In this document: positions 1-64,000 of the stretch, piece by piece
Position numbering within the stretch: position 1 is the stretch's first letter
How the letters are laid out: each line of letters begins with the position of its first letter
DNA from: Puniceicoccales bacterium
GTDB lineage: Bacteria > Verrucomicrobiota > Verrucomicrobiia > Opitutales > LL51
Reading direction: 5' to 3'
Assembly (NCBI GenBank): GCA_031257405.1
Contig: JAIROS010000017.1
Coordinates: 34,046 to 98,045, forward strand
DNA: 64,000 bases
Position numbers and translations under genes: made by a program
The notes under the pieces: model-generated
The model's database searches: none
What the model was told of the DNA's origin: nothing
What the model saw: only the letters and a program-made list of their open reading frames with translations

Positions 1-1239
1 GGCCAAACCCACGATTTCAAGATCATCAAAATCAATCTCGAGCGCAAAAATATCGTTATATCCCGCCGCGAACTCATCGAGGAAGAGCGCAAAGAAAAGC
101 GTTTCAAGGCGATGACCAGTATTCAGGTGGGGAATATTTGCCGCGGTGTGGTCAAGAACATTACGGACTACGGGGTATTTGTGGATTTGGACGGGCTCGA
201 CGGCCTGCTGCACATTACGGACATGTCCTGGGGACGGATTTCCCACCCCGCTGAATTGGTACGGGTTGGGGAAGAGATCGAGGTCATGGTTCTCGAGATT
301 GATCCGGAGAAGGGGCGGGTCGCGCTAGGGATCAAACAGACCAAAAATAACCCCTGGGACAACATCGAACACCGCTATCCCATTGGGAGTCGGGTGAAGG
401 GTAAGGTGGTTAATCTCGTTCCTTACGGTGCGTTTATTGAGTTGGAACCGGGCGTCGAAGGTCTGATCCACGTAGCGGAAATGTCCTGGACCAAGCGCAT
501 TAACAAGCCGAACGAGCTTCTAAAGGTGGGCGACGAAATCGAAGCGGCGGTTATTGGCATTGAGAAGGCGAATCAGAAAATTGCGTTAGGGATCAAGCAG
601 CTGGAGGAAAATCCCTGGGAAATGGTCAAGCACAACTATCCCGTAGGCGCGCACATCCGCGGTACTATTCGCAATTTAACGAATTACGGTGCGTTTGTGG
701 AATTGGAGGACGGCATTGACGGGATGATCCACGTTTCGGACATTAGTTGGACGAAGAAGATCAATCAGCCGAGTGAAGTTCTGAAGAAGGGCGACGTTGT
801 GGACGCGATTATTATTGACATTGATCCGGGGCAGCAGCGCATTGCACTTGGCATCAAACAGCTGACAAACGATCCTTGGGAGCACATTGAGACGCTCTTT
901 CAGATTGGCAGTCTTGTTGTTGGGCGGGTGGTAAAAATCACTTCCTACGGGGCATTTATTGAGCTTCAGAATGGCATTGATGGGATGGTACACATTAGTC
1001 AGGTATCCGAGGATCGGGTTGAGAAGATCAAGGATATTTTAGGGATTGGGAGTGAAGTGACGGCGCGTGTCATCAAGATTGATCGCAACGAGCGGCGCAT
1101 TGGGCTTTCGATCAAGGCGGCCAACTACGATGCCAGTGCGCTTGAAGCTGAGATCAAGGCTTACGACAAGTTAAAGAGCGACCAGGAATTGACTAATCTC
1201 GGTGCGATATTTGACAAAATTGACATGGAGAACGTCTGA
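1..1239 (+). CDS. rpsA: 30S ribosomal protein S1, 3' portion (5' end lies upstream of window)
   Basis: Frame 1 is open from base 1 (GQTHDFKIIKINLERKNIVISRRELIEE...) into the 112..1239 ORF. Four tandem S1/OB repeats show the GxVxxIxxYGAFVxL...G(L/M)xHxS pattern. Confidence 0.95.
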   Translation, partial: GQTHDFKIIKINLERKNIVISRRELIEEERKEKRFKAMTSIQVGNICRGVVKNITDYGVFVDLDGLDGLLHITDMSWGRISHPAELVRVGEEIEVMVLEIDPEKGRVALGIKQTKNNPWDNIEHRYPIGSRVKGKVVNLVPYGAFIELEPGVEGLIHVAEMSWTKRINKPNELLKVGDEIEAAVIGIEKANQKIALGIKQLEENPWEMVKHNYPVGAHIRGTIRNLTNYGAFVELEDGIDGMIHVSDISWTKKINQPSEVLKKGDVVDAIIIDIDPGQQRIALGIKQLTNDPWEHIETLFQIGSLVVGRVVKITSYGAFIELQNGIDGMVHISQVSEDRVEKIKDILGIGSEVTARVIKIDRNERRIGLSIKAANYDASALEAEIKAYDKLKSDQELTNLGAIFDKIDMENV

Positions 1240-1245
1240 TTTTTT

Positions 1246-1500
1246 GAAATTATTTTACAATCGCGCCCATTTTTGCGCCAGTGGAAATGGGTTTTCATCG
1301 GGCAGAAATTTTTTGAATTATAAAAATCATTGAGATGAAAATTCGGCATTGGAAATATCCGATCGATGTCGGAAATTTCCATTTTTTTGGAATTATTTTA
1401 CAATCGCAGCTGTTTTTGCGCCAGTGGAGATGGGGTCCTGATTTGAGAAAATTTTATGAAAATTATGGGAATAACTGCCGATCGATGTTCATGGCGAGGG
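1246..1500. repeat. Diverged tandem duplication (period ~143 bp) at the convergent rpsA / ftsL-like junction
   Basis: attattttacaatcgc...gcgccagtgga(a/g)atggg at 1246-1291 recurs at 1389-1434. ccgatcgatgt at 1359-1369 recurs at 1478-1488, inside the 3' end of ORF 1463..1813. Confidence 0.8.
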
Positions 1501-1813
1501 CATTGCGCGTCATGTGCGAACCCTTGTAACTAGCCCACTCGCGCACGTGAAATACGCGTTCCGGGGCACCCGAAAGCGCCAGTAACTTCCCCTTCAAATA
1601 ATAGGCGGTCTGCATCTGCGCGATCCTCGCCAACAACAAAAGCGTCTCACTCTCCAGTACACCGCATTGCGCCTCGATTTTTTTCAAATTATTGGCGTGG
1701 TTAAAGGCCTCTTGGCGGAAGTGGAGCACCCCGAGTACCGCCGCAAAAAATACAAACACAGTGCAGATCCCCAGCGAAATGATCAACTGATAGTTAATAA
1801 ATTGTTTCTTCAT
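1463..1813 (-). CDS. FtsL-like small bitopic membrane protein (positional call)
   Basis: 116 aa with one N-terminal TM helix (LIISLGICTVFVFFAAVLGVL) followed by a coiled-coil-like region. It sits directly downstream of mraZ-rsmH, as ftsL does in dcw clusters. Confidence 0.45.
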   Translation of the reverse strand: MKKQFINYQLIISLGICTVFVFFAAVLGVLHFRQEAFNHANNLKKIEAQCGVLESETLLLLARIAQMQTAYYLKGKLLALSGAPERVFHVREWASYKGSHMTRNALAMNIDRQLFP

Positions 1814-1825
1814 TTTTAATTTATT

Positions 1826-2746
1826 TTAAAATTTTTCTAAAGCCCTTAATTTCGCCGAACGACAGCGGTGATTTGTAAAAATTTCCCCACTATCGGGAAC
1901 TTCCGGGCGCTTGGTCAAAATCGTCGCGACGCGCGGCCGATCACTATATTTTTCATGGCGATCGACGGTCTTGCCGGATTTTTCATTAAAAAATCGTTTT
2001 ACGATGCGGTCTTCCAGGGAGTGAAAACTGAGCGCGACGAGCCGTCCGCCGGCGGCCAAAAGATCGAACGCCCGGGGCAATGCCCCCCTAATTTCCTCCA
2101 ATTCCCCGTTAATCGCGATCCGTAAACCCTGAAATGTCTGCGTCGCGGGATGAATTTTTTTGTAAAATTTTGCGGGCAAATTTTCAGCGATTAGTGCGGC
2201 GAAAGAATCGGCGTACTGCAGCGCACCGCTCCCCCGATTTTCCAAAATGAGGTCCACAATTTTCCGCCAACGGCGCTCCTCCCCGCAATCGCGTATCGCC
2301 TCCTCCAATTGCCATCGGCTGGCCGTTTCGAGAAATTCACGCGCCGGAATCCCCCGCGTCGGGTCCATGCGCATGTCCAATTTTGTGTGATAGCGAAAGG
2401 AAAAACCGCGGCTCGGATCGTCCAACTGCAGCGAAGATACCCCAAAATCAAAAAATATGCCGCGCAAAAAAGGTAAAGAAAGCGCCCCGATTTGCGAAAA
2501 AGTTGTACAAAAAAAATGAAATCGCTCGCCAAAAAGTTGCTTCAAAGCGGCCGCTCGACCTTTAGCTTCCGGATCCCGATCGACGGCGAAGAGTCTAATG
2601 TCGGGGAAATTTTCCAGGAAATAGCGGCTGTGCCCCCCCCCCCCAAATGTGCTGTCCAAAAAATCGCCGCCGCGTCGCAAATCGAGGTAATGAGCCACTT
2701 TTTGCGGCATAATGGGGACGTGGACCGCTGCGTTTTCACCGCTCAT
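1826..2746 (-). CDS. rsmH: 16S rRNA (cytosine1402-N4)-methyltransferase
   Basis: HVPIM...DSTFGGGGHS SAM-binding motif, FDFGVSSLQLD and SFHSLEDRIVK motifs. 4-nt overlap with mraZ. Confidence 0.95.
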   Translation of the reverse strand: MSGENAAVHVPIMPQKVAHYLDLRRGGDFLDSTFGGGGHSRYFLENFPDIRLFAVDRDPEAKGRAAALKQLFGERFHFFCTTFSQIGALSLPFLRGIFFDFGVSSLQLDDPSRGFSFRYHTKLDMRMDPTRGIPAREFLETASRWQLEEAIRDCGEERRWRKIVDLILENRGSGALQYADSFAALIAENLPAKFYKKIHPATQTFQGLRIAINGELEEIRGALPRAFDLLAAGGRLVALSFHSLEDRIVKRFFNEKSGKTVDRHEKYSDRPRVATILTKRPEVPDSGEIFTNHRCRSAKLRALEKF

Positions 2747-3192
2747 AGGCCCAACCCTTTCAGAATGGATGCGATATCCTGCGGCGATTCCCGTCGGACG
2801 TAAATTCTGAATTTCTCAGGATTCCAAATGCTAAACGTGCTGCCGCCGCCCACCAATACGACTTCGGTACCAATGTCCCCGTGTTTTACCAATCTTTCAT
2901 CAATTTTTACACGCCCTTTGGCATCGCAGGTAAAAGTATCCGCTTGGGAAAACAATTTCGCAAGGACCATCTGCCCTTCCGTGTCCCCCAGACTGACTTC
3001 CGACACCTTTTCCTCCAGGCGCGCGACCATTTTAGGCGGGTAGACCGTGATGCAACCGATGGGATTAGGGAGGGCTAAAAAAGTTTCATCCTCACTTTCG
3101 GGGCGCCATTTCGACGGTAAAGCGACGCGCAATTTCTCATCAACCGCCCGTTCATGCTCCCCAACATAAAAACTTTTTACCAAAAAATTCAC
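2743..3192 (-). CDS. mraZ: Transcriptional regulator MraZ
   Basis: 149 aa, two-fold SpoVT/AbrB-like organisation (DEKLRVALPSKWR ... DAKGRVKIDERL). GTG start. First gene of the mraZ-rsmH pair. Confidence 0.9.
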   Translation of the reverse strand: MNFLVKSFYVGEHERAVDEKLRVALPSKWRPESEDETFLALPNPIGCITVYPPKMVARLEEKVSEVSLGDTEGQMVLAKLFSQADTFTCDAKGRVKIDERLVKHGDIGTEVVLVGGGSTFSIWNPEKFRIYVRRESPQDIASILKGLGL

Positions 3193-3223
3193 AACTCAGC
3201 TCCGCTCACAACGGCCCCTATCG

Positions 3224-3256
3224 TTCCATAATTTCCCACAAGTCCCCACTAGTCAA
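3224..3256 (-). promoter_or_regulatory. Candidate Pmra promoter with three 10-bp-phased MraZ-box-like repeats
   Basis: Minus strand reads TTGACT-agtGTGGGGacttGTGGGAaattATGGAAcg. TTGACT (3251-3256) is followed after 17 nt by AATTAT. Boxes lie at 3244-3249, 3234-3239 and 3224-3229, about 30 nt upstream of the mraZ GTG. Confidence 0.5.
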
Positions 3257-3527
3257 CATTTTTCTAATACCCAAAATATCCAACGATGCAAGATTTACTT
3301 TAGATTAACGAAAAAAATTTTCTTTGCGCCGAGCCGGAGAAATTTTGAAGCGTTATGAAGCGAATATTTTTAAATATTTTTCACGTAATTTCACTGAGCG
3401 CCACATTACCCCACACAGAAGTTGCTTCAAAACTTCCCAAATTCACCAAAAAATACCTACACAACCGGGCCCCAAAAGAAAAATTTTTCGGGAAAGTTAT
3501 CCATTAAGTAATAAGTTTATAAAAAAA

Positions 3528-3618
3528 CAGGCCCCGCGGCGTAGCCGCGGGGCCTGAGCGCCCTCAGCCCAAGGAGCATAGCTCCTCTTAAGGGGTTCAA
3601 GGGGAAGGAGTCCCCTTG
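3528..3618. repeat. GC-rich palindrome cluster, element A
   Basis: Perfect 13-bp stem with GTA loop at 3528-3556. aggagc-ata-gctcct at 3572-3586. caagggg-7nt-ccccttg at 3598-3618, overlapping the last codons of the PAP2 gene. 3529-3553 is identical to 34905-34929. Confidence 0.85.
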
Positions 3619-4112
3619 GAAATCCCCTTCGCTGGCGGAAATACAAACAATCTATCAATCAAAAATGCAATCGAAAATCCAACAATAACGTCCCGCCAAT
3701 GATGATATTGCCCATAAATTCGACTGTAGGCGGTCAAAGCAGCGAGCACGACCATCGGTGCCCCCCACCTCCACCCGTAGCGCCTGTACAAAAAAAATGC
3801 CCCCTGGAAAGAAGCCGCCGCGTGGCCCGACGGAAAAGATTTCGTCCCCCCATAGGGGCGAACGCCGATCGCCCAATCACCCGTAAAAAATTTTATACCC
3901 TGCACAACGATCACCATTAAAATAAGAGCACCGGTAAATTGCCCGAAGCCCTCCCGATCCCTGCGGAAAATACTCACCGCAAAACCCATACACGGAATGG
4001 CGATTTGTAAGTAATTTCCAGCTATTACCAGCGGTTCTCGACTACCCAAAATAAAAAAAAAGCAGCCTAAAATGGTCAATAAAAATATAATTCTCAAACC
4101 CTGAACACTCAT
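3597..4112 (-). CDS. PAP2-family membrane phosphatase
   Basis: KSFPSGHAA and SRIYGQYHHWRDV acid-phosphatase motifs, multiple TM helices. Start moved to Met67 (4112) because the upstream part of ORF 3597..4310 translates tRNA-Asp. Confidence 0.8.
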   Translation of the reverse strand: MSVQGLRIIFLLTILGCFFFILGSREPLVIAGNYLQIAIPCMGFAVSIFRRDREGFGQFTGALILMVIVVQGIKFFTGDWAIGVRPYGGTKSFPSGHAAASFQGAFFLYRRYGWRWGAPMVVLAALTAYSRIYGQYHHWRDVIVGFSIAFLIDRLFVFPPAKGISKGTPSP

Positions 4113-4164
4113 TTCAGGCCCAGTCTTTACGACATTTCCGCCGGTGTCAAGATTAAAAGTAGGC

Positions 4165-4241
4165 TGGCGGGATGGACGGGACTCGAACCCGCGACCTCCT
4201 GCGTGACAGGCAGGCGCTCTAACCAATTGAGCTACCACCCC
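4165..4241 (-). tRNA. tRNA-Asp (GUC)
   Basis: Reverse complement GGGGTGGTAGCTCAATTGGTTAGAGCGCCTGCCTGTCACGCAGGAGGTCGCGGGTTCGAGTCCCGTCCATCCCGCCA. Cloverleaf with CTGTCAC anticodon loop, GGTTCGAGTCC T-arm and encoded CCA. Confidence 0.95.
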
Positions 4242-4321
4242 CTTTACGCCGAATGATGCTGAAAGTTGCACGCCCATTGTCAAGCTCCGTTTAAAAAATT
4301 GTCGCCCCATAATCAGCTAAA

Positions 4322-4586
4322 ATCCAGCCGGTTCCGATCGCCCTAAAACGGAAAAACTTTCGACTCAAATGGCTCCATGGCTCCAAAATTTTCCACCCAC
4401 CGATGCTCGAAAAAATCCCGATGGCCGGCCATTGAAAAATATCTCCACCGGTAACATCCAGCCGGTTCCGATCGCCCTAAAACGGAAAAACTTTCGACTC
4501 AAATGGCCTCATGGCCCCAAAATTCTCCACCCACCGATGCTCGAAAAAATCCCGATGGCCATTGAAAAATATCTCCACCGGTAACA
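4322..4586. repeat. Tandem duplication (period 134 bp) of the fmt 3' end plus about 20 bp downstream
   Basis: Copy 4322-4456 versus copy 4456-4586: four substitutions and one 4-bp indel (ggcc). The gene-distal copy is a frameshifted pseudo 3' end of fmt. Confidence 0.95.
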
Positions 4587-5481
4587 TTTTTTTCCCCGGC
4601 TTCTGCAGACTACCTATCACAATCGCACTCCGCCGCCCACAACCAATACACCAGCGATCACCATGTAAAAAAATTTGACACGGCTCACAGGAAATATCCT
4701 CAAACCATCGCTCACTCTCAATCTTACAAAACTCCCCGCCTACACCAATCATACAGCCGGGATGGGGCGTCAGTGCGCGGATGCGCCAAATTAATTCCCG
4801 CGCCGGATGATGAAAATTTAACCCCATATCCCCCTTCTCTACCTTCCGACAAAACGTTACCCCCAACGGATCCTGGACTTCCCGCCTAAACGTCCCCTCC
4901 AGCAAAGAATGTAAATTGCGTTTCAAAATTTCCTTTGCGGCCAGCGATAACTTTTGGGTAACGGACGCCACGTTGTCAGCGCTTTCGATCGCCACGGCCT
5001 CCCGATCCAACACGTCGCCGGCATCCATCTCCTTGACCACCTCCATCAATGAAATCCCCGTCTCGGAAACCCCGGAGGCAATCGCCGCTTCAATGGGCGC
5101 CGCCCCACGAAAACGCGGCAGTAAAGAAGCGTGAAAATTAAAAATCCCCCGCCCCGGTAATTCGCGGACCGCTTTCCCTAAAATATGCCCGTACGCCATC
5201 ACCAAAATTAGGTCGCAACCTGACTCCCCCATCCATTTTACCGTCTCCTCCCTAGGTTTTTCGGGGCGAAATAGCGGGATAGAATGTTCCATGGCCCACC
5301 GCGCGACGGAATTGGGTAGTAATTTTTGTCCGCGGCCCGACCTCCGATCCGGCTGCGTCACAACGCCACTCAAAATCCCCCCCCACTCGCTCCCCAACAG
5401 GAGGTGTTCCAACAGGAGGTGTTCCAACAGGGGTAACGCGATGGAATGCGACCCCATAAATATTATTTTTTGCTGCTCCAC
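4477..5481 (-). CDS. fmt: Methionyl-tRNA formyltransferase
   Basis: IIFMGS...VVTQPDRRSGRGQK, NFHASLLPRFRGAAPI (formyltransferase HxSLLP motif), C-terminal Fmt domain. Confidence 0.95.
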   Translation of the reverse strand: MEQQKIIFMGSHSIALPLLEHLLLEHLLLGSEWGGILSGVVTQPDRRSGRGQKLLPNSVARWAMEHSIPLFRPEKPREETVKWMGESGCDLILVMAYGHILGKAVRELPGRGIFNFHASLLPRFRGAAPIEAAIASGVSETGISLMEVVKEMDAGDVLDREAVAIESADNVASVTQKLSLAAKEILKRNLHSLLEGTFRREVQDPLGVTFCRKVEKGDMGLNFHHPARELIWRIRALTPHPGCMIGVGGEFCKIESERWFEDISCEPCQIFLHGDRWCIGCGRRSAIVIGSLQKPGKKMLPVEIFFNGHRDFFEHRWVENFGAMRPFESKVFPF

Positions 5482-5603
5482 GGAAGTGATTTTTGCGTTA
5501 AAAAACTTTCCGCAAGCCCGTTTTTTCGTAAAAATTTAAAGAAAAATAATCAAACTCATGAAAATTATTGCTTAGCCGAACGATCCCCATTAGTCATTGA
5601 ATC

Positions 5604-6476
5604 ATGGTTAAGGGCATATATTTTTCGTTTTTTCTATCCTATATCGCGGCGGCCACGCTCCTCCTGTTAGCCGGGATAAATGCTAGTATTATTGCGATTG
5701 TAGCGGCATTATTTTTATGGGGATTTTACTTTTTTCACCAAAAATGCCTGCAGAAAGTCCTGTCCCAATTGCACGCGCTCTACGACATCGCCCAGGTGCG
5801 GGGAATTTTTACAAGCGTGGCCTCCCACGAACTGCGGAATCCCATGGCAACCATCTATTCTTCGGTCGACCTCATCGAAAATTACCCCGAAAGCCTTTCC
5901 GAAAGCGAAAAAGCCCACCTTTTCGAAAATGTCCGAAAAAATATCCACCGCATGACAAAAATGATGGACGACATCGTGACAATCGGAAAATTGCAACATA
6001 AACAAATTTTTTGCCTGCCCGAAGAAACGAATATTTTATCGCTGTGCAGCACGATTTGCGAAAGTTTGGAACCTTTCAAGGAGCGCATCGAAATAACGAT
6101 CCCTTTCCAGTTGCCGCTGAGCGTGATTATCGACCAGGCCCTCGTCGACCTCATTTTGAGCAATCTTCTGAATAATGCGCTAAAATATTCCGATCGGCCG
6201 GTCAAACTTCTCATAAATTTTAAAAATAATTCCCTAGTTTTCGACGTCGTCGACAAAGGAATCGGGATCCCGGAAAGCGAAATCGAAAAATTATCCCAAT
6301 TATTTGGGCGCTGTTCGAACACGGGGACGCGGAAAGGGATCGGCATTGGGATGTTTCTGGTCACGCACTGCGTAAAATTGCATCGCGGCAGAATGCAAAT
6401 TTTTTCGAAACAAAATCAAGGAACGCATTTCAGAATAACCCTTCCCGTGCTCCATGTTCAAAATATTGCTCATTGA
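5604..6476 (+). CDS. Sensor histidine kinase (2 TM, HisKA + HATPase_c, no obvious sensor domain)
   Basis: H-box SHELRNPMATI, N-box LLNNALKYS, G-boxes DKGIGIP and GIGIGMFL. Confidence 0.85.
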   Translation: MVKGIYFSFFLSYIAAATLLLLAGINASIIAIVAALFLWGFYFFHQKCLQKVLSQLHALYDIAQVRGIFTSVASHELRNPMATIYSSVDLIENYPESLSESEKAHLFENVRKNIHRMTKMMDDIVTIGKLQHKQIFCLPEETNILSLCSTICESLEPFKERIEITIPFQLPLSVIIDQALVDLILSNLLNNALKYSDRPVKLLINFKNNSLVFDVVDKGIGIPESEIEKLSQLFGRCSNTGTRKGIGIGMFLVTHCVKLHRGRMQIFSKQNQGTHFRITLPVLHVQNIAH

Positions 6477-6837
6477 AGACGATTTTTCGCTTCTATTCAC
6501 GCTGGAGAAGCTGTTGGAATGCCTGGGCTACAGCGCGATTGCGGCCGATAATGGCAACGATGGCTTGCTTCTGTACGAAAAAAATCCGTCCATCGACATC
6601 ATTCTCTGCGACATTGATACGCCGCTGCTGGATGGATTTCAATTTTTACAGCGGATTCAAGGGGGGAGTAGAAAAGTCCCGCCGTTTGCATTTATTTCGG
6701 CCTACGTCGACATAAAAGTTGTGCAAAAAACAAAGGCAATGGGTGCCGACTGCGTCATAAAAAAGCCCATCGACCAGGAAATTTTAAAAATAATTTTACT
6801 CGCCCTTCAAATGAAACGCGAGCTCGAACAAACTTAA
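6454..6837 (+). CDS. Stand-alone response-regulator receiver (CheY-like)
   Basis: ILLIEDD...DIILCDIDTPLLDG...KKP receiver signature. 23-nt overlap with the kinase gene. No output domain. Confidence 0.85.
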   Translation: MFKILLIEDDFSLLFTLEKLLECLGYSAIAADNGNDGLLLYEKNPSIDIILCDIDTPLLDGFQFLQRIQGGSRKVPPFAFISAYVDIKVVQKTKAMGADCVIKKPIDQEILKIILLALQMKRELEQT

Positions 6838-6887
6838 TTTAATGTAAAAAAATATTAAATATTGAATTAAAAATATTAAATATGGGA

Positions 6888-8120
6888 TTAGGCGTCGGTT
6901 TCAGTCGCATCTGTGTCCACATCTGTCTCCACATCTGTTTCCACATCTGTTTCTGTCTCCGTCTCCGCATTTGCCCTTAATCTCGCCCTGATCATATCAA
7001 TTACAGTCGGATCGCGATTACTTTCGGCATAGTCCATTGCAGTTTTTTCATCATTATCCGCCGCAGCCAAATCTATTCTGGGGAAATTCTCCAAAATTTT
7101 TCTGACAATTTCCGGATTTCCCGTGGCAACGGAAAGTATCAATAAATTCCGCCCTCTGGCATCTCTCCACTCCCCGTCTAACATCGGACCATGCTCCTCT
7201 ATAATTCTTGCCATTCCGTCTAAATCCCCTTCCATAATCGCATCACGTAATGCTTCTTCGTAAACAGGCTCCGGCCTTTCCGCTCTCATAGTAGCCAATT
7301 TAGCACGAAATTTCCTAATATTGCGCTGCGCCCTTCTGAGCGTTTTCTTTACAGTTTGGCCGTTTCTATCTCTTGCATCCGGATCAAAAGTAAGATTTCC
7401 CATTATCTTCTCAATGATTGGCAATAAAATTTCAAAATTTGGTTGGCCTACTTTCGGCACAAACTCATGCAGTATCGTTTGACCGAGACTATTGCGTGCA
7501 TCGGCATTGGCAGTAGGTAAGTCCAACAGGAGATTTAAAATTTCCCATGCCCTACACTTCGCGCACATGTGCAAAATCGTATCCCCCATCACATTGTATA
7601 AATTGGGATTAAATCTTGGAGCATTTATCAGCAACCGCGCTATCTCAGCCGCCAATCCGGGCCTCATTCTCTCAAACCTTTCCCTTTGGCAAACCACAAA
7701 CATGATCAGTGTCTCCCGTCTCTGCTCATTTACGATCGCATTAGGATTAACTCCTGCACCTAACAAAAAGGCAATGGTATTTGTATCTCCATCAATTACG
7801 GCCTGTATTAATTGTCTTTCCAGCGAAGGCTCTTCGTTCACCGGGTTTCCCCTTACTACAAAACCCGGATTGAGCAATCCTGGAAAAAACAGAGGAGGAA
7901 GAAACGGAAACATTCTTACCGCTGGCTGTCCTCTTTCCACTTCCCTACGCGGTGCCTCTTCCCCTGGCAGTATTCTCGCCGCGCCCTCTTCTCCTACTTC
8001 CTCTGGCGGTGCTTCTCCTAAATTCGATGCGCCGGACCCGTCATCAGCAGAAGCCAGCAGCACTCCACTTCCACCTAATAATAACAGAACTGTGCTTATT
8101 TTACTTATTTTACGTGACAT
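6888..8120 (-). CDS. Secreted ankyrin-repeat protein with acidic (E/D-T-D-V)n C-terminal tail
   Basis: Signal-peptide-like N-terminus (KISTVLLLLGGSGVLLASA). Several ANK-like units (GDTILHMCAK, LGQTILHEFV, RGRNLLILSVATGNPEIVRKIL). Tail is ETETETDVETDVETDVDTDATETDA. Confidence 0.8.
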   Translation of the reverse strand: MSRKISKISTVLLLLGGSGVLLASADDGSGASNLGEAPPEEVGEEGAARILPGEEAPRREVERGQPAVRMFPFLPPLFFPGLLNPGFVVRGNPVNEEPSLERQLIQAVIDGDTNTIAFLLGAGVNPNAIVNEQRRETLIMFVVCQRERFERMRPGLAAEIARLLINAPRFNPNLYNVMGDTILHMCAKCRAWEILNLLLDLPTANADARNSLGQTILHEFVPKVGQPNFEILLPIIEKIMGNLTFDPDARDRNGQTVKKTLRRAQRNIRKFRAKLATMRAERPEPVYEEALRDAIMEGDLDGMARIIEEHGPMLDGEWRDARGRNLLILSVATGNPEIVRKILENFPRIDLAAADNDEKTAMDYAESNRDPTVIDMIRARLRANAETETETDVETDVETDVDTDATETDA

Positions 8121-8283
8121 AATTCATCCTTCCACGGCCTATATAATACCAGAAAACTGAACCGCGTCAAGTTTTTTTTCGAAAAAAATATGAAATAAAT
8201 TATTTTTTATTTTTTGGGAGTTTAAAGAAAATTTCGTAAAGGATAAGTATTTTTTATTAAATTATAAAAAAAAGCAAAAAAAT

Positions 8284-8677
8284 GTTTTGCCTAGATATAA
8301 GCCGGATTCTGTAGGCTCTGCGCCCGGAATTCATTTATCTAATAACTTTTATAAGCTATTTCTCCCGGAGGAGATGCGACTAACCCGGAATAATCGGGCG
8401 AGCAACCCTATTCCTTATTTGTCTTGCACCGGATTGGGTTTCCATTGCGACGCCCATTGCTGCGCGCCCGGTGAGCCCTTACCTCGCCTTTTCACCCTTA
8501 CCTCGCGGCGGTATCCTTTCTGCTGTACTTTCCGTGGCCATCGTTTAGCGACAACCCCCGCACTTTCATGCGGAATCCTGCTCTGCGGTGTCCGGACTTT
8601 CCTATGGAGAAACGTTGCGGCGACAAAATATATCTCTCGTCCGCAGCCTCCCCCATCGAATTCCCTCTAGGCAAAAC
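8284..8677 (-). ncRNA. rnpB: RNase P RNA, bacterial type A
   Basis: Minus strand carries GGAAAGTCCGGAC (P4 5' strand), GGTAAGGGTGAAAAGGCGAGGTAAGGGCTCACC (P10-P12 region) and ACAGAATCCGGCTTAT (P4 3' strand). P1 pairs GTTTTGCCTAGA with TCTAGGCAAAAC at the two ends. Confidence 0.9.
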
Positions 8678-8831
8678 GCCACCAGTAGAACTAAAACTGC
8701 CACCGATGCAAGCTTTATTTTAATTTATTTTTTCGGTAAAAATTTTATGTCAATTTAATAATTTACCGGCGATAAAATTAAAATTACCACCGGCGTAAAT
8801 TTTATTTTTTCTTATCTTTTTTGAAAAACTT

Positions 8832-10097
8832 TTACCGCAATCCAATGGGCATCAATTTGTCGTTAAGTGTACCCAATCGATTTATACGACTCATATCATC
8901 CTGCGCCATGAGAAAATCATTGTACAGCTGAGTGTTGTAATTAATTATCTGCAATTGTAATACATAAGGATCCGGTATTGGCATGCCTAACTGATTAAAT
9001 AAAAAGTGAATTTTCCTACGAACGGCATCAATCAATTGATTCATACCACATGTCCTGGGATTAGCCACATTTACCCGGGGATCAATCGATAACCCTACCA
9101 AATTTATTAATGCCTGAGGTATATTGGGACCGATAACTTGCTCCACATCGAGTTCCTCACGATGATCGTTGAGTACATCATCGATGTCGTTCGTTAAATT
9201 ATTAAGATCCCTCACTTCAAGCAATTCATTCACTATTGCTCCTATCTGAGCTGGAGTAAGTCTTCCATCTGGATTACGGCTAGGAAGACGTGAAACGGCA
9301 TTCCCAAGCACCTCCCGCATAATTCTTTTAACCATCATATCGTAATCTGCCAAACTCCGCCGACAAATGGCATTCATAAAATTGGTCGCTAATCTTCCAT
9401 CAAATTGTCCCACCAAACTCACATCAAATACAATCTGCAAAGGTAACTTATTACTACCCGTCCCACGCCGATTGACATCAACCCGCGGCTCGTTAATTAA
9501 TCGCCAAACCATCGCTACCCTTACGTCGAGGGGAACAAGATTATTCCCGAGCGCCGCAAGTAATAGCGTCGCATTATCTATATTGGGAATATTCGGATCG
9601 ACTTCAAGCCTGCCAAGTAGCGCTTCAAGACACTCCAGTCGCCCCCAACCTCCCGTTAAGAATAGCGCCGTCTGCCCTCTCGCATTCTGAAGATTCCAAT
9701 TCCGAAGTTCGTACCGCATGATGAGATTAAAAATTCTTTGATAATTTTCACCAAAAATATCCTGCCCACCACCCTTTATCGCTAGCATCAGATCCGTATT
9801 GCCCTCATTATCCGTCGCATTAAAGTCTATACGCGGATTATCTAGAAAAAGCCTGACCATTGCTTCATTACCAGTCCGGACCGCATTCAAATAGTACGTA
9901 TCGCCGTGGGGATCACCGGGAATCCTTTGCGTAGCCATTGCGAGTACAATGTTCGGCGCCATGTCGATTAGCGCCTGCTGATTTCCTTCAACGTCGGCCC
10001 CCTGAGTGCCATGGGCCACATTGCCCATAAAACCCGTAACCATCAATACATTGCATCCCATGCAACCCAATAACTTTTTTCGAATATGTTTTACCAT
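8832..10097 (-). CDS. Secreted ankyrin-repeat-containing protein (ANK N-terminal half, unknown C-terminal half)
   Basis: Hydrophobic N-terminus. ANK-like units TDNEGNTDLMLAIKGGG, ARGQTALFLTGGWGRLECLEALL and DNATLLLAALGNN. Confidence 0.7.
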   Translation of the reverse strand: MVKHIRKKLLGCMGCNVLMVTGFMGNVAHGTQGADVEGNQQALIDMAPNIVLAMATQRIPGDPHGDTYYLNAVRTGNEAMVRLFLDNPRIDFNATDNEGNTDLMLAIKGGGQDIFGENYQRIFNLIMRYELRNWNLQNARGQTALFLTGGWGRLECLEALLGRLEVDPNIPNIDNATLLLAALGNNLVPLDVRVAMVWRLINEPRVDVNRRGTGSNKLPLQIVFDVSLVGQFDGRLATNFMNAICRRSLADYDMMVKRIMREVLGNAVSRLPSRNPDGRLTPAQIGAIVNELLEVRDLNNLTNDIDDVLNDHREELDVEQVIGPNIPQALINLVGLSIDPRVNVANPRTCGMNQLIDAVRRKIHFLFNQLGMPIPDPYVLQLQIINYNTQLYNDFLMAQDDMSRINRLGTLNDKLMPIGLR

Positions 10098-10213
10098 AAC
10101 GGTTTCTTTAATAAAAAAAATTTAAATTTACGAAAGCTTTTTTTTGAAAATATTTTTATTCACATATTTCCATTGATCTTCTGGGGAATTTCGTAGCATT
10201 ATTCACCCATCCG

Positions 10214-11254
10214 ATGGTCATCCTCACTGCTACGATAGTTTTAACGCTCATCACTTCCGCCGCCGCTTCCCTCCTCGAAGCAATCCTCTTTAGCGCCAAT
10301 GATATCGAACTCGAAGACCTCCGCGCCGTATCCAAACGGGCCGCCAATTATATCGAAAAATGTAAAAAAAATGTCGAAGAAACTTCCTCGGCCATCCTCA
10401 TGCTGAGTACCTTTGCCAATACATTTGGTTCGATTGTTGCGGGGGGGTTAGTGGTCAAAACTTACGGCGAAGATATGCTCATTTATTTTTCCATGAGTTT
10501 TACGCTGGCCATCCTGCTTTTCTCGGAAATTTTACCCAAAAATCTCGGCCTGATTTACCGAAAAAAATTATATATCCCCGCCACTTATCTGCTCAAATTG
10601 GTTGTTTCTGTTATGTATCCTTTTTCCTTGGCCTGCCGCTATTTTTTGAGGCTCATTATTGGGAAAAAGCGCGCCGATTCGGCGTATTCGGACCGGGAGA
10701 TCATGCTTTTGGCGGAAAAGAACGTACGCGACGGGACGCTCAGCCAACAGGAACGCAAGATGATCGAAAATACGCTCAAAATGGATTACACGGTGATTGC
10801 CCAGATCATGACGCCGCTGGATCACCTCAGCGCCTACAGTAAAAATATGACGGTCCGCGACGTATTCATTGCCAATAATGAGAATATTCCGGCGGGGCGC
10901 ATCCCGGTTTACTCCCACAATCCGGAGCATTTAATTGGCATTGTCCACCGGCGGAAAATTTTACACGCTTTTGCCACCAATGGCGCCAATATCCAACTGC
11001 GCCGCCTCATGGAAATCCCCAAAGCGCTCCCCGATAACATGTTTGTGGACGACGCGCTGGATGTTTTGCTAAAAAATTTAACGCAGCTTGCATTTGTAAA
11101 AAAAGATAATAAAATTGTCGGCGTACTGACCCTGGACGATATTTTTGAACACATTATTGGCATAGAAATTGCGGAAAATGACGATATTGCGGTCAAGCAG
11201 AGTGTGCAAAATGTCGCCAAGCGGAAGGTTAAATTCGAACGCAATACGCCATGA
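10214..11254 (+). CDS. CNNM/TlyC-CorC family protein (DUF21 membrane domain + CBS pair)
   Basis: N-terminal multi-TM DUF21-like region, SDREIMLLAEKNVRDGTLSQQERKMIENTLKMD linker typical of the family, two CBS-like modules. Confidence 0.85.
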   Translation: MVILTATIVLTLITSAAASLLEAILFSANDIELEDLRAVSKRAANYIEKCKKNVEETSSAILMLSTFANTFGSIVAGGLVVKTYGEDMLIYFSMSFTLAILLFSEILPKNLGLIYRKKLYIPATYLLKLVVSVMYPFSLACRYFLRLIIGKKRADSAYSDREIMLLAEKNVRDGTLSQQERKMIENTLKMDYTVIAQIMTPLDHLSAYSKNMTVRDVFIANNENIPAGRIPVYSHNPEHLIGIVHRRKILHAFATNGANIQLRRLMEIPKALPDNMFVDDALDVLLKNLTQLAFVKKDNKIVGVLTLDDIFEHIIGIEIAENDDIAVKQSVQNVAKRKVKFERNTP

Positions 11255-12951
11255 AATTGAGACAATTTTTACGCAACTCATTCCAAAACGCCGTCGATAA
11301 GTACCAGGGGATTTTTTTCCAGGAGAGCGAGCGACCCGACCCCAAGGGCGAGGAGGACGCCACTCCTACCGCCAATCAAAGCGAAAATGGACCTAATAAT
11401 CCCTTTGCCAGCGATTTCAAAGCCCTCGCCGATTTTTCGGAAAAATTAAACCAGCAAATCGAAAATAACGCCGACGACCTCATCATTATCGGCGATCCCA
11501 ACACCCCCCAAATGCCGTCCGCTTTCCCGTCACCTCCAGCCCAACAATCCCCCGTATCCCCAGTGAATATGCCGGCTTCCGACTTTACCGCGGGCGATGC
11601 CACCGCCACCTACACCACTTTTCCAACCCGGTCTTCTCCCCTCAGCGCCAGCGATTTCGCCGTCTCCGCACCTCCCCTATCCGGCGTCGCAAACCACAAT
11701 ACCGCCACAATACCCATTAATAGCGACTTCGGCAGCGATTTTGCCGTCGATACCCACGCTTCGGCAGTAGTCACCTCCGTCGGGAAAAAAACCAGTAAAC
11801 AAAAACAAAAACGGACGTCCTACAGCTTCACACCACGCCAGTCCAAAGAGAATCGGGAGGCTACAGCGGGGAGTGTCAAGAAAAAAAAGCAGTCGGGGTC
11901 TTTAAATTTAAAAATCGAGAAAAAAGCCCAAATGATCCGCCAATTATCGGCGCTACTCGACGCCGGAATGGATTTACGTTCTTCGCTGGCGATCCTCGAG
12001 GAACAGGAGGTCCGCAGTAAAAATATATGGTTTTTTATTCACGATTTATTTGTAAAAATCGAGGCCGGCGACTCCTTCTCGGACGCACTCGCGGCCTCTA
12101 TCGCAAAATTCGACGCATCCGAAATCGCCATGGTCCGCGCCGGAGAAGCCGTCGGAAAATTGGCCGAAACACTCGCTAAAATGGCTAGTTTGATGGAAAA
12201 AAAAGTTTATATCAAGAAAAAAATTACGTCGGCGATGTTTTACCCGGCGACGGTATTGGTGGTTTCGTCGGCCGTCGTCCTCCTCCTGACTACCTTCGTC
12301 GTCCCCAAATTCGAAAAAGTCATCGTCGACCAAATCGGAGCCAATGCCATGCCCAAATTAACCACCGCCATTATCGCCGTTAGCCGCTTCGTATCCACCC
12401 ACCTCCTCCAAGTATTTATCGCCCTGGGCCTCCTTGTCGCTCTATTTTTCGCCGTAAAAACGATTACACCCGTAAAAAAAATGTTCTACGGACTCCTTCT
12501 AAAAATGCCGCTCATTGGGAATTGTATAATGACGTGGTGTGTAGTGATTTTTTCGCGCACGTTTGGCGATTTACTGGTTTGCGGATGTTCTGTGGTGGAA
12601 TCGCTCAAAATGGCTCGGGAGAGTATCGGGAATTACTACATGAAGGAGAAATTGTCGTCCACCATTGAGGACATTCAGCAGGGGATGTCACTTACGGACT
12701 CGCTACGGCGGCGCAGTGTATTTCCGGCGATGGCGGAGGGGCTTATTAAGGTAGGGGAGGAGTCGGGCAAGCTGGGTGAGATGATGAACAAGGTCGCTTC
12801 GGCCTACGAGGAGCAGCTCAACGAAGTGATTGCGCGCATTACGTCGATGATTGAGCCTATTTTAGTGATATTTCTTGCGGGTTTTGTGGGGGCGGTTGTC
12901 ATTGGTCTTTTTCTTCCGCTAGTTTCGCTGATCCAGAATATTGCCACCTAA
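11251..12951 (+). CDS. Type II secretion / type IV pilus platform protein F family, with ~225-aa low-complexity N-terminal extension
   Basis: Two T2SSF-like halves (LSALLDAGMDLRSSLAIL... and FSRTFGDLLVCGCSVVESL...) with TM segments. C-terminal LFLPLVSLIQNI. Confidence 0.85.
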   Translation: MKLRQFLRNSFQNAVDKYQGIFFQESERPDPKGEEDATPTANQSENGPNNPFASDFKALADFSEKLNQQIENNADDLIIIGDPNTPQMPSAFPSPPAQQSPVSPVNMPASDFTAGDATATYTTFPTRSSPLSASDFAVSAPPLSGVANHNTATIPINSDFGSDFAVDTHASAVVTSVGKKTSKQKQKRTSYSFTPRQSKENREATAGSVKKKKQSGSLNLKIEKKAQMIRQLSALLDAGMDLRSSLAILEEQEVRSKNIWFFIHDLFVKIEAGDSFSDALAASIAKFDASEIAMVRAGEAVGKLAETLAKMASLMEKKVYIKKKITSAMFYPATVLVVSSAVVLLLTTFVVPKFEKVIVDQIGANAMPKLTTAIIAVSRFVSTHLLQVFIALGLLVALFFAVKTITPVKKMFYGLLLKMPLIGNCIMTWCVVIFSRTFGDLLVCGCSVVESLKMARESIGNYYMKEKLSSTIEDIQQGMSLTDSLRRRSVFPAMAEGLIKVGEESGKLGEMMNKVASAYEEQLNEVIARITSMIEPILVIFLAGFVGAVVIGLFLPLVSLIQNIAT

Positions 12952-13115
12952 TTCCGCGCGTATCGGCTTGAATTTTTAAATAAAATATAAATTTTTTCAC
13001 ATAAAATATACATTGGTGATCCATTAATTTTTTATTTGGGGATAGAAATTATTATTTAGGAAAATTTTTCTCATTTAAGATAAAACTAATTAATCAAAAA
13101 GGTAAAGCCGATCAT

Positions 13116-13631
13116 TCAGACAAATTTCTTCAAATTTTCCCAAAGGTACTCTAGCGCTACGGGCAAAACCCGCGTCCCACTAATAATGGGCATGAAATTC
13201 GTATCGCCAGTCCAACGCGGGACCAAATGGCAGTGCAAGTGCTTCGGGATCCCCGCACCCGCCGCTACCCCTAAATTAATCCCAACATTGATGCCGTCCG
13301 GAGCCAACGCTTCCCGCAATACCGCCGCCATATGCGTAACGGCCAGGAAAAAATCAGCGTGCTCCTCCCCAGTCAATTGCTCCAAATCTTGAACCTCACG
13401 CCGCGGCAATACTAGCGAATGCCCCGCATTGTAAGGATATTTGTTCAAAATGGCGAAACTTAGTGGCGTTTTGAAGAGGAGAAGCGATCTTTTTTCGTCG
13501 GGATCGTTGAGGATTTCTAAAAAAGGACTGTCCGTCGCGGGATCTTTCGGGGCGTCGACGTAAGCCATGCGCCAATATGCGTGCAAATATTCCACGGCCC
13601 ACAATGTAACGGATTTTTGTCCCCATGCCAA
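13116..13631 (-). CDS. HIT-family nucleotide hydrolase/transferase (Ap4A-phosphorylase-like)
   Basis: Histidine-triad motif HLHCHLVPRW. NKYPYNAGHSLVLPRR is typical of this HIT subgroup. Confidence 0.8.
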   Translation of the reverse strand: MAWGQKSVTLWAVEYLHAYWRMAYVDAPKDPATDSPFLEILNDPDEKRSLLLFKTPLSFAILNKYPYNAGHSLVLPRREVQDLEQLTGEEHADFFLAVTHMAAVLREALAPDGINVGINLGVAAGAGIPKHLHCHLVPRWTGDTNFMPIISGTRVLPVALEYLWENLKKFV

Positions 13632-13687
13632 TATATTCTTGACACTATGAAAATTTTTTTAAAGAGTTATGGACAATTATTTGGGTC

Positions 13688-13939
13688 ATGGCAAAAACGA
13701 AAGAGGAGATTTTAGAAATCGTACGTGGAATTATTGCGGAAATCGCTCCCGATGAGGATGTCAGCGCGTTGAAAGCGGAGGTCCCGTTGCGGGAGCAATT
13801 GGATTTGGATTCCATGGATTTTTTAGACATTGTTATGGAGTTGCGCAAACGCTATTCCATAGACGTCCCGGAGGCGGATTACGCCCATTTGGAATCCCTC
13901 GACAGCTGCGCCGCCTACTTAGCCGACCGATTTAAGTAA
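13688..13939 (+). CDS. Acyl-carrier-protein-like protein (orphan)
   Basis: 83 aa, LDLDSMDFLDIVMEL phosphopantetheine-attachment-like DSx motif. No partner synthase nearby. Confidence 0.65.
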   Translation: MAKTKEEILEIVRGIIAEIAPDEDVSALKAEVPLREQLDLDSMDFLDIVMELRKRYSIDVPEADYAHLESLDSCAAYLADRFK

Positions 13940-13955
13940 ATAGATTGTTCTGGAA

Positions 13956-15140
13956 TTGTATCCCCATTTTAAATTCGAGGTGACCCACCGAGACCCTTTT
14001 TCGCAGGCGCGTTGCGGTTTACTGGCGACGCCCCACGGCACTCTGGAGACGCCGGCATTTATTTTTTGTGCGACGAAGGGGGCGATGAAATCCGTCACGC
14101 CGCAGCAAATGGTGGAAGCGGGAGCCAAAATAATCCTCGCCAATACTTACCACCTCTCGCTCCTGCCCGGCCCCGAATTCGTTGCGCGCCACGGCGGCTT
14201 ACACCAATTGCTCCACTGGGACCGCCCTATGCTAACGGATTCTGGGGGGTTTCAGATTTTCAGTTTAGGCCATGGGGGAGTTGCGAACGAAATCAAGGGC
14301 CGGCGCAATGGCTATATCCCTAAAACGCTGCTTAAAATTGACGAAGACGGGGCGCATTTTCGGTCCTACGTCGACGGCCGCCCCTGCCTCTTAACCCCGG
14401 AAAAATCCATCGCCATTCAGCGGGCACTGGGCGCTGACCTCATCCTCGCCCTCGACGAATGTACCCCGTTCCACGCCGACAAATTTTACACGGAATGTTC
14501 CATGGAACGCAGTCACCGTTGGGAATGGCGCAGTTTCCTGGAATTCGCTGGGAATAATGACGGTCGCCAGGCGCTATATGGGATTATTCAGGGGGGCATT
14601 TACGGCGATCTCAGGGAACGCAGCAGCCATTTCATTGGGGAACGGGATTTTTTTGGCCAAGCTATCGGCGGTAGTCTCGGCGGGACAAAGGAGCAAATGC
14701 ACGATATCGTCGCGCTAACTTGCCAGTACATCGATAAAAATCGCCCGACTCACCTCCTCGGCATCGGCGGAATTTCGGATATTTGGAACGGCGTAGCCCA
14801 CGGCATCGACAGCTTCGACTGCGTTCACCCGACGCGCCTCGCCCGCCACGGAGGAGCCCTCGTCCACCCGGAAAAAATGGGCGGCAAAGAGTACATTAGC
14901 CTCAAAAATGCCCGGTTCGCCGAAAAAAATTACCCCATCGACGAAAATTGCCCATGTTATTGTTGCAAAAATTTTTCGTGCGCTTACATTCACTACCTGT
15001 TCAAAGCAAAGGAACTGTTAGGCGGCCAGCTGCTGACGATCCACAACGTAGCATTTATGGCGCGTCTGCTAGAGGAGATTAGGAATGCGATTAGGGATGG
15101 GAGTTTTACGGAAAAGGTACGTTCTAAGCCATTATCTTAG
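13956..15140 (+). CDS. tgt: tRNA-guanine transglycosylase (queuine tRNA-ribosyltransferase)
   Basis: TPAFIFCATKGA, ANTYHL, LTDSGGFQIFSL, LDEC and CxCxxC-x-H zinc site (CPCYCC...H). TTG start. Confidence 0.95.
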   Translation: MYPHFKFEVTHRDPFSQARCGLLATPHGTLETPAFIFCATKGAMKSVTPQQMVEAGAKIILANTYHLSLLPGPEFVARHGGLHQLLHWDRPMLTDSGGFQIFSLGHGGVANEIKGRRNGYIPKTLLKIDEDGAHFRSYVDGRPCLLTPEKSIAIQRALGADLILALDECTPFHADKFYTECSMERSHRWEWRSFLEFAGNNDGRQALYGIIQGGIYGDLRERSSHFIGERDFFGQAIGGSLGGTKEQMHDIVALTCQYIDKNRPTHLLGIGGISDIWNGVAHGIDSFDCVHPTRLARHGGALVHPEKMGGKEYISLKNARFAEKNYPIDENCPCYCCKNFSCAYIHYLFKAKELLGGQLLTIHNVAFMARLLEEIRNAIRDGSFTEKVRSKPLS

Positions 15141-15900
15141 GCTCAGGAAATTGGGGAAGCGCTGGTCGCTAAAATTAGCGGAATTTTTAGATTTTTTTTA
15201 TATTTTATTGCGGTCGCGGCTATTCCGTTTCATCGATTTCTGCGGTGTTATTTTAAAATTTTACTCAAAAAATTACCACTTCGCGAAAACGGACCTGGCT
15301 ATTATCAGCGAATATTGGCTCGACTCGCCCTTTGCGATCAGTCGGCGGTACCTGAAACTGAAACTCGAACCCGATGTGTACCAGTACGGTGAGACGCCCC
15401 TATTGACCCTCGAAAAAATCGCCCACTACGCCCACATCACGGAGCGGGATTGTGTATTTGAACTGGGCTGCGGGACGGGTCGCTGTGCCTTTTGGCTGGC
15501 GCACTTTACGGGCTGCCGCGTCGTCGGCATCGAACAAATTCCCGAATTCGTGGATTTCGCCAGTCAATTAGTAGGGAAAGGCGATATTTTAGCGGGGAAA
15601 ATCAGCTTTATTCGGGATGATTTTTTCAATGCTGATCTCAGTCCTGCGACGGCGATTTACTGCTACGGATCGAAGATGGACGACCATCAGATCGAGTCGC
15701 TCATCCTGAATCTCCGGGATACGCAGCCGGGAACAATCATAATCACCGTCAGCTACAGTTTGAATGAAATTATTGCTTCGAGTAAAAATCGGGCGATTTC
15801 GAGGGAATATTTCCCCATTATCGCCCAGTTCGATGGCGAATTTTCCTGGGGGAAAGCTACCGTTTTTATCCAAAAAAAATTACCACAATACCCATCCTAA
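15085..15900 (+). CDS. Class I SAM-dependent methyltransferase
   Basis: Motif I VFELGCGTGRCAF. The start is uncertain because the ORF overlaps the tgt 3' end by 56 nt. Confidence 0.7.
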   Translation: MRLGMGVLRKRYVLSHYLRLRKLGKRWSLKLAEFLDFFYILLRSRLFRFIDFCGVILKFYSKNYHFAKTDLAIISEYWLDSPFAISRRYLKLKLEPDVYQYGETPLLTLEKIAHYAHITERDCVFELGCGTGRCAFWLAHFTGCRVVGIEQIPEFVDFASQLVGKGDILAGKISFIRDDFFNADLSPATAIYCYGSKMDDHQIESLILNLRDTQPGTIIITVSYSLNEIIASSKNRAISREYFPIIAQFDGEFSWGKATVFIQKKLPQYPS

Positions 15901-16814
15901 GCCCTGGGATGCGCCCGATTGTACGCCGCCTGCATAAACCCAGAATGCACATGGGTGTAAATCTGCGTCGTCGATAAATGCGTGTGCCCCAAAAGCTCCT
16001 GCACCAAACGAAGATCAGCACCGCTATTGAGCATGTGAGTGGCGTAACTGTGGCGCAATTTGTGGGGACTTATATCCATCGGTAAATTCCCGTGCCGCAA
16101 ATAAAATTTCAGCCGATTCTGTACCTGCCGCGCCGTTAAACGCTCCCCACGCTCCTCAACGATCACCCACCGATCACAAGTCATAGCTATCCCCGTCCCC
16201 TCCCTAAATCGCTCCAGCGCCCGAACCGAATAACGGCCAATGGGACAAAGACGCTCCTTGCCCCCCTTGCCCAAAATTTTTACAGAACATCGCCCAAAAT
16301 CAATATCCCCGTAGCGCAACGATAGCAACTCGCCCAAACGCATGCCACTGTTGTAAAGCAATTCCAGGATCAGCGTGTCTCGCAAAAATAAAAATTTTGA
16401 AATTTTTTCCTCCCCAAATAGTTTTTCCGGCAGGTGAAGGAGTTGGGCGACCTCCTGCGGCGACAGAATTTTGGGTAAAGTTTTATCTTTTTTTGGTCCT
16501 TTGAGGTTCACAAATGGGTTAGCGGCGATTATTTTTTTCCGCTCCAGAAATACAAATAACGCTTTCAGGCCCGACAGACGATTGGCTACCGTCGATTTTT
16601 TATTACGCCCCCAAAACTCGATTAAATACTGGCGGACGGTCCATTCATCGACAGCTTCCCAGTCGCGGATCGCACTATAGTGCAGTAAAAAATTAATAAA
16701 TTTTTCAATAGATGTCACGTAACTCTCCAGCGTATGGGGCGACAATTGCCGCTCGACTTCCAGGGTGCGGATAAATTCGGCGTAGGGGAAATGCATGGGT
16801 CGGTTCCTTTCCAT
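15897..16814 (-). CDS. Tyrosine recombinase, XerC/XerD family
   Basis: N-terminal SAM-like domain and C-terminal catalytic signature HKLRHSYATHML...LLGHTHLSTTQIYTHV. Confidence 0.85.
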   Translation of the reverse strand: MERNRPMHFPYAEFIRTLEVERQLSPHTLESYVTSIEKFINFLLHYSAIRDWEAVDEWTVRQYLIEFWGRNKKSTVANRLSGLKALFVFLERKKIIAANPFVNLKGPKKDKTLPKILSPQEVAQLLHLPEKLFGEEKISKFLFLRDTLILELLYNSGMRLGELLSLRYGDIDFGRCSVKILGKGGKERLCPIGRYSVRALERFREGTGIAMTCDRWVIVEERGERLTARQVQNRLKFYLRHGNLPMDISPHKLRHSYATHMLNSGADLRLVQELLGHTHLSTTQIYTHVHSGFMQAAYNRAHPRA

Positions 16815-16885
16815 ATTTTCAATAAAAACGGGATTAACCCGCGATTTTACTTGACGGACGGCTTATTTTTGAATGTTTTAGGGGC

Positions 16886-17143
16886 ATGGCAAGTAAAGAA
16901 GATCGGATTGAGGAGAATGTCCCGGGAAGGTTTTACGTGGACGACCAGTGCATTGGCTGCGACATGTGCCGCAGTCTTGCGCCGGATTTTTTTGGTGAGG
17001 CGGCCGAGGGTGGATCTTTCGTCAAAAAGCAGCCGCTATTACCCCAGGACATCGAAATTTGTTTAGAAGCGATGGACAGTTGCCCCGCGGAAGCCATTGG
17101 CGACGACGGCGAGGATAGCGACGACGAGGAAGAAGACGAATAA
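16886..17143 (+). CDS. Small ferredoxin with acidic C-terminal tail
   Basis: CIGCDMC...SCPAEAI cluster ligands. Tail GDDGEDSDDEEEDE. Confidence 0.8.
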   Translation: MASKEDRIEENVPGRFYVDDQCIGCDMCRSLAPDFFGEAAEGGSFVKKQPLLPQDIEICLEAMDSCPAEAIGDDGEDSDDEEEDE

Positions 17144-17427
17144 AACGCATTCCAGAAATGACAAAAACGAATAAAATTTGTCCCGGAAATAATAAAAATA
17201 AATAAAATATATCTAAAAAATGATGAAATTTACTCGATTTCCCAGCCTTTTATTATTTCTTACTTATCTATTATTTTCTATTTACGATTTTCGCCGGCCT
17301 TCTGCGTAGGGAAGTTTCGTGCCGGAAATTTTCCTTAATTTTTGCATATTGATTACGATATTTTTAAATTATCCCCGCTGCGATTGTCCATCCGAGTGGG
17401 GGTTATTTATTTTTTATAATTATAGGA

Positions 17428-18099
17428 TCACCTAGAATGCGGCGTTTCTGTATCTAAAATCCGGCCACCTACGCCGTCCACAGCCTCTTGCATGCTCCCC
17501 GTACTCCCACTAGCCGTCGAAAGCTTCCCGCCTCCCTCGGATAAATCCGTGTACCAACGCACTTGGCCGTCCAAAAAAGCTACAAAACCACCCTCCGCTC
17601 CCCAAACACCATCCGCTTGAGTCCAACGCCCATTGTATAAATCCAATCCCCTCGAAAATGCTACGGGAGTCGTCGCCGCAGTAACTTCCCGCGTAATGCA
17701 CCCAATCAAACAAACACTTAAATGCTTTCCCCCCTCCCAAGCATGCTGCCCATCATCAATCGGCCATACATTTTCCCGCAATACGTCCGCCGCTTTCTTA
17801 TCCCCGGGGAAAACAAAAATATGGGCATTATTGAGGTCACCACCCTGCGCACACCCCTCGATTAATTGCACGGTATTACTCGCATCGGGTATGAAGCCAT
17901 TGTCCTGATAATAGCGGCAGTACGTTTCTGCGATTTGCTTCATGTAGGCCCGCGCCTTCGACTTCCGCGCACTCGATAAAACTTTCTGCGCCGTCGGTAA
18001 AACAAGGGACATGAGTATGGTAATAATGCTGACCACCACGATCAGTTCTATGAGCGTAAAAGCCCTATTGTTTTTTAAATTTTTCATAATATTTTTCAT
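17428..18099 (-). CDS. Prepilin-type N-terminal methylation-domain pseudopilin (paralogue 1)
   Basis: A|FTLIELIVVVSIITILMSLVLP N-terminus (Ala rather than Gly at -1). C-terminal GGFVAFLDGQVRWY motif shared with the two neighbours. Confidence 0.8.
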   Translation of the reverse strand: MKNIMKNLKNNRAFTLIELIVVVSIITILMSLVLPTAQKVLSSARKSKARAYMKQIAETYCRYYQDNGFIPDASNTVQLIEGCAQGGDLNNAHIFVFPGDKKAADVLRENVWPIDDGQHAWEGGKHLSVCLIGCITREVTAATTPVAFSRGLDLYNGRWTQADGVWGAEGGFVAFLDGQVRWYTDLSEGGGKLSTASGSTGSMQEAVDGVGGRILDTETPHSR

Positions 18100-18103
18100 T
18101 TTA

Positions 18104-18856
18104 TTAATAATAATCGTAATAATCGTAATAATAACTACTTCCGCTTCCGCCGGAACTTCCGCTTCCGCCGGGACTTTCGCCCTTGCTGTAATTACTCACG
18201 TATCCAGCGCTGAGTACTCTGGCATCGCTGGGAATCGCCTCGGTAATCAGACTCGTCACATCCGTCATGTCCGCCCGCATCAATTTGCCAAAAACATTAT
18301 TGTCAAACCACTTCACTTGGCCGTCGAGAAAGGCAATAAAGCCACCCTTTCTCCCAAAAACACCTTGCCCTTCATCCCAACTACCGTCGCTATTCAAACC
18401 CCGCGTGTAAATAATGGGGGTGGTATTCGGCGGACAGGAATCGGATAAATTGATGACGATATTGACGCTAAATGTCTCGCCCGAAAAACAATAGGTTGGA
18501 CTCTGACCATCGGCTTGAACAAGGGTATCCTTTGTCGGTTTATTCGACGCTCTCGCCCCCGCATCCGACGAAAAAACGTAGCAATTGGGATCATTTAGCA
18601 GCCCTTCCCTCGCCAATATCTCGGAAAATTCCCTGATACTCCCCACCAATTGGCCACCTCCATTATAAAAATCGCCCTTATCTTCGCGGTACATCAGGTA
18701 AGCATTGGCGATTTGTTTGATGCAATTTTGGGCATTAGTTCTTCTGGAACGCTCCATGACGCCTCCGATGGAAGGCAAAACGAAGGCCATCAGCACGCCT
18801 ATGATCGAAACCACGACGATCAATTCAACTAGCGTAAATCCATTTTTTTTACCCAT
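18104..18856 (-). CDS. Prepilin-type pseudopilin (paralogue 2) with Gly/Ser then Tyr/Asp C-terminal tail
   Basis: MGKKNG|FTLVELIVVVSIIGVLMAFVLP, GGFIAFLDGQVKWF. Tail GGSGSSGGSGSSYYYDYYDYY. Confidence 0.8.
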   Translation of the reverse strand: MGKKNGFTLVELIVVVSIIGVLMAFVLPSIGGVMERSRRTNAQNCIKQIANAYLMYREDKGDFYNGGGQLVGSIREFSEILAREGLLNDPNCYVFSSDAGARASNKPTKDTLVQADGQSPTYCFSGETFSVNIVINLSDSCPPNTTPIIYTRGLNSDGSWDEGQGVFGRKGGFIAFLDGQVKWFDNNVFGKLMRADMTDVTSLITEAIPSDARVLSAGYVSNYSKGESPGGSGSSGGSGSSYYYDYYDYY

Positions 18857-19025
18857 TTTTATTCCAAAATTATCCGCTTTTTAGATTTCATCCGGAGTTT
18901 TTTCGCCGCCACCACTGTCGCCGCCGCCATCATTTGCCCCAAAGTACACGAACTACCGCCACTCGCCATCCGCCGTAAATCCATTTTTTTTACCCATTTT
19001 TATTCCAAAATTATCCGCTATTTAG
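18834..19025. repeat. Junction duplication (period 141 bp) copying the pseudopilin-2 start and upstream region
   Basis: gtaaatccattttttttacccatttttattccaaaattatccgct at 18834-18878 recurs at 18975-19019. The sequence between resembles the pseudopilin-3 3' end. Confidence 0.9.
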
Positions 19026-19037
19026 CACGATGCTTTA

Positions 19038-19823
19038 TTATAACACTTCGGGTTTGCTATCGCCGCCGCCACTCTCACTGCCCGTGCCATTTTCCTTCAC
19101 TCCACTCGCCTTCAAAACCGCCGCCGAACTCGGAATCGTCTGCAAAATATCATTCGTCGTCCCTCCGCCACCCCACGCCACTAACTTCCCCGCACTATTC
19201 CCTTCTTCACCATCCCCACCCAGATCCTCATACCACTCGACGTGCCCATCGAGATAAGCAATGTACCCCCCCTTGCTCCCATATACGCCGCCCTCCTTGG
19301 GATCACTTTTATTCTCGGGCCATCTGGCGACACCGCCACTTACCTCCGGAATCCCGCGGGTAAACGCAATGGGCGTCGTCGATAGCGGCGCATCCATCGG
19401 TACGTTATTGATCAGATAAACACTAAATTCTATGTCATCGTCGCCGTCCCAGGCGTTGTTATCCGCCAAACTCGAGTCCACGATCGCTTTTCTGACCACC
19501 TTCGACGCCCCACTATCTCCGGAAAAAGAATAAATATTGGGGTCATTCAAGTACCCGCCGCGCGCCAATACGAGTGCCCACTCCTTTCCCGTCGCCTTAT
19601 CGGTCAAATTAATATTGCGTCCATTGACGTCGTCGTTGCAGTACTGGCTATAGGCCATGGCGATTTGTTTCAAACAGTTGGCGCCTTTAGTCCGACGGGC
19701 GCTGTCCATCACCTTATTAACTGCGGGAACGAGTAACGAAATCAAAATCCCTATGACCGCGATCGCGATCAGCAGCTCAATCAGTGTAAATCCCCCGGTT
19801 ATTTTTTTTCTTTCCACTTTCAT
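19038..19823 (-). CDS. Prepilin-type pseudopilin (paralogue 3)
   Basis: KKITGG|FTLIELLIAIAVIGILISLLVP, GGYIAYLDGHVEWY. Confidence 0.8.
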   Translation of the reverse strand: MKVERKKITGGFTLIELLIAIAVIGILISLLVPAVNKVMDSARRTKGANCLKQIAMAYSQYCNDDVNGRNINLTDKATGKEWALVLARGGYLNDPNIYSFSGDSGASKVVRKAIVDSSLADNNAWDGDDDIEFSVYLINNVPMDAPLSTTPIAFTRGIPEVSGGVARWPENKSDPKEGGVYGSKGGYIAYLDGHVEWYEDLGGDGEEGNSAGKLVAWGGGGTTNDILQTIPSSAAVLKASGVKENGTGSESGGGDSKPEVL

Positions 19824-19907
19824 ATCCTGATTTGCTATTATTGATTTTTCGTCAAAAAGTCAAATAAAAATAAATAAAAATTATAAAAAAATTACGATTT
19901 TGGGGTA

Positions 19908-20816
19908 TTATTTTCGTGCGGCATGGCCTTTGAGAAAGTGATCCAGGGCCTGGAAATAATTTTCCCCCGTACTCATTTCCAGTAGATCGATGCCCACTTT
20001 TTTGAGGCGATCGCTGAAAATTTTGCCGTAATAGCCCCGTTCATTTTTATATTTTTTTTGAAATTGTTTAGCAGAAGTATTAATTTCAAAAATTTCTCCG
20101 GTTTCCGCGTCCTCGAAAACCACGGGCCCAACGCCAAGCAATTCCCGCTCTCGAGCGTCCTCAACCTTTAGGCAAACTAAGTCGTGGCGGCGATTTAAAA
20201 CCTCCAGCGCATGGGTCAATTGATTAATTTTTTGTAAATCCGGCTGTAAAAAATCGCTCAGCAAAAAAACAATGGCCCGCTTTTTAAACATGCCGCTCAA
20301 AGCAGAAATCGTGCGGATAAGATCGGTATTTTTGGACTGCGGCTCGTGGAATAAAATATCGCGGATGATGCGTAAAATGTGTTTACGTCCTTTTGCGGGC
20401 GGTACAAATTTTTCTACCCGGTCGGAAAATAATAGGAGCCCCACCTTGTCGCTATTCCGCGTCGCCGAAAACGCTAATAAACTGGACAGCTCCGTCAAAA
20501 CTTCCCGTTTGCTGAGGAAAATACTCCCGAAATCCAACGAAGCACTGACGTCGACCACCAATACTACCGTCAATTCGCGGTCTTCGCGGAATTTTTTGAT
20601 AAACGGCCGGTCCATTTTCGCCGTAATATTCCAATCGATGGACCGAATGTCGTCGCCGGGCATGTACTCGCGCACCTCTTCAAAATCAATCCCCTGGCCC
20701 TTGAAAATACTGCGGTAAGCACCCATGAGATGTTCATCCAGGAGGCGGTTGGTCCGGATTTCTAGCTGCCGCACCCGCCTCAAAACATTGCGCGTGACTT
20801 CCGATTGCATGTCCAT
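19908..20816 (-). CDS. DUF58-domain protein (MoxR-associated, vWA-like)
   Basis: FKGQGIDFEEVREYMPGDDIRSIDWNITAK signature. Immediately downstream of the MoxR ATPase gene. Confidence 0.85.
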   Translation of the reverse strand: MDMQSEVTRNVLRRVRQLEIRTNRLLDEHLMGAYRSIFKGQGIDFEEVREYMPGDDIRSIDWNITAKMDRPFIKKFREDRELTVVLVVDVSASLDFGSIFLSKREVLTELSSLLAFSATRNSDKVGLLLFSDRVEKFVPPAKGRKHILRIIRDILFHEPQSKNTDLIRTISALSGMFKKRAIVFLLSDFLQPDLQKINQLTHALEVLNRRHDLVCLKVEDARERELLGVGPVVFEDAETGEIFEINTSAKQFQKKYKNERGYYGKIFSDRLKKVGIDLLEMSTGENYFQALDHFLKGHAARK

Positions 20817-20896
20817 GAATATCGTAAAAAATTAGGAAATTGAATTTAAAATTTCTGTAGTCATCACTCCGTGCATATCCATAATTCCCGCAAAAA

Positions 20897-21886
20897 TCAG
20901 GGAACGGGAACCGTGTTTAAAATTTTTGTAATAATTGACTCGGATTTTACATTCTCCGCCTCCGCTTCGTAAGTCACTACCATCCGGTGCCGTAACACGT
21001 CCATGGCTATCGATTTCACATCCTGCGGCGTCACGTACCCCCGACCTTGTAAAAATGCCCACGCCCGCGAGGCCATCGCTAACGCAATCGTCGCCCGCGG
21101 CGATGCCCCAAATTCAATGTAATTGTCCATCGTCAGCCCAAAATCACTCGGCTTGCGCGTCGCAAAAACAATTTTTACAATATAATCGCAAATCTTCTCG
21201 TCCATGTACATCTCGTCGAGTAACTTCCGCGAAACTAAAATCGTGTCGGGATTAATCACCGCCCGCACTTCCGTATTGGGTTGACTCTTCCCCATCGCCC
21301 GTAAAATCTGCTTCTCCTGCTCCATGTCGGGGTAATCGATGTTGAGTTTCATTAAAAATCGGTCCACCTGCGCCTCCGGTAAAGGATACGTCCCCTCCTG
21401 ATCGACGGGATTCTGTGTCGCAAAAACGATAAATGGCGACGGCAAAGGGTAAGTTTGGTCGGCGATGGTGACCTGCTTTTCCTGCATAGCCTCGAGAAGC
21501 GCACTCTGTACCTTGGCCGGCGAACGATTAATCTCATCGGCAAGGACGATATGGGCGAAAACGGGCCCCTTTTTTACCTCGAAAGACCCTTCCCGCTGGT
21601 TGTAGATGAGGGTACCGATGATATCGGCGGGCAGGAGATCGGGCGTAAATTGGATGCGCCGGAAATCGGCTTGGATCGTAGCGGCGAGGGTTTTAACGGT
21701 TAGGGTTTTAGCGAGGCCCGGCACACCTTCGAGGAGGATGTGGCCATTGGCGAGTAACCCGACGATCATGCGGTCGATCATGTAGCGTTGGCCGACGATG
21801 ACCCGCCCCATTTCATCGCGCAACAGCGAGACCCAACTGGATGCCTCACGAATCTTATTATTCAGTTCTGTTAAGCTGTCCGACAT
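20897..21886 (-). CDS. MoxR-family AAA+ ATPase
   Basis: LLEGVPGLAKT Walker A, VLADEINR Walker B, ATQNPVDQEGTYPLPEAQVDRF. Start moved to MSDSLTELNN (21886). Confidence 0.9.
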   Translation of the reverse strand: MSDSLTELNNKIREASSWVSLLRDEMGRVIVGQRYMIDRMIVGLLANGHILLEGVPGLAKTLTVKTLAATIQADFRRIQFTPDLLPADIIGTLIYNQREGSFEVKKGPVFAHIVLADEINRSPAKVQSALLEAMQEKQVTIADQTYPLPSPFIVFATQNPVDQEGTYPLPEAQVDRFLMKLNIDYPDMEQEKQILRAMGKSQPNTEVRAVINPDTILVSRKLLDEMYMDEKICDYIVKIVFATRKPSDFGLTMDNYIEFGASPRATIALAMASRAWAFLQGRGYVTPQDVKSIAMDVLRHRMVVTYEAEAENVKSESIITKILNTVPVP

Positions 21887-22052
21887 AATTTCATTTTTAT
21901 ATAACTGATTTTCCCTGCAGGTCAATAACAAATTTCGGGGTGGAAGTATTTTTTGCGGCGGGAGTATTTTTGGCAATGGCGCTGGATCTCAATTTGTGGG
22001 CCGCCGGGCACAAATATCTTGACGAAAAGTATGCGTTCTCATTGTATTATGG

Positions 22053-23666
22053 ATGGTAAACGGAGAAAATTTTTATAAAAAAATCGTACAAATTTTACTA
22101 TTGAGTACGCTCACGGCGTTGCTACTGATGGCTCCTGACTTTATTTTTGCGGCGGCCAGTGATGTTTTTAAAGTTTCGCGCGACTGGAAAGCGATCCTAT
22201 TTTTAGCGCCGTTGAGTTTGGGAATCGTCCTATCGCCCCGCTGGTTTTCGGCTATTTTACTCATTTTTTTGGGATGTATGCAGACCATGCAGTTCGTCCA
22301 CCTGGCTTACTTCGGCGTCCACCTATCCCCCTTCGCGCTCCACTTCATGCAAAAAGAAATGGGCGACGTCTGGACTGAAATCGCATTTTTTTGGAAAGAT
22401 TACGGGTACATTTTGCCGATGATTTTCATTCCGTTTTTACTAATTTACCTCCTCAATAGGAAGTCTTCCGTGCAAAAACCGTGGCTTGGGGTACTCACCA
22501 TCGCCTGCATTTTCGGCAGCATCGGCCACCGCCTTTGCGGCGACGTCTCCCAACGTTTCGTACCCAATTCGCGGCGCATTACGCTTTACAATTCTTTGAA
22601 AAGTTTTTTTGGCTACTTTATCGTCAAATATCGCCACTACAATTTCAAAACTTATGCGCCCTACGTCGTCGAAAAAAATCAGTATTTTAGCCGCAAAGGC
22701 CCCATTACTATCGTCTACATCATCGGCGAAAGTTGCAACTACCGCCGCATGTCGCTCTTCGGCTACGGAGATAATGACACGACCCCGTGTTTAAAAAATT
22801 TATCAAAAATAAACAATAATTTCATCTTTAAAGTCGGTATTTCGGGAGCGAATTCGACGCTTTCCTCGACAAAATTCATCACCAACGCGATCTATGAACC
22901 CGATAATTTGAAGCAGACGGGCCTCGACACAACCAATTTATTCAAGCTGGCCAAGCAAAGCGGATTCCAAACTTTTTACTGGTCGACGCAGTGCGACACG
23001 CTGCTTTCGAGCATCGGCGGCGCGCAATACATCGATTCCATCGTCACGAAAGAGACCGACCCCATCCAAATTCGCCTCAAAAAAGACCTTTACCTCCTCG
23101 AACGCATCAAAAAACAAAAATATTCGGACAAAAATTTCATCGTTTTGCACCAAAATAGCGTGCATTCTCCTTACGAAACGACCTACGGACAGGGCTACCA
23201 GCCGCCGCACATATTTTCCGGAAATCCCCAAAAAATTCTCGACGACTACGACAACGCGATGCTTTACAACGACTTTCTGATCAGTCAAATATTTGAGTTT
23301 TTTAATAAAAATTCCCATCCTTTTTACATTATTTGGGCTTCGGATCATAACGAATTGCTTGGCGAAAAGGGGATGTACGGCCACGGCTCGGGGAATTTGA
23401 TACCCGAGGCTGCCCAGATCCCCGTCCTCGTACAAAGTAACGACCCCGAATTTCTCGAGAAAATAAGCCACATTTTCGCCATTACCCATTACGAAATCGC
23501 TAAACTCCTCGCGGAACAAATCGGCTTCACAATCACCAATCCCAACGAAAAAGAAAATGTTTTTTACACCAATGGCATCGACTACAACGGCAGATTGGGT
23601 TACATTCGTTTTACAAAAAATCCGGCCACGCAAACGGTCAACTACGACCAGCCGTCCATGAATTAA
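22053..23666 (+). CDS. Phosphoethanolamine-transferase-like membrane sulfatase (EptA/LptA family)
   Basis: About 5 N-terminal TM helices, then a sulfatase domain (YIIGESCNYRRMSLFGY, LHQNSVHSPY, SDHNELLGEKGMYGHG). Confidence 0.85.
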   Translation: MVNGENFYKKIVQILLLSTLTALLLMAPDFIFAAASDVFKVSRDWKAILFLAPLSLGIVLSPRWFSAILLIFLGCMQTMQFVHLAYFGVHLSPFALHFMQKEMGDVWTEIAFFWKDYGYILPMIFIPFLLIYLLNRKSSVQKPWLGVLTIACIFGSIGHRLCGDVSQRFVPNSRRITLYNSLKSFFGYFIVKYRHYNFKTYAPYVVEKNQYFSRKGPITIVYIIGESCNYRRMSLFGYGDNDTTPCLKNLSKINNNFIFKVGISGANSTLSSTKFITNAIYEPDNLKQTGLDTTNLFKLAKQSGFQTFYWSTQCDTLLSSIGGAQYIDSIVTKETDPIQIRLKKDLYLLERIKKQKYSDKNFIVLHQNSVHSPYETTYGQGYQPPHIFSGNPQKILDDYDNAMLYNDFLISQIFEFFNKNSHPFYIIWASDHNELLGEKGMYGHGSGNLIPEAAQIPVLVQSNDPEFLEKISHIFAITHYEIAKLLAEQIGFTITNPNEKENVFYTNGIDYNGRLGYIRFTKNPATQTVNYDQPSMN

Positions 23667-23672
23667 TCCCCG

Positions 23673-25274
23673 TCACTCGCCCGCGCACTTGTAAAAATTA
23701 GTGATCTGCTCCGACAGAAATTTGTCCGGATTCCGAACCGCCTCCAGCGGAATCTCAAAATCTTTCCGCCCACCATCCTTCAACAATAACTGCAAACCAT
23801 AGCCGTAATCCTCAAATAATCGATTGCACGTCGCCATAACACTCGCCCGATTTTCCCGCGCTACCTCCCCAATTTCCCCAATCGCCGCCGCCGTGAAATG
23901 TAAAAAAATCCCGTGGGCCGCCCCAAATAATTCCACAAAACGCTCCACGTCCCCATGAATGTCCCGTAACCCATCGGTACCCTCGGATTGTAAAATATTT
24001 TTTAAATAATTCCCCGGATCGTTCACCGCTTCGGCATCCAAAATAATCGACCGAATGGCCGTCGAGGGTAACTCAAATTTCATGTCCCGAAATATGCGCT
24101 CCAAAACCGTCAATAGGCCACGCGCACCCGTTTTTTCCCGAGCCGCCGCCCGCGCAATTTCCCCCAACGCACCTCCCTCAAAACCAATATCTATGCCGTA
24201 TCCACTGAAATCTTCCTCGTATTGCCTAATAATCGAGCCCTCCGATGACGATAAAATGCGCTCCAATTCGGCCTCCCCCAGCGCCTTGCAAGCCACACGC
24301 ACCGGTAAACGACCAATAAATTCCGGCTCAAAACCGTATTGGATGAAATCCTCCGTCTGCGCCTTCGCCAAAAATTCAAAATCATAGTCCGCAGTCCCCC
24401 GCGCCGCCCCAAATCCAATCTGCGCCGTCCCTAGCCGCTTCTTCACCAAATCACCCAACTTATCAAAGGCACCGCTCACAATAAATAAAATATTTTTCGT
24501 ATTAATTTTGTCCGCCTGCTGCCGCTTACCGCCCCCCATGGACATCAGCGTCCGCATTTGGTTGAGCATATCGGTCTGGCTAAACACGCTTACCTCGGTT
24601 TCCTCCATCAGTTTGAGCAGATTAATTTGGACGCCGCGCCCGGAAATATCTCGCCCGGAATCGCCCACCGCATTCGTTATTTTGTCGATCTCGTCGATGA
24701 AAACAATCCCGTACTGCGCCAATTCCACATTGCCATTGGCAATTTTAATCAGGCTCCGAATGATGTCCTCGACGTCGCCCCCCACGTAACCCGTCTCCGA
24801 AAATTTCGTCGCATCCGCCTTGACAAAGGGTACGCCGATCAATTTCGCGATCGTTTTGACCAAATAAGTTTTTCCCACGCCCGTCGGTCCCAAAATCAGT
24901 ACGTTCTGTTTGATGTACTCGCAGGGCTTGCGAGATTTCCCGCCGATGGCGTTGCAAATGTGGTTATAGTGGTCGCAGATGGCGACGGACAGTACTTTTT
25001 TGGCCTCCTCCTGGGAAATGACGAAGCGGTCGAGGTACTCCTTAATTTCCTTCGGCTTCAGATTGAAATTGTGGATCCGTTTGAGCGCTTCCCGATCGTC
25101 CTCGGCCTGCTCCAAAGGCGCTTTTTCACTCGGTTCTTCCTGGGGATTTTCGTTAAATGGGAAGGCGGCGATTTTCACATTTGCCCCGACTTTTCCGAGA
25201 ATATCGCCAAACTGTTTCGTCAATTCTTCGAACGGATTTTGCTTCTCTTCCAACTCCTTTTTACGGTCCATCAT
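23673..25274 (-). CDS. ClpX-like AAA+ unfoldase lacking the N-terminal zinc-binding domain, with C-terminal extension
   Basis: LDRFVISQEEAKKVLSVA, Walker A GPTGVGKT, pore loop GYVG, Walker B IVFIDEIDK, IGFG ClpP-docking-like loop. No Cys in the first ~90 aa. Confidence 0.8.
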   Translation of the reverse strand: MMDRKKELEEKQNPFEELTKQFGDILGKVGANVKIAAFPFNENPQEEPSEKAPLEQAEDDREALKRIHNFNLKPKEIKEYLDRFVISQEEAKKVLSVAICDHYNHICNAIGGKSRKPCEYIKQNVLILGPTGVGKTYLVKTIAKLIGVPFVKADATKFSETGYVGGDVEDIIRSLIKIANGNVELAQYGIVFIDEIDKITNAVGDSGRDISGRGVQINLLKLMEETEVSVFSQTDMLNQMRTLMSMGGGKRQQADKINTKNILFIVSGAFDKLGDLVKKRLGTAQIGFGAARGTADYDFEFLAKAQTEDFIQYGFEPEFIGRLPVRVACKALGEAELERILSSSEGSIIRQYEEDFSGYGIDIGFEGGALGEIARAAAREKTGARGLLTVLERIFRDMKFELPSTAIRSIILDAEAVNDPGNYLKNILQSEGTDGLRDIHGDVERFVELFGAAHGIFLHFTAAAIGEIGEVARENRASVMATCNRLFEDYGYGLQLLLKDGGRKDFEIPLEAVRNPDKFLSEQITNFYKCAGE

Positions 25275-25322
25275 AGCGGATATTTTGGGACTTTAGGGAA
25301 AAAAACTGGCTGGCAAGCAAGA

Positions 25323-25868
25323 TCATTGGGAAGCATGTTGCGGCAGTAATTTTTCGATGATTTCGAACAGGATGGCCTCGACTTCTCCCGGGGGAATTTT
25401 TCTTTTACAACATGCGCTCAGCGTAGTCGCCGTCGCCTGCAACTCGCCGGGGAAGCGGGAAATATCGCCTGCGACGTTGAGGCCGATACCCGTCACAGCG
25501 AGGATAATTTCATGGCCGACGACACGGGTTTCGGTCAAAATGCCACACATTTTTTTACCATCGCAGTAGATATCGTTGGGGTATTTGACGGTCAAAGGGA
25601 CGCCGAAAGTCCGTTGCAAACGTTCTGCGATTTTTTCGGCAACGGCGATCGAAAAATTCTGGAATTTTTCCGGTGATTGTTGGGGTTTGAAGGCGAAACT
25701 GACGTACAAATTGCCCGCATCCGCGCTGTACCAGGTGCGATCGAACTGGCCTTTTCCCTTTGTTTGCGTCGTAGCGACAATCGCGAAGGGAAGCATCTGG
25801 CGCCGATCAAAGTGGCGAAAGCACTCATCATTCGAACTATCGATTGTGTCGTAGCGAAAAATTTCCAT
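25323..25868 (-). CDS. birA: Biotin-[acetyl-CoA-carboxylase] ligase (no HTH domain)
   Basis: TQTKGKGQFDRTWYS (GRGRxGRxW-type motif), KYPNDIYCDGKKMCGIL. Start moved to MEIFRYDTIDSSN (25868). Confidence 0.8.
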   Translation of the reverse strand: MEIFRYDTIDSSNDECFRHFDRRQMLPFAIVATTQTKGKGQFDRTWYSADAGNLYVSFAFKPQQSPEKFQNFSIAVAEKIAERLQRTFGVPLTVKYPNDIYCDGKKMCGILTETRVVGHEIILAVTGIGLNVAGDISRFPGELQATATTLSACCKRKIPPGEVEAILFEIIEKLLPQHASQ

Positions 25869-25873
25869 GGGCT

Positions 25874-26127
25874 CACAAAAACCGTGCCATTTCATCGGAT
25901 TATTCCCAGTAAATATCCGCCCTAATGGCCACCCGATTTTTATATTTCTTAAACTTGAACACCTTTTTCCTCCTGTCAATCATAAAATTTTCATCAAAAT
26001 TACACCACTCCACTAAAAATTCGCCCCGTTACTCCAAAAAATATTTTCACAGATTTACACAAAAACCGCGCCATTTTATCGGATTATTCCCAGTAAATAT
26101 CAGCCCCGCTACTCCAAAAAATATTTC
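25874..26127. repeat. Composite junction duplication between the birA 5' end and the udg 3' end
   Basis: cacaaaaaccg(t/c)gccatt..atcggattattcccagtaaatat at 25874-25925 recurs at 26058-26108 (period 184). c(g/a)ccccg(t/c)tactccaaaaaatattt at 26022-26047 recurs at 26102-26127 (period 80) and includes the udg stop. Confidence 0.9.
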
Positions 26128-26996
26128 CGCTGCCTCTCCGAAATGGCCATCCCAACCCGCTCCATAACCTTCATCATGTCCTCCCAAACAACACGCTTCA
26201 TCCGATTCGTCCCGTTGCGCAGCAGGTACGAGGGATGGAAAGTGATCATCAGCGGAATGCCGCAAAATTCGTGCCAATTCCCCCGCACGGAAGACATTTT
26301 TCGCCCCCTATCGTAGCCCAATAACCCGCTGACCGCCGTCGCTCCAAGCGCCACAATGGCTTCGGGCTTGACAATTTGCACCTGCTCGATCAAATGGGGC
26401 AAACAGTGCTGCATCTCCTCCTGAGTCGGCGGGCGATTGCCGGTATCCGTATCCATTTCGGGGCGCCAATTCATGATATTGCCAATGTAAACATCTTCGC
26501 GCGTGAGGCCCATCGCCGCGATAATTTTGGTCAGCAGCTGTCCCGCTCGGCCGACAAAAGGTAGGCCCTGGATCTCTTCGTCGGCACCGGGAGCTTCGCC
26601 GCAAAAGAAAATTTTCGCATCCAAATTCCCCACGCCGAATACTAAATTTTTCCCTGGCCGCACGTGTTTTTTCAGCGTTTCGTTTTCCAAAACCCTCCGC
26701 CGCAAATCCTCCCAATGCTCTTGTTTACTCGAAAAAATCTTTTTTTGGGGCCCGTGGAACGCAATTGTCGGAATTTCAGTTGGGCTATAATTTTTCGTTT
26801 GGGAACCGCCATTTTCCTCGGAATTTTTGGGGGGTACATCGCGCGGGGGACAGTGGCTGACGGGCGCCGACTCCGTTCGGGACGGGCTATAATGTTCCAA
26901 AAAATCCAGATTTTCCGGGCTAATCGGGACCGTCGGAATGCCACTATTTTTCATCTTTTCCAAAACACTAATCAACGCATCGAGCTCATTCGCCAT
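26109..26996 (-). CDS. Uracil-DNA glycosylase, family 4
   Basis: FCGEAPGADEEIQGLPFVGRAGQLL and HPSYLLRN motifs. Start moved to MANELDAL (26996) to avoid overlapping the upstream gene. Confidence 0.85.
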   Translation of the reverse strand: MANELDALISVLEKMKNSGIPTVPISPENLDFLEHYSPSRTESAPVSHCPPRDVPPKNSEENGGSQTKNYSPTEIPTIAFHGPQKKIFSSKQEHWEDLRRRVLENETLKKHVRPGKNLVFGVGNLDAKIFFCGEAPGADEEIQGLPFVGRAGQLLTKIIAAMGLTREDVYIGNIMNWRPEMDTDTGNRPPTQEEMQHCLPHLIEQVQIVKPEAIVALGATAVSGLLGYDRGRKMSSVRGNWHEFCGIPLMITFHPSYLLRNGTNRMKRVVWEDMMKVMERVGMAISERQRKYFLE

Positions 26997-27045
26997 GGAA
27001 AAAGTATAGATAAATTTTGCCGCGGTAAAGCAATTTCGCCGGCGT

Positions 27046-27444
27046 TTATCCGCTAAAAATGGGAATATTTTCGTAGTGAAAGAGCGTGCGAGTGCTGCCG
27101 TCACAGGCAATTTCGATGACATCGAAGCGAAAAAATTGTAAATAATTTTGACCAATGTAGGCTTCGAGGACCGGTTTCAAAGCCGATTTTTTCTTTTTAG
27201 TGACGGAAAAATAACCGGAGACGAGCGCATTTTTCTGCCGCGCACGAACCTCGACGAATACGGTGACCGCGCCGTCCTGGGCGATAATATCGATTTCGCC
27301 ACTTTTATGGCGCCAATTTTTCTCAAGAATTTTATATTTTTTTCTCTTTTTTAAAAAATTTTCAGCCAATTTCTCGCCATCGTTGCCGGTTTTTTGCCTC
27401 GGAGTCAACGCCGTTTTGCGGAAAAATTTTACAAAAAATTCCAT
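27046..27444 (-). CDS. YraN-family (UPF0102) endonuclease-like protein
   Basis: GEIDIIAQDGAVTVFVEVRAR core motif, about 130 aa. Confidence 0.8.
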   Translation of the reverse strand: MEFFVKFFRKTALTPRQKTGNDGEKLAENFLKKRKKYKILEKNWRHKSGEIDIIAQDGAVTVFVEVRARQKNALVSGYFSVTKKKKSALKPVLEAYIGQNYLQFFRFDVIEIACDGSTRTLFHYENIPIFSG

Positions 27445-27744
27445 AATCTAAAACTAAATATCCCCGATAATACTCCTGCCCTCAACCTTTTCTCACGATT
27501 TCTACCCATAGCACTCATATCAAAAAACGATCCCAGAGAAAAAGCAAGCAAAAATTTATCATTTTTTAAAAAAATCCATAAATATCTCCCCGAAATGAAT
27601 CCTACCGCGAAATCTGCGAAAAAATTTGAAAATATAACGAACACAATAATACACTATGCCCGACCCATGAATAAAAATTTCGTAAAAAATATAAAATAAT
27701 CAGCTGCCCTCCACGAACACCAGCGCCCCACCAAAAAAATCCGG

Positions 27745-27817
27745 AGCCGGGGATGAGATTCGAACTCACGACCCACGCATTACGAATGCGTTGCTCTACC
27801 AGCTGAGCTACCCCGGC
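27745..27817 (-). tRNA. tRNA-Thr (CGU)
   Basis: Reverse complement GCCGGGGTAGCTCAGCTGGTAGAGCAACGCATTCGTAATGCGTGGGTCGTGAGTTCGAATCTCATCCCCGGCT. Followed by CCG, so CCA is not encoded. Confidence 0.93.
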
Positions 27818-27914
27818 AAAACTTTTCAGAATCTGTCCCCACAAAAATAATATAACTTCCAACTTTCTAAAAAAAATTCCTCCTAAAAAACTCTCATTCA
27901 CTGTAAAATCGCGG

Positions 27915-27987
27915 AGCCGACTGTCAGACTTGAACTGACGACCGTCCGCTTACAAGGCGGGTGCTCTACCAACTGAGCTAAGTCGGC
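27915..27987 (-). tRNA. tRNA-Thr (UGU)
   Basis: Reverse complement GCCGACTTAGCTCAGTTGGTAGAGCACCCGCCTTGTAAGCGGACGGTCGTCAGTTCAAGTCTGACAGTCGGCT. Short variable arm, CTTGTAA loop. Followed by CCG. Confidence 0.88.
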
Positions 27988-27989
27988 GC

Positions 27990-28064
27990 TGGTGGGTCGA
28001 CTGGGATTCGAACCCAGAACCAATGGCTTAAAAGGCCACTGCTCTACCGTTGAGCTACCAACCC
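27990..28064 (-). tRNA. tRNA-Lys (UUU)
   Basis: Reverse complement GGGTTGGTAGCTCAACGGTAGAGCAGTGGCCTTTTAAGCCATTGGTTCTGGGTTCGAATCCCAGTCGACCCACCA. Only 2 nt from the next tRNA. Confidence 0.93.
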
Positions 28065-28445
28065 CCTCCAACTCAGCACCCTAATCGACCAATCCTCGCT
28101 GTCAATTCCCTTTTTAACCAATTTTGCTAACCCTATTTTTGATTTTTTTGTAATTAAATTTTAAAAACCGCAGGCGAGTCGCAATTATACAAAAAATAGT
28201 AAAATTAACTTCGGACGGAGTGATTTCGGCGCGCAAGTACCAGCAAAGTCCCCGCACTTCAAATATAATAAACAATCAATGGGAAAAATATTTGTCAAGT
28301 AAAATCGCAATGGCACAAAAAAAATAATAGACAACTCCCAAAATATCCATTAAATATATAAATACCAAAGCGGCTTCGGATTCTAAATTTAATAAAAGTT
28401 CAAATTTAACAAAAATTATAGGGGAAATATCGTCCCGTACCCATA

Positions 28446-29264
28446 CTAGCGCCTTAGCCGATCACCAAAAACCGTCAATGCCCATATAATAATAATAAAC
28501 GCAGCCGACGGAAAAAATACCTGCCACGGCGCCGTCGCCATAAACTTCGCCCCCTCCGCAATCAATATCCCAAGTGAACTCCTGGGCGGCTGTACCCCTA
28601 GCCCTAAAAAACTTAAAAACGATTCCAATATGATAACCGCCGGCAGCGTGATGATAAAACAAACCGTCGCTATCCCCATTATATTCGGCAATACGTGCCT
28701 CCAAATAATCCTCATCTCCCGCTCACCTAACCCCCGCGCTGCCTGCACATACCCACTCTCCCTAATCCTTAAAACCTCTCCGCGAATAATCCGCGCCGTC
28801 GTCATCCATTCCACTACACTAATCGCAAAAAATAATACCCCTGCCCGCCGACCAAAAATAACCATCAGTAAAATGACGATGAGTGTCAACGGAATCGGGT
28901 ATAAAATATCCACCACACGCATCAAAATTAAATCAATTAACCCACCAAAATATCCAGAAATAATCCCGTAAAATGTCCCAAAACTTACCGCCATTAGCGC
29001 CGCTAAAATCCCTATCGACAGAGAAATGTAACAGCCATAGAGTACCCGCGAAAAGAGATCTCGCCCGAGCCGATCCGTCCCAAACCAGTGCTCCCAACTG
29101 GGCGCTACCGCCCCTAGCGCAATGTCCTGCTGGTAATAGGGGTGACTATAAACCCGCCAACCAACCAGTAATATCCCGCCAATGGCCATAAAACTAAAAA
29201 TATATCTCCTAATGCGCACAAAAATATTGACACTTCGATTTTTATATTCTACTCCAAAGGTCAA
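28446..29264 (-). CDS. ABC transporter permease, DppC/OppC-like (singleton)
   Basis: 6-TM BPD-transport pattern with an EAA-like loop (YVQAARGLGEREMRIIWRHVLPN). No partner ABC genes adjacent. Confidence 0.8.
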   Translation of the reverse strand: MTFGVEYKNRSVNIFVRIRRYIFSFMAIGGILLVGWRVYSHPYYQQDIALGAVAPSWEHWFGTDRLGRDLFSRVLYGCYISLSIGILAALMAVSFGTFYGIISGYFGGLIDLILMRVVDILYPIPLTLIVILLMVIFGRRAGVLFFAISVVEWMTTARIIRGEVLRIRESGYVQAARGLGEREMRIIWRHVLPNIMGIATVCFIITLPAVIILESFLSFLGLGVQPPRSSLGILIAEGAKFMATAPWQVFFPSAAFIIIIWALTVFGDRLRR

Positions 29265-29330
29265 CGCTTAAAAGTGGCGTTTTTTCATTTACAAGGGATA
29301 TAATTTCCTTAGCCGTAAAAAAAATACTCC

Positions 29331-29885
29331 GTGGATTATAAAATTAGTGGAGAAATACACCTCATTGGGGCGCCGATTTTACGCACGGTCGGCATTCCCA
29401 TTGTCGATTTTTCTCCGGAATTGGGTATTTTTTTTGGGCAAATGGACCGCATCATGAGGGCGGATCAGGGCATCGGCATCGCTGCGCAACAGGTCGGGTT
29501 AGCGGTCCGCTGCTGTATCGTCGACGTATCGGAGTGCGCCGCCGAGGGAAAAGATTTTTGCATTCTCAACGGTAATCCCGTCGCGCCACAGGCGATTATG
29601 CCGCTGTACATTTGCAATCCGAAAATTGTGGCGGCGGAGCATTTATGTACACTCCGCGAAGGTTGCCTATCGATTCCCCACTTCCGCTACGAAATCGAAC
29701 GGCCGGAAACTATTACGGTTTTTTTCTCCGACCCGAAGGGAAATGCGCAAAAAATAACGTGCAATGGCGTACTGGCGCGGTGCATGCAGCATGAATTTGA
29801 CCATCTCGACGGGAAATTATTTATCGATTGGCTTTCTCCGAGCGGGGAAAAAAAATTCAAACGTTTTTTGAAAAATCGGGAATAA
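29331..29885 (+). CDS. def: Peptide deformylase
   Basis: GIGIAAQQVG, EGCLSIP and HEFDHLDG motifs. GTG start. Confidence 0.95.
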   Translation: MDYKISGEIHLIGAPILRTVGIPIVDFSPELGIFFGQMDRIMRADQGIGIAAQQVGLAVRCCIVDVSECAAEGKDFCILNGNPVAPQAIMPLYICNPKIVAAEHLCTLREGCLSIPHFRYEIERPETITVFFSDPKGNAQKITCNGVLARCMQHEFDHLDGKLFIDWLSPSGEKKFKRFLKNRE

Positions 29886-29947
29886 TAGTTATATTTTTTG
29901 ACGACAATGACAATAAACAATAAAAAAATACCTGAGTTTTTACTGAA

Positions 29948-30160
29948 AATTAGCAGCTATGAATTGCAATAGGATGGAGGCCAGCCACGGAACTGAGCAT
30001 TCCGCTAAGAAAATTTCCCAGTTATATTTTTCGGCGAAAATGGCGGTAAGTTGTAAAAAACATTTGCGTTTTTGTTTGCCTGTTTGTAGAGAATTAGCAG
30101 CTATGAATTGCAATAGGATGGAGGCCAGCCACGGAACTGAGCATTCCGCTGAGAAAATTT
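29948..30160. repeat. Direct repeat of a ~69-bp unit (period 144 bp) upstream of tRNA-Gly
   Basis: aattagcagctatgaattgcaataggatggaggccagccacggaactgagcattccgct(a/g)agaaaatttc at 29948-30016 and 30092-30160, with one mismatch. Confidence 0.95.
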
Positions 30161-30210
30161 CACTTTTTTCTTGACTGAAAAAACGAGATCGCGATGGTAC
30201 GGAAATTGCT

Positions 30211-30286
30211 GCGAGCGTAACTCAATTGGCAGAGTGCCACCTTGCCAAGGTGGATGTTGAGGGTTCGAACCCCTTCGCTCGCACCA
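30211..30286 (+). tRNA. tRNA-Gly (GCC)
   Basis: GCGAGCGTAACTCAATTGGCAGAGTGCCACCTTGCCAAGGTGGATGTTGAGGGTTCGAACCCCTTCGCTCGCACCA. Possible TTGACT -35 element at 30171-30176. Confidence 0.95.
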
Positions 30287-30293
30287 CTAAAAT

Positions 30294-31097
30294 TTATCTC
30301 GCAACGGGGTTGGTTATTTCCATCGGTGGTTCTGGGGGTAATGTATCATTTTGGTACTGCACCTGTTGTCCCCCTCCTGCTTGCTGTCCTGCTGCTCCAT
30401 GCGGTATCCTCGAAAAATTTCTCAATAACTGCCAAAAAAAGTTTATCACGATTTCAACACAATCTTTGGTGGTGTCCATCACTGTTTTCGTCTTCGCGAT
30501 TTCAGCTTTTTTCTCCATTTTATACTTCTTAATTTCCATTTCATAAAAAGACTTTCCTTCGTAGACTTCTTCTTCCTCCTTTTCCTCTTGGCTACCTATC
30601 CTAATCTCTTTCTCCAAAAGTTCAAAAACTCTATGTTCCAGCATTTCCGTTTTGGCCCCTTTCGCATCGATATTTTTAAAATTATCGTAAAATTCAAAAC
30701 TTCCATTGAGATTGTACATTATGCATCGCCCATTCTCCTTATCGATAAATAGCATGGGTTTGTTGCGCTGCTTATACAAAGTAACAATCTCTTTTCCTTG
30801 CGGTCCCGGAAGCAATCTCTCAAGAAAAGGCATAATGAAATTGATCTTTTCAGTTTCCAACTTAATCACCTCCGACGGCCTTTGGATAATTCTTGGGGGT
30901 TGAGGGGGAGTATTAGAAACGGGAGTGTTAGAAACACGTGGGGTAAGCGGATTTCCTAAGTTCAATGTCGCCAAAGGATTCCCTTTTGGAAGCAAATTTG
31001 GAGCTCCTTCCATCCTTGAAGCCACCGCGGCAAACCCAACCGAAATTAATCCCGTCTCTACCACTAGGAGACATCCCATTTTTCCAAGTATTTTCAT
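30294..31097 (-). CDS. Hypothetical secreted protein (no recognisable domain)
   Basis: 267-aa ORF with a hydrophobic N-terminus, NTPVSNTPVSNTPPQPP repeat, Glu/Lys-rich middle and Gln/Gly-rich C-terminus. Ends 7 nt from tRNA-Gly. Confidence 0.5.
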   Translation of the reverse strand: MKILGKMGCLLVVETGLISVGFAAVASRMEGAPNLLPKGNPLATLNLGNPLTPRVSNTPVSNTPPQPPRIIQRPSEVIKLETEKINFIMPFLERLLPGPQGKEIVTLYKQRNKPMLFIDKENGRCIMYNLNGSFEFYDNFKNIDAKGAKTEMLEHRVFELLEKEIRIGSQEEKEEEEVYEGKSFYEMEIKKYKMEKKAEIAKTKTVMDTTKDCVEIVINFFWQLLRNFSRIPHGAAGQQAGGGQQVQYQNDTLPPEPPMEITNPVAR

Positions 31098-31196
31098 AAT
31101 CTAACCTTTGTTGTGGAAAAGTATTATGCATATTTTTCACGCTTTGCAAATGTTTTTTTACGAAAAATTTCTTTTTATTGGGGGAAATAAAAATAA

Positions 31197-31448
31197 TTAT
31201 ATTTTTTGGGTTGGATTCTCGTTTTTACATTTACCGCAGGCCTCACACTGTGCGATCAGATTATCCAGGGCATATTTTGTTTGATTTTCGAGCCAGAGCA
31301 CGCGTTCGACGAATGATTTTTCCAAAAATTCTTGCAGGCGGCAATCCATTCCCTCCACTTCCTTTCGCGCCATTACCATAAGTTTTGCCATTTTTTCCAC
31401 TCGAATTTTTGCCCATTCCCTTTCAAGTTTACGTTGGTCCCGTGCCAT
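31197..31448 (-). CDS. Hypothetical small coiled-coil protein with C-terminal CxxCxxC
   Basis: 83-aa ORF, charged heptad-like sequence, QCEACGKCK near the end. No clear RBS. Confidence 0.35.
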   Translation of the reverse strand: MARDQRKLEREWAKIRVEKMAKLMVMARKEVEGMDCRLQEFLEKSFVERVLWLENQTKYALDNLIAQCEACGKCKNENPTQKI

Positions 31449-31605
31449 GATTCACACTTGTACTTTTCCGAATGTTTGACAATACGATAGCGGCGGCGGA
31501 ATGATTTTTAAAAAATTTTAATAAATCATCCCGATATTTGCAGTGGGATATTTAAAAAAAACTAATAAATCGCGCATCGAACAACGATGAAATATTTTTA
31601 AAAAA

Positions 31606-32283
31606 TTAATAAATTATTCCGATGCCTGCGCTCCCCATATCCGCTATATTTTCCAAATAAATGACCAAAACAACGGCCCCTTCCGCGACCTCAAACGCCA
31701 CCTGTTCCGCGACCGTGCGGTTAAAACAGGAATTATCCCCGGGGAAATGGAGCTCCCGATCGTCCAACTCCCAGCGCAAACCACGCGTCGTCACCCGCCC
31801 AAAAGGTACCGCAAATAGCGACAATTTTGTCGCCAGCGGCAGACGTAAAGCCAAACGATCCCGCACAACCATAGCAACATTCGGCGGCATGTAAGCAACG
31901 GCATCCGTCTGCGCAAAAATGGCTATATTACTCAAAATATGGTCGATGTACCCCCCATTTATCCCCAAAATAATGGGCGGCGATAGATGATTTTCGCGGG
32001 CAAATTTTAACGCCTTTTGGAAATCCGAAAAGTCCTGATCTTCGGCCACTATTTTCCGCGTTTTGGACGCAATGGGCACTCGAATGCTGTCGCAATCGCC
32101 GATGACAACGTCCGCCACTATACCCCTCTCCCACAACAAATTGTAGGCCCCGTCGGCGGCGATAATCGGCAAATCGAAATGGGAAAAAAATGTGCGGCCC
32201 GGCAGCGCCCCCTTCAGACAAAGCAGAGAACGATACGCCCCCAGCAGAGGTAATATGCTTAAAAATTTTTGCTCATTTTTCAA
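31606..32283 (-). CDS. Thiamine pyrophosphokinase
   Basis: IAADGAYN, GDCDS, DQDFSDFQKAL and GINGGYIDHILSNI match the TPK catalytic-domain pattern. Confidence 0.8.
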   Translation of the reverse strand: MKNEQKFLSILPLLGAYRSLLCLKGALPGRTFFSHFDLPIIAADGAYNLLWERGIVADVVIGDCDSIRVPIASKTRKIVAEDQDFSDFQKALKFARENHLSPPIILGINGGYIDHILSNIAIFAQTDAVAYMPPNVAMVVRDRLALRLPLATKLSLFAVPFGRVTTRGLRWELDDRELHFPGDNSCFNRTVAEQVAFEVAEGAVVLVIYLENIADMGSAGIGIIY

Positions 32284-32300
32284 TATTTCGTAAATAAATT

Positions 32301-33368
32301 TTAAAACTTAGCGTCGAATTGTAAATCCGGAATGTTCCTAAAAAAAATACGCATATTTTCAGCGCGAATAATATCGCGTTCCTCCGGCGATAAATTCTTA
32401 TCGTACAAAACAACCAAATTCCCCGGCTGCGACTCTACCATGTAACGGTCAATTCCGGCGCGATTTTGCCCGTCAATGAGACCGCAGTCCGCCGCCAAAC
32501 GCATCCACGCTAACATCTCAAACGCCTCCTCGCTCTCCAGCGTGTAACAGGAACATAGCACACCGTAAATGCGGCCAATTTTGTTCAAAAATTGCGTGCG
32601 ACTATGCTTCAAAATCCCTTCGCGGGCCGATTTTTCCTGGTCAATAATCGTCTTAATCACGTGCTCCAAACGCTGAATCTCATCCGTTTCGCAAATGCCC
32701 AGCGTCTGCTGATTCGATATCTGATACATGTACCCCCGCGCCTGTGACCCCTCCCCGTGTACGCCGCGAACGACGATCCCAATCTGCTGGACCGCGTCGA
32801 TGAGGTGCTGAATCTGTTCCGCCATCCCTAATCCGGGGAGATGCAGCATAATGGAAGCGCGCATCCCCGTCCCCACATTACTGGGACACGCCGTCAAATA
32901 CCCCATCGGCTGGGAAAAAGCGTAGTAACCGTCGTCGATGGCGTCGTCGATGTCATTAATTTTTTTCCAAATGTCGCGCAATTGTAATCCGCTGCCGATC
33001 ACCTGTATCCGCAAATGGTCCTCCTCGTTAATCATGATCGACGCCAACGCCCTATCACTGCAAATCACGCCCGCCCCCACTTTCCTCTCCAGCAACTCCT
33101 TGCTAATCACACGCCGCTCCTGGAGGGCCAATTGTTCGGGTTTTTTGAGTTCCGACAGATCGATAAAAATTTTAAAATCTTTTAACTTTTGTACGTAATG
33201 TTTGGCGAAATTGAGGATTTCGGTACGTTCGCTATCCTTTGCGTTGGAAGGGAATCGGAATTGGGAAAAATTGCGCGCCAGCCGCACGCGGGAACTCACC
33301 ACAATCGGCTGACTATGCTCCTCGAAGCGCTTGCCGTACTCCAAAAGCAACTTTTTAACCGTTCTCAT
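32301..33368 (-). CDS. mcsB: Protein arginine kinase (ATP:guanido phosphotransferase)
   Basis: NEEDHLRIQ, CPSNVGTGMRASIMLHLPGL and HGEGS motifs. Confidence 0.9.
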   Translation of the reverse strand: MRTVKKLLLEYGKRFEEHSQPIVVSSRVRLARNFSQFRFPSNAKDSERTEILNFAKHYVQKLKDFKIFIDLSELKKPEQLALQERRVISKELLERKVGAGVICSDRALASIMINEEDHLRIQVIGSGLQLRDIWKKINDIDDAIDDGYYAFSQPMGYLTACPSNVGTGMRASIMLHLPGLGMAEQIQHLIDAVQQIGIVVRGVHGEGSQARGYMYQISNQQTLGICETDEIQRLEHVIKTIIDQEKSAREGILKHSRTQFLNKIGRIYGVLCSCYTLESEEAFEMLAWMRLAADCGLIDGQNRAGIDRYMVESQPGNLVVLYDKNLSPEERDIIRAENMRIFFRNIPDLQFDAKF

Positions 33369-33855
33369 GCCTTAGCGAGCGCAACGCATCCCTAATCCTC
33401 GCCGCCTCCTCGAAACGCTCCCCCTCTATCGCCAGCCGCAACTTTTCTTCGAGGGACTCCCGTGTCAACGTTTTTTTTGCGTGGACGGTAAAGCATTTGG
33501 GTTGTTTACCGATGTGATCCAAATTTTTTTGCATATTTTCGATAAGGGGCAGGAGTTTTTCCCGCAACGATTCGTAGCACTGGGGACACCCCAAATTGCC
33601 TGTTTTTTTAAAAAGTTCCACGGTATAGCCACAATATTCGCAGCAATCGTGTGTTGTTATGGCTGGGTTAAGGTCGCCGAAAAGGGCGGTGCCGATATTT
33701 TTAGTCACGGAAAATGGCATCACATTACTGGTCAACACCCCGTAACTGCGCGCGCACGCCTCGCATAAATTGATTGTTTGTTTTATGCTATGGACGATTT
33801 GTTCGATGTGGACCGCCGCTGGTTTTCCGCAAATACTACACTTGAGTGATTCCAT
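33355..33855 (-). CDS. mcsA: McsA-like activator (zinc-finger pairs + UVR domain)
   Basis: CSICGK...CEAC and CEYCG...CPQC Cys pairs, C-terminal UVR motif LEEKLRLAIEGERFEEAARIRDAL. Overlaps mcsB by 14 nt. Start moved to MESLKCSICG (33855). Confidence 0.85.
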   Translation of the reverse strand: MESLKCSICGKPAAVHIEQIVHSIKQTINLCEACARSYGVLTSNVMPFSVTKNIGTALFGDLNPAITTHDCCEYCGYTVELFKKTGNLGCPQCYESLREKLLPLIENMQKNLDHIGKQPKCFTVHAKKTLTRESLEEKLRLAIEGERFEEAARIRDALRSLRHENG

Positions 33856-34075
33856 AAACAAAAATTTTACCCCATCGCCATCCCGCCGTCGACCGTGACC
33901 ACCGCGCCCGTTATGTAACTCGCCCCAGCAGAACACGAATGGGTAATTTGTTCGATGTGGACCGCCGCCGGTTTCCCGCAAATACTACACTTGAGTGATT
34001 CCATAAACAAAAATTTTACCCCATCGCCATCCCGCCATCGACCGTGACCACCGCGCCCGTTATGTAACTCGCCCC
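33797..34075. repeat. Tandem duplication (period 149 bp) spanning the mcsA 5' end, the intergenic region and the fabG 3' end
   Basis: 130-bp copies at 33797-33926 and 33946-34075 differ at about 3 positions. They create a pseudo fabG 3' end and a pseudo mcsA start (ATG complement at 34002-34004). Confidence 0.95.
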
Positions 34076-34762
34076 TTCGGAGCATAAAAAATCCACGGCG
34101 TGGGCGATATCTTCGGGAGTCCCCATGCGCTTCATGGGAATCAATTTTTTGGTTTCTTCAATAATTTTTTCGGACAGCGCGGCGGTCATATCGCTTTCGA
34201 TGAACCCGGGCGCCACTACGTTGACGCAAATCCCGCGGGAAGCGACCTCCTTCGCCACCGACCTGCTAAAACCAATCATCCCCGCCTTCGCCGCAGCATA
34301 ATTCGCTTGCCCAAAATTACCAGTTTTACCAATAATTGAAGAAATATTTACAATTCTGCCCCAGCGATTCTGTACCATCCCCCGCAAAAGATGTTTGGTC
34401 CAGTGAAAACAGCTGCTCAAATTCGTCCCAATCACATCCTCCCAATCCTCCGTACTCATCCGCATCAGCAACGCATCGCGCGTAATCCCAGCATTATTGA
34501 CCAAAATATCAATCGCACCGTGCTTCGCCAGTAAATCCCCACAAATTAACTCCACTGCCCCCCCGTCGGAAACATCCACGGAAATCGCTCCCGCTTCTCC
34601 ACCACCGGCAATAATCTCCTGGGCAATTTGCTCGCAATTCTTCGAACGACTAACACAAATCACGTAAATCGACCGCCGCGCCAATTTTTTCGCAATCGCC
34701 GCCCCTAAACCACGGCCAGCCCCCGTCACTAACGCAACCCGCTTCTCTCCGACTCCTACCAC
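34016..34762 (-). CDS. fabG: 3-oxoacyl-[ACP] reductase
   Basis: KRVALVTGAGRGLGAAIA (TGxxxGxG), NNAG, SSIIGKTGNFGQANYAAAKAG (YxxxK), ITGAVVTVDGGMAMG. GTG start at 34762 is proposed (249 aa) because the longer ORF runs through palindromic element B. Confidence 0.9.
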   Translation of the reverse strand: MVGVGEKRVALVTGAGRGLGAAIAKKLARRSIYVICVSRSKNCEQIAQEIIAGGGEAGAISVDVSDGGAVELICGDLLAKHGAIDILVNNAGITRDALLMRMSTEDWEDVIGTNLSSCFHWTKHLLRGMVQNRWGRIVNISSIIGKTGNFGQANYAAAKAGMIGFSRSVAKEVASRGICVNVVAPGFIESDMTAALSEKIIEETKKLIPMKRMGTPEDIAHAVDFLCSEGASYITGAVVTVDGGMAMG

Positions 34763-34861
34763 AAACCCATTATGGCCGCATCCCCCCCTAACGTCAATAG
34801 GGATTTTTAAAATAATTTTTTCACCACCTATAGAAATAATTATATCGGGCTTCCGCCCCCT

Positions 34862-34939
34862 CCCAGGCCCCGCCAGGAGTCGTAGACTCCTTGGCCTGCT
34901 TCGCAGGCCCCGCGGCGTAGCCGCGGGGCGGGGCCTGGG
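34862..34939. repeat. GC-rich nested palindrome, element B (78 nt, cloverleaf-shaped)
   Basis: An 11-bp perfect closing stem (34862-34872 with 34929-34939) encloses three hairpins with GTA, TTC and GTA triloops. 34905-34929 is identical to 3529-3553. Confidence 0.9.
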
Positions 34940-35023
34940 CTTAGGTCTGCACAAAAATTCACCTCCTGTGAAGGGATTAAAAAAAAGATATCTTCTTTTC
35001 CGGCGGGCTTTATTTTTACATTT

Positions 35024-37813
35024 CTATCGTCGTCGACAAATCCGTGCGCGTTGCCTCCTTCGTTCCGCTTTTTCGATCTCGGATTCATCCCCATCTTCTG
35101 CGCCTCTGCGGAATATTTTACCCCAATTTAACTTTATTTTCTCAGGTTTATAGGTCGCCTTTTCGAAGGAAGGCCTCTCGTAGTCGTTAGTTAAAATAAA
35201 TTCATCCGGTTTCAGCGTCGGTTCTCCCGCCAAATTGCCCTCCGTAAAGAAGCGACTCAGCTGCGCCGTCTGGGTATCATCGTGGTGGATAATGGTCGGC
35301 GTGATGATATAAATCCGCTCCGTCACACTATTGCCGCGGTTACTCATTTTAAACAGATGGCCGATGAGTGGGATATCTTTCAGGATGGGGATACCGGCGG
35401 AACTGACTTCGTGTATTTCTTTGAAGGAGCCGCCGATAAATAGACTCTGCCCCTCGAAAACCGATGCCTCCGTATTGACCGTCCGCGTCGTGGTACCCGG
35501 ACCACTGGAGCCCTGACGCGGATTAGTAGTAAACCCACCGTCTTGGACCTCAATTAACAATTTAATTTTTGGCATACCGTTGGCATCAAATTCCCCCATA
35601 ATAATATGGGGGACCACCGTTAATTTAGTGGAGACCGTCACGTCGAATAGCCCGCCCGCCTTTGCTCCTTGGGTTTCCACGTAGGCGGTTTCGGACGTAT
35701 CGATCACGGCGCCGATATTATCCAAAGTAATGACCGACGAGCGGATTAGCGTCTGTCCATTGCCGACCTCCTCCAGGATATTCAGCGTTTCGGACATGGA
35801 ATAATTTTTAAATAATTTATCAAAATTCATAACCAAACTCGCCTCTGTGGCATCCAAAAAATTAAAGGAAATGCGCTTCGATTTTTTTTCCGCGTCCGCT
35901 GCTGTGGTACCAGCGCCTCCAGCGGCTACCGCCATACGCCGATTAGCTTCCAATTTGGAACGTATTTTTAGGGAACCGGATTTGGTGATATCCACTACGG
36001 CGATCTCGATTTTCAGCGCATCCCTGGAGACGTCCAGTTGCTGAATAATGCTCTCAATAAAGGGCATATCCTGGCGCTTGGCTTTGACAATAACCGCATT
36101 TAAACGCGTATCAAAGGTAACAAAAATATCGCTCAAATTGAGGGGATTTTTTTCCCCTCCCTGGGGGGCCATTTTACCCACGTCTTTGGCTTCGCTGCTA
36201 TCTTTTTTAGCTTTTTCGGCGTGGTAGGCGGTCCCGGGTATGGCTTTTGCCGCAGTCGCTCCACCGGCCTTCGAATTGTCGATCTGTAACCCAATGCTGC
36301 TCTCGCCGACAGGCCCCGTTATCGCTCCCACCATCTGCTGTAGCATCGTCGCAACACCCGGAATATTCATGTTCCCACCGCGGTAATTGACTATCATATC
36401 GTAGGCCCAAGCGTGTTTCAGCGGAAAAGAACGAATGTCGTACACATTGCTGACGCGTTCGATTACAATTTTTTTAGAAAGTTCTTCTATGAGGGACATG
36501 AGTTTAGGGGGGCCGCTCACCACTAAAATACCGGCGGTTTCCAGGGGTCTGAAGGTCACATTGGAGCTCAAAAATCCGAGCTGCGAAATGACCCTAACCA
36601 GGGTACGCATCTCATCGCGATTCATCTGGTAGACCGACGACGACACTTCGTCGCTCTTGTAAACATACATCATACTGCCGTCAAAAAACCAAACTAATCC
36701 GTAGGCATTGATGATATCTTTCCAGAATTGGTGGGGGGTAACGTTACTAAATTTTCCATTGACGACGTCGGCGACTTTATCGCTCACGATGACGTCCATC
36801 GACTGCATCACACAGAAATTGCGGATTAATTCTTTCAGCTCCTGATTTTTAGCGAAGTGGTAATATTCTGCGGTTTTCCAGGGCAGACGGTCAGCGGGGT
36901 CGCCTTCGGTAAGGGCCATTGAAGTGACTATTTCGACGGAACTCAGGTCGATGAGGGGGGTTATTGAATCGCCCATGACTTTACGGGTTAGCGGAATTTC
37001 GCTAGATTTTTCCTGGGCATTTGCTATTGGCGCCGCTGGCGATACAGCCGCCGCTGGCAATGGTCCTGAAATATTTTCATTTAGTGACGATCCCGAAATA
37101 TTTGTTACTGGCGCTGCAGGCAATATAGCTACCGCAGGCAACGATTCCGGAGCATTTGTTACTGGCGTTGCAGGCAATACAGCCGACGCAGGCGGGGGTC
37201 CTGAAACATTTTCATTTAGCAATGGTCCCGGAGTATTTCCATTTGGCAACGATCCCGAAATATTTGTTATTGGCGCTGCAGGCAATACAGCCGCCGCAGG
37301 CAATGGTTCCGAAATATTTGTTATTGGCAATGGTCCTGAAATATTTGTTACTGAATCCACTGGCAATACAGCTGCCGCTGGCAATGGTTCCGGAATATCT
37401 GTTACAGCTGCCGCAGGCAATACAGCCGCCGCTGGCAATGGTCCCGGAGTATTTCCATTTGGCAACGATCCCGAAATATTTGTTATTGGCGCTGCTGGCG
37501 ATATAGCCGACGCTGGCAATGATCCCGGAGTATCCCCAGCCGGAACCACTCCCGACGCTGAACCCTTGGCCCCCATAGCCCTCTTGGGCCCATCAATAAT
37601 GTATATGTCCTTCCTGTTCTTCGGTATCACTCCCCCCGCCTCCAATCCACTCGATACACCCGCTAACGCTCCCCCAGTAGCCGTAGCCCCCCTCTCGCTA
37701 CCCTCCGCCCTGTGAATTAAATCCGAATCACGGCTCAATAATGCGCAAGAAAATGATAATGCCGATAGGCCACAAACTGTGTAAAAAATCCCCTTCATCT
37801 CCCTAAAACCCAA
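35024..37813 (-). CDS. sctC: Type III secretion system secretin with ~300-aa repeat-rich N-terminal extension
   Basis: N0-like YGLVWFFDGSMMYVYKSDE. SctC hallmark FPLKHAWAYDMIVNYRGGNMNIPGVATMLQQMV. Secretin core ending GIPILKDIPLIGHLFKMSNRGNSVTERIYIITPTII. Confidence 0.85.
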   Translation of the reverse strand: MGFREMKGIFYTVCGLSALSFSCALLSRDSDLIHRAEGSERGATATGGALAGVSSGLEAGGVIPKNRKDIYIIDGPKRAMGAKGSASGVVPAGDTPGSLPASAISPAAPITNISGSLPNGNTPGPLPAAAVLPAAAVTDIPEPLPAAAVLPVDSVTNISGPLPITNISEPLPAAAVLPAAPITNISGSLPNGNTPGPLLNENVSGPPPASAVLPATPVTNAPESLPAVAILPAAPVTNISGSSLNENISGPLPAAAVSPAAPIANAQEKSSEIPLTRKVMGDSITPLIDLSSVEIVTSMALTEGDPADRLPWKTAEYYHFAKNQELKELIRNFCVMQSMDVIVSDKVADVVNGKFSNVTPHQFWKDIINAYGLVWFFDGSMMYVYKSDEVSSSVYQMNRDEMRTLVRVISQLGFLSSNVTFRPLETAGILVVSGPPKLMSLIEELSKKIVIERVSNVYDIRSFPLKHAWAYDMIVNYRGGNMNIPGVATMLQQMVGAITGPVGESSIGLQIDNSKAGGATAAKAIPGTAYHAEKAKKDSSEAKDVGKMAPQGGEKNPLNLSDIFVTFDTRLNAVIVKAKRQDMPFIESIIQQLDVSRDALKIEIAVVDITKSGSLKIRSKLEANRRMAVAAGGAGTTAADAEKKSKRISFNFLDATEASLVMNFDKLFKNYSMSETLNILEEVGNGQTLIRSSVITLDNIGAVIDTSETAYVETQGAKAGGLFDVTVSTKLTVVPHIIMGEFDANGMPKIKLLIEVQDGGFTTNPRQGSSGPGTTTRTVNTEASVFEGQSLFIGGSFKEIHEVSSAGIPILKDIPLIGHLFKMSNRGNSVTERIYIITPTIIHHDDTQTAQLSRFFTEGNLAGEPTLKPDEFILTNDYERPSFEKATYKPEKIKLNWGKIFRRGAEDGDESEIEKAERRRQRARICRRR
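37010..37540 (-). repeat. In-frame imperfect tandem repeats inside sctC (Pro/Ala-rich; higher-order period 216 bp)
   Basis: AAPITNISGSLPNGNTPGPL occurs at aa 107-126 and 179-198. Interspersed (E/G)PLPAAAVLPAAP(I/V)TNIS units span aa ~93-266. Confidence 0.9.
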
Positions 37814-38231
37814 AAATCGTTAAATTGGAACCGCGAGGTACCTCCAGCGAATAGTCGTACGCATCCGCCCAAAATGCTAAATTTGTCACAAAAGATTCCG
37901 CTTCCGCAAATAGGTTATCGGCGAATAACTCCGCCAAAGATTTTTTGCGAAAAAGACACAGCCGATTTGTTTCGCTTTCGATGGCAATCGTATCGTCGGT
38001 ATCGGCAATTCTCCCAAAATTCCAACGCAATATATTTTTCAATTTTCCCAAATCATTTTCCGTAATTTCCTCCGTAAAATACCCGAAAAAAGTGAGGAAT
38101 CGGCTATCCAAATGCACCATCTTTAACTCCAAACGCCCGTCTATGACCACCTCACAAACCGAATGACTGGGGTCGTGATCTTCTATGCGAAAATAGCGCG
38201 CCAAGATTTCGATTGCTTTCACCCATTCCAT
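37803..38231 (-). CDS. CesT/SycE-like type III secretion chaperone (candidate)
   Basis: 142 aa from MEWVKAIE, acidic. Core HSVCEVVIDGRLELKMVHLDSRFLTFFGYF resembles class I T3S chaperones. The stop overlaps the sctC start by 11 nt. The ORF could extend to 38327. Confidence 0.6.
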   Translation of the reverse strand: MEWVKAIEILARYFRIEDHDPSHSVCEVVIDGRLELKMVHLDSRFLTFFGYFTEEITENDLGKLKNILRWNFGRIADTDDTIAIESETNRLCLFRKKSLAELFADNLFAEAESFVTNLAFWADAYDYSLEVPRGSNLTIFGF

Positions 38232-38356
38232 CAATAATTCGTTTTTATCAAAAAGTTTTGGGCCTGCAAGCCAGAAAGTGTATTGAAAAAAAATTTCAGT
38301 AAAAAATATGAGAAAAATTGTTATCATCCTCCATCCGGCGGCGATAGATACTCCCC

Positions 38357-39157
38357 ATGTTCGAGAAAATTAGTAGTAAAAACAATGAGAAAATTAAGTT
38401 TATCGACAAGCTCAAGAAGTCATCGCACCGGAAAAAATTCGGTCTATTTCCCGTCGAAGGATTTCGAGAAATTTCCCGCGCCCACAGTAGGCAATTCCTA
38501 GCGGAACTCATCTTTTGCGAAGAATATTTCGCGGGACGAGACGATTTTTACGCTTTGGTCGAGCGGCTTGGGCGGGAGAATGTAAAAATCACGCAGGTCA
38601 CGCCCGATGTATACCGGAAGATCTCCCTCTGCGAAAATGGCAGCGGATTGATCGCCCTTGCGCGCGCGAAAAATGTGGCCATCGATGCTTGCACGCCGCC
38701 CGCAAACGGACTTTTTGTTGCGACGGAAAATATCGAAAAACCGAGTAATTTAGGGGCCATTATTCGGACAGCGGAATCGGCTGGCGTCGACGGCGTAATC
38801 GTCCTCGGCCGCTCCACGGAAATCTTTAACCCGCACGTCATCCGCAATTCCCAGGGCGCCGTTTTTTTCACGCCCATTTACCACGCTTCAACGGAGGAAT
38901 TCCTAGCATTTATGCGCCGAAATCAGCTATCGCTCTACGTCACTTCGCCCGGTGCGCAAAGGCTATATTTTGAGGAAGATTTTCGCGGCGGGACGATTAT
39001 TCTTGTGGGTTCGGAGAAGGGGGGGGTATCTGATTTTTGGTTGCGGGAGAGACGGACGATTCGGATTCCCCAGAATGGTTTTTCGGATTCGCTGAACGTC
39101 TCCGTTGCGACGGCTATTGTGTTATACGAGTGTGTTCGCCAGCGCCTAGCGAAATAA
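38357..39157 (+). CDS. SpoU/TrmH-family RNA 2'-O-methyltransferase
   Basis: NLGAIIRTAESAGVDGVIV, LVGSEKGGVS and IPQNGFSDSLNVSVATAIVLYE motifs. Confidence 0.85.
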   Translation: MFEKISSKNNEKIKFIDKLKKSSHRKKFGLFPVEGFREISRAHSRQFLAELIFCEEYFAGRDDFYALVERLGRENVKITQVTPDVYRKISLCENGSGLIALARAKNVAIDACTPPANGLFVATENIEKPSNLGAIIRTAESAGVDGVIVLGRSTEIFNPHVIRNSQGAVFFTPIYHASTEEFLAFMRRNQLSLYVTSPGAQRLYFEEDFRGGTIILVGSEKGGVSDFWLRERRTIRIPQNGFSDSLNVSVATAIVLYECVRQRLAK

Positions 39158-39405
39158 ATCCGCGCATATTTTTGGGCCAAACAATAAAGTAAAATTTCGG
39201 ACCAAATAACAAAGTAAAATGCCACCCACTCGGTTCCATTCTACCCAATACAACAAAAAAATAAAAAAATTACAGCCAACGCCCTTTTGTAAAACGAAAT
39301 CCGCGCATATTTTTAGCCAAAAAACAAAATAAAATTTCGGACCAAATAACAAAGTAAAATGCCACCCATTCGGTTCCATTCCGCTCAGTACAACAAAAAA
39401 ATGAA
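39156..39405. repeat. Tandem duplication (period 141 bp) between the trmH-family stop and ffh
   Basis: aaatccgcgcatattttt...aaatttcggaccaaataacaaagtaaaatgccaccca(c/t)tcggttccatt at 39156 and again at 39297. The copies diverge toward their 3' parts. Confidence 0.9.
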
Positions 39406-39455
39406 CCCACACCCGCCTTAAAGTTTGACGGAAATCCGTTTACCCCTATGGAAGT

Positions 39456-40781
39456 ATGCCGATGTTTGAGTCGATTACCGAAAAAATTAGCAATATTTTT
39501 AAAAATTTGCGCGGCCTCGGAAAACTTTCGGAGCAAAATATCGCCGAAGCCCTGGGCGAAATCCGTTCCGCATTGCTGTCCGCAGACGTCAATTTCTCCG
39601 TCGCCAATAACTTCATCCAGCGCGTAAAAACCCAGTGCCTCGGACAAGTTGTAATCCAAAATGTCACGCCGGAACAGCAATTCACCAAAATTATTTTTGA
39701 CGAACTGGTCAAATTGTTGGGCGACGAAAGTGCTCCCGAATTGAGTTCGAAGCGGCCGCTGAAAATCCTCCTGGTCGGACTACACGGCTCCGGTAAAACG
39801 ACGACGGCGGTAAAACTCGCCAAATTTCTGAAAACTAAGGCCAATTTTTCCCGTCCCTTGACGATCGGCTGCGACATTTACCGACCGGCGGCTACCGACC
39901 AACTCGAAACCCTCTCCCAACAAACCGCCATCGATTGCTACGTCGACCACAATTGTAAAAATGTTATAGAAATTGCCCATTCTGGGGTCCGGTATGCCGA
40001 AAAAAATGGCTGCGATTTACTGCTCTTCGACACCGCAGGCCGCTTGCAAATCGACGAAAATTTGATCCGAGAAATCCGCGATATCTCCGCGAAAATCCAG
40101 CCCGATGAAGTATTTTTAGTTGCCGATAGTGCGCTGGGTCAGGAGGCGGCGAACGTCGCCCGATCGTTCCACGCGGCCGTCCCCCTAACCGGTATCATCC
40201 TGACCAAACTCGATGGCGATAGCCGTGGTGGCGCGGCTTTGTCCATGAAGGAGGTCACCGGCGTGCCGATCCGCTACGTGGGGACGGGCGAAAAAATTGA
40301 ATCGCTCGAAATATTTCATCCGTCGCGCATCGCCCAACGCATTTTAGGTATGGGGGATGTGGTTTCTCTGGTTGAAAAAGCGCAGGAGCAAATCGATGAA
40401 AAACAGGCGAAAGAGCTTGAAAAAAAAGCGAAAAAAGGTAAATTCGACATGAATGATTTCCTTCAGCAACTGCAATCGATACAAAAAATGGGCCCCATGG
40501 AATCTCTGATTAAGCATTTTCCGGGCATGCACAACATCGAAATCGACCCCAAAACCGGTGATAAAATGAAACATACCCAGGCCATTATTTGTTCCATGAC
40601 GCCCAAAGAGCGCTCCCGCCCGGAAATTATCGACGGCTCCCGACGTTTGCGCATTGCCAAAGGCTGTGGTTTATCGGTCCAAAAAGTCAATATGTTGTTA
40701 AAAAATTTTAAACAAATACAGGTCATGATGAAAAAAATGAAAAATTCGCGCGCCAATTTGGCTTCGCTTTTGGGGATGTAA
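39456..40781 (+). CDS. ffh: Signal recognition particle protein
   Basis: N domain, G domain (GLHGSGKTTT, DTAGR, TKLDGD) and Met-rich M domain. Confidence 0.97.
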   Translation: MPMFESITEKISNIFKNLRGLGKLSEQNIAEALGEIRSALLSADVNFSVANNFIQRVKTQCLGQVVIQNVTPEQQFTKIIFDELVKLLGDESAPELSSKRPLKILLVGLHGSGKTTTAVKLAKFLKTKANFSRPLTIGCDIYRPAATDQLETLSQQTAIDCYVDHNCKNVIEIAHSGVRYAEKNGCDLLLFDTAGRLQIDENLIREIRDISAKIQPDEVFLVADSALGQEAANVARSFHAAVPLTGIILTKLDGDSRGGAALSMKEVTGVPIRYVGTGEKIESLEIFHPSRIAQRILGMGDVVSLVEKAQEQIDEKQAKELEKKAKKGKFDMNDFLQQLQSIQKMGPMESLIKHFPGMHNIEIDPKTGDKMKHTQAIICSMTPKERSRPEIIDGSRRLRIAKGCGLSVQKVNMLLKNFKQIQVMMKKMKNSRANLASLLGM

Positions 40782-40782
40782 A

Positions 40783-41010
40783 ATGGGAAAAATATTTGTA
40801 AAATTCCTTATCTTACCCATCCGATTTTACCGATTATTTCTGTCTCCATGTAAAATTTTTTTCTTCGGACCCCATTGCCATTGCCGATTTTCCCCGACTT
40901 GCTCCCATTTTGCCGTGCGCGTACTCCAAAAATATTCCCCGCCAAAAGCATTCCTCCTCATCGCCGCCCGCTTGCTAAAATGTCAGCCCCTGTATCGGAA
41001 AAAATTGTAA
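40783..41010 (+). CDS. yidD: Membrane protein insertion efficiency factor YidD
   Basis: 75 aa, LILPIRFYRLFLSP...CRFSPTCSHFA signature. Confidence 0.85.
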   Translation: MGKIFVKFLILPIRFYRLFLSPCKIFFFGPHCHCRFSPTCSHFAVRVLQKYSPPKAFLLIAARLLKCQPLYRKKL

Positions 41011-41173
41011 ATCTGGCCGCTTTTTTGACCATTTTTTGCGGCAAAAGCCGTGCATGAAATGCACAGGGTGTAAAACAAAGTTTTATACCCTCCAAAGCGT
41101 TTTGGACGCTTTGGGCTTTTGCCGTCACAAAAAATTCACTTGCTGGGGGCGACAAAATTCGCTCTATGGGGGC

Positions 41174-41857
41174 ATGTTTTATTTGGGGCCAATGCACATT
41201 GCCGTTGTTATGGATGGCAATCGCCGCTGGGCTAAAAAAAACAATTTCCCTTTATTTTACGGGCATCGCCGTGGGGTACACGCGGTTAGCGAGGTCACCA
41301 AAACGGCCCTTGATCGCGGGATTTCCCATCTCACATTTTTCGCTTTTTCCACGGAAAATTGGAAGCGTTCGGGGGGTGAAATTTCCTATTTGATGCGACT
41401 ATTTTCCCGTTCCATCGACCGCTACGAAACATTTTTACTCCGCGAAGGGATTTGCGTCCGATTCATTGGGGATTTGGCGCCGCTGGACCCCGATTTACTG
41501 GGCAAAATTTCATCGATTCAAGAGCAAACGCAGCGCAATGAAAAACTTTTTTTGACGATCGCCATCAACTACGGCAGTCGCGATGAGGTCGTCCGGGCCG
41601 TAAAAAAAATGTCAATTAACGAGCTCCAAAATTGTTCCTGGGAAACGTTTCGGCGGCACTTGGATAGCGCGGACTTACCCGACGTCGACCTCTTCATTCG
41701 CACATCGGGGGAGCAGCGTTTGAGCAATTTTCTTCTGCTGCAATCCGCCTATGCGGAACTGATTTTCGTCCAAAAAAATTGGCCGGAGTTCACGGGGGAG
41801 GACTTTGGGGACGTGCTGCAGGAATTCGGCCAACGGAAAAGGAATTTTGGCAAATGA
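41174..41857 (+). CDS. uppS: Undecaprenyl diphosphate synthase
   Basis: HIAVVMDGNRRWA, FAFSTENWKR and RTSGEQRLSNFLLLQSAYAEL motifs. Start moved to MFYLGPMH (41174). Confidence 0.93.
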   Translation: MFYLGPMHIAVVMDGNRRWAKKNNFPLFYGHRRGVHAVSEVTKTALDRGISHLTFFAFSTENWKRSGGEISYLMRLFSRSIDRYETFLLREGICVRFIGDLAPLDPDLLGKISSIQEQTQRNEKLFLTIAINYGSRDEVVRAVKKMSINELQNCSWETFRRHLDSADLPDVDLFIRTSGEQRLSNFLLLQSAYAELIFVQKNWPEFTGEDFGDVLQEFGQRKRNFGK

Positions 41858-41878
41858 TGAAAAAATAATAAAAAAATA

Positions 41879-42724
41879 ATGAAAGCGAGAGTGGGGAGTA
41901 CGGTTATTTTGTGTGTATTGGTGGCGTGGGTACTTTGGTCTGCGGGGATTTTGGGCGGCGTTTTTTTACTGGCGCTATGTTCGGCCCTGACCCAGTGGGA
42001 ACTATACCAACTGATGGAAAAAATGGGTTGGAAGCCGCAAAAAAAAATGGCTACGGCGTGGGGGATCATCGTTGTCCAGGGAAGTTTTTTCAGTCGGGAG
42101 GGTATTTTTGATTTCAGCTACGTTTTATCTGCGCTTGTCCTGGCGACGGTTATTTTCGCATTTTTCGTGGTTCTGGCGGGGGAGCCGGAGGATTTAAAAA
42201 ACATTTTTCTCCCGACAATTTTTGGTATTTTGTATGTTCCGACTTTGTTTTGCATTCCGCTATTATTCGCCCGCAACCTCCTGATTTTATCGGACCCCAA
42301 TCTCCCCCTACTGCTCATTTTGTGGATTATTTTCGTTGCCAAACTCAGTGACATTGGGGGTTTACTGGTGGGTCGGAGATTTGGGAAACGCAAATTGGCG
42401 CCGGCTTTCAGTCCCCAAAAAACTTACGAAGGGCTAATGGGCTCGCTATTATTTTCGGTTACGGGGGGATATATTTTTGTTTTTTGTTGTGGTTGCGCTT
42501 GGCCGGCGAATTTTACGGGCATAAAAATTGGGGCGATTGCGGCTATTATCGCGGTTATTGCGCTCATTTCGGACCTAGTGGAATCGGGGTTCAAGCGCCT
42601 TGCGGGGGTAAAGGATTCGGGGCGCATGATTCCTGGGATTGGCGGCGCATTTGACCTGATGGACAGCCTCATTTTATCGCTGCCCGCGGGGGTTATTATC
42701 ATTAAAACGTTTATTTTTCGGTAA
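41879..42724 (+). CDS. cdsA: Phosphatidate cytidylyltransferase
   Basis: Multi-TM, SDIGGLLVGRRFGKRKL...SPQKTYEG...SGFKRLAGVKDSGRMIPGIGGAFD signature. Confidence 0.9.
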   Translation: MKARVGSTVILCVLVAWVLWSAGILGGVFLLALCSALTQWELYQLMEKMGWKPQKKMATAWGIIVVQGSFFSREGIFDFSYVLSALVLATVIFAFFVVLAGEPEDLKNIFLPTIFGILYVPTLFCIPLLFARNLLILSDPNLPLLLILWIIFVAKLSDIGGLLVGRRFGKRKLAPAFSPQKTYEGLMGSLLFSVTGGYIFVFCCGCAWPANFTGIKIGAIAAIIAVIALISDLVESGFKRLAGVKDSGRMIPGIGGAFDLMDSLILSLPAGVIIIKTFIFR

Positions 42725-42733
42725 AAAATTTAC

Positions 42734-43426
42734 ATGAGTCGCGGTAAATTATTTGTTATAGCCACGCCCATTGGGAATTTGAGCGACATGACTTTTCGTG
42801 CCGTCGAGACGCTCAAGCGGTGCAGTTTGATTGCCTGCGAAGATACGCGAATTTCGTCACATTTGCTGCGGCATTTCAGCATCAGCGCCCCGCTTATTGC
42901 CTACCACGACCGAAACGAGCGGGAGCAGGTAAATTTTTTGATAAAAAAGATAGAAGAGGGCGGGGAAATTGCCATTATTTGCGATGCGGGCACGCCGACG
43001 ATTAGTGATCCTGGATTTAGGATTGTCCGTGAATGTAAAAAAAATGATATTGACGTCGTACCGATTCCCGGCGCGAGTGCGATGATTGCGGCGCTTTCGG
43101 CTTCTGGGCTACCGACCCACTGCTTCTTTTTCCTAGGATTTCCGGGGCACAGGGCAAGTGCGCGCATTAAAATTTTAGAGCAATACGCCGCGGCGGGTGG
43201 GACTTTGGTTTGCTACGAATCCTGCCACCGCCTCGAAAAATTTCTCCACGACATCGCCCACGTTTACGGTCTGGAGCGCGTGATTTCCATTGGAAAAGAA
43301 CTGACGAAGATCCACGAAACAATTGTAACGGCCCCCGTCGGCGAAGTGCTATTGAATGTAAAAAAAATGATAACAATCAAGGGGGAATTTGTCGTACTGG
43401 TTGCGCCGGCCCGCTACACGCTCTAG
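42734..43426 (+). CDS. rsmI: 16S rRNA (cytidine1402-2'-O)-methyltransferase
   Basis: LFVIATPIGNLSDMTFRAVETLKRCSLIACEDTR and CDAGTPTISDPG motifs. Confidence 0.93.
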   Translation: MSRGKLFVIATPIGNLSDMTFRAVETLKRCSLIACEDTRISSHLLRHFSISAPLIAYHDRNEREQVNFLIKKIEEGGEIAIICDAGTPTISDPGFRIVRECKKNDIDVVPIPGASAMIAALSASGLPTHCFFFLGFPGHRASARIKILEQYAAAGGTLVCYESCHRLEKFLHDIAHVYGLERVISIGKELTKIHETIVTAPVGEVLLNVKKMITIKGEFVVLVAPARYTL

Positions 43427-44199
43427 TCCGATTCCCGTGGGAGCATTAAAATCGACCCCGAAAGCAGCTTTGTACACTCGTGCCGCGGACGAAATATGAT
43501 GTCATCGGGCACGCCCCGCTCCACAATCTCCCCCCCGCTCATAACGCAAACGCGATCCGCCATCCGCTGTAAAATCGAAAAATCGTGGGTAACCAGCAGC
43601 ATCGCAAAACCTAAATCCTCCTGCAATGCCTTTATTAAAGCCAAAATTTGGTCCTGCAGGATGACATCGAAAGCCGTCGTCGGCTCATCGGCGATGAGTA
43701 ATTTGGGGCGATTCATCAAGGCCAGAGCAATCATAACACGCTGCTGCATCCCCCCACTCAATTCGTGGGGATAGGCCCGAAAAATTCTCAGGGGATCCCT
43801 AAATCCGACCTTTCTGAGCATCCCCAACGCACGATCCTTCCGCCCTAGACCCTCCGCAATCTCGAGTAATTGGTAGCCCACCGTCAGAACGGGATTCAAT
43901 GCCCAGGCGGGTTCCTGAAAAATATGGGCGACTTTGTGGCGTCGAATGGCGACCAAATCGGGGTACGGCAAATTTAAAATCGGCTGCCGATCTACAAAAA
44001 TTTCCCCAGAAATGGTGACATTGGGCCGCAAACGCATGATACTTTCCGCGATCAGCGTCTTCCCGCTGCCACTTTTCCCCACCAACGCGAGGGTTTCTCC
44101 GGCGGCAATCGCAAAGGAAATTCCCCGGATTGTGGGATGTTCCGAATTGGTAAAACTTATAGTCAGATTCCGGACCGCAAGATAGGCACTATTCCCCAT
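43423..44199 (-). CDS. ABC transporter ATP-binding protein, DppD/OppD-like (singleton)
   Basis: Walker A GKSGSGKT, signature LSGGMQQR, Walker B LLIADEPTTAFD. Its stop shares the CTAG at 43423-43426 with the rsmI stop. Confidence 0.85.
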   Translation of the reverse strand: MGNSAYLAVRNLTISFTNSEHPTIRGISFAIAAGETLALVGKSGSGKTLIAESIMRLRPNVTISGEIFVDRQPILNLPYPDLVAIRRHKVAHIFQEPAWALNPVLTVGYQLLEIAEGLGRKDRALGMLRKVGFRDPLRIFRAYPHELSGGMQQRVMIALALMNRPKLLIADEPTTAFDVILQDQILALIKALQEDLGFAMLLVTHDFSILQRMADRVCVMSGGEIVERGVPDDIIFRPRHECTKLLSGSILMLPRESD

Positions 44200-44650
44200 A
44201 ATTTTTTTTGAATAATTATCCCCAAATTATTTAATATTGCCAACGATGTCGAGCCGATATATATGAGGCGCATTTTCCGGCGGCAATCGCAAAGAAAATT
44301 CCCCGGACCGTGGGACGTTCCGCGTTGGTAAAACTTATAGTCAGATTCCGGACCGCAAGATAGGCATCACTCCCCATAATTTTTCTGAACAATTGTCCCC
44401 AATTATTTAACATTGCCAACGATGTCGAGCCGATATATATGAGGCGCATTTTCCGGCGGCAATCGCAAAGGAAATTCCCTGGACCGTGGGACGTTCCGAA
44501 TTGGTAAAACTTATAGTCAGATTCCGGACCGCAAGATAGGCATCACTCCCCATAATTTTTCTGAACAATTATCCCCAATTATTGAACATTGCCAACGATG
44601 TCGAGTCATATATATACTACCCCCAATTATTTAACGTTGCCAACCATGCC
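44101..44650. repeat. Three tandem ~177-bp copies of the promoter region plus the first ~34 codons of the ABC ATPase gene
   Basis: ggcggcaatcgcaaag starts at 44101, 44279 and 44455. ATG complements lie at 44197-44199 (real gene), 44375-44377 and 44551-44553. The third copy decays after about 44615. Confidence 0.95.
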
Positions 44651-44684
44651 AAGCCATCTAATCTTACGCAAATAACGATTATTT

Positions 44685-44981
44685 ATGGACAGAGATATTA
44701 TTATTTCCGGCGTGCATCTGGATTTAACCGATGCTTTGAAAAAAATTGTCAGCGAAAAAGCAGAAAAATTATTCCGCCACGAAGGACGGATCGTTCGCCT
44801 GCGCTTCGAACTGGAACACGCAACCAGTAGAAATCCCGCAGAAGAATTCGTCGCCAAAGGACATATCGAAATCCAAGGCCCAGATATTATCGCGACGGCT
44901 ATCAGCGATGACCTCTATAAATCAGTGGACCTGCTTATCCAAAAATTAGATCGCCAACTTAATGAACATTTTCATAAGTAA
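44685..44981 (+). CDS. hpf: Ribosome hibernation promoting factor (short HPF/RaiA type)
   Basis: 98 aa, IIISGVHLDLTDALKKIVSEKAEKL...HIEIQGPDIIA pattern of the sigma-54 modulation protein/S30EA family. Confidence 0.85.
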   Translation: MDRDIIISGVHLDLTDALKKIVSEKAEKLFRHEGRIVRLRFELEHATSRNPAEEFVAKGHIEIQGPDIIATAISDDLYKSVDLLIQKLDRQLNEHFHK

Positions 44982-45023
44982 ATCGTGAATTTTTAAATAA
45001 AAAAAGGGAAATTTCCGCGCGGC

Positions 45024-45111
45024 TTCGGGCAAAAGCTGCGCGCAAAGCGCGCAAAAACATGAACTCCGTTCATGTTTTCAAGGAGCTTTGCTCCTTAAGC
45101 TTTTGCCCGAA
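45024..45111. repeat. Nested palindrome, element C (88 nt, perfect four-way junction)
   Basis: A 14-bp closing stem (45024-45037 with 45098-45111) encloses hairpins at 45038-45052 (6 bp, AAA loop), 45054-45078 (11 bp, TCC loop) and 45080-45096 (7 bp, TTT loop). All stems are perfect Watson-Crick with 0-1 nt linkers. Confidence 0.92.
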
Positions 45112-45145
45112 AGAAACAACTATGCATTGATTTGTCAAGTTATTT

Positions 45146-47701
45146 TTAGCGCACAACGACGTTAAAAATTTTCCCGGGAACATAAATTTTTTTTATAATT
45201 TCCTTACCGGAAACAAATGCCATAAATCGACTCCGCTGCCAGGCGATTTTCTCAACTGCTTCCTGACTCGCATCGCCGTCCACCAAAATTTCATCGCGGA
45301 CTCTGCCATTGACTTGGAGTATTATTTTCGCTTGATTGGCGGCAAATTTAGACGCATCATAGGCCGGCCAGCTCGCCTTTGCAACGGAAAATGCTCCGCC
45401 CAGACGCGCCCACAATTCCTCCGCGATGTGGGGGGCAAAGGGGGCTAACAATTGTAAAAATATGCGCACCGTCGAACGACTAATTCCCATTTTTTGCGCG
45501 CCATTAACAAAAATCATCATCTGCGCGATCGCCGTATTTAATTGCAATGCCTCGATCTCTTCCGTAACTTTTTTTACAGTTTGATGCAACAATGTCTCCA
45601 CGCCAACGCCATCTTCTTCGGGGAATTTTTTTACATTTCCATCGCCGTCAATGCAAAGCGCCCACACCTTCTTCAAAAAACGATACACCCCCTCAATTCC
45701 CTGCGTACTCCACGGTTTCATGGCATTGAGCGGCCCCAAAAACATCTCATAAAGCCGCAGGGAATCGGCACCGTATCGGCAAATTACATCGTCGGGATTT
45801 ACAACATTTCCACGACTTTTTGACATTTTAGTGCCGTCGCTCCCCAAAATAATCCCCTGGTGATACAGCCTCCTAAAAGGCTCCTCGGCCCCAGAAATCG
45901 CACCCACATCGTACAAAAATAAATGCCAAAAGCGCGCGTAAAGCAAGTGTAAAACGGCGTGTTCCGCCCCACCAATGTAAAAATCCGGACTCTTCCAATA
46001 GGCCTCCGCCGCAGGATCCACTAAACTTTCCCCACAATCCGGCGACATGTAACGCAAATAATACCAGCAGGAACCCGCCCATTGCGGCATCGTGTTGCTC
46101 TCGCGCACCGCCGGTACAAAATTTTCCGCCGCCTCCCCGGAAATTTCCCCCGTCGATAAATTTACAAAAATATTAAGCCACCGCTTCGCCCGGACAAGCG
46201 GACTCTCGCCGTCGTCGGAAGGTAAATAGGTGTCCGTCTCGGGTAAAGTCAGCGGCAACTGCGCTTCTGCAACCGGAATCGCACACCACTCAGTACCCCC
46301 CTTCCCGTAGGAAACCACATCGTCCGGAATTTTGCCCATAAAATAAGCGTTTTTCGCCGCCAACGCACGGTCGTAGTGGGCCCGCTCGATCCAAAGAATC
46401 GGCACCGGTTCGCCCCAGTAGCGCTGCCGAGAAAATAGCCAATCGCGCAATTTATATTTCACGGCGACCCTCCCAAAACCTTCCCGTTCCGCCTTTTGCG
46501 TTATTTTTTTCCGTGCTTCGGCCGCCGGTAAACCATCGAATTCGCCCGAGTTAATCAGCCGGCCTTCCCCACAAAACGGCAAAGGTAATTCATTTTTGGG
46601 GTCTGCTATGACTTGTTTTACGGGAATATCAAATTTTTTTGCAAATTCGAAATCGCGGTCGTCGTGGGCCGGTACCGCCATAATCGCCCCCGTGCCGTAG
46701 GACACAAGGACGTAGTCCGCTACCCAAATCGGAATCAATTCCCCGTTGTACGGATTTTTCGCGAAACTCCCCGTGAATACCCCCGACTTCTCTTTGGCCA
46801 AATCTGTGCGCTCCAAATCGCTTTTCCTCTTGGTATCGGCGACGTAGGCCCGGACTTTTTCCCGATTTTCCACCGCCGTTACCCGCTCGACTAATTCGTG
46901 CTCGGGGGCTAAAACGAGGAATGTCGCGCCGTAAATGGTATCGGGACGGGTCGTGTAAACGCAAATTTTGGGGCCATCGGGAACAATCTCAAAGTCCAAT
47001 TCCGTTCCCTCCGAACGCCCAATCCATGCGATTTGCTGGCGCTTCGTCGAGTCCGGCCAGTCGATTCCCTCGAGCCCCCCCAATAATCGGTCCGCATAGC
47101 GCGTGATTCTCAGGACCCACTGGCGTAAATTTTTCCGTTCCACCGGGAAATCCCCCCGCTCCGAACGACCGTTGATCACCTCCTCATTGGCCAATACCGA
47201 CCGCAATTCCGGACACCACCAAACGGGTTTATCATCCACGTACGCCAGCCCGTGTTTAAATAATTGTAAAAAAATCCACTGCGTCCACCGGAAATAATGG
47301 GGGTCCGTCGTATCCACTTCCCGGTCCCAATCGATGGCGAAACCCAGTGACTGAATCTGTTCGCGGAAGCGCCGAATATTATTTTCCGTATTGATTGAGG
47401 GGTGTTGGCCGGTAGCGATGGCGTGTTGTTCGGCGGGCAAACCGAAGGCGTCCCAGCCCATGGGGTGTAAAACATTGAAGCCGTTAGCCCACTTGTAGCG
47501 CGCCAGAATATCCGAAGCGGTATAGCCTTCCGGGTGGCCGATATGCAGGCCTGCGCCCGAGGGGTAAGGGAACATATCCAAAACGTAATATTTTTCCATC
47601 GGACTCTCATTTTCCGCGCGAAAGGTTTTTTCTTCCAACCATTTTTTCTGCCAAAATGGCTCTATTTCCCGGAAGTCATAATTTTTACAGCTTGTGGCCA
47701 T
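45146..47701 (-). CDS. leuS: Leucyl-tRNA synthetase
   Basis: PYPSGAGLHIGH (HIGH), KMSKSRGN (KMSKS), CP1 editing domain, 851 aa. Confidence 0.97.
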   Translation of the reverse strand: MATSCKNYDFREIEPFWQKKWLEEKTFRAENESPMEKYYVLDMFPYPSGAGLHIGHPEGYTASDILARYKWANGFNVLHPMGWDAFGLPAEQHAIATGQHPSINTENNIRRFREQIQSLGFAIDWDREVDTTDPHYFRWTQWIFLQLFKHGLAYVDDKPVWWCPELRSVLANEEVINGRSERGDFPVERKNLRQWVLRITRYADRLLGGLEGIDWPDSTKRQQIAWIGRSEGTELDFEIVPDGPKICVYTTRPDTIYGATFLVLAPEHELVERVTAVENREKVRAYVADTKRKSDLERTDLAKEKSGVFTGSFAKNPYNGELIPIWVADYVLVSYGTGAIMAVPAHDDRDFEFAKKFDIPVKQVIADPKNELPLPFCGEGRLINSGEFDGLPAAEARKKITQKAEREGFGRVAVKYKLRDWLFSRQRYWGEPVPILWIERAHYDRALAAKNAYFMGKIPDDVVSYGKGGTEWCAIPVAEAQLPLTLPETDTYLPSDDGESPLVRAKRWLNIFVNLSTGEISGEAAENFVPAVRESNTMPQWAGSCWYYLRYMSPDCGESLVDPAAEAYWKSPDFYIGGAEHAVLHLLYARFWHLFLYDVGAISGAEEPFRRLYHQGIILGSDGTKMSKSRGNVVNPDDVICRYGADSLRLYEMFLGPLNAMKPWSTQGIEGVYRFLKKVWALCIDGDGNVKKFPEEDGVGVETLLHQTVKKVTEEIEALQLNTAIAQMMIFVNGAQKMGISRSTVRIFLQLLAPFAPHIAEELWARLGGAFSVAKASWPAYDASKFAANQAKIILQVNGRVRDEILVDGDASQEAVEKIAWQRSRFMAFVSGKEIIKKIYVPGKIFNVVVR

Positions 47702-47767
47702 GGTGTGCTATGCTAGGAAATGGCATCAAAAAACAAGCCGGAAATTATAAATTCACAGGCCCACGTC

Positions 47768-48658
47768 TCAGTTATCGGGCGGCCCCAATCGAATGCCCCT
47801 TCGCCTCCGACTAACGAAAATTATTAAAAATATTCCTAAAAATAATAAAAATAAACTGTAAAATTGCCCACGCGTCAGCCCCAATATCAATCCCGCATCC
47901 GGCTCCCGAAAAAATTCACACCCAATGCGCCCAATGGCGTAAAGTACTAAAAAAATGCCTCCCAAATACCCAATACAACACCTCCGATAAATCAAAATTT
48001 GTAAAATAATAAATGGTAAAAATCCTTCGAAAAATGCCTCGTACAACGGCGAAGGATGGCGCGCCACTAGCCCTAATACTCCGTCCCGCACAAAAATTAC
48101 CCCCCAGGGAACCGCCGTTTCCCGACCCAATAACTCCCCATTGACAAAATTCCCTAAACGCCCAACCATTAAACATAGCGGAATAATCGAACTCACCACG
48201 TCCCCAACCCTGTACCTATCACGGCGATACCTCCAAGAAAAATATAAAATCGCTAAAATTCCTCCCGCAAAACCTCCGTGACTCGCCATTCCTCCCCGCC
48301 AAATCTGAAAAAATATTAAAGGATTAGTCGAAAAATTGTCAAAATCATAGAGCAAACAGTACCCTAAACGCCCGCCCATTACCGCCCCCAGCGCAAAATA
48401 AATCAATAATGCTTCATTCTCCTCGGACGACAGCGGCGAAAGTCCCTTCCGCGAATAAAACGCTAAAAAAAATTGTACCAGAAAAAAACTAACCACGTAA
48501 CACACCCCATACCAACGTATCCCCTCCACCCACCAACCCGCAGGAAAATGGATCGCAAAAGGATCGATATCAATCACAATATGTAACAACATTAGCAAAA
48601 ATTTTACCCAAAATTTATCCCACGCCCACCGCAGTAACACTAAATATCTAAACCCCAT
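47768..48658 (-). CDS. lgt: Prolipoprotein diacylglyceryl transferase
   Basis: IRWYGVCYVVSF, WRGGMASHGG and GRLGNFVNGELLGR motifs. Confidence 0.93.
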   Translation of the reverse strand: MGFRYLVLLRWAWDKFWVKFLLMLLHIVIDIDPFAIHFPAGWWVEGIRWYGVCYVVSFFLVQFFLAFYSRKGLSPLSSEENEALLIYFALGAVMGGRLGYCLLYDFDNFSTNPLIFFQIWRGGMASHGGFAGGILAILYFSWRYRRDRYRVGDVVSSIIPLCLMVGRLGNFVNGELLGRETAVPWGVIFVRDGVLGLVARHPSPLYEAFFEGFLPFIILQILIYRRCCIGYLGGIFLVLYAIGRIGCEFFREPDAGLILGLTRGQFYSLFLLFLGIFLIIFVSRRRRGIRLGPPDN

Positions 48659-48733
48659 GTTTCAATCCCAAATAATTTTTCAAAAAATTTTATTGCCAAA
48701 ATCCGGAAATAATTTGTTAATTACTCGGCGACC

Positions 48734-50266
48734 ATGAAGAATTTTTACCTTACCACGGCGATTGACTATGCGAACGGACATCCCCACATCGGCCACGCCT
48801 ACGAAAAAATTCTAGCGGATGTGATTTGTCGGACGAAGCGCCTATTGGGCCACGACGTACATTTTCTGACGGGCCTCGACGAACACGGACAAAAAGTGGA
48901 ACAGACGGCTAGGGAACGCGGGATTTCGCCGCAAGCGCTCTGCGATTCCGTGGCGCGGGAATTCATCGAAATGTGCGCGCAACTAAACATCTCCTACGAC
49001 GACTACATTCGCACCACACAGCCCCGACATAAGGCCATCGTGGGCGATATCCTCCAAAAACTTTTTGCCAAAGGCGATATTTACAAAGCGGAGTACACGG
49101 GCCACTACAGCACGCGCGCCGAACGTTTTCTCCAGGAAAAGGACAAAGTGGACGGAATTTGGCCGGAAATAGAATTTGGGGAGGTCGCGGAGATCACGGA
49201 AACGAATTATTTTTTCAAATTAAATCCCCACAAGGGGTGGCTCATCGACTACATCGCAGCCCACGAAAATTTTATTTTCCCGAAATTCCGCGCCAAACAG
49301 GTCCTCGAATTTCTGAAGGAGGACATCAATGATCTCTGCATTTCCCGGCCCAAAAGCCGCCTTTCCTGGGGGATCGAGCTCCCTTTCGACCCGGATTATG
49401 TGACCTACGTTTGGTTTGATGCGCTGATCAATTACATTTCCGCCGTTGGGTACGGTGGGGAAAATTTTTCCGCATTTTGGCCGGTGGACTACCACGTCAT
49501 CGGCAAGGACATCCTCGTTCCGGCGCACTCCATTTACTGGCCGATCATGCTCCGCGCCCTCGATTTACCGATGCCCCAAACATTTCTCGTCCACGGCTGG
49601 TGGCTATGTTCCGGCGAAAAAATGTCAAAAAGTGCCGGCAATGTGGTCGATCCCCTCGGCTACGCGAAGCAATTCGGGACGGACGCGTTTCGTTATTTTG
49701 TTATTCGCGAAATGAATGTTGGTCAGGACAGCGATTTTTCCCACGAACTTTTTTTATCGCGCTACAATAACGACCTGGGGAATGATTTCGGAAACCTCGT
49801 CAGCCGCACGATTAATATGCTCCAGCGCTATTGCGGCGGCGTGATCCCGGAAATCGCCGGCCCCGAAACTCCAGAAACGGAAATCGCCGACCTCTGGACC
49901 CAAACGCAGGAAAAAGTGCTCGAGGCCTACGACCAACTGCAATTCCACAGGGCTTTGGAAGATATTTTTACATTTATATGTGCGATTAACAAATTTTTAG
50001 AAATCCGCGCCCCTTGGAAGCTGGCGAAGTCCGGCGAGCCCAAAGACCAAGTACGCCTGCGCAATTCGTTGGCCGTTTGCGCCGAAGGCATCCGCTTAGC
50101 CGCGGCAATTTTAACGCCCATTTTACCCAATACTTCACAAAAAATTTCCGAAATTTTTCAACTCGACGCCACCCATTGGGGGGAATATTTGCGGTGGGGC
50201 GACCATTTCCTGGCCAACAAATCTTTGGCGGTGGAATCCCTCATTTTATTCCCAAGAATAGCTTGA
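48734..50266 (+). CDS. metG: Methionyl-tRNA synthetase (short form, no C-terminal tRNA-binding domain)
   Basis: YANGHPHIGH (HIGH) and KMSKSAGN (KMSKS). Confidence 0.97.
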   Translation: MKNFYLTTAIDYANGHPHIGHAYEKILADVICRTKRLLGHDVHFLTGLDEHGQKVEQTARERGISPQALCDSVAREFIEMCAQLNISYDDYIRTTQPRHKAIVGDILQKLFAKGDIYKAEYTGHYSTRAERFLQEKDKVDGIWPEIEFGEVAEITETNYFFKLNPHKGWLIDYIAAHENFIFPKFRAKQVLEFLKEDINDLCISRPKSRLSWGIELPFDPDYVTYVWFDALINYISAVGYGGENFSAFWPVDYHVIGKDILVPAHSIYWPIMLRALDLPMPQTFLVHGWWLCSGEKMSKSAGNVVDPLGYAKQFGTDAFRYFVIREMNVGQDSDFSHELFLSRYNNDLGNDFGNLVSRTINMLQRYCGGVIPEIAGPETPETEIADLWTQTQEKVLEAYDQLQFHRALEDIFTFICAINKFLEIRAPWKLAKSGEPKDQVRLRNSLAVCAEGIRLAAAILTPILPNTSQKISEIFQLDATHWGEYLRWGDHFLANKSLAVESLILFPRIA

Positions 50267-50296
50267 ATTCGAAAAAAAATCACTAGGGGTAATGCC

Positions 50297-50608
50297 ATGG
50301 CGAAGATTCTTTCCCTCTCCGAAGACGCGTTTGAGTCCACGATCCGCGAAAATGCGGGTAAAATTATTGTCGATTTTTGGGCGCCGTGGTGTGGTCCGTG
50401 CCGATCGCTGGGGAAGGTCCTCGACGCCATAGCCGCCGAACGAGACGATATCAGCATTTACAAAATTAACGTCGACGAATGCTCTTTTTTAGCGGAACAG
50501 TACGACATTTCTTCGATCCCCGCGTTACTATTTTTTAACAAAGGTAGGATGATTGATTTGACGGTGGGGATGATGATGAAGCAGGATATCGTCGCAAAAT
50601 TTCATTAA
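50297..50608 (+). CDS. trxA: Thioredoxin
   Basis: FWAPWCGPC active site, 103 aa. Confidence 0.93.
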   Translation: MAKILSLSEDAFESTIRENAGKIIVDFWAPWCGPCRSLGKVLDAIAAERDDISIYKINVDECSFLAEQYDISSIPALLFFNKGRMIDLTVGMMMKQDIVAKFH

Positions 50609-50659
50609 CCCAACTCTTTTAAACTTGACTTGTGCGCATTTTTTCCATCCCATTGTAAC

Positions 50660-51625
50660 ATGTTCGATCAGGTTCGGAAGCGCTATCTCACGGGAATCGC
50701 TTGGTTTATCGCGAGTCTTGTGATATGCGAGACCAACGATGCCATTACGAAATTTTTGGGAAAGGGGTTGAGTCCTTTGCATGTGATATTTGGGCGATTT
50801 TTTTTCAGCACGCTTACGCTTTTCCCATTTATGCTGGGGCGCGCGGAAAATTTTCGCAGCCGATACTGGGGGGCGAATTGTTTACGGGGGCTGATTTTAT
50901 TTGTGGGCATGTTTATTTGGTGTTACGGCCTTGACGCGTCCCAGCTGAGTATCGCCTGTCTGATTAATTTCACGACGCCCATGTTCACGCTCATTTTGGC
51001 GGCATTTATTTTGAAGGAAAAGATTGGGAGGCCCCGCATTATCGCGACTATTATTGGATTTTTGGGGGTAGCGGTTGTGCTCAATCCCCGCACGGCCTCA
51101 TTCCCCATCGCCGCCGCCGCGTTATTTTTGATATCGGCCGTATTTTTCGCCGCACTCGACGTCCTCAATAAAATACTGGTCACCCGGGAAAATACGCTGA
51201 CGAGTTTATTTTACACCGGTTTTTTCACAATGTTATTTTCCGCTGCAGCGGTAGTGATTGTCCATTGCAAGGGGCGAGAAGGGGCGCCACTTATATTTTG
51301 GGAATTCATTTCCGGGCTTCTGTCCGTCGAATTGGCCCACATTTTATTACTGATTTTACTGGGGATCGGCGCGAATTTACTGATGTTTTGCATTTTGAAA
51401 TCCTTTTCGCACGTCGATATTTCGGCCACGGCGCCTTTTCGGTACATTGAATTAATTTTGGCCAGCGCGTTTGAATATTTATTTTTTGGTGAAAAAATTT
51501 CGATTAATGCCGTTTGGGGGGCGATTATTATTGTTCCGAGCGTCATTTATCTCGCGCGCTACGAGGCTAAGGCCAGGCTCCGGCACCGCCAAAAAGAACC
51601 CATTTCGTCGCTTCGCTGTTGCTAG
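50660..51625 (+). CDS. EamA/DMT-family transporter
   Basis: 10-TM pattern with two EamA-like halves. ATG at 50660 preferred over the TTG at 50630. Confidence 0.8.
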   Translation: MFDQVRKRYLTGIAWFIASLVICETNDAITKFLGKGLSPLHVIFGRFFFSTLTLFPFMLGRAENFRSRYWGANCLRGLILFVGMFIWCYGLDASQLSIACLINFTTPMFTLILAAFILKEKIGRPRIIATIIGFLGVAVVLNPRTASFPIAAAALFLISAVFFAALDVLNKILVTRENTLTSLFYTGFFTMLFSAAAVVIVHCKGREGAPLIFWEFISGLLSVELAHILLLILLGIGANLLMFCILKSFSHVDISATAPFRYIELILASAFEYLFFGEKISINAVWGAIIIVPSVIYLARYEAKARLRHRQKEPISSLRCC

Positions 51626-51648
51626 TACAAGTGGATAATCCCGCCGCC

Positions 51649-52002
51649 TCACTCCTTCCACACGGTCTCCAAATATTTCCAAAAAGAGTCGTACTGCTCG
51701 AACATTTGCTCGTCGGTGATCGGCAATTTATTGCGGTAGACAAAGTCGGAAAGCGTGTGTTGGTGTAAAATGTAGGCGCAGAAAACGATGTCCCCACGCA
51801 TCTCGAAGTACACGCGCAGGTCGCCGATGCGACAGCGGTAAATATCCGCACTGCCGCGGCGAAATTTTTTTACTTTTAGCAACTCCTTCCGCAGACATTC
51901 GTCGCAATAGTCGCTCAATTGGCCGATAAACTGGAGTTGAGCCATTTTGTCCATTTTGTTAAATTCCATTAAACTTTGGTCGCTAAACGTAATTTGGTGC
52001 AT
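51649..52002 (-). CDS. RelE/ParE-superfamily toxin-like protein with ~35-aa C-terminal extension (no antitoxin seen)
   Basis: ITFSDQSLMEFNKMDKMAQLQFIGQL ... IYRCRIGDLRVYFEMRGDIVFCAYILHQ matches the RelE/ParE fold pattern. Start moved to MHQITF (52002). Confidence 0.6.
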   Translation of the reverse strand: MHQITFSDQSLMEFNKMDKMAQLQFIGQLSDYCDECLRKELLKVKKFRRGSADIYRCRIGDLRVYFEMRGDIVFCAYILHQHTLSDFVYRNKLPITDEQMFEQYDSFWKYLETVWKE

Positions 52003-52208
52003 AACGCGGCTATGAGCGTATGGATTTTTCGGTTCTTGCAACGCTATAGCATTTTTTTTGATGGGAGCGATGCATGGTTTCAGCGCCACTATTTTATAAA
52101 AAAAAAGTAAACTTTCCTTAAACACAATCTAACTTATAACGCGGCTGTGGGCGTATGGGTTTTTCGGTTCTTGCAACGCTATAGCATTTTTTTTGATGGG
52201 AGTGATGC
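52001..52208. repeat. 73-bp direct repeat (period 135 bp) in a divergent promoter region
   Basis: ataacgcggct(a/g)tg(a/g)gcgtatgg(a/g)tttttcggttcttgcaacgctatagcattttttttgatgggag(c/t)gatgc at 52001-52073 and 52136-52208. Copy 1 abuts the toxin-like ATG and copy 2 contains the nuclease start. Confidence 0.95.
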
Positions 52209-54706
52209 CCGGTTTTGTCGCAAATTCCTTTGCCGATATAGAAGGCGAATTTTTACAAATCGTTTCGCGATTCGACCCCCTCTCGCCGCTACCTTCTGCC
52301 ATAATTTGTCCGTCGGCGGTTGAGATAAAATTTGTAAAATATTTTTTCGCAACGCAGCAAATATCCCTCGCCAACGCACATTTTTACACATCTCAAACAT
52401 TAATGGCGGCGCTATGGGGGCAAATTTTCCCGGGAGAGCACATTATGGATGGCCGCGACATTAAATTACTGGTGCAAAACGGTGGATTTTTTGGCGATCA
52501 CCGGGTACTCGCAAAAATTTTCCTGGAGGAATTTCCCGCCGAAATTGATGCATGTTTACAAAAAGTAATCAATTTTTTAACACAACAATGCGTAAATTTT
52601 CGTTGGAGCACACCTCGGCAAGCGCTACAAAAGATGGCGGCGGCGGCGCAACCGATCTTCGAGTCCTGTGTTTTACTGGGGTACTCCTCGCCAAACCCCT
52701 CTCCATCGGATTTTCTCGCATTTGTAAAAAAACTTTCTAAAAACGTAATATATTTTACTTTTAATCGGAACGACGGCGAACGCAACACCCTTAACGCACT
52801 GGAAATGACTTTCGGTCGTGCGCAAAATATTGAAAATATTAGTCAAAAAAGGGAAAATTTTAACACAAAATTTTCAATTGTAGGGGATTCGGTCGACGCC
52901 GCGCGATGCTGCAGTACCGCCCTCGCCGCCGCTGAAATAGCGGGAACAACGGCGATTATTTGTTCGGCGGACGCGCATGCCCAGCTGGTCGCCCACGAAC
53001 TCGATGCCCTCCGCATTCCTTACCACAGCGGATTTTCGAGAAAAATTTTTGACGCCACCGATAGCGTCGTTTCCGCCTGGTACCAATTTCAACTGCATGG
53101 AAATTTTGAATGTTTTTTACATTTTTTAGACATTATTCGCGCCCAAAATCGGCTACCATTTTCTGGGGATGACTACAAATATTTGTCTTTTTTGTTTCAC
53201 CGTTACCCCATCGATTCCGTCGAACGCCTGGCGCCCTGGATCGAGGATCCGCAAATCAACGCCATTCTTCTGCGCTATCCGCTCTTGCCCGGGCGGGCTA
53301 CCGTGGATGAATTTGTCCAAAAAACGGCGCCCATTTTCCCGGAAATCCGCGAAAAAATATCCCATTTTCCCTCCGATTTTTGTGTACAAAAGGGTGCATT
53401 TTTGGAGTATGTTTTAGCCGTTCACAGAGCCGCGAAACCTCCCGCCAAAGAACCATTTTTCTGCCCCATTTTCATCGTGGACATGCCCACGGCGACCCGG
53501 CTCCACTTCGAACATATCATTGTATTTTGCGACAAAACGGCCCCCAACGATGCCGCTGCGCCCGATAATTTTGAAGATTTATTTCCACTTTTAAGTGCAA
53601 AAAATTTACATTTAATCGCAGAAAAAAACAATATCCCCATCTACTTCGCCCAACATTATAAAAATATTCACCGCCAAATTCTCGACGCCCCCGCGATCCA
53701 AATGCTGTCCCGATTTTTCGTTTTTCCGGCAGCGGATTACGATCCGGCGCCCTACGAAATTCTGAGTAAAATCAACGCCCAGCGGAGTAATAAACTCGAA
53801 AATTTTGGGCCATTTGAGTACGCCGCGGGGAGCCTGGACACGGAAAATTTATCCATTCCGATCACCGCCATCGAACGCGCTTTCACTGACCCCGAAGCCA
53901 TTTGGTACCGCTATGTCGCCCAAAATGATCGCCCTCCATTGCGATTTGAAAAACAAAAATTTGACGGAATTTTTACCCACTCGCTCCTCCACTGGCCCAG
54001 CGAAATTCGTCCGACGCGGGAAGCATTCCGAGCCCACATCGCCCAAAAACAAAAGCACCGGCAACACATTTTGGAACAATTTTCCCCCGGTTTACTCCTC
54101 CGAGACACCCTAAATGGCGAAAATCCCTATATTTTAGCGGAAAAAATAGTGCAATGGGACGATTTTCCTTTTATGGCGAGCGAGTGCGATTTGCAATCGA
54201 CTTTTCCCCTGGAAAACGGCATAACTATTCCGCTCCACGGGCGCGCCGACTGCATTTTGTCGCAATTCCCGCTTCGCCGCCGATTCCACAAAGATAATGC
54301 CGACAATCGCCTGCTCGTTATCGACCTTAAAACTGGCTCTGCGACGCAAAGTGACCTCCTAAAATTCGCCAAACCGTTCGCCGGCCTGCCCCCGTCGCTA
54401 TCGGGCCTGCAACTCGTCCTTTACGGCCTCATTTTGGAAAATTTCGGCTACAAAAATATCCGGCTCCTCATCCTCAATGGCGACCCTTACGAACGGGCGG
54501 AACCCATCGCGCTCCGCAGTATTACACAGGGCGAGAATTTCCCATTCATCAAGAATTTCTTAAAAAATTTAATTGTCAAGGGTATTTTTGGCTATGGCGA
54601 AAGTAATTCATTCCAAGGGAGGCATTTTTCCTCGCCGGCCGCCGTCATCCCCCCCAACAACGCCGTCATCCGCGAAAAACGAAAAAAACTTTTCTGGACT
54701 TTTTAA
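52196..54706 (+). CDS. AddB-like PD-(D/E)xK nuclease with Walker-less helicase-like N-terminal region (orphan)
   Basis: C-terminal nuclease motifs GIFTHSLLH, LHGRADCI, LLVIDLKTG and QLVLYGLIL. No GxxxxGK(S/T) anywhere in the protein. No addA/uvrD-like partner adjacent. Confidence 0.6.
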   Translation: MGVMPGFVANSFADIEGEFLQIVSRFDPLSPLPSAIICPSAVEIKFVKYFFATQQISLANAHFYTSQTLMAALWGQIFPGEHIMDGRDIKLLVQNGGFFGDHRVLAKIFLEEFPAEIDACLQKVINFLTQQCVNFRWSTPRQALQKMAAAAQPIFESCVLLGYSSPNPSPSDFLAFVKKLSKNVIYFTFNRNDGERNTLNALEMTFGRAQNIENISQKRENFNTKFSIVGDSVDAARCCSTALAAAEIAGTTAIICSADAHAQLVAHELDALRIPYHSGFSRKIFDATDSVVSAWYQFQLHGNFECFLHFLDIIRAQNRLPFSGDDYKYLSFLFHRYPIDSVERLAPWIEDPQINAILLRYPLLPGRATVDEFVQKTAPIFPEIREKISHFPSDFCVQKGAFLEYVLAVHRAAKPPAKEPFFCPIFIVDMPTATRLHFEHIIVFCDKTAPNDAAAPDNFEDLFPLLSAKNLHLIAEKNNIPIYFAQHYKNIHRQILDAPAIQMLSRFFVFPAADYDPAPYEILSKINAQRSNKLENFGPFEYAAGSLDTENLSIPITAIERAFTDPEAIWYRYVAQNDRPPLRFEKQKFDGIFTHSLLHWPSEIRPTREAFRAHIAQKQKHRQHILEQFSPGLLLRDTLNGENPYILAEKIVQWDDFPFMASECDLQSTFPLENGITIPLHGRADCILSQFPLRRRFHKDNADNRLLVIDLKTGSATQSDLLKFAKPFAGLPPSLSGLQLVLYGLILENFGYKNIRLLILNGDPYERAEPIALRSITQGENFPFIKNFLKNLIVKGIFGYGESNSFQGRHFSSPAAVIPPNNAVIREKRKKLFWTF

Positions 54707-54739
54707 TTAAAATCAAATGCTAATGGGCAACGCAGCGCT

Positions 54740-56434
54740 ATGGTAAAAGTTTTTTCGTGTGCCGTATTTTTCTTGACAATTTTATTTTTGGGGTGTTTTT
54801 TCCTTTGGCCCATTTGGGAGATTATCCGGGGCGGTTTTTTAAACGTCGACGGGAAATTTACGCTCGGATTTTTTAAAATTATTTTCGAAAACGACATTTA
54901 CGTCGAGGGCATTTTACACGCGATTGCGTCGGGGATTTTTTCCACGTTACTGGCGCTGACCATCGCCCTCCCCCTGGCTTACTTTTCACACAAATATGAA
55001 TTTCCTTTCAAAAAATTACTCACTGCGTGTGTTCTCCTGCCCATCATGTTACCGCCGTTTGTGGGGGCGATTGGCATTCAGCAAATTTTTGGTTCCTACG
55101 GCATGCTCAATTCCATTTTGCTCAAACTGGGCATCATTCAGCCGCCACACTTCGTCGACTGGCTCGGGCACTACAAATTTCCGGGGATGATTCTCATGAA
55201 CGCGCTCAGTTTGTACCCCATTCTCTACCTGAATATCATTGCGTCTCTGGCGAGCATTGATCCGGCGATGGAGGAGGCGGCGGCGAATTTTGGGTGTACG
55301 GGGATCAGGCGTTTTTTTAAAATTACTTTACCACTGATTATGCCCGGTGTTTTTGCGGGGTCGACGCTCGTTTTCATTTGGGCGTTCACCGAATTGGGCG
55401 TCCCCCTCATTTTCAATTATAACGCGATCACTTCCGTCCAAATTTTTTTCGGGTTGAAGGACATTGGCAGCAATCCGTTTCCCTACGCGCTTGTTGCGAT
55501 GATGCTATGTTTTTCGGTTTTATTTTACGCCATTGGGAAGGGATTTTTGGGGCGTCAAAATACGGCGACGGTATCCAAGGCAACCCACGCAGCCGTAGTA
55601 CTAAAGCCGTCCTGGATTTTTCGGTGGGCGTTGAGCGGGACATTTGCCGCCATCACACTCGTAGCGCTTTTACCCCACTTGGCGGTCATTTTGAAATCCT
55701 GTTCTCTGGATTGGTATAATTCGATTATTCCCTGCGCTTGGACGTCAAAAAATTATGAAATTGCCCTGGGCCATCCGCTGACCATACCTTCCATCCAAAA
55801 CAGCCTCGTTTACTCCAGTTGCGCCACACTGATTACACTTTTTTTAGGGATTGCGATTGCTTTTGTGACGGCTCGGACGCAATTTTTTGGGCGGGGGTTA
55901 ATCGACACGCTTTCGATGTTACCGCTTGCGGTTCCCGGTTTAGTAACGGCGTTTGGCTATTTGGCGATGAGTCAGGCGGGTTGTCCGTTTGCGTTTCTCA
56001 ATCCCATCGAAAATCCGACGGCGCTACTGATCATTGCCTACGCCATTCGTCGGCTTCCGGTGATGGTACGGGCGGCTATGGCTGGATTTCAGCAGACGAG
56101 TGTAGCCTACGAGGAGGCGGCTCAATGTTTTGGTTGTTCGCCGTTGAAGTCGGTATTTAGGATTACGATTCCGCTGATGAGTGCCAATCTCATTGCGGGC
56201 GGGCTACTGGTTTTTTCGCAGGCCATGATGGGGGTATCCGACTCGATGATATTGGCTCAGAAGCAGCAATTTTATCCCATTACGAAGGCCATTTACGAGC
56301 TTGTCCACATGCTTGGCGACGGGCCATTTTTAGCTTGTGCGCTGGGGGTATGGGCCATGTCTTTTCTTGCCATCACGATTATTGGCGCCACGACGATTAT
56401 GGGCAAGCGCTTCGGCTCCATCTTTAGTATGTAA
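54740..56434 (+). CDS. ABC transporter permease, fused two-domain type (FbpB/ThiP-like; singleton)
   Basis: About 12 TM with two BPD-transport halves, each carrying an EAA-like loop (EEAAANFGCTGIRRFFKITLPL and EEAAQCFGCSPLKSVFRITIPL). Confidence 0.8.
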   Translation: MVKVFSCAVFFLTILFLGCFFLWPIWEIIRGGFLNVDGKFTLGFFKIIFENDIYVEGILHAIASGIFSTLLALTIALPLAYFSHKYEFPFKKLLTACVLLPIMLPPFVGAIGIQQIFGSYGMLNSILLKLGIIQPPHFVDWLGHYKFPGMILMNALSLYPILYLNIIASLASIDPAMEEAAANFGCTGIRRFFKITLPLIMPGVFAGSTLVFIWAFTELGVPLIFNYNAITSVQIFFGLKDIGSNPFPYALVAMMLCFSVLFYAIGKGFLGRQNTATVSKATHAAVVLKPSWIFRWALSGTFAAITLVALLPHLAVILKSCSLDWYNSIIPCAWTSKNYEIALGHPLTIPSIQNSLVYSSCATLITLFLGIAIAFVTARTQFFGRGLIDTLSMLPLAVPGLVTAFGYLAMSQAGCPFAFLNPIENPTALLIIAYAIRRLPVMVRAAMAGFQQTSVAYEEAAQCFGCSPLKSVFRITIPLMSANLIAGGLLVFSQAMMGVSDSMILAQKQQFYPITKAIYELVHMLGDGPFLACALGVWAMSFLAITIIGATTIMGKRFGSIFSM

Positions 56435-56509
56435 AAAAATAATTAGAAAACAAAACGTCTAATGGACTTCTCTAGCCCATAAATCAACTTAGCCCGCTAA
56501 ATTATACCA

Positions 56510-59500
56510 TCACTTTACCTCACGCGCAAAAAATGCTACCCGGTCCAAAACTCCCTCCTGAAAATATTCTAAACAAACGTAAATAACCGGCGTAATGTAA
56601 AGCGTCACCACCTGCGAAAAAATTAACCCCCCAACTACACATAGCCCCAACGGCATCCGCGATAAACCATCCGCTCCCCACCCCGCAGCAATCGGTACCA
56701 TCCCCATCAATGCCGCTAAAGTCGTCATCATTATCGGCCGAAAACGTACCAGACTCGCTTCGTAAATCGCTTCCTCCGGCGACTTCCCCTCCTCCCGCCG
56801 CCGCATGATCGCAAAATCAATAATCATAATGCCGTTTTTCTTTACGATCCCTAGCAACATGAATAACCCTATGCACGCATAAAGCGATAGCTCCATCCCC
56901 TCAAAATGTAAAACGTCCTTGGCTATAAATAACGTCGTCAATCCCCCCAACATCGCCACACTTAGCGACGATAATACCGTTAGGGGATGAATGTAACTCT
57001 CGTAAAGGATGCCCAAAATCGTGTACATCACAAAAATCGCAACCAATAAAAGCAAAATAATCATGCGCATGGTCGCCGCAAACGTCGCCGCTTCCCCCTG
57101 AAACGCCCCAACTACCGATAGCGGCAATAACTCCTGCGCTTTGGATTGAATGAATTCCACCGCCTCGCCAATCGCAAATCCACTGCGTAAATTAAAATAC
57201 AGCGTCACCGAATTCATGTTATTGATGTGGCAAACGGAAACGGGCCCCAAATGTTTTTTCGTCGTCGCTACGGATTGAAAAGGCGTCAAATCCCCGTTAC
57301 CCGCGTGGACATACAGGCTGCTCAAATCGTCGACGGAACGCCGCGCCTCCTCCTTCGCCGTCACAATTACCTTGTGCTGATCGATATCACCCTTGATCAA
57401 ATAGGCGTAATTTTCCGAAAAAGCATTCTTGATTTCCTCTTCCACGGCCGCTACACTAACCCCATAAAGCGCGGCCTGTTCGCGTAAAAATTCGATTTGT
57501 ATTTCGGGGTTTTGTAAAAATAAATCGCTGGATACGCTCGCAAATCCGGGGTGACTCAGCATCGCCATTTGTAATTTTTGGGCGGGCTCGACCAGGTCCG
57601 CAAAATTATTGGAGGTCAGCGAAAAACAGTACTTCCCCTGATTCGTCTTCTGCGCCCCCGTATTAATTTGTAAATTGGGCATGGGTTGTAAAAATGTCAT
57701 GGCGCCGGGGATCATATACAATTTTTTGGAGAGATCGCGCGCCACTTCCTGTATCGTCGTTTTCCCCCTGTCCGGCTTCAAAAATGCAACCACAAGCCCC
57801 TGATTACTCTGCAAAAGCCCGCTCAATCCCGACAGTAAAATCGCCTGGTGAATGTGCTCATCGCTCGCTAACGCCGCCCGTACCTGCTCCTGATAATCCT
57901 GCATCTGCTTCGGCGACGTCCCCTCCTTCCCAATGAATACTCCCATCATGATGCCGCTATCCCCTTCCGGTAAAAATGTTTTCGGTAATTTTACAAAACA
58001 AACGTAGGTGAGGAGCGTGCATAGGACCCAAATGAAAATGGCCGTCTTCCTCTTATTCAAAAACCAACGCAGCGTCCGTCCGTAAAAATTTAAAAATCGA
58101 GCCTCCACAAAATGCGCAAACCGTTCCAATGCTGTGCGATTCTCCTCTTTAATGGGCTTGAGTAACCGGGCACACATCATCGGCGTCACCGTAATGGATA
58201 GTACCCCCGACGCGAGAATGGCTACGACAATGGTAATGGAAAATTCCCGAAAAATGCGTCCCAATTGTCCCGGCATGAAAATCATCGGAATAAATACGGC
58301 CGCTAGCGATAGGGTCATCGATAAAATTGTAAACGTAATCTCCTTCCCACTCGCCACCGACGCTTGCAACGGCGTCTCCTTGAACTTCTCCATCCGACGT
58401 ACCATATTTTCCAAAAAAACAATCGCGTCGTCCACTAAAAATCCAATGGCTAACGTCAGCGCCAATAGGGACAAATTATCGAGTGAATAACCCAAAAATC
58501 GCATGACTACAAACGTAATAAGCAGTGACAGCGGTAGCGCCACAACGGGTATCATCGTCTCGCGGAGGCGCCCAAGAAATAAAAAAATAACCGCCACAAC
58601 CAATAAAAATGCGATCACCAACGTCTCCTTAACATCGTTAATCGAATCCACAATTTTATTGGCGCGATTGTACACGGCCGTCAGCGTCGCCGATGAAGGT
58701 AATTGGCGGTTGATCTCCGGGATTAATTGCTCAACGGCCTCCGAAATTTTGATGGCATTCGCCCCAGCCGCACGCGTCACCGCAAGCGCTACACTAGCCC
58801 GACCCGATGCCATGTCCCGACTCCAATAACACGTCTTGACATCGTTCGACTCTACCCCATCTATCGCCTCTCCCACATCCCTTAAATAAACCGGCGCCCC
58901 ATTTTTGTAAGCAATAATCAGGTCCTGGTAACCCTTCGCCGTCTCCAATTGCCCCAAAGGCTTCAAAATAACCGCGTTTTTCTTCCCCTTTAAACTTCCT
59001 GCCGCCATCGAAACCGTCCCGGCTTGCACCGCCTTGATAATATCCGAAATCGTCAGGCCCCTGTTGTATAATTTGTCTCCATCGAGTTCAATGCGAATTG
59101 CCCGCTTAATGCCGTAAACCTGTACCTTCGAAACCCCTTCCAAAATACTAATCTTATTGCAAATTTCCCGGTCCGCTAAATCGTATAACTCCGCCTCCGA
59201 TAGACAATCACTGCCCAAATTGAGGAAATAAATGGGGATACCGTTGGGGTCTGTTTTTTCGTAGACCGGCTGGGAAGGCATATCCCGTGGCAGCTGGCTC
59301 GAGGCGCGGGTGATCGCCGATTGCACGTCCGTCGCCGCCGAATCAATGCCCTTGTTGAGATTGAATTGTAAAGTAATACTCACCGCCCCTTGCATACTCG
59401 TCGACGATACCTGCTCAATCCCCGAAATCTGCATGAACTCCTTCTCCAACGGCGAAGCAATATTGGCCGCTACCATCTGAGGGTCCATCCCCGGATAAGC

Positions 59501-59650
59501 CGCACGTACGTTGATAATGGGGTAGTCGACGGTCGGCAAATCGCTCACCGGCAAATCCAAATAACTGAAAATACCCGCCAAAATAATGGAGAGGACCAGG
59601 AGCACGGTCATCACCGGCCGTTTAATAAAAATTTCACTAAAATTTTGCAT
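56510..59650 (-). CDS. RND efflux pump inner-membrane permease (AcrB/HAE1 family)
   Basis: 1046 aa. N-terminal FIKRPVMTVLL, 12-TM plus two large periplasmic loops, VDDAIVFLENM motif. Confidence 0.95.
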   Translation of the reverse strand: MQNFSEIFIKRPVMTVLLVLSIILAGIFSYLDLPVSDLPTVDYPIINVRAAYPGMDPQMVAANIASPLEKEFMQISGIEQVSSTSMQGAVSITLQFNLNKGIDSAATDVQSAITRASSQLPRDMPSQPVYEKTDPNGIPIYFLNLGSDCLSEAELYDLADREICNKISILEGVSKVQVYGIKRAIRIELDGDKLYNRGLTISDIIKAVQAGTVSMAAGSLKGKKNAVILKPLGQLETAKGYQDLIIAYKNGAPVYLRDVGEAIDGVESNDVKTCYWSRDMASGRASVALAVTRAAGANAIKISEAVEQLIPEINRQLPSSATLTAVYNRANKIVDSINDVKETLVIAFLLVVAVIFLFLGRLRETMIPVVALPLSLLITFVVMRFLGYSLDNLSLLALTLAIGFLVDDAIVFLENMVRRMEKFKETPLQASVASGKEITFTILSMTLSLAAVFIPMIFMPGQLGRIFREFSITIVVAILASGVLSITVTPMMCARLLKPIKEENRTALERFAHFVEARFLNFYGRTLRWFLNKRKTAIFIWVLCTLLTYVCFVKLPKTFLPEGDSGIMMGVFIGKEGTSPKQMQDYQEQVRAALASDEHIHQAILLSGLSGLLQSNQGLVVAFLKPDRGKTTIQEVARDLSKKLYMIPGAMTFLQPMPNLQINTGAQKTNQGKYCFSLTSNNFADLVEPAQKLQMAMLSHPGFASVSSDLFLQNPEIQIEFLREQAALYGVSVAAVEEEIKNAFSENYAYLIKGDIDQHKVIVTAKEEARRSVDDLSSLYVHAGNGDLTPFQSVATTKKHLGPVSVCHINNMNSVTLYFNLRSGFAIGEAVEFIQSKAQELLPLSVVGAFQGEAATFAATMRMIILLLLVAIFVMYTILGILYESYIHPLTVLSSLSVAMLGGLTTLFIAKDVLHFEGMELSLYACIGLFMLLGIVKKNGIMIIDFAIMRRREEGKSPEEAIYEASLVRFRPIMMTTLAALMGMVPIAAGWGADGLSRMPLGLCVVGGLIFSQVVTLYITPVIYVCLEYFQEGVLDRVAFFAREVK

Positions 59651-59668
59651 AATCCGTCACCATTTTTA

Positions 59669-60841
59669 TCAGTGCTGCTGCTGGGGATTGCCCCCGGGTA
59701 CACCGCCGCCGCCGCCTTCCGGCAGGGGAATCACGTTGGAGCCCGGACCCAGTAATAAATTGCCGCGCAAAATAATCATATCCCCTTCGCTTACCCCACG
59801 CTCCATAACCGTAAAATCTTCGCCCTGGTACCCAACTTCCGGATAAATTTGCGCCGCCTTATGCTTCGTCGCCGAGGTTTCATCGGGCTTCACGGCAAAT
59901 AAATAGGGCTTGCCCGCGTTGTTTATTTTAATGCTCTCCGAGGGGACAACGGTGACATCCTTCAGCACCTCGAGCTCGATGCGTACCCGTACCGCCGCTC
60001 CCGACCAAAAATTCCCTTCACTATTACTAAATTCGCCCCTCAAATGCATCAAACCACCGGCACCATCAATCCTATTGTCAAGAAATTTTAAAACGCCCCG
60101 CACACGAAGCTCCCCGCCGGCAATGGGGGTAATCTCCAAATTTAATCGCCGATTATTGGCCTCAAATCGCCGCTTTAGCCGGTAAAAATCGTTCTCCGCA
60201 ACAAAAAAATCGACGCTCATCGGCGCCATCTGACCAATCGTAGCGAGCTTTCGCTTATCGTCGACAACGGCCCCACAATCGATCAAACGCTGCCCCACCA
60301 TGCCCGCTAAAGGAGCCCGGATAAAACAATAATCCAAATCCACTTTCGCCCGCTCAATCGCCGCTTCCGCCCCGGTAATGCTGGCTTTGTCCTGCTCCAC
60401 CCGCGCCAAATAAGTCTCGAATTCCTGCTTGGAAATGTAGTCCTTGTCGGCGAGCGATCGGGAACGCTCCAATTGGACTTGGTCGATGGCGAGTTGCGCA
60501 CGATAACGGTCGCGATCCGCCTCCGCTGCCTTTAAAATGGCCTTATATTTGCGGTCGTCGATGCGGAATAGCGGCTGCCCTTGCTCGACAAAAGACCCCT
60601 CCTCGAAATCCACGGAAATAATTTTGCCGCTCACCTGCGATACCACCTCCACCTCGTTGTAAGCCCGACAGCGCCCCACGGAAGTTAAATGGATCGGGAA
60701 ATCCCTTTTTACCGCCTTACTGACCACAACGGGAACGGGCGACTTTACCTTCGCCGGCTCCTCGACTTTCCGGCCACATCCTCCGCAAACAATGGCCCCT
60801 AAAATAAAAAAAAATTTTACCATTAATTTCCGCTCTAGCAT
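59669..60841 (-). CDS. RND efflux periplasmic adaptor (membrane fusion protein)
   Basis: Lipoprotein-like N-terminus (GAIVCGGC), barrel-sandwich/coiled-coil pattern, Gly-rich tail. Confidence 0.9.
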   Translation of the reverse strand: MLERKLMVKFFFILGAIVCGGCGRKVEEPAKVKSPVPVVVSKAVKRDFPIHLTSVGRCRAYNEVEVVSQVSGKIISVDFEEGSFVEQGQPLFRIDDRKYKAILKAAEADRDRYRAQLAIDQVQLERSRSLADKDYISKQEFETYLARVEQDKASITGAEAAIERAKVDLDYCFIRAPLAGMVGQRLIDCGAVVDDKRKLATIGQMAPMSVDFFVAENDFYRLKRRFEANNRRLNLEITPIAGGELRVRGVLKFLDNRIDGAGGLMHLRGEFSNSEGNFWSGAAVRVRIELEVLKDVTVVPSESIKINNAGKPYLFAVKPDETSATKHKAAQIYPEVGYQGEDFTVMERGVSEGDMIILRGNLLLGPGSNVIPLPEGGGGGVPGGNPQQQH

Positions 60842-60853
60842 AGCTGTCCTCCC

Positions 60854-62290
60854 CTACTGCTCCAAAATTTTCCCCGCACAATAGGCCAATTTTACCCGGC
60901 TCACAGACAGGTCATTTTTGGCGAAAATGAGTTGTTTTCTTGCGTTAGAAAGTGCGCTTTGGGACGTCGATAGGTCCGTAAACGAGCTCAGGCCGCTGGC
61001 ATAGGCTTCCCGCGTGTAGCGAAATGCTTCCAAAGCGGAACGCTCCGCCTCCTTCGCCGAACCTAATTTCTGGACCGCCGATTTTAAAGCGTAAAAATAT
61101 TCCCAAATTTCGCTCGCAATGTCAATGGCTTGGGCTTTCAATTGTTGGCCGGCTATCTTCATATCCTCGTGCGCCATGAGTTGCTCAGCCATTTTCAGGT
61201 GGCCATCGAAAATATCCCACTTCAATCCCACGTACGCTTCAAAATTATTATACATCCCCGGCACATGCTGGACCTTCTTTCGCGACGCCTTTACCCCCGC
61301 GACCACCTCCGGATAACGATCGTATTGCCTGGCATTTAAATTATGTTTTTTCGCCTCCAACGCTTCCCGCTTAGCCCGCATATCCTGGCGTAATTCCAGA
61401 GCCTCCCCAATCAAACGTTCCACGCCGCCCACGTCGGGAACCTCCTCCCCGTCATCGGCCATCACCCGTAACCGATCGCTGACGCGGATTCCCACCGTTT
61501 GGGCCAGGCGCGCGCGCGCAGACTCTACGGCCGACCGCGAATGCTCTAACTCAAATACCGCAGCACTATAAGCCGCCTGCGCCTTCAGCAGGTCCTGCCT
61601 ACTAGCTAAGCCCGATTGGTAGCGATTTTCAGCCGCATTGAGCGCAATTTTCGCGTCCTCCAAATTTTGTTCACTGGCGCGGACGATCGCGATGGCCGCA
61701 TTTAGGGCGAAATAAGCCAGATTGACCCCGTACGCCACCTGCTGCAAAGCGTGGTTGAATTGGAAATTAGCTGCCCTCAAAGCCCCTAACGCCGCCGCAG
61801 AACTTTCCCGATGCGCCCCGAATTTGAATAGGGAATAATTGATTTCGAGTTGGGGGTAGGCGACGCTGGCGATGGACGTCGCTAAATGTTTACCGTCGGG
61901 CCCTTTCCCGCCCAATTGCTCGCTTCGACCGGCATTTAAACTGGCGGTTACGTGGGGATAAAAAGCGCTATCGGCCTTCATTTTTTGGGCCAAAGCGGAC
62001 GCAGCTTGGTGCCAGGCAACCCTCGTCGACGGATTGCGCTCGAACGCCAAATCGAGCAACTCATAGAGATCCAAATCGTGGTCAGATGTAAAAAAAATTT
62101 CCCTTTCGGAAGCCAACGGGGCAGCTGTTGGGGGGGTATTGTTCGCGGCCTCCCTGAAGTAAAACGCCCGCTGCTCATTTTTTACAACCTCCTCCTCAAA
62201 AGAACGGCAGCCTCCGACGCCCACCAATCCAACGGGTACAAATGAAAAAAATTTTCCCACTCGGGGGCACAACTCTCTTCTCGACTGCAC
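60854..62290 (-). CDS. TolC-family outer-membrane efflux protein
   Basis: Lipobox-like LVGVGGC, two OEP repeats with long coiled-coil-forming segments. First gene of the OMF-MFP-RND operon. Confidence 0.85.
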   Translation of the reverse strand: MQSRRELCPRVGKFFSFVPVGLVGVGGCRSFEEEVVKNEQRAFYFREAANNTPPTAAPLASEREIFFTSDHDLDLYELLDLAFERNPSTRVAWHQAASALAQKMKADSAFYPHVTASLNAGRSEQLGGKGPDGKHLATSIASVAYPQLEINYSLFKFGAHRESSAAALGALRAANFQFNHALQQVAYGVNLAYFALNAAIAIVRASEQNLEDAKIALNAAENRYQSGLASRQDLLKAQAAYSAAVFELEHSRSAVESARARLAQTVGIRVSDRLRVMADDGEEVPDVGGVERLIGEALELRQDMRAKREALEAKKHNLNARQYDRYPEVVAGVKASRKKVQHVPGMYNNFEAYVGLKWDIFDGHLKMAEQLMAHEDMKIAGQQLKAQAIDIASEIWEYFYALKSAVQKLGSAKEAERSALEAFRYTREAYASGLSSFTDLSTSQSALSNARKQLIFAKNDLSVSRVKLAYCAGKILEQ

Positions 62291-62296
62291 GGCTTT

Positions 62297-62325
62297 AGGA
62301 TATCGACGGCCGCTTTTATTGTCAA
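62297..62325 (-). promoter_or_regulatory. Candidate sigma-70-type promoter of the efflux operon
   Basis: Minus strand TTGACA (62320-62325), 17 nt, TATCCT (62297-62302). Lies between the lspA stop and the OMF ORF. Confidence 0.4.
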
Positions 62326-62345
62326 GTTATTTTTATTTTTATTTT

Positions 62346-62804
62346 TTAAAGGTCACTTATTTTGGGCGCGAGGAATAGCAGAGAAAATGCCGCCAGACAC
62401 AGCGACGCGTCGGCGACGTTGAAGGCCGGCCAGTGATAAATTTGTAAATTAATATTAACAAAATCGATAACAAATCCCCGATAAAACCGATCCAGCGCGT
62501 TACTTAAAACCCCGCCCAACAGCAATCCAAAGGTGACGGGGCGCTCGTAAACCCCGAAAAAATGCCGCTTCCAAAGGAGAATGCCCACAAAAATAATACC
62601 CAAAATGGCGAGCCATGGCGCGCGATCGGGCAACAAACTCCACGCGCAACCGGTGTTATGGGCGAGCGAAAAACTTAGCCACCCCCCACAATTAATACTC
62701 CCCTGCGGCAAATAAATTTCGGCTAAAAATTTCGTCCCCTGATCGCATAAAATAGTCCCGAAAACGAAGCTCCCTAGAATAAATTTACTCCTCCGTTTGT
62801 TCAT
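62346..62804 (-). CDS. lspA: Lipoprotein signal peptidase II
   Basis: DQGTKF, NTGCAWS and FNVADASLC motifs. Start moved to MNKRRSKF (62804). Confidence 0.9.
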   Translation of the reverse strand: MNKRRSKFILGSFVFGTILCDQGTKFLAEIYLPQGSINCGGWLSFSLAHNTGCAWSLLPDRAPWLAILGIIFVGILLWKRHFFGVYERPVTFGLLLGGVLSNALDRFYRGFVIDFVNINLQIYHWPAFNVADASLCLAAFSLLFLAPKISDL

Positions 62805-63477
62805 CGTAAGCCCCGCCGAAAACATCCTCCGTCTCGTCCGCGAAGAGCGCATTCGTCTGTTTTTCCCTTCTCAGCGCCATTTTTCGTTCGAATTCCTGCT
62901 GCCCTCTCACGGAATAACGCGCGAATGGGACGGCTTCCAGGCGTTCGGCGGCAATTTCCTCGCCGGTAATTTCACAAATTCCATAGGTTCCGTTGACAAT
63001 TCGGTCGATGGCGTCCTGCACCTCCTTTTTTTTATCGGCCTCCTTTCGCAGCAAACTCCAAGCGAACTCGATTTCCGGCGGTACCGCGCCCACCTTATTA
63101 TCCAAAACTTCCCTCAGTTGCAAAAGTTTATTATAATATTTTTCATATTTTGCATCGACTACACCTTCCTTTACTTTGGGCGGCGAAATTTTATTGATTG
63201 GGCTAAAACCTAGGATATCGGCGACTCCTGCGGCTGAGATAACCGTATTTTTATTTTCGATTAAAACTTTTTCGATTAGCTTTTGCTTATTTTGAATTTT
63301 GATGCGATTTTCCTGTTCCCGCTGCTCATTTTCGCGATTGAGGAGGACACGCCTGAGGTCCTCCATCGAAAAGTAAATACCATCCGCGTCGGATGACGGA
63401 TTGGCCTGCCTCCTGCGATTTTTTAAGGCCCTTAGCAGCGCCTGCATGTCACTTTTTACATTTTCAACCTTGTTCAT
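62785..63477 (-). CDS. DksA/TraR-family protein with a degenerate (Cys-poor) zinc finger and long N-terminal region
   Basis: DAIDRIVNGTYGICEITGEEIAAERLEAVPFARYSVRGQQEFE aligns by eye to the DksA C4 finger region but keeps only one of four Cys. Position upstream of lspA. Confidence 0.7.
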   Translation of the reverse strand: MNKVENVKSDMQALLRALKNRRRQANPSSDADGIYFSMEDLRRVLLNRENEQREQENRIKIQNKQKLIEKVLIENKNTVISAAGVADILGFSPINKISPPKVKEGVVDAKYEKYYNKLLQLREVLDNKVGAVPPEIEFAWSLLRKEADKKKEVQDAIDRIVNGTYGICEITGEEIAAERLEAVPFARYSVRGQQEFERKMALRREKQTNALFADETEDVFGGAYDEQTEE

Positions 63478-63480
63478 GTC

Positions 63481-64000
63481 CTAATTTTTCGAAAAATTTC
63501 CCTCCAATGCGCGCCGACAGCGCTCCGAAATGCCTTTAAATTCCCCATAGTCGACGAGTTTCGGGACGCGCCGCCAACTGCGCTGACAACGCTCCCACCC
63601 GCATAGCGCCGCTTCAACACACGTCTCCCCCTGCGCTTCCATGAGGACAACCTGCGAAATAATGAAAAATTCCGGTAAATCCTTTTCATGTTTTTCCAAA
63701 ATTTTAAACATATCATCGCTGCCTTTGATGATAATTTTCGCGTCGAGTGACTGCCCAATGACTTTATTTTGGCGCAAAATTTCTAATTTTTCGTGAATTT
63801 TTTCGCGGAATTGTATAATCGCCTCCACTTCCGCCTCCTCGGGGAAATCTTCCACCTCCGATACGTCAGGCCAATCCATCAAATGCACGGACGCTGCCCC
63901 ACGACCGCCCGGGAAATAATCCATCGCCTCGTCCGCCGTAAACGTCAAAATGGGGGCCAACAGACGTGTGAGCGCCCCGAAAATGATCGCCATGGCCGTC
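63481..64000 (-). CDS. ileS: Isoleucyl-tRNA synthetase, C-terminal part (continues beyond window end)
   Basis: The frame stays open to base 64000. Anticodon-binding/C-terminal region with a CxRxW...C-type zinc-finger remnant (CGWERCQRSWRRV...ISERCRRAL). Classical ileS-lspA neighbourhood. Confidence 0.88.
   Translation of the reverse strand, partial: TAMAIIFGALTRLLAPILTFTADEAMDYFPGGRGAASVHLMDWPDVSEVEDFPEEAEVEAIIQFREKIHEKLEILRQNKVIGQSLDAKIIIKGSDDMFKILEKHEKDLPEFFIISQVVLMEAQGETCVEAALCGWERCQRSWRRVPKLVDYGEFKGISERCRRALEGNFSKN

Follow-up and report, generated by a model that had tools for sequence, protein, structure and literature searches.

REP sequences and BIMEs are the closest described systems. 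They are short (20–50 nt) extragenic palindromes, present in many copies, which form mosaics or tandem arrays with units in either orientation and are enriched at the 3' ends of genes, and the repeats examined here resemble them in these respects. In Stenotrophomonas maltophilia, REPSm (a 'group 3' REP; REPSm/SMAG) consists of a perfect palindrome of 16 nt with a 3-nt interruption (PMC8266576); this hairpin style, with perfect arms and a 3-nt loop, is the same as that of the modules of the clade studied here. GTAG REPs abound in Opitutus terrae, which belongs to the same class (Opitutae), and the clade repeats resemble the 'untagged' stem-loop repeat families of the same paper (PMC3733652). 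They differ from REPs and BIMEs in that their palindromes have no conserved GTAG or CGTC tetranucleotide alongside, and in that several unrelated hairpins are combined and nested in a palindrome, so that a four-way junction results; no such arrangement is described for REPs or BIMEs.

NIMEs (Neisseria intergenic mosaic elements) consist of RS units bounded by dRS3 repeats. Like the clade repeats, they are intergenic arrays made from few short repeat modules, and they vary between relatives at one locus. To our knowledge, however, their modules are not perfect triloop palindromes, and we know of no description of nested cloverleaf units among them. The dRS3 repeat is mentioned as CGTC-1 (PMC3733652).

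Intrinsic bidirectional terminators are also stable hairpins between convergent genes, and one module at positions 3528–3556 of the window (the whole stretch of DNA analysed here, 64,000 nucleotides) has the full terminator form. However, the element at the centre of this study, element C, has no U or A tracts adjacent to its stems and is multi-branched, and members of its family occur in 5' and divergent spacers. The double-hairpin elements of Allomyces and chytrid mtDNA and the GC clusters of yeast mtDNA are small GC-rich palindromic multi-hairpin units which spread between genes and whose structure is kept although their sequence varies. They differ by their hosts, by having two hairpins and not a closed four-way junction, and by their unrelated sequence.

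Quasi-palindrome correction (the Ripley model) is a mutational process and not an element family. As described in PMC8794818, PMC5941160 and PMC8604942, it explains perfect arms, one-step 'compensatory' changes and spacer inversion; it would thus account for the maintenance, and perhaps the origin, of such palindromes, but not for their dispersal.

The junction between hpf and leuS

Element C lies between two convergent genes. The genes and the parts of the element are the following:

44685–44981, + strand: hpf, a short HPF/YfiA-type ribosome hibernation factor of 98 aa (Ribosomal_S30AE/HPF PF02482, E 1.2e-16)
45024–45111: element C, 88 nt, a 14-bp closing stem and three perfect hairpins with 3-nt loops, forming a four-way junction
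45024–45037: 5' arm of the closing stem, TTCGGGCAAAAGCT
45038–45052: hp1, GCGCGC-AAA-GCGCGC
45054–45078: hp2, AAAACATGAAC-TCC-GTTCATGTTTT
45080–45096: hp3, which is an M1 module, AAGGAGC-TTT-GCTCCTT
45098–45111: 3' arm of the closing stem, AGCTTTTGCCCGAA
45146–47701, − strand: leuS (LeuRS), convergent with hpf across element C

The closing arms (14 nt) are 100% complementary, with 60 nt in between, and the linkers (A45053, C45079 and A45097) are 0–1 nt each. The sequence is exactly as described in the original prediction, which had claimed an 88-nt perfect four-way junction at this place. The LeuRS of the window is 76–82% identical to proteins from MAGs of Puniceicoccales bacterium (Verrucomicrobiota), and the farther matches are to Opitutales.

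ViennaRNA gives the four-way junction as both the MFE and the centroid structure, on either strand. The MFE of the RNA is −53.3 kcal/mol on the + strand (z −9.66) and −54.3 kcal/mol on the − strand (z −9.18), and in each case 0/200 dinucleotide-shuffled controls are as stable. Single-stranded DNA adopts the same fold (−38.4 and −38.8, z −9.9 and −10.2 for the two strands). The expectation that the element folds alike on either transcript or as DNA is therefore borne out, with z of about −9 to −10 for RNA and ssDNA on both strands. The contig is metagenome-derived, and chance similarity or an assembly artefact, e.g. a chimeric inverted join, might produce such an object. This explanation is practically negligible: apart from the folding statistics, the identical element is present in an independent Logan assembly contig, L081 (SRR14710907), and homologues with compensated differences are present in a number of MAGs that were assembled independently. 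Element C is a genuine four-way junction, extremely stable, strand-symmetric and far beyond chance.

In form, element C is not a canonical intrinsic terminator. The sequence that follows its closing stem is AGAAACAAC on the + strand and GCCGCGCGG on the − strand. The earlier remark that a simple bidirectional terminator does not need this architecture agrees with the lack of a U-tract on either strand. A terminator scan of both strands finds no T-run or terminator-like site at C or at the related elements A' and B described below, whereas it detects 3528–3556 (− strand), which has the canonical form and serves as a positive control. An ordinary bidirectional (Rho-independent) terminator of hpf and leuS, merely elaborated, would fit the location between convergent genes, the GC-containing hairpins, the textbook form with U7 of the related module 3528–3556, and an A7/T7 run on the side of leuS, 19–25 nt away from the closing stem. 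Against it stand the outcome of the scan and the homologues that precede a gene or separate two divergent ones. Across 118,019 genomes, a survey gives 4-bp spacers as the norm of bacterial inverted repeats and 4–5 bp downstream of genes, and the inverted repeats associated with terminators mostly have 4–5-nt spacers (PMC13155455), not the triloops of C. The terminator reading is very unlikely.

Searches for known RNAs and mobile sequences are negative. Rfam 15 has no match at the gathering threshold in the window or in the L084, L207, L206 or L001 contigs of relatives, and a looser E-value brings only sub-threshold noise from miRNA models (E 0.03). The five true tRNAs of the window are the only calls made by ARAGORN and by the Rfam tRNA model; every loop of element C has 3 nt, versus 7 nt for the anticodon and T loops of tRNA. 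A blastn search of element C against plasmid and phage collections returns nothing similar.

Elements of the same design and their modules

A sliding-window fold of the whole window, GC-corrected, was used to find structural outliers. Four regions stand out (3526–3635, 34846–34955, 41026–41135 and 45016–45125), and three of them, which contain A', B and C, have a closing stem and three triloop hairpins in common. The features outside C are the following:

3528–3556, − strand: stand-alone M2 hairpin of 13 bp (12 GC) with a triloop, followed by U7, just downstream of tRNA-Asp
3564–3635: hairpin cluster adjoining the M2 hairpin, with an M1 copy at 3571–3587 and CAAGGGGA-AGGAG-TCCCCTTG at 3598–3618
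34862–34939: element A', closing stem CCCAGGCCCCGCC/GGCGGGGCCTGGG, independent of that of C, z −6.5
41036–41128, + strand: element B, a diverged homologue of C, closing stem GCGGCAAAAGCC/GGCTTTTGCCG and three hairpins, z −8.9

Element B starts 26 nt past the yidD stop, ahead of uppS. It has the closing-stem core GGCAAAAGC in common with C, its hp1 is GTGCAT-GAA-ATGCAC, and it contains two G.U pairs, which are tolerated on the + strand only. Element A' lies downstream of a T3SS secretin gene. Its hairpins are all perfect triloops: AGGAGTC-GTA-GACTCCT (M1-type), GGCCTGC-TTC-GCAGGCC and CCGCGGC-GTA-GCCGCGG (M2-type). The sequence CAGGCCCCGC links 3528–3556 with 34862–34939, the same 26 nt of the M2 hairpin recurring within A'. 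A protein similarity between the L001 ORF 2269–2685 and the A' region proved spurious once the DNA was read.

The M1, M2 and GGCAAAAGC modules are shared pairwise among the window elements. The aaggagc module that had been noted as shared is indeed found at 3571–3587, where it reads AAGGAGC-ATA-GCTCCTC; the pattern AAGGAGC-nnn-GCTCCTT has 2 matches in the window (3571 and 45080) versus 0.04 expected. M1 is also present at 34875–34891.

The comparison with relatives covers the leuS or secretin neighbourhoods of L001, L083, L084/L211 and L205–L210. Besides the two further elements with three hairpins in a stem in the window, at least six occur in these relatives, so that C is not the only one of its kind:

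L001:128–219: C homologue, 64 nt upstream of lepA, TTGGGGCAAAAGCT / GTGCGC-TTT-GCGCAC / AAGACCTG.AGC-AAA-GCT.CAGGTCTT / CAAGGAGCC-AAA-GGCTCCTTG / AGCTTTTGCCCCAA
L084:5961–6046, − strand: C homologue, between the divergent metG and dapA
L210:16486–16575: diverged fifth member of the C family, found with the covariance model (32 bits)
L210:12017–12094: perfect four-way junction, downstream of a secretin gene as A' is in the window, z −7.4
L210:19748–19823: nested element, z −7.1
L210:7184–7251: A' homologue, ...GACTCCTT GGCTTCT-TGGC-AGAAGCC CCGCGGC-TTT-GCCGCGGGG

The hp1 of the L001 copy differs from that of C by one compensated pair and an inverted loop. The L084 copy keeps the closing stem (GGAGC.../...GCTCC), a 12-bp hp2 and CAAGGAGTC-GAA-GACTCCTTG. 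The 5' closing arm of C is conserved, with compensated changes, at L001:128–141, L084:6046–6033 (− strand) and 41036–41049 of the window, and within the family the terminal inverted repeats are conserved best. The sites are non-orthologous: hpf/leuS for C, yidD/uppS for B, lepA for the L001 copy and metG/dapA for the L084 copy.

A covariance model built from these four copies scores them at 78–105 bits (93.4 bits for element B) and has 0 matches in 1.3 Mb of leuS neighbourhoods of other bacteria. The alignment comprises only four sequences and is model-guided, i.e. fitted to the structure; in it, standard pairs occupy 98.1% of 159 cells (shuffled mean 84.2%), and both sides have changed in 20 of the 41 pairs (shuffled mean 7.8). 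In a control where the partner columns are slid by 1–3, no more than 27–49% of the cells pair. One-sided changes affect just 3/41 pairs and are all G.U; counted in cells, double and single changes number 26 versus 3. None of 500 shuffles matches the observed number of paired cells, the both-side changes (as pairs or as cells) or the covariation score, while the count of further pair types is a weaker signal (reached by 14/500 shuffles). The most variable module is hp2, where the four copies differ on both sides in 10 of the 12 pairs. G.U pairs make up about 2% of the cells: B and the L084 copy together account for all 3, which lie on the family-sense strand, and in both copies this strand coincides with the sense strand of a neighbouring gene.

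The closed four-way architecture recurs with unrelated sequences, at least twice independently, in the C family and in the A' and L210 types. A strict detector which demands that everything be perfect finds 4 elements in 192 kb of clade DNA versus 1 in 2.25 Mb of other bacterial and metagenomic DNA, and the lone control match is a trivial AT-rich case. A binomial estimate for this excess is P ~2e-4, or ~0.008 without the two discovery cases of the window.

The same hairpins also occur outside cloverleaves. The spacers of L084, L206, L207 and L210 are filled by perfect hairpins drawn from a shared vocabulary of modules:

M1: CAAGGAG(T/C)C-nnn-G(A/G)CTCCTTG, in L001, L084, L206, L207 and L210, re-used in many elements and arrays
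M2: ...GCCCGCGGC-nnn-GCCGCGGGC..., in spacers of relatives
Hairpin module in spacers of relatives: CCAGGGGA-TCCA-TCCCCTGG
Hairpin module in spacers of relatives: CTAAGGGC-TGCGC-GCCCTTAG
Hairpin module in spacers of relatives: TATGGGGC-AGA-GCCCCATA
17–19-bp module: GCGGCCAAACCATGCGAA in L207, ACGGCTAAGCCCTGCGA in L084 and TGCGGCCTAGCC(C/A)GGCGAA in L206, always with perfect pairing

The density of perfect hairpins (stem of at least 8 bp, 3-nt loop) is 22 per 22.5 kb in L084 and 24 per 12 kb in L207, versus 91 per 1.3 Mb in the controls. In L207, positions 8494–9624 consist of a 273-nt composite unit repeated 4.1 times with 87% identity. Arrays of hairpin modules are also present in L084 and L206, with units inverted in places; the modules are found in both orientations and the tandem arrays reach 1.5 kb. 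All elements and arrays are intergenic, and at least one gene 3' end adjoins 12 of the 13. A', B and C follow genes, whereas the homologue in L001 precedes lepA and that in L084 separates two divergent genes. One could regard C itself as a long hairpin of the 'M8' type (L084 GGCCAAAGATACGCGCA-ATT) whose 3' arm has received two modules, but this is a weak hypothesis; C and the M8 hairpin of L084 are identical at ~12/17 positions and do not share flanks.

Turnover of the copies and origin of the perfect stems

Comparison of conserved gene junctions shows, at the level of sequence, that copies come and go at differing intergenic sites. L001 has the same leuS -> <- hpf synteny as the window, with a LeuS 80% identical, and its 80-nt spacer contains just a simple hairpin, of 10 bp and with a loop of 13 nt. 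The leuS–hpf spacer of L084 (342 nt) is a linear series of other perfect hairpins, L207 has 1.5 kb of hairpin arrays beyond leuS, and the L210 spacer holds decayed modules only. The leuS–hpf position is a hot spot for these repeats, but C itself is specific to the lineage of the window. Similarly, L209, whose secretin is 81% identical, has no A' in its orthologous secretin–fabG spacer: the ~170-nt segment that carries A' is missing while the fabG promoter block ATTTTAAAAATCCCTATTGACGT...GCGGCCATAATGG is kept. The McsB–TPK junction is 17 nt long in the window and 20 nt in L211, versus 251 nt with a cloverleaf in L210. Together, the three comparisons amount to three independent gain/loss polymorphisms. 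The copies would therefore be mobile or dispersed by recombination.

How they move was sought in several ways. No GTAG or CGTC tag is enriched beside the hairpins, which have no conserved guide tetranucleotide; the commonest 5' tetranucleotides (AGGT, CCCG and CGGT) are conserved only inside larger composite units. REPs are associated with a RAYT (tnpAREP, a Y1 HUH transposase), whose gene is typically flanked by REPs (REPtron). A tblastn search for it with an approximate E. coli RayT query, which is a weak test, covered ~167 kb of clade DNA and gives nothing below E=2, and Y1_Tnp Pfam domains are absent from the gene tables of the clade contigs examined. No transposase or other mobilising gene was found in the clade DNA examined, and none of the four copies checked (C, B and those of L001 and L084) has a target-site duplication beside it.

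These results bear on whether C is a classical MITE, whose 14-bp closing stem would be the TIRs for the DDE transposase of an IS located elsewhere and whose inner hairpins would be cargo. The elements are short (~90 nt), dispersed and intergenic, with TIRs as their best-conserved part, as expected of a MITE. But, besides the missing target-site duplications, the same architecture exists with entirely different closing stems (A' and the L210 copies), the inner modules are dispersed on their own, and no IS with matching ends was seen. A metagenome-wide search with the pattern GGGCAAAAGCT-N45-75-AGCTTTTGCCC yielded, among the matches listed, an unrelated human-gut 67-nt TIR repeat with no inner hairpins, and no family members. 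That this repeat shares 11 nt of the C-family terminus can be counted in favour of a MITE, which is nevertheless a quite unlikely explanation.

A different kind of mobile unit is also conceivable. The closed four-way junction (76–93 nt) could itself be the functional unit of an undescribed class of structure-specific mobile elements. Such junctions could be generated by the insertion of a hairpin module into the apex or the arm of another hairpin, and the junction could be recognised as folded ssDNA (or RNA) by an enzyme which needs no sequence tag. Alternatively, it could be a tRNA-sized processing or punctuation signal. We consider a functional unit of this kind unlikely.

As regards the perfect stems, the arms stay perfectly Watson–Crick and their substitutions appear, from the alignments, to be compensated in a single step. 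Strong covariation of this kind is equally expected of an RNA under structural selection. "Spacer inversion" was searched for with the orientation of the flanks matched by shared 8-mers. In L207, the M2 loop is GAA at 8669 and 8942 versus TTC at 9497 and 9206, and the M6 loop is ATT at 8998 versus AAT at 9553, with flanks in the same orientation in both cases. Between C and its L001 homologue, the loops are AAA/TTT in hp1 and TTT/AAA in hp3. A census of mismatches in near-perfect hairpins gives 9 G.T versus 12 A.C out of 53, with chance hairpins mixed in and the direction of transcription ignored; it is weakly informative and indicates no G.U enrichment.

According to PMC8604942, PMC8794818 and PMC5941160, homogenisation of the arms, 'compensatory' changes of several bases in one event and spacer inversion are the signature of intrastrand template switching between the arms of an inverted repeat. 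Loop flips with flanks in the same orientation, together with the near absence of G.U, thus point to template switching at the DNA level. Replication-associated intrastrand template switching (quasi-palindrome correction) would keep the arms perfect and flip the loops.

The main competitor of this interpretation is a cis-acting RNA element, selected as RNA in the 3' UTRs of hpf, leuS and other genes for mRNA stabilisation, insulation of convergent transcription or U-tract-free termination. The extreme stability of the fold on both transcripts and the heavy covariation are consistent with it, as is the adjacency of gene 3' ends to 12/13 arrays or elements. Where the pairing departs from Watson–Crick, in B and in the copy of L084, the few pairs concerned are G.U on the sense strand of the neighbouring gene, and REP sequences have been credited with such roles (PMC8266576, PMC3733652). 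However, orthologous sites conserve neither C nor A' nor the McsB–TPK cloverleaf, one copy of the family lies between divergently transcribed genes, the U-tract is absent, and the modules are used in both orientations and in tandem arrays of up to 1.5 kb. Loop inversions and a G.U share of ~2% of cells are not predicted by RNA selection. A DNA-level process is favoured over RNA selection because of the near-exclusive Watson–Crick pairs, the loop flips, the two orientations and arrays, and the copy between divergent genes; selection as RNA is possible but doubtful. The G.U pairs of B and the L084 copy, and the position of most copies at gene 3' ends, still leave room for some RNA-level benefit, and the 3'-end bias together with the terminator form of 3528–3556 makes a host function plausible for at least some modules.

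A probable untagged repeat family in Puniceicoccales

Element C is probably a copy of a lineage-restricted, dispersed, extragenic family of palindromic repeats, REP/BIME-like and untagged, whose perfection would be due to DNA-level template switching. The family is so far undescribed, and its modules are nested into cloverleaves in an uncultured Puniceicoccales (Verrucomicrobiota) clade. The original prediction had proposed selection or recent spread of a structured element. It holds in that the architecture recurs and compensated homologues occupy non-orthologous loci; between its two terms, the sequence comparisons favour the spread of a DNA repeat with homogenisation of the arms at the DNA level over selection for RNA structure.

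The repeats would draw on a limited set of perfect triloop hairpin modules, used in three ways: singly, in linear or tandem mosaics, or nested in the arms of another palindrome. Nesting would give the cloverleaf with a closing stem and three hairpins. Where it is transcribed, at the 3' end of the hpf or leuS mRNA, the junction may act as a REP-like barrier to 3' exonucleases or as a transcriptional roadblock. By analogy with REPs, such a role as barrier, stabiliser or roadblock for the hpf and leuS transcripts is probably a secondary by-product.

An eye-catching 'perfect RNA junction' can thus be a by-product of the biology of DNA repeats. Template switching would keep the arms perfect and invert the loops, so covariation alone would wrongly certify a selected RNA. 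The family would offer a clean natural case of this process, with perfect palindrome arms and inverted loops. In practical terms, such repeats lead to excess ORF calls and to broken assemblies, and they flag spacers that evolve fast. A dedicated mobilising enzyme, if there is one, would recognise the folded four-way junction with no guide tetranucleotide.

Terminator hairpins and repeat modules

The tRNA-Asp gene is followed by a textbook intrinsic terminator (window 3528-3556, minus strand), which consists of a triloop hairpin with a 13-bp stem (12 GC pairs) and U7. Because 26 nt of this hairpin recur verbatim at 34904-34929, within element A', a cloverleaf with an independent closing stem, terminator hairpins and repeat modules (the perfect short-loop hairpins re-used across the repeats of the clade) belong to one pool of sequences. 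Element C, the perfect four-way junction between hpf and leuS, is separated from an A7 run by two overlapping mini-palindromes (GGAAATTTCC and CCGCGCGG, window 45007-45022). On the leuS strand these mini-palindromes are too weak for a terminator score, despite the U7 that comes after them.

Downstream of leuS in a related Puniceicoccales MAG (contig L207), a hairpin array covers about 8140-9711. It includes 4.1 tandem copies (8494-9624, 87% identity) of a 273-nt composite unit built from 7-8 perfect hairpin modules, and both its ends carry inverted partial units.

Repeats near yidD and in gene calls

In three of three genomes (window and the related contigs L084 and L206), ffh is followed by the small yidD gene:
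window 40783-41010, plus strand, yidD
L084 about 16480-16700, yidD
L206 about 5385-5600, yidD

In all three, repeats begin no more than a few tens of nucleotides past the yidD stop codon. In the window the repeat is element B, a diverged homologue of element C; L084 and L206 have long arrays at this place. The repeat elements also give rise to annotation artefacts, since mechanical ORFs or gene calls extend through them in the window and in L084:
window 34016-34954, fabG-like ORF whose N-terminal extension runs through a repeat
window 41036-41857, uppS ORF with the same kind of extension
L084 5919-6131, 70-aa "gene" that is really a cloverleaf

Repeats outside the clade

A metagenome-wide scan with the closing-stem pattern of element C matched at least 120 stretches of a 67-69-nt repeat that is abundant on human-gut contigs (L085-L204) and is bounded by 14-nt terminal inverted repeats, GGGCAAAAGCTTTA...TAAAGCTTTTGCCC. 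Example copies are:
L131 3280-3347, 3780-3847 and 4187-4254
L097 5221-5288 and 9458-9525

Its interior is AT-rich and not hairpin-rich, and it looks like a MITE-like family. The 11 nt common to this repeat and element C's closing stem are probably a coincidence of the search pattern.

In one control locus, from an Acidobacteriota MAG (L043), 22.5 kb contain eleven perfect triloop hairpins whose stems are 9 bp or longer, which suggests another repeat-rich genome, possibly one that carries true REPs.

A conserved secretin

A type III secretion secretin (SctC-like, with Secretin, Secretin_N and T3S_SPI-1_N0 domains) is conserved across the Puniceicoccales clade (window, L084, L209 and L210):
window 35024-37813, minus strand, SctC-like secretin
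L084 19724-22288, SctC-like secretin

This conservation hints at a host-associated lifestyle of the clade.
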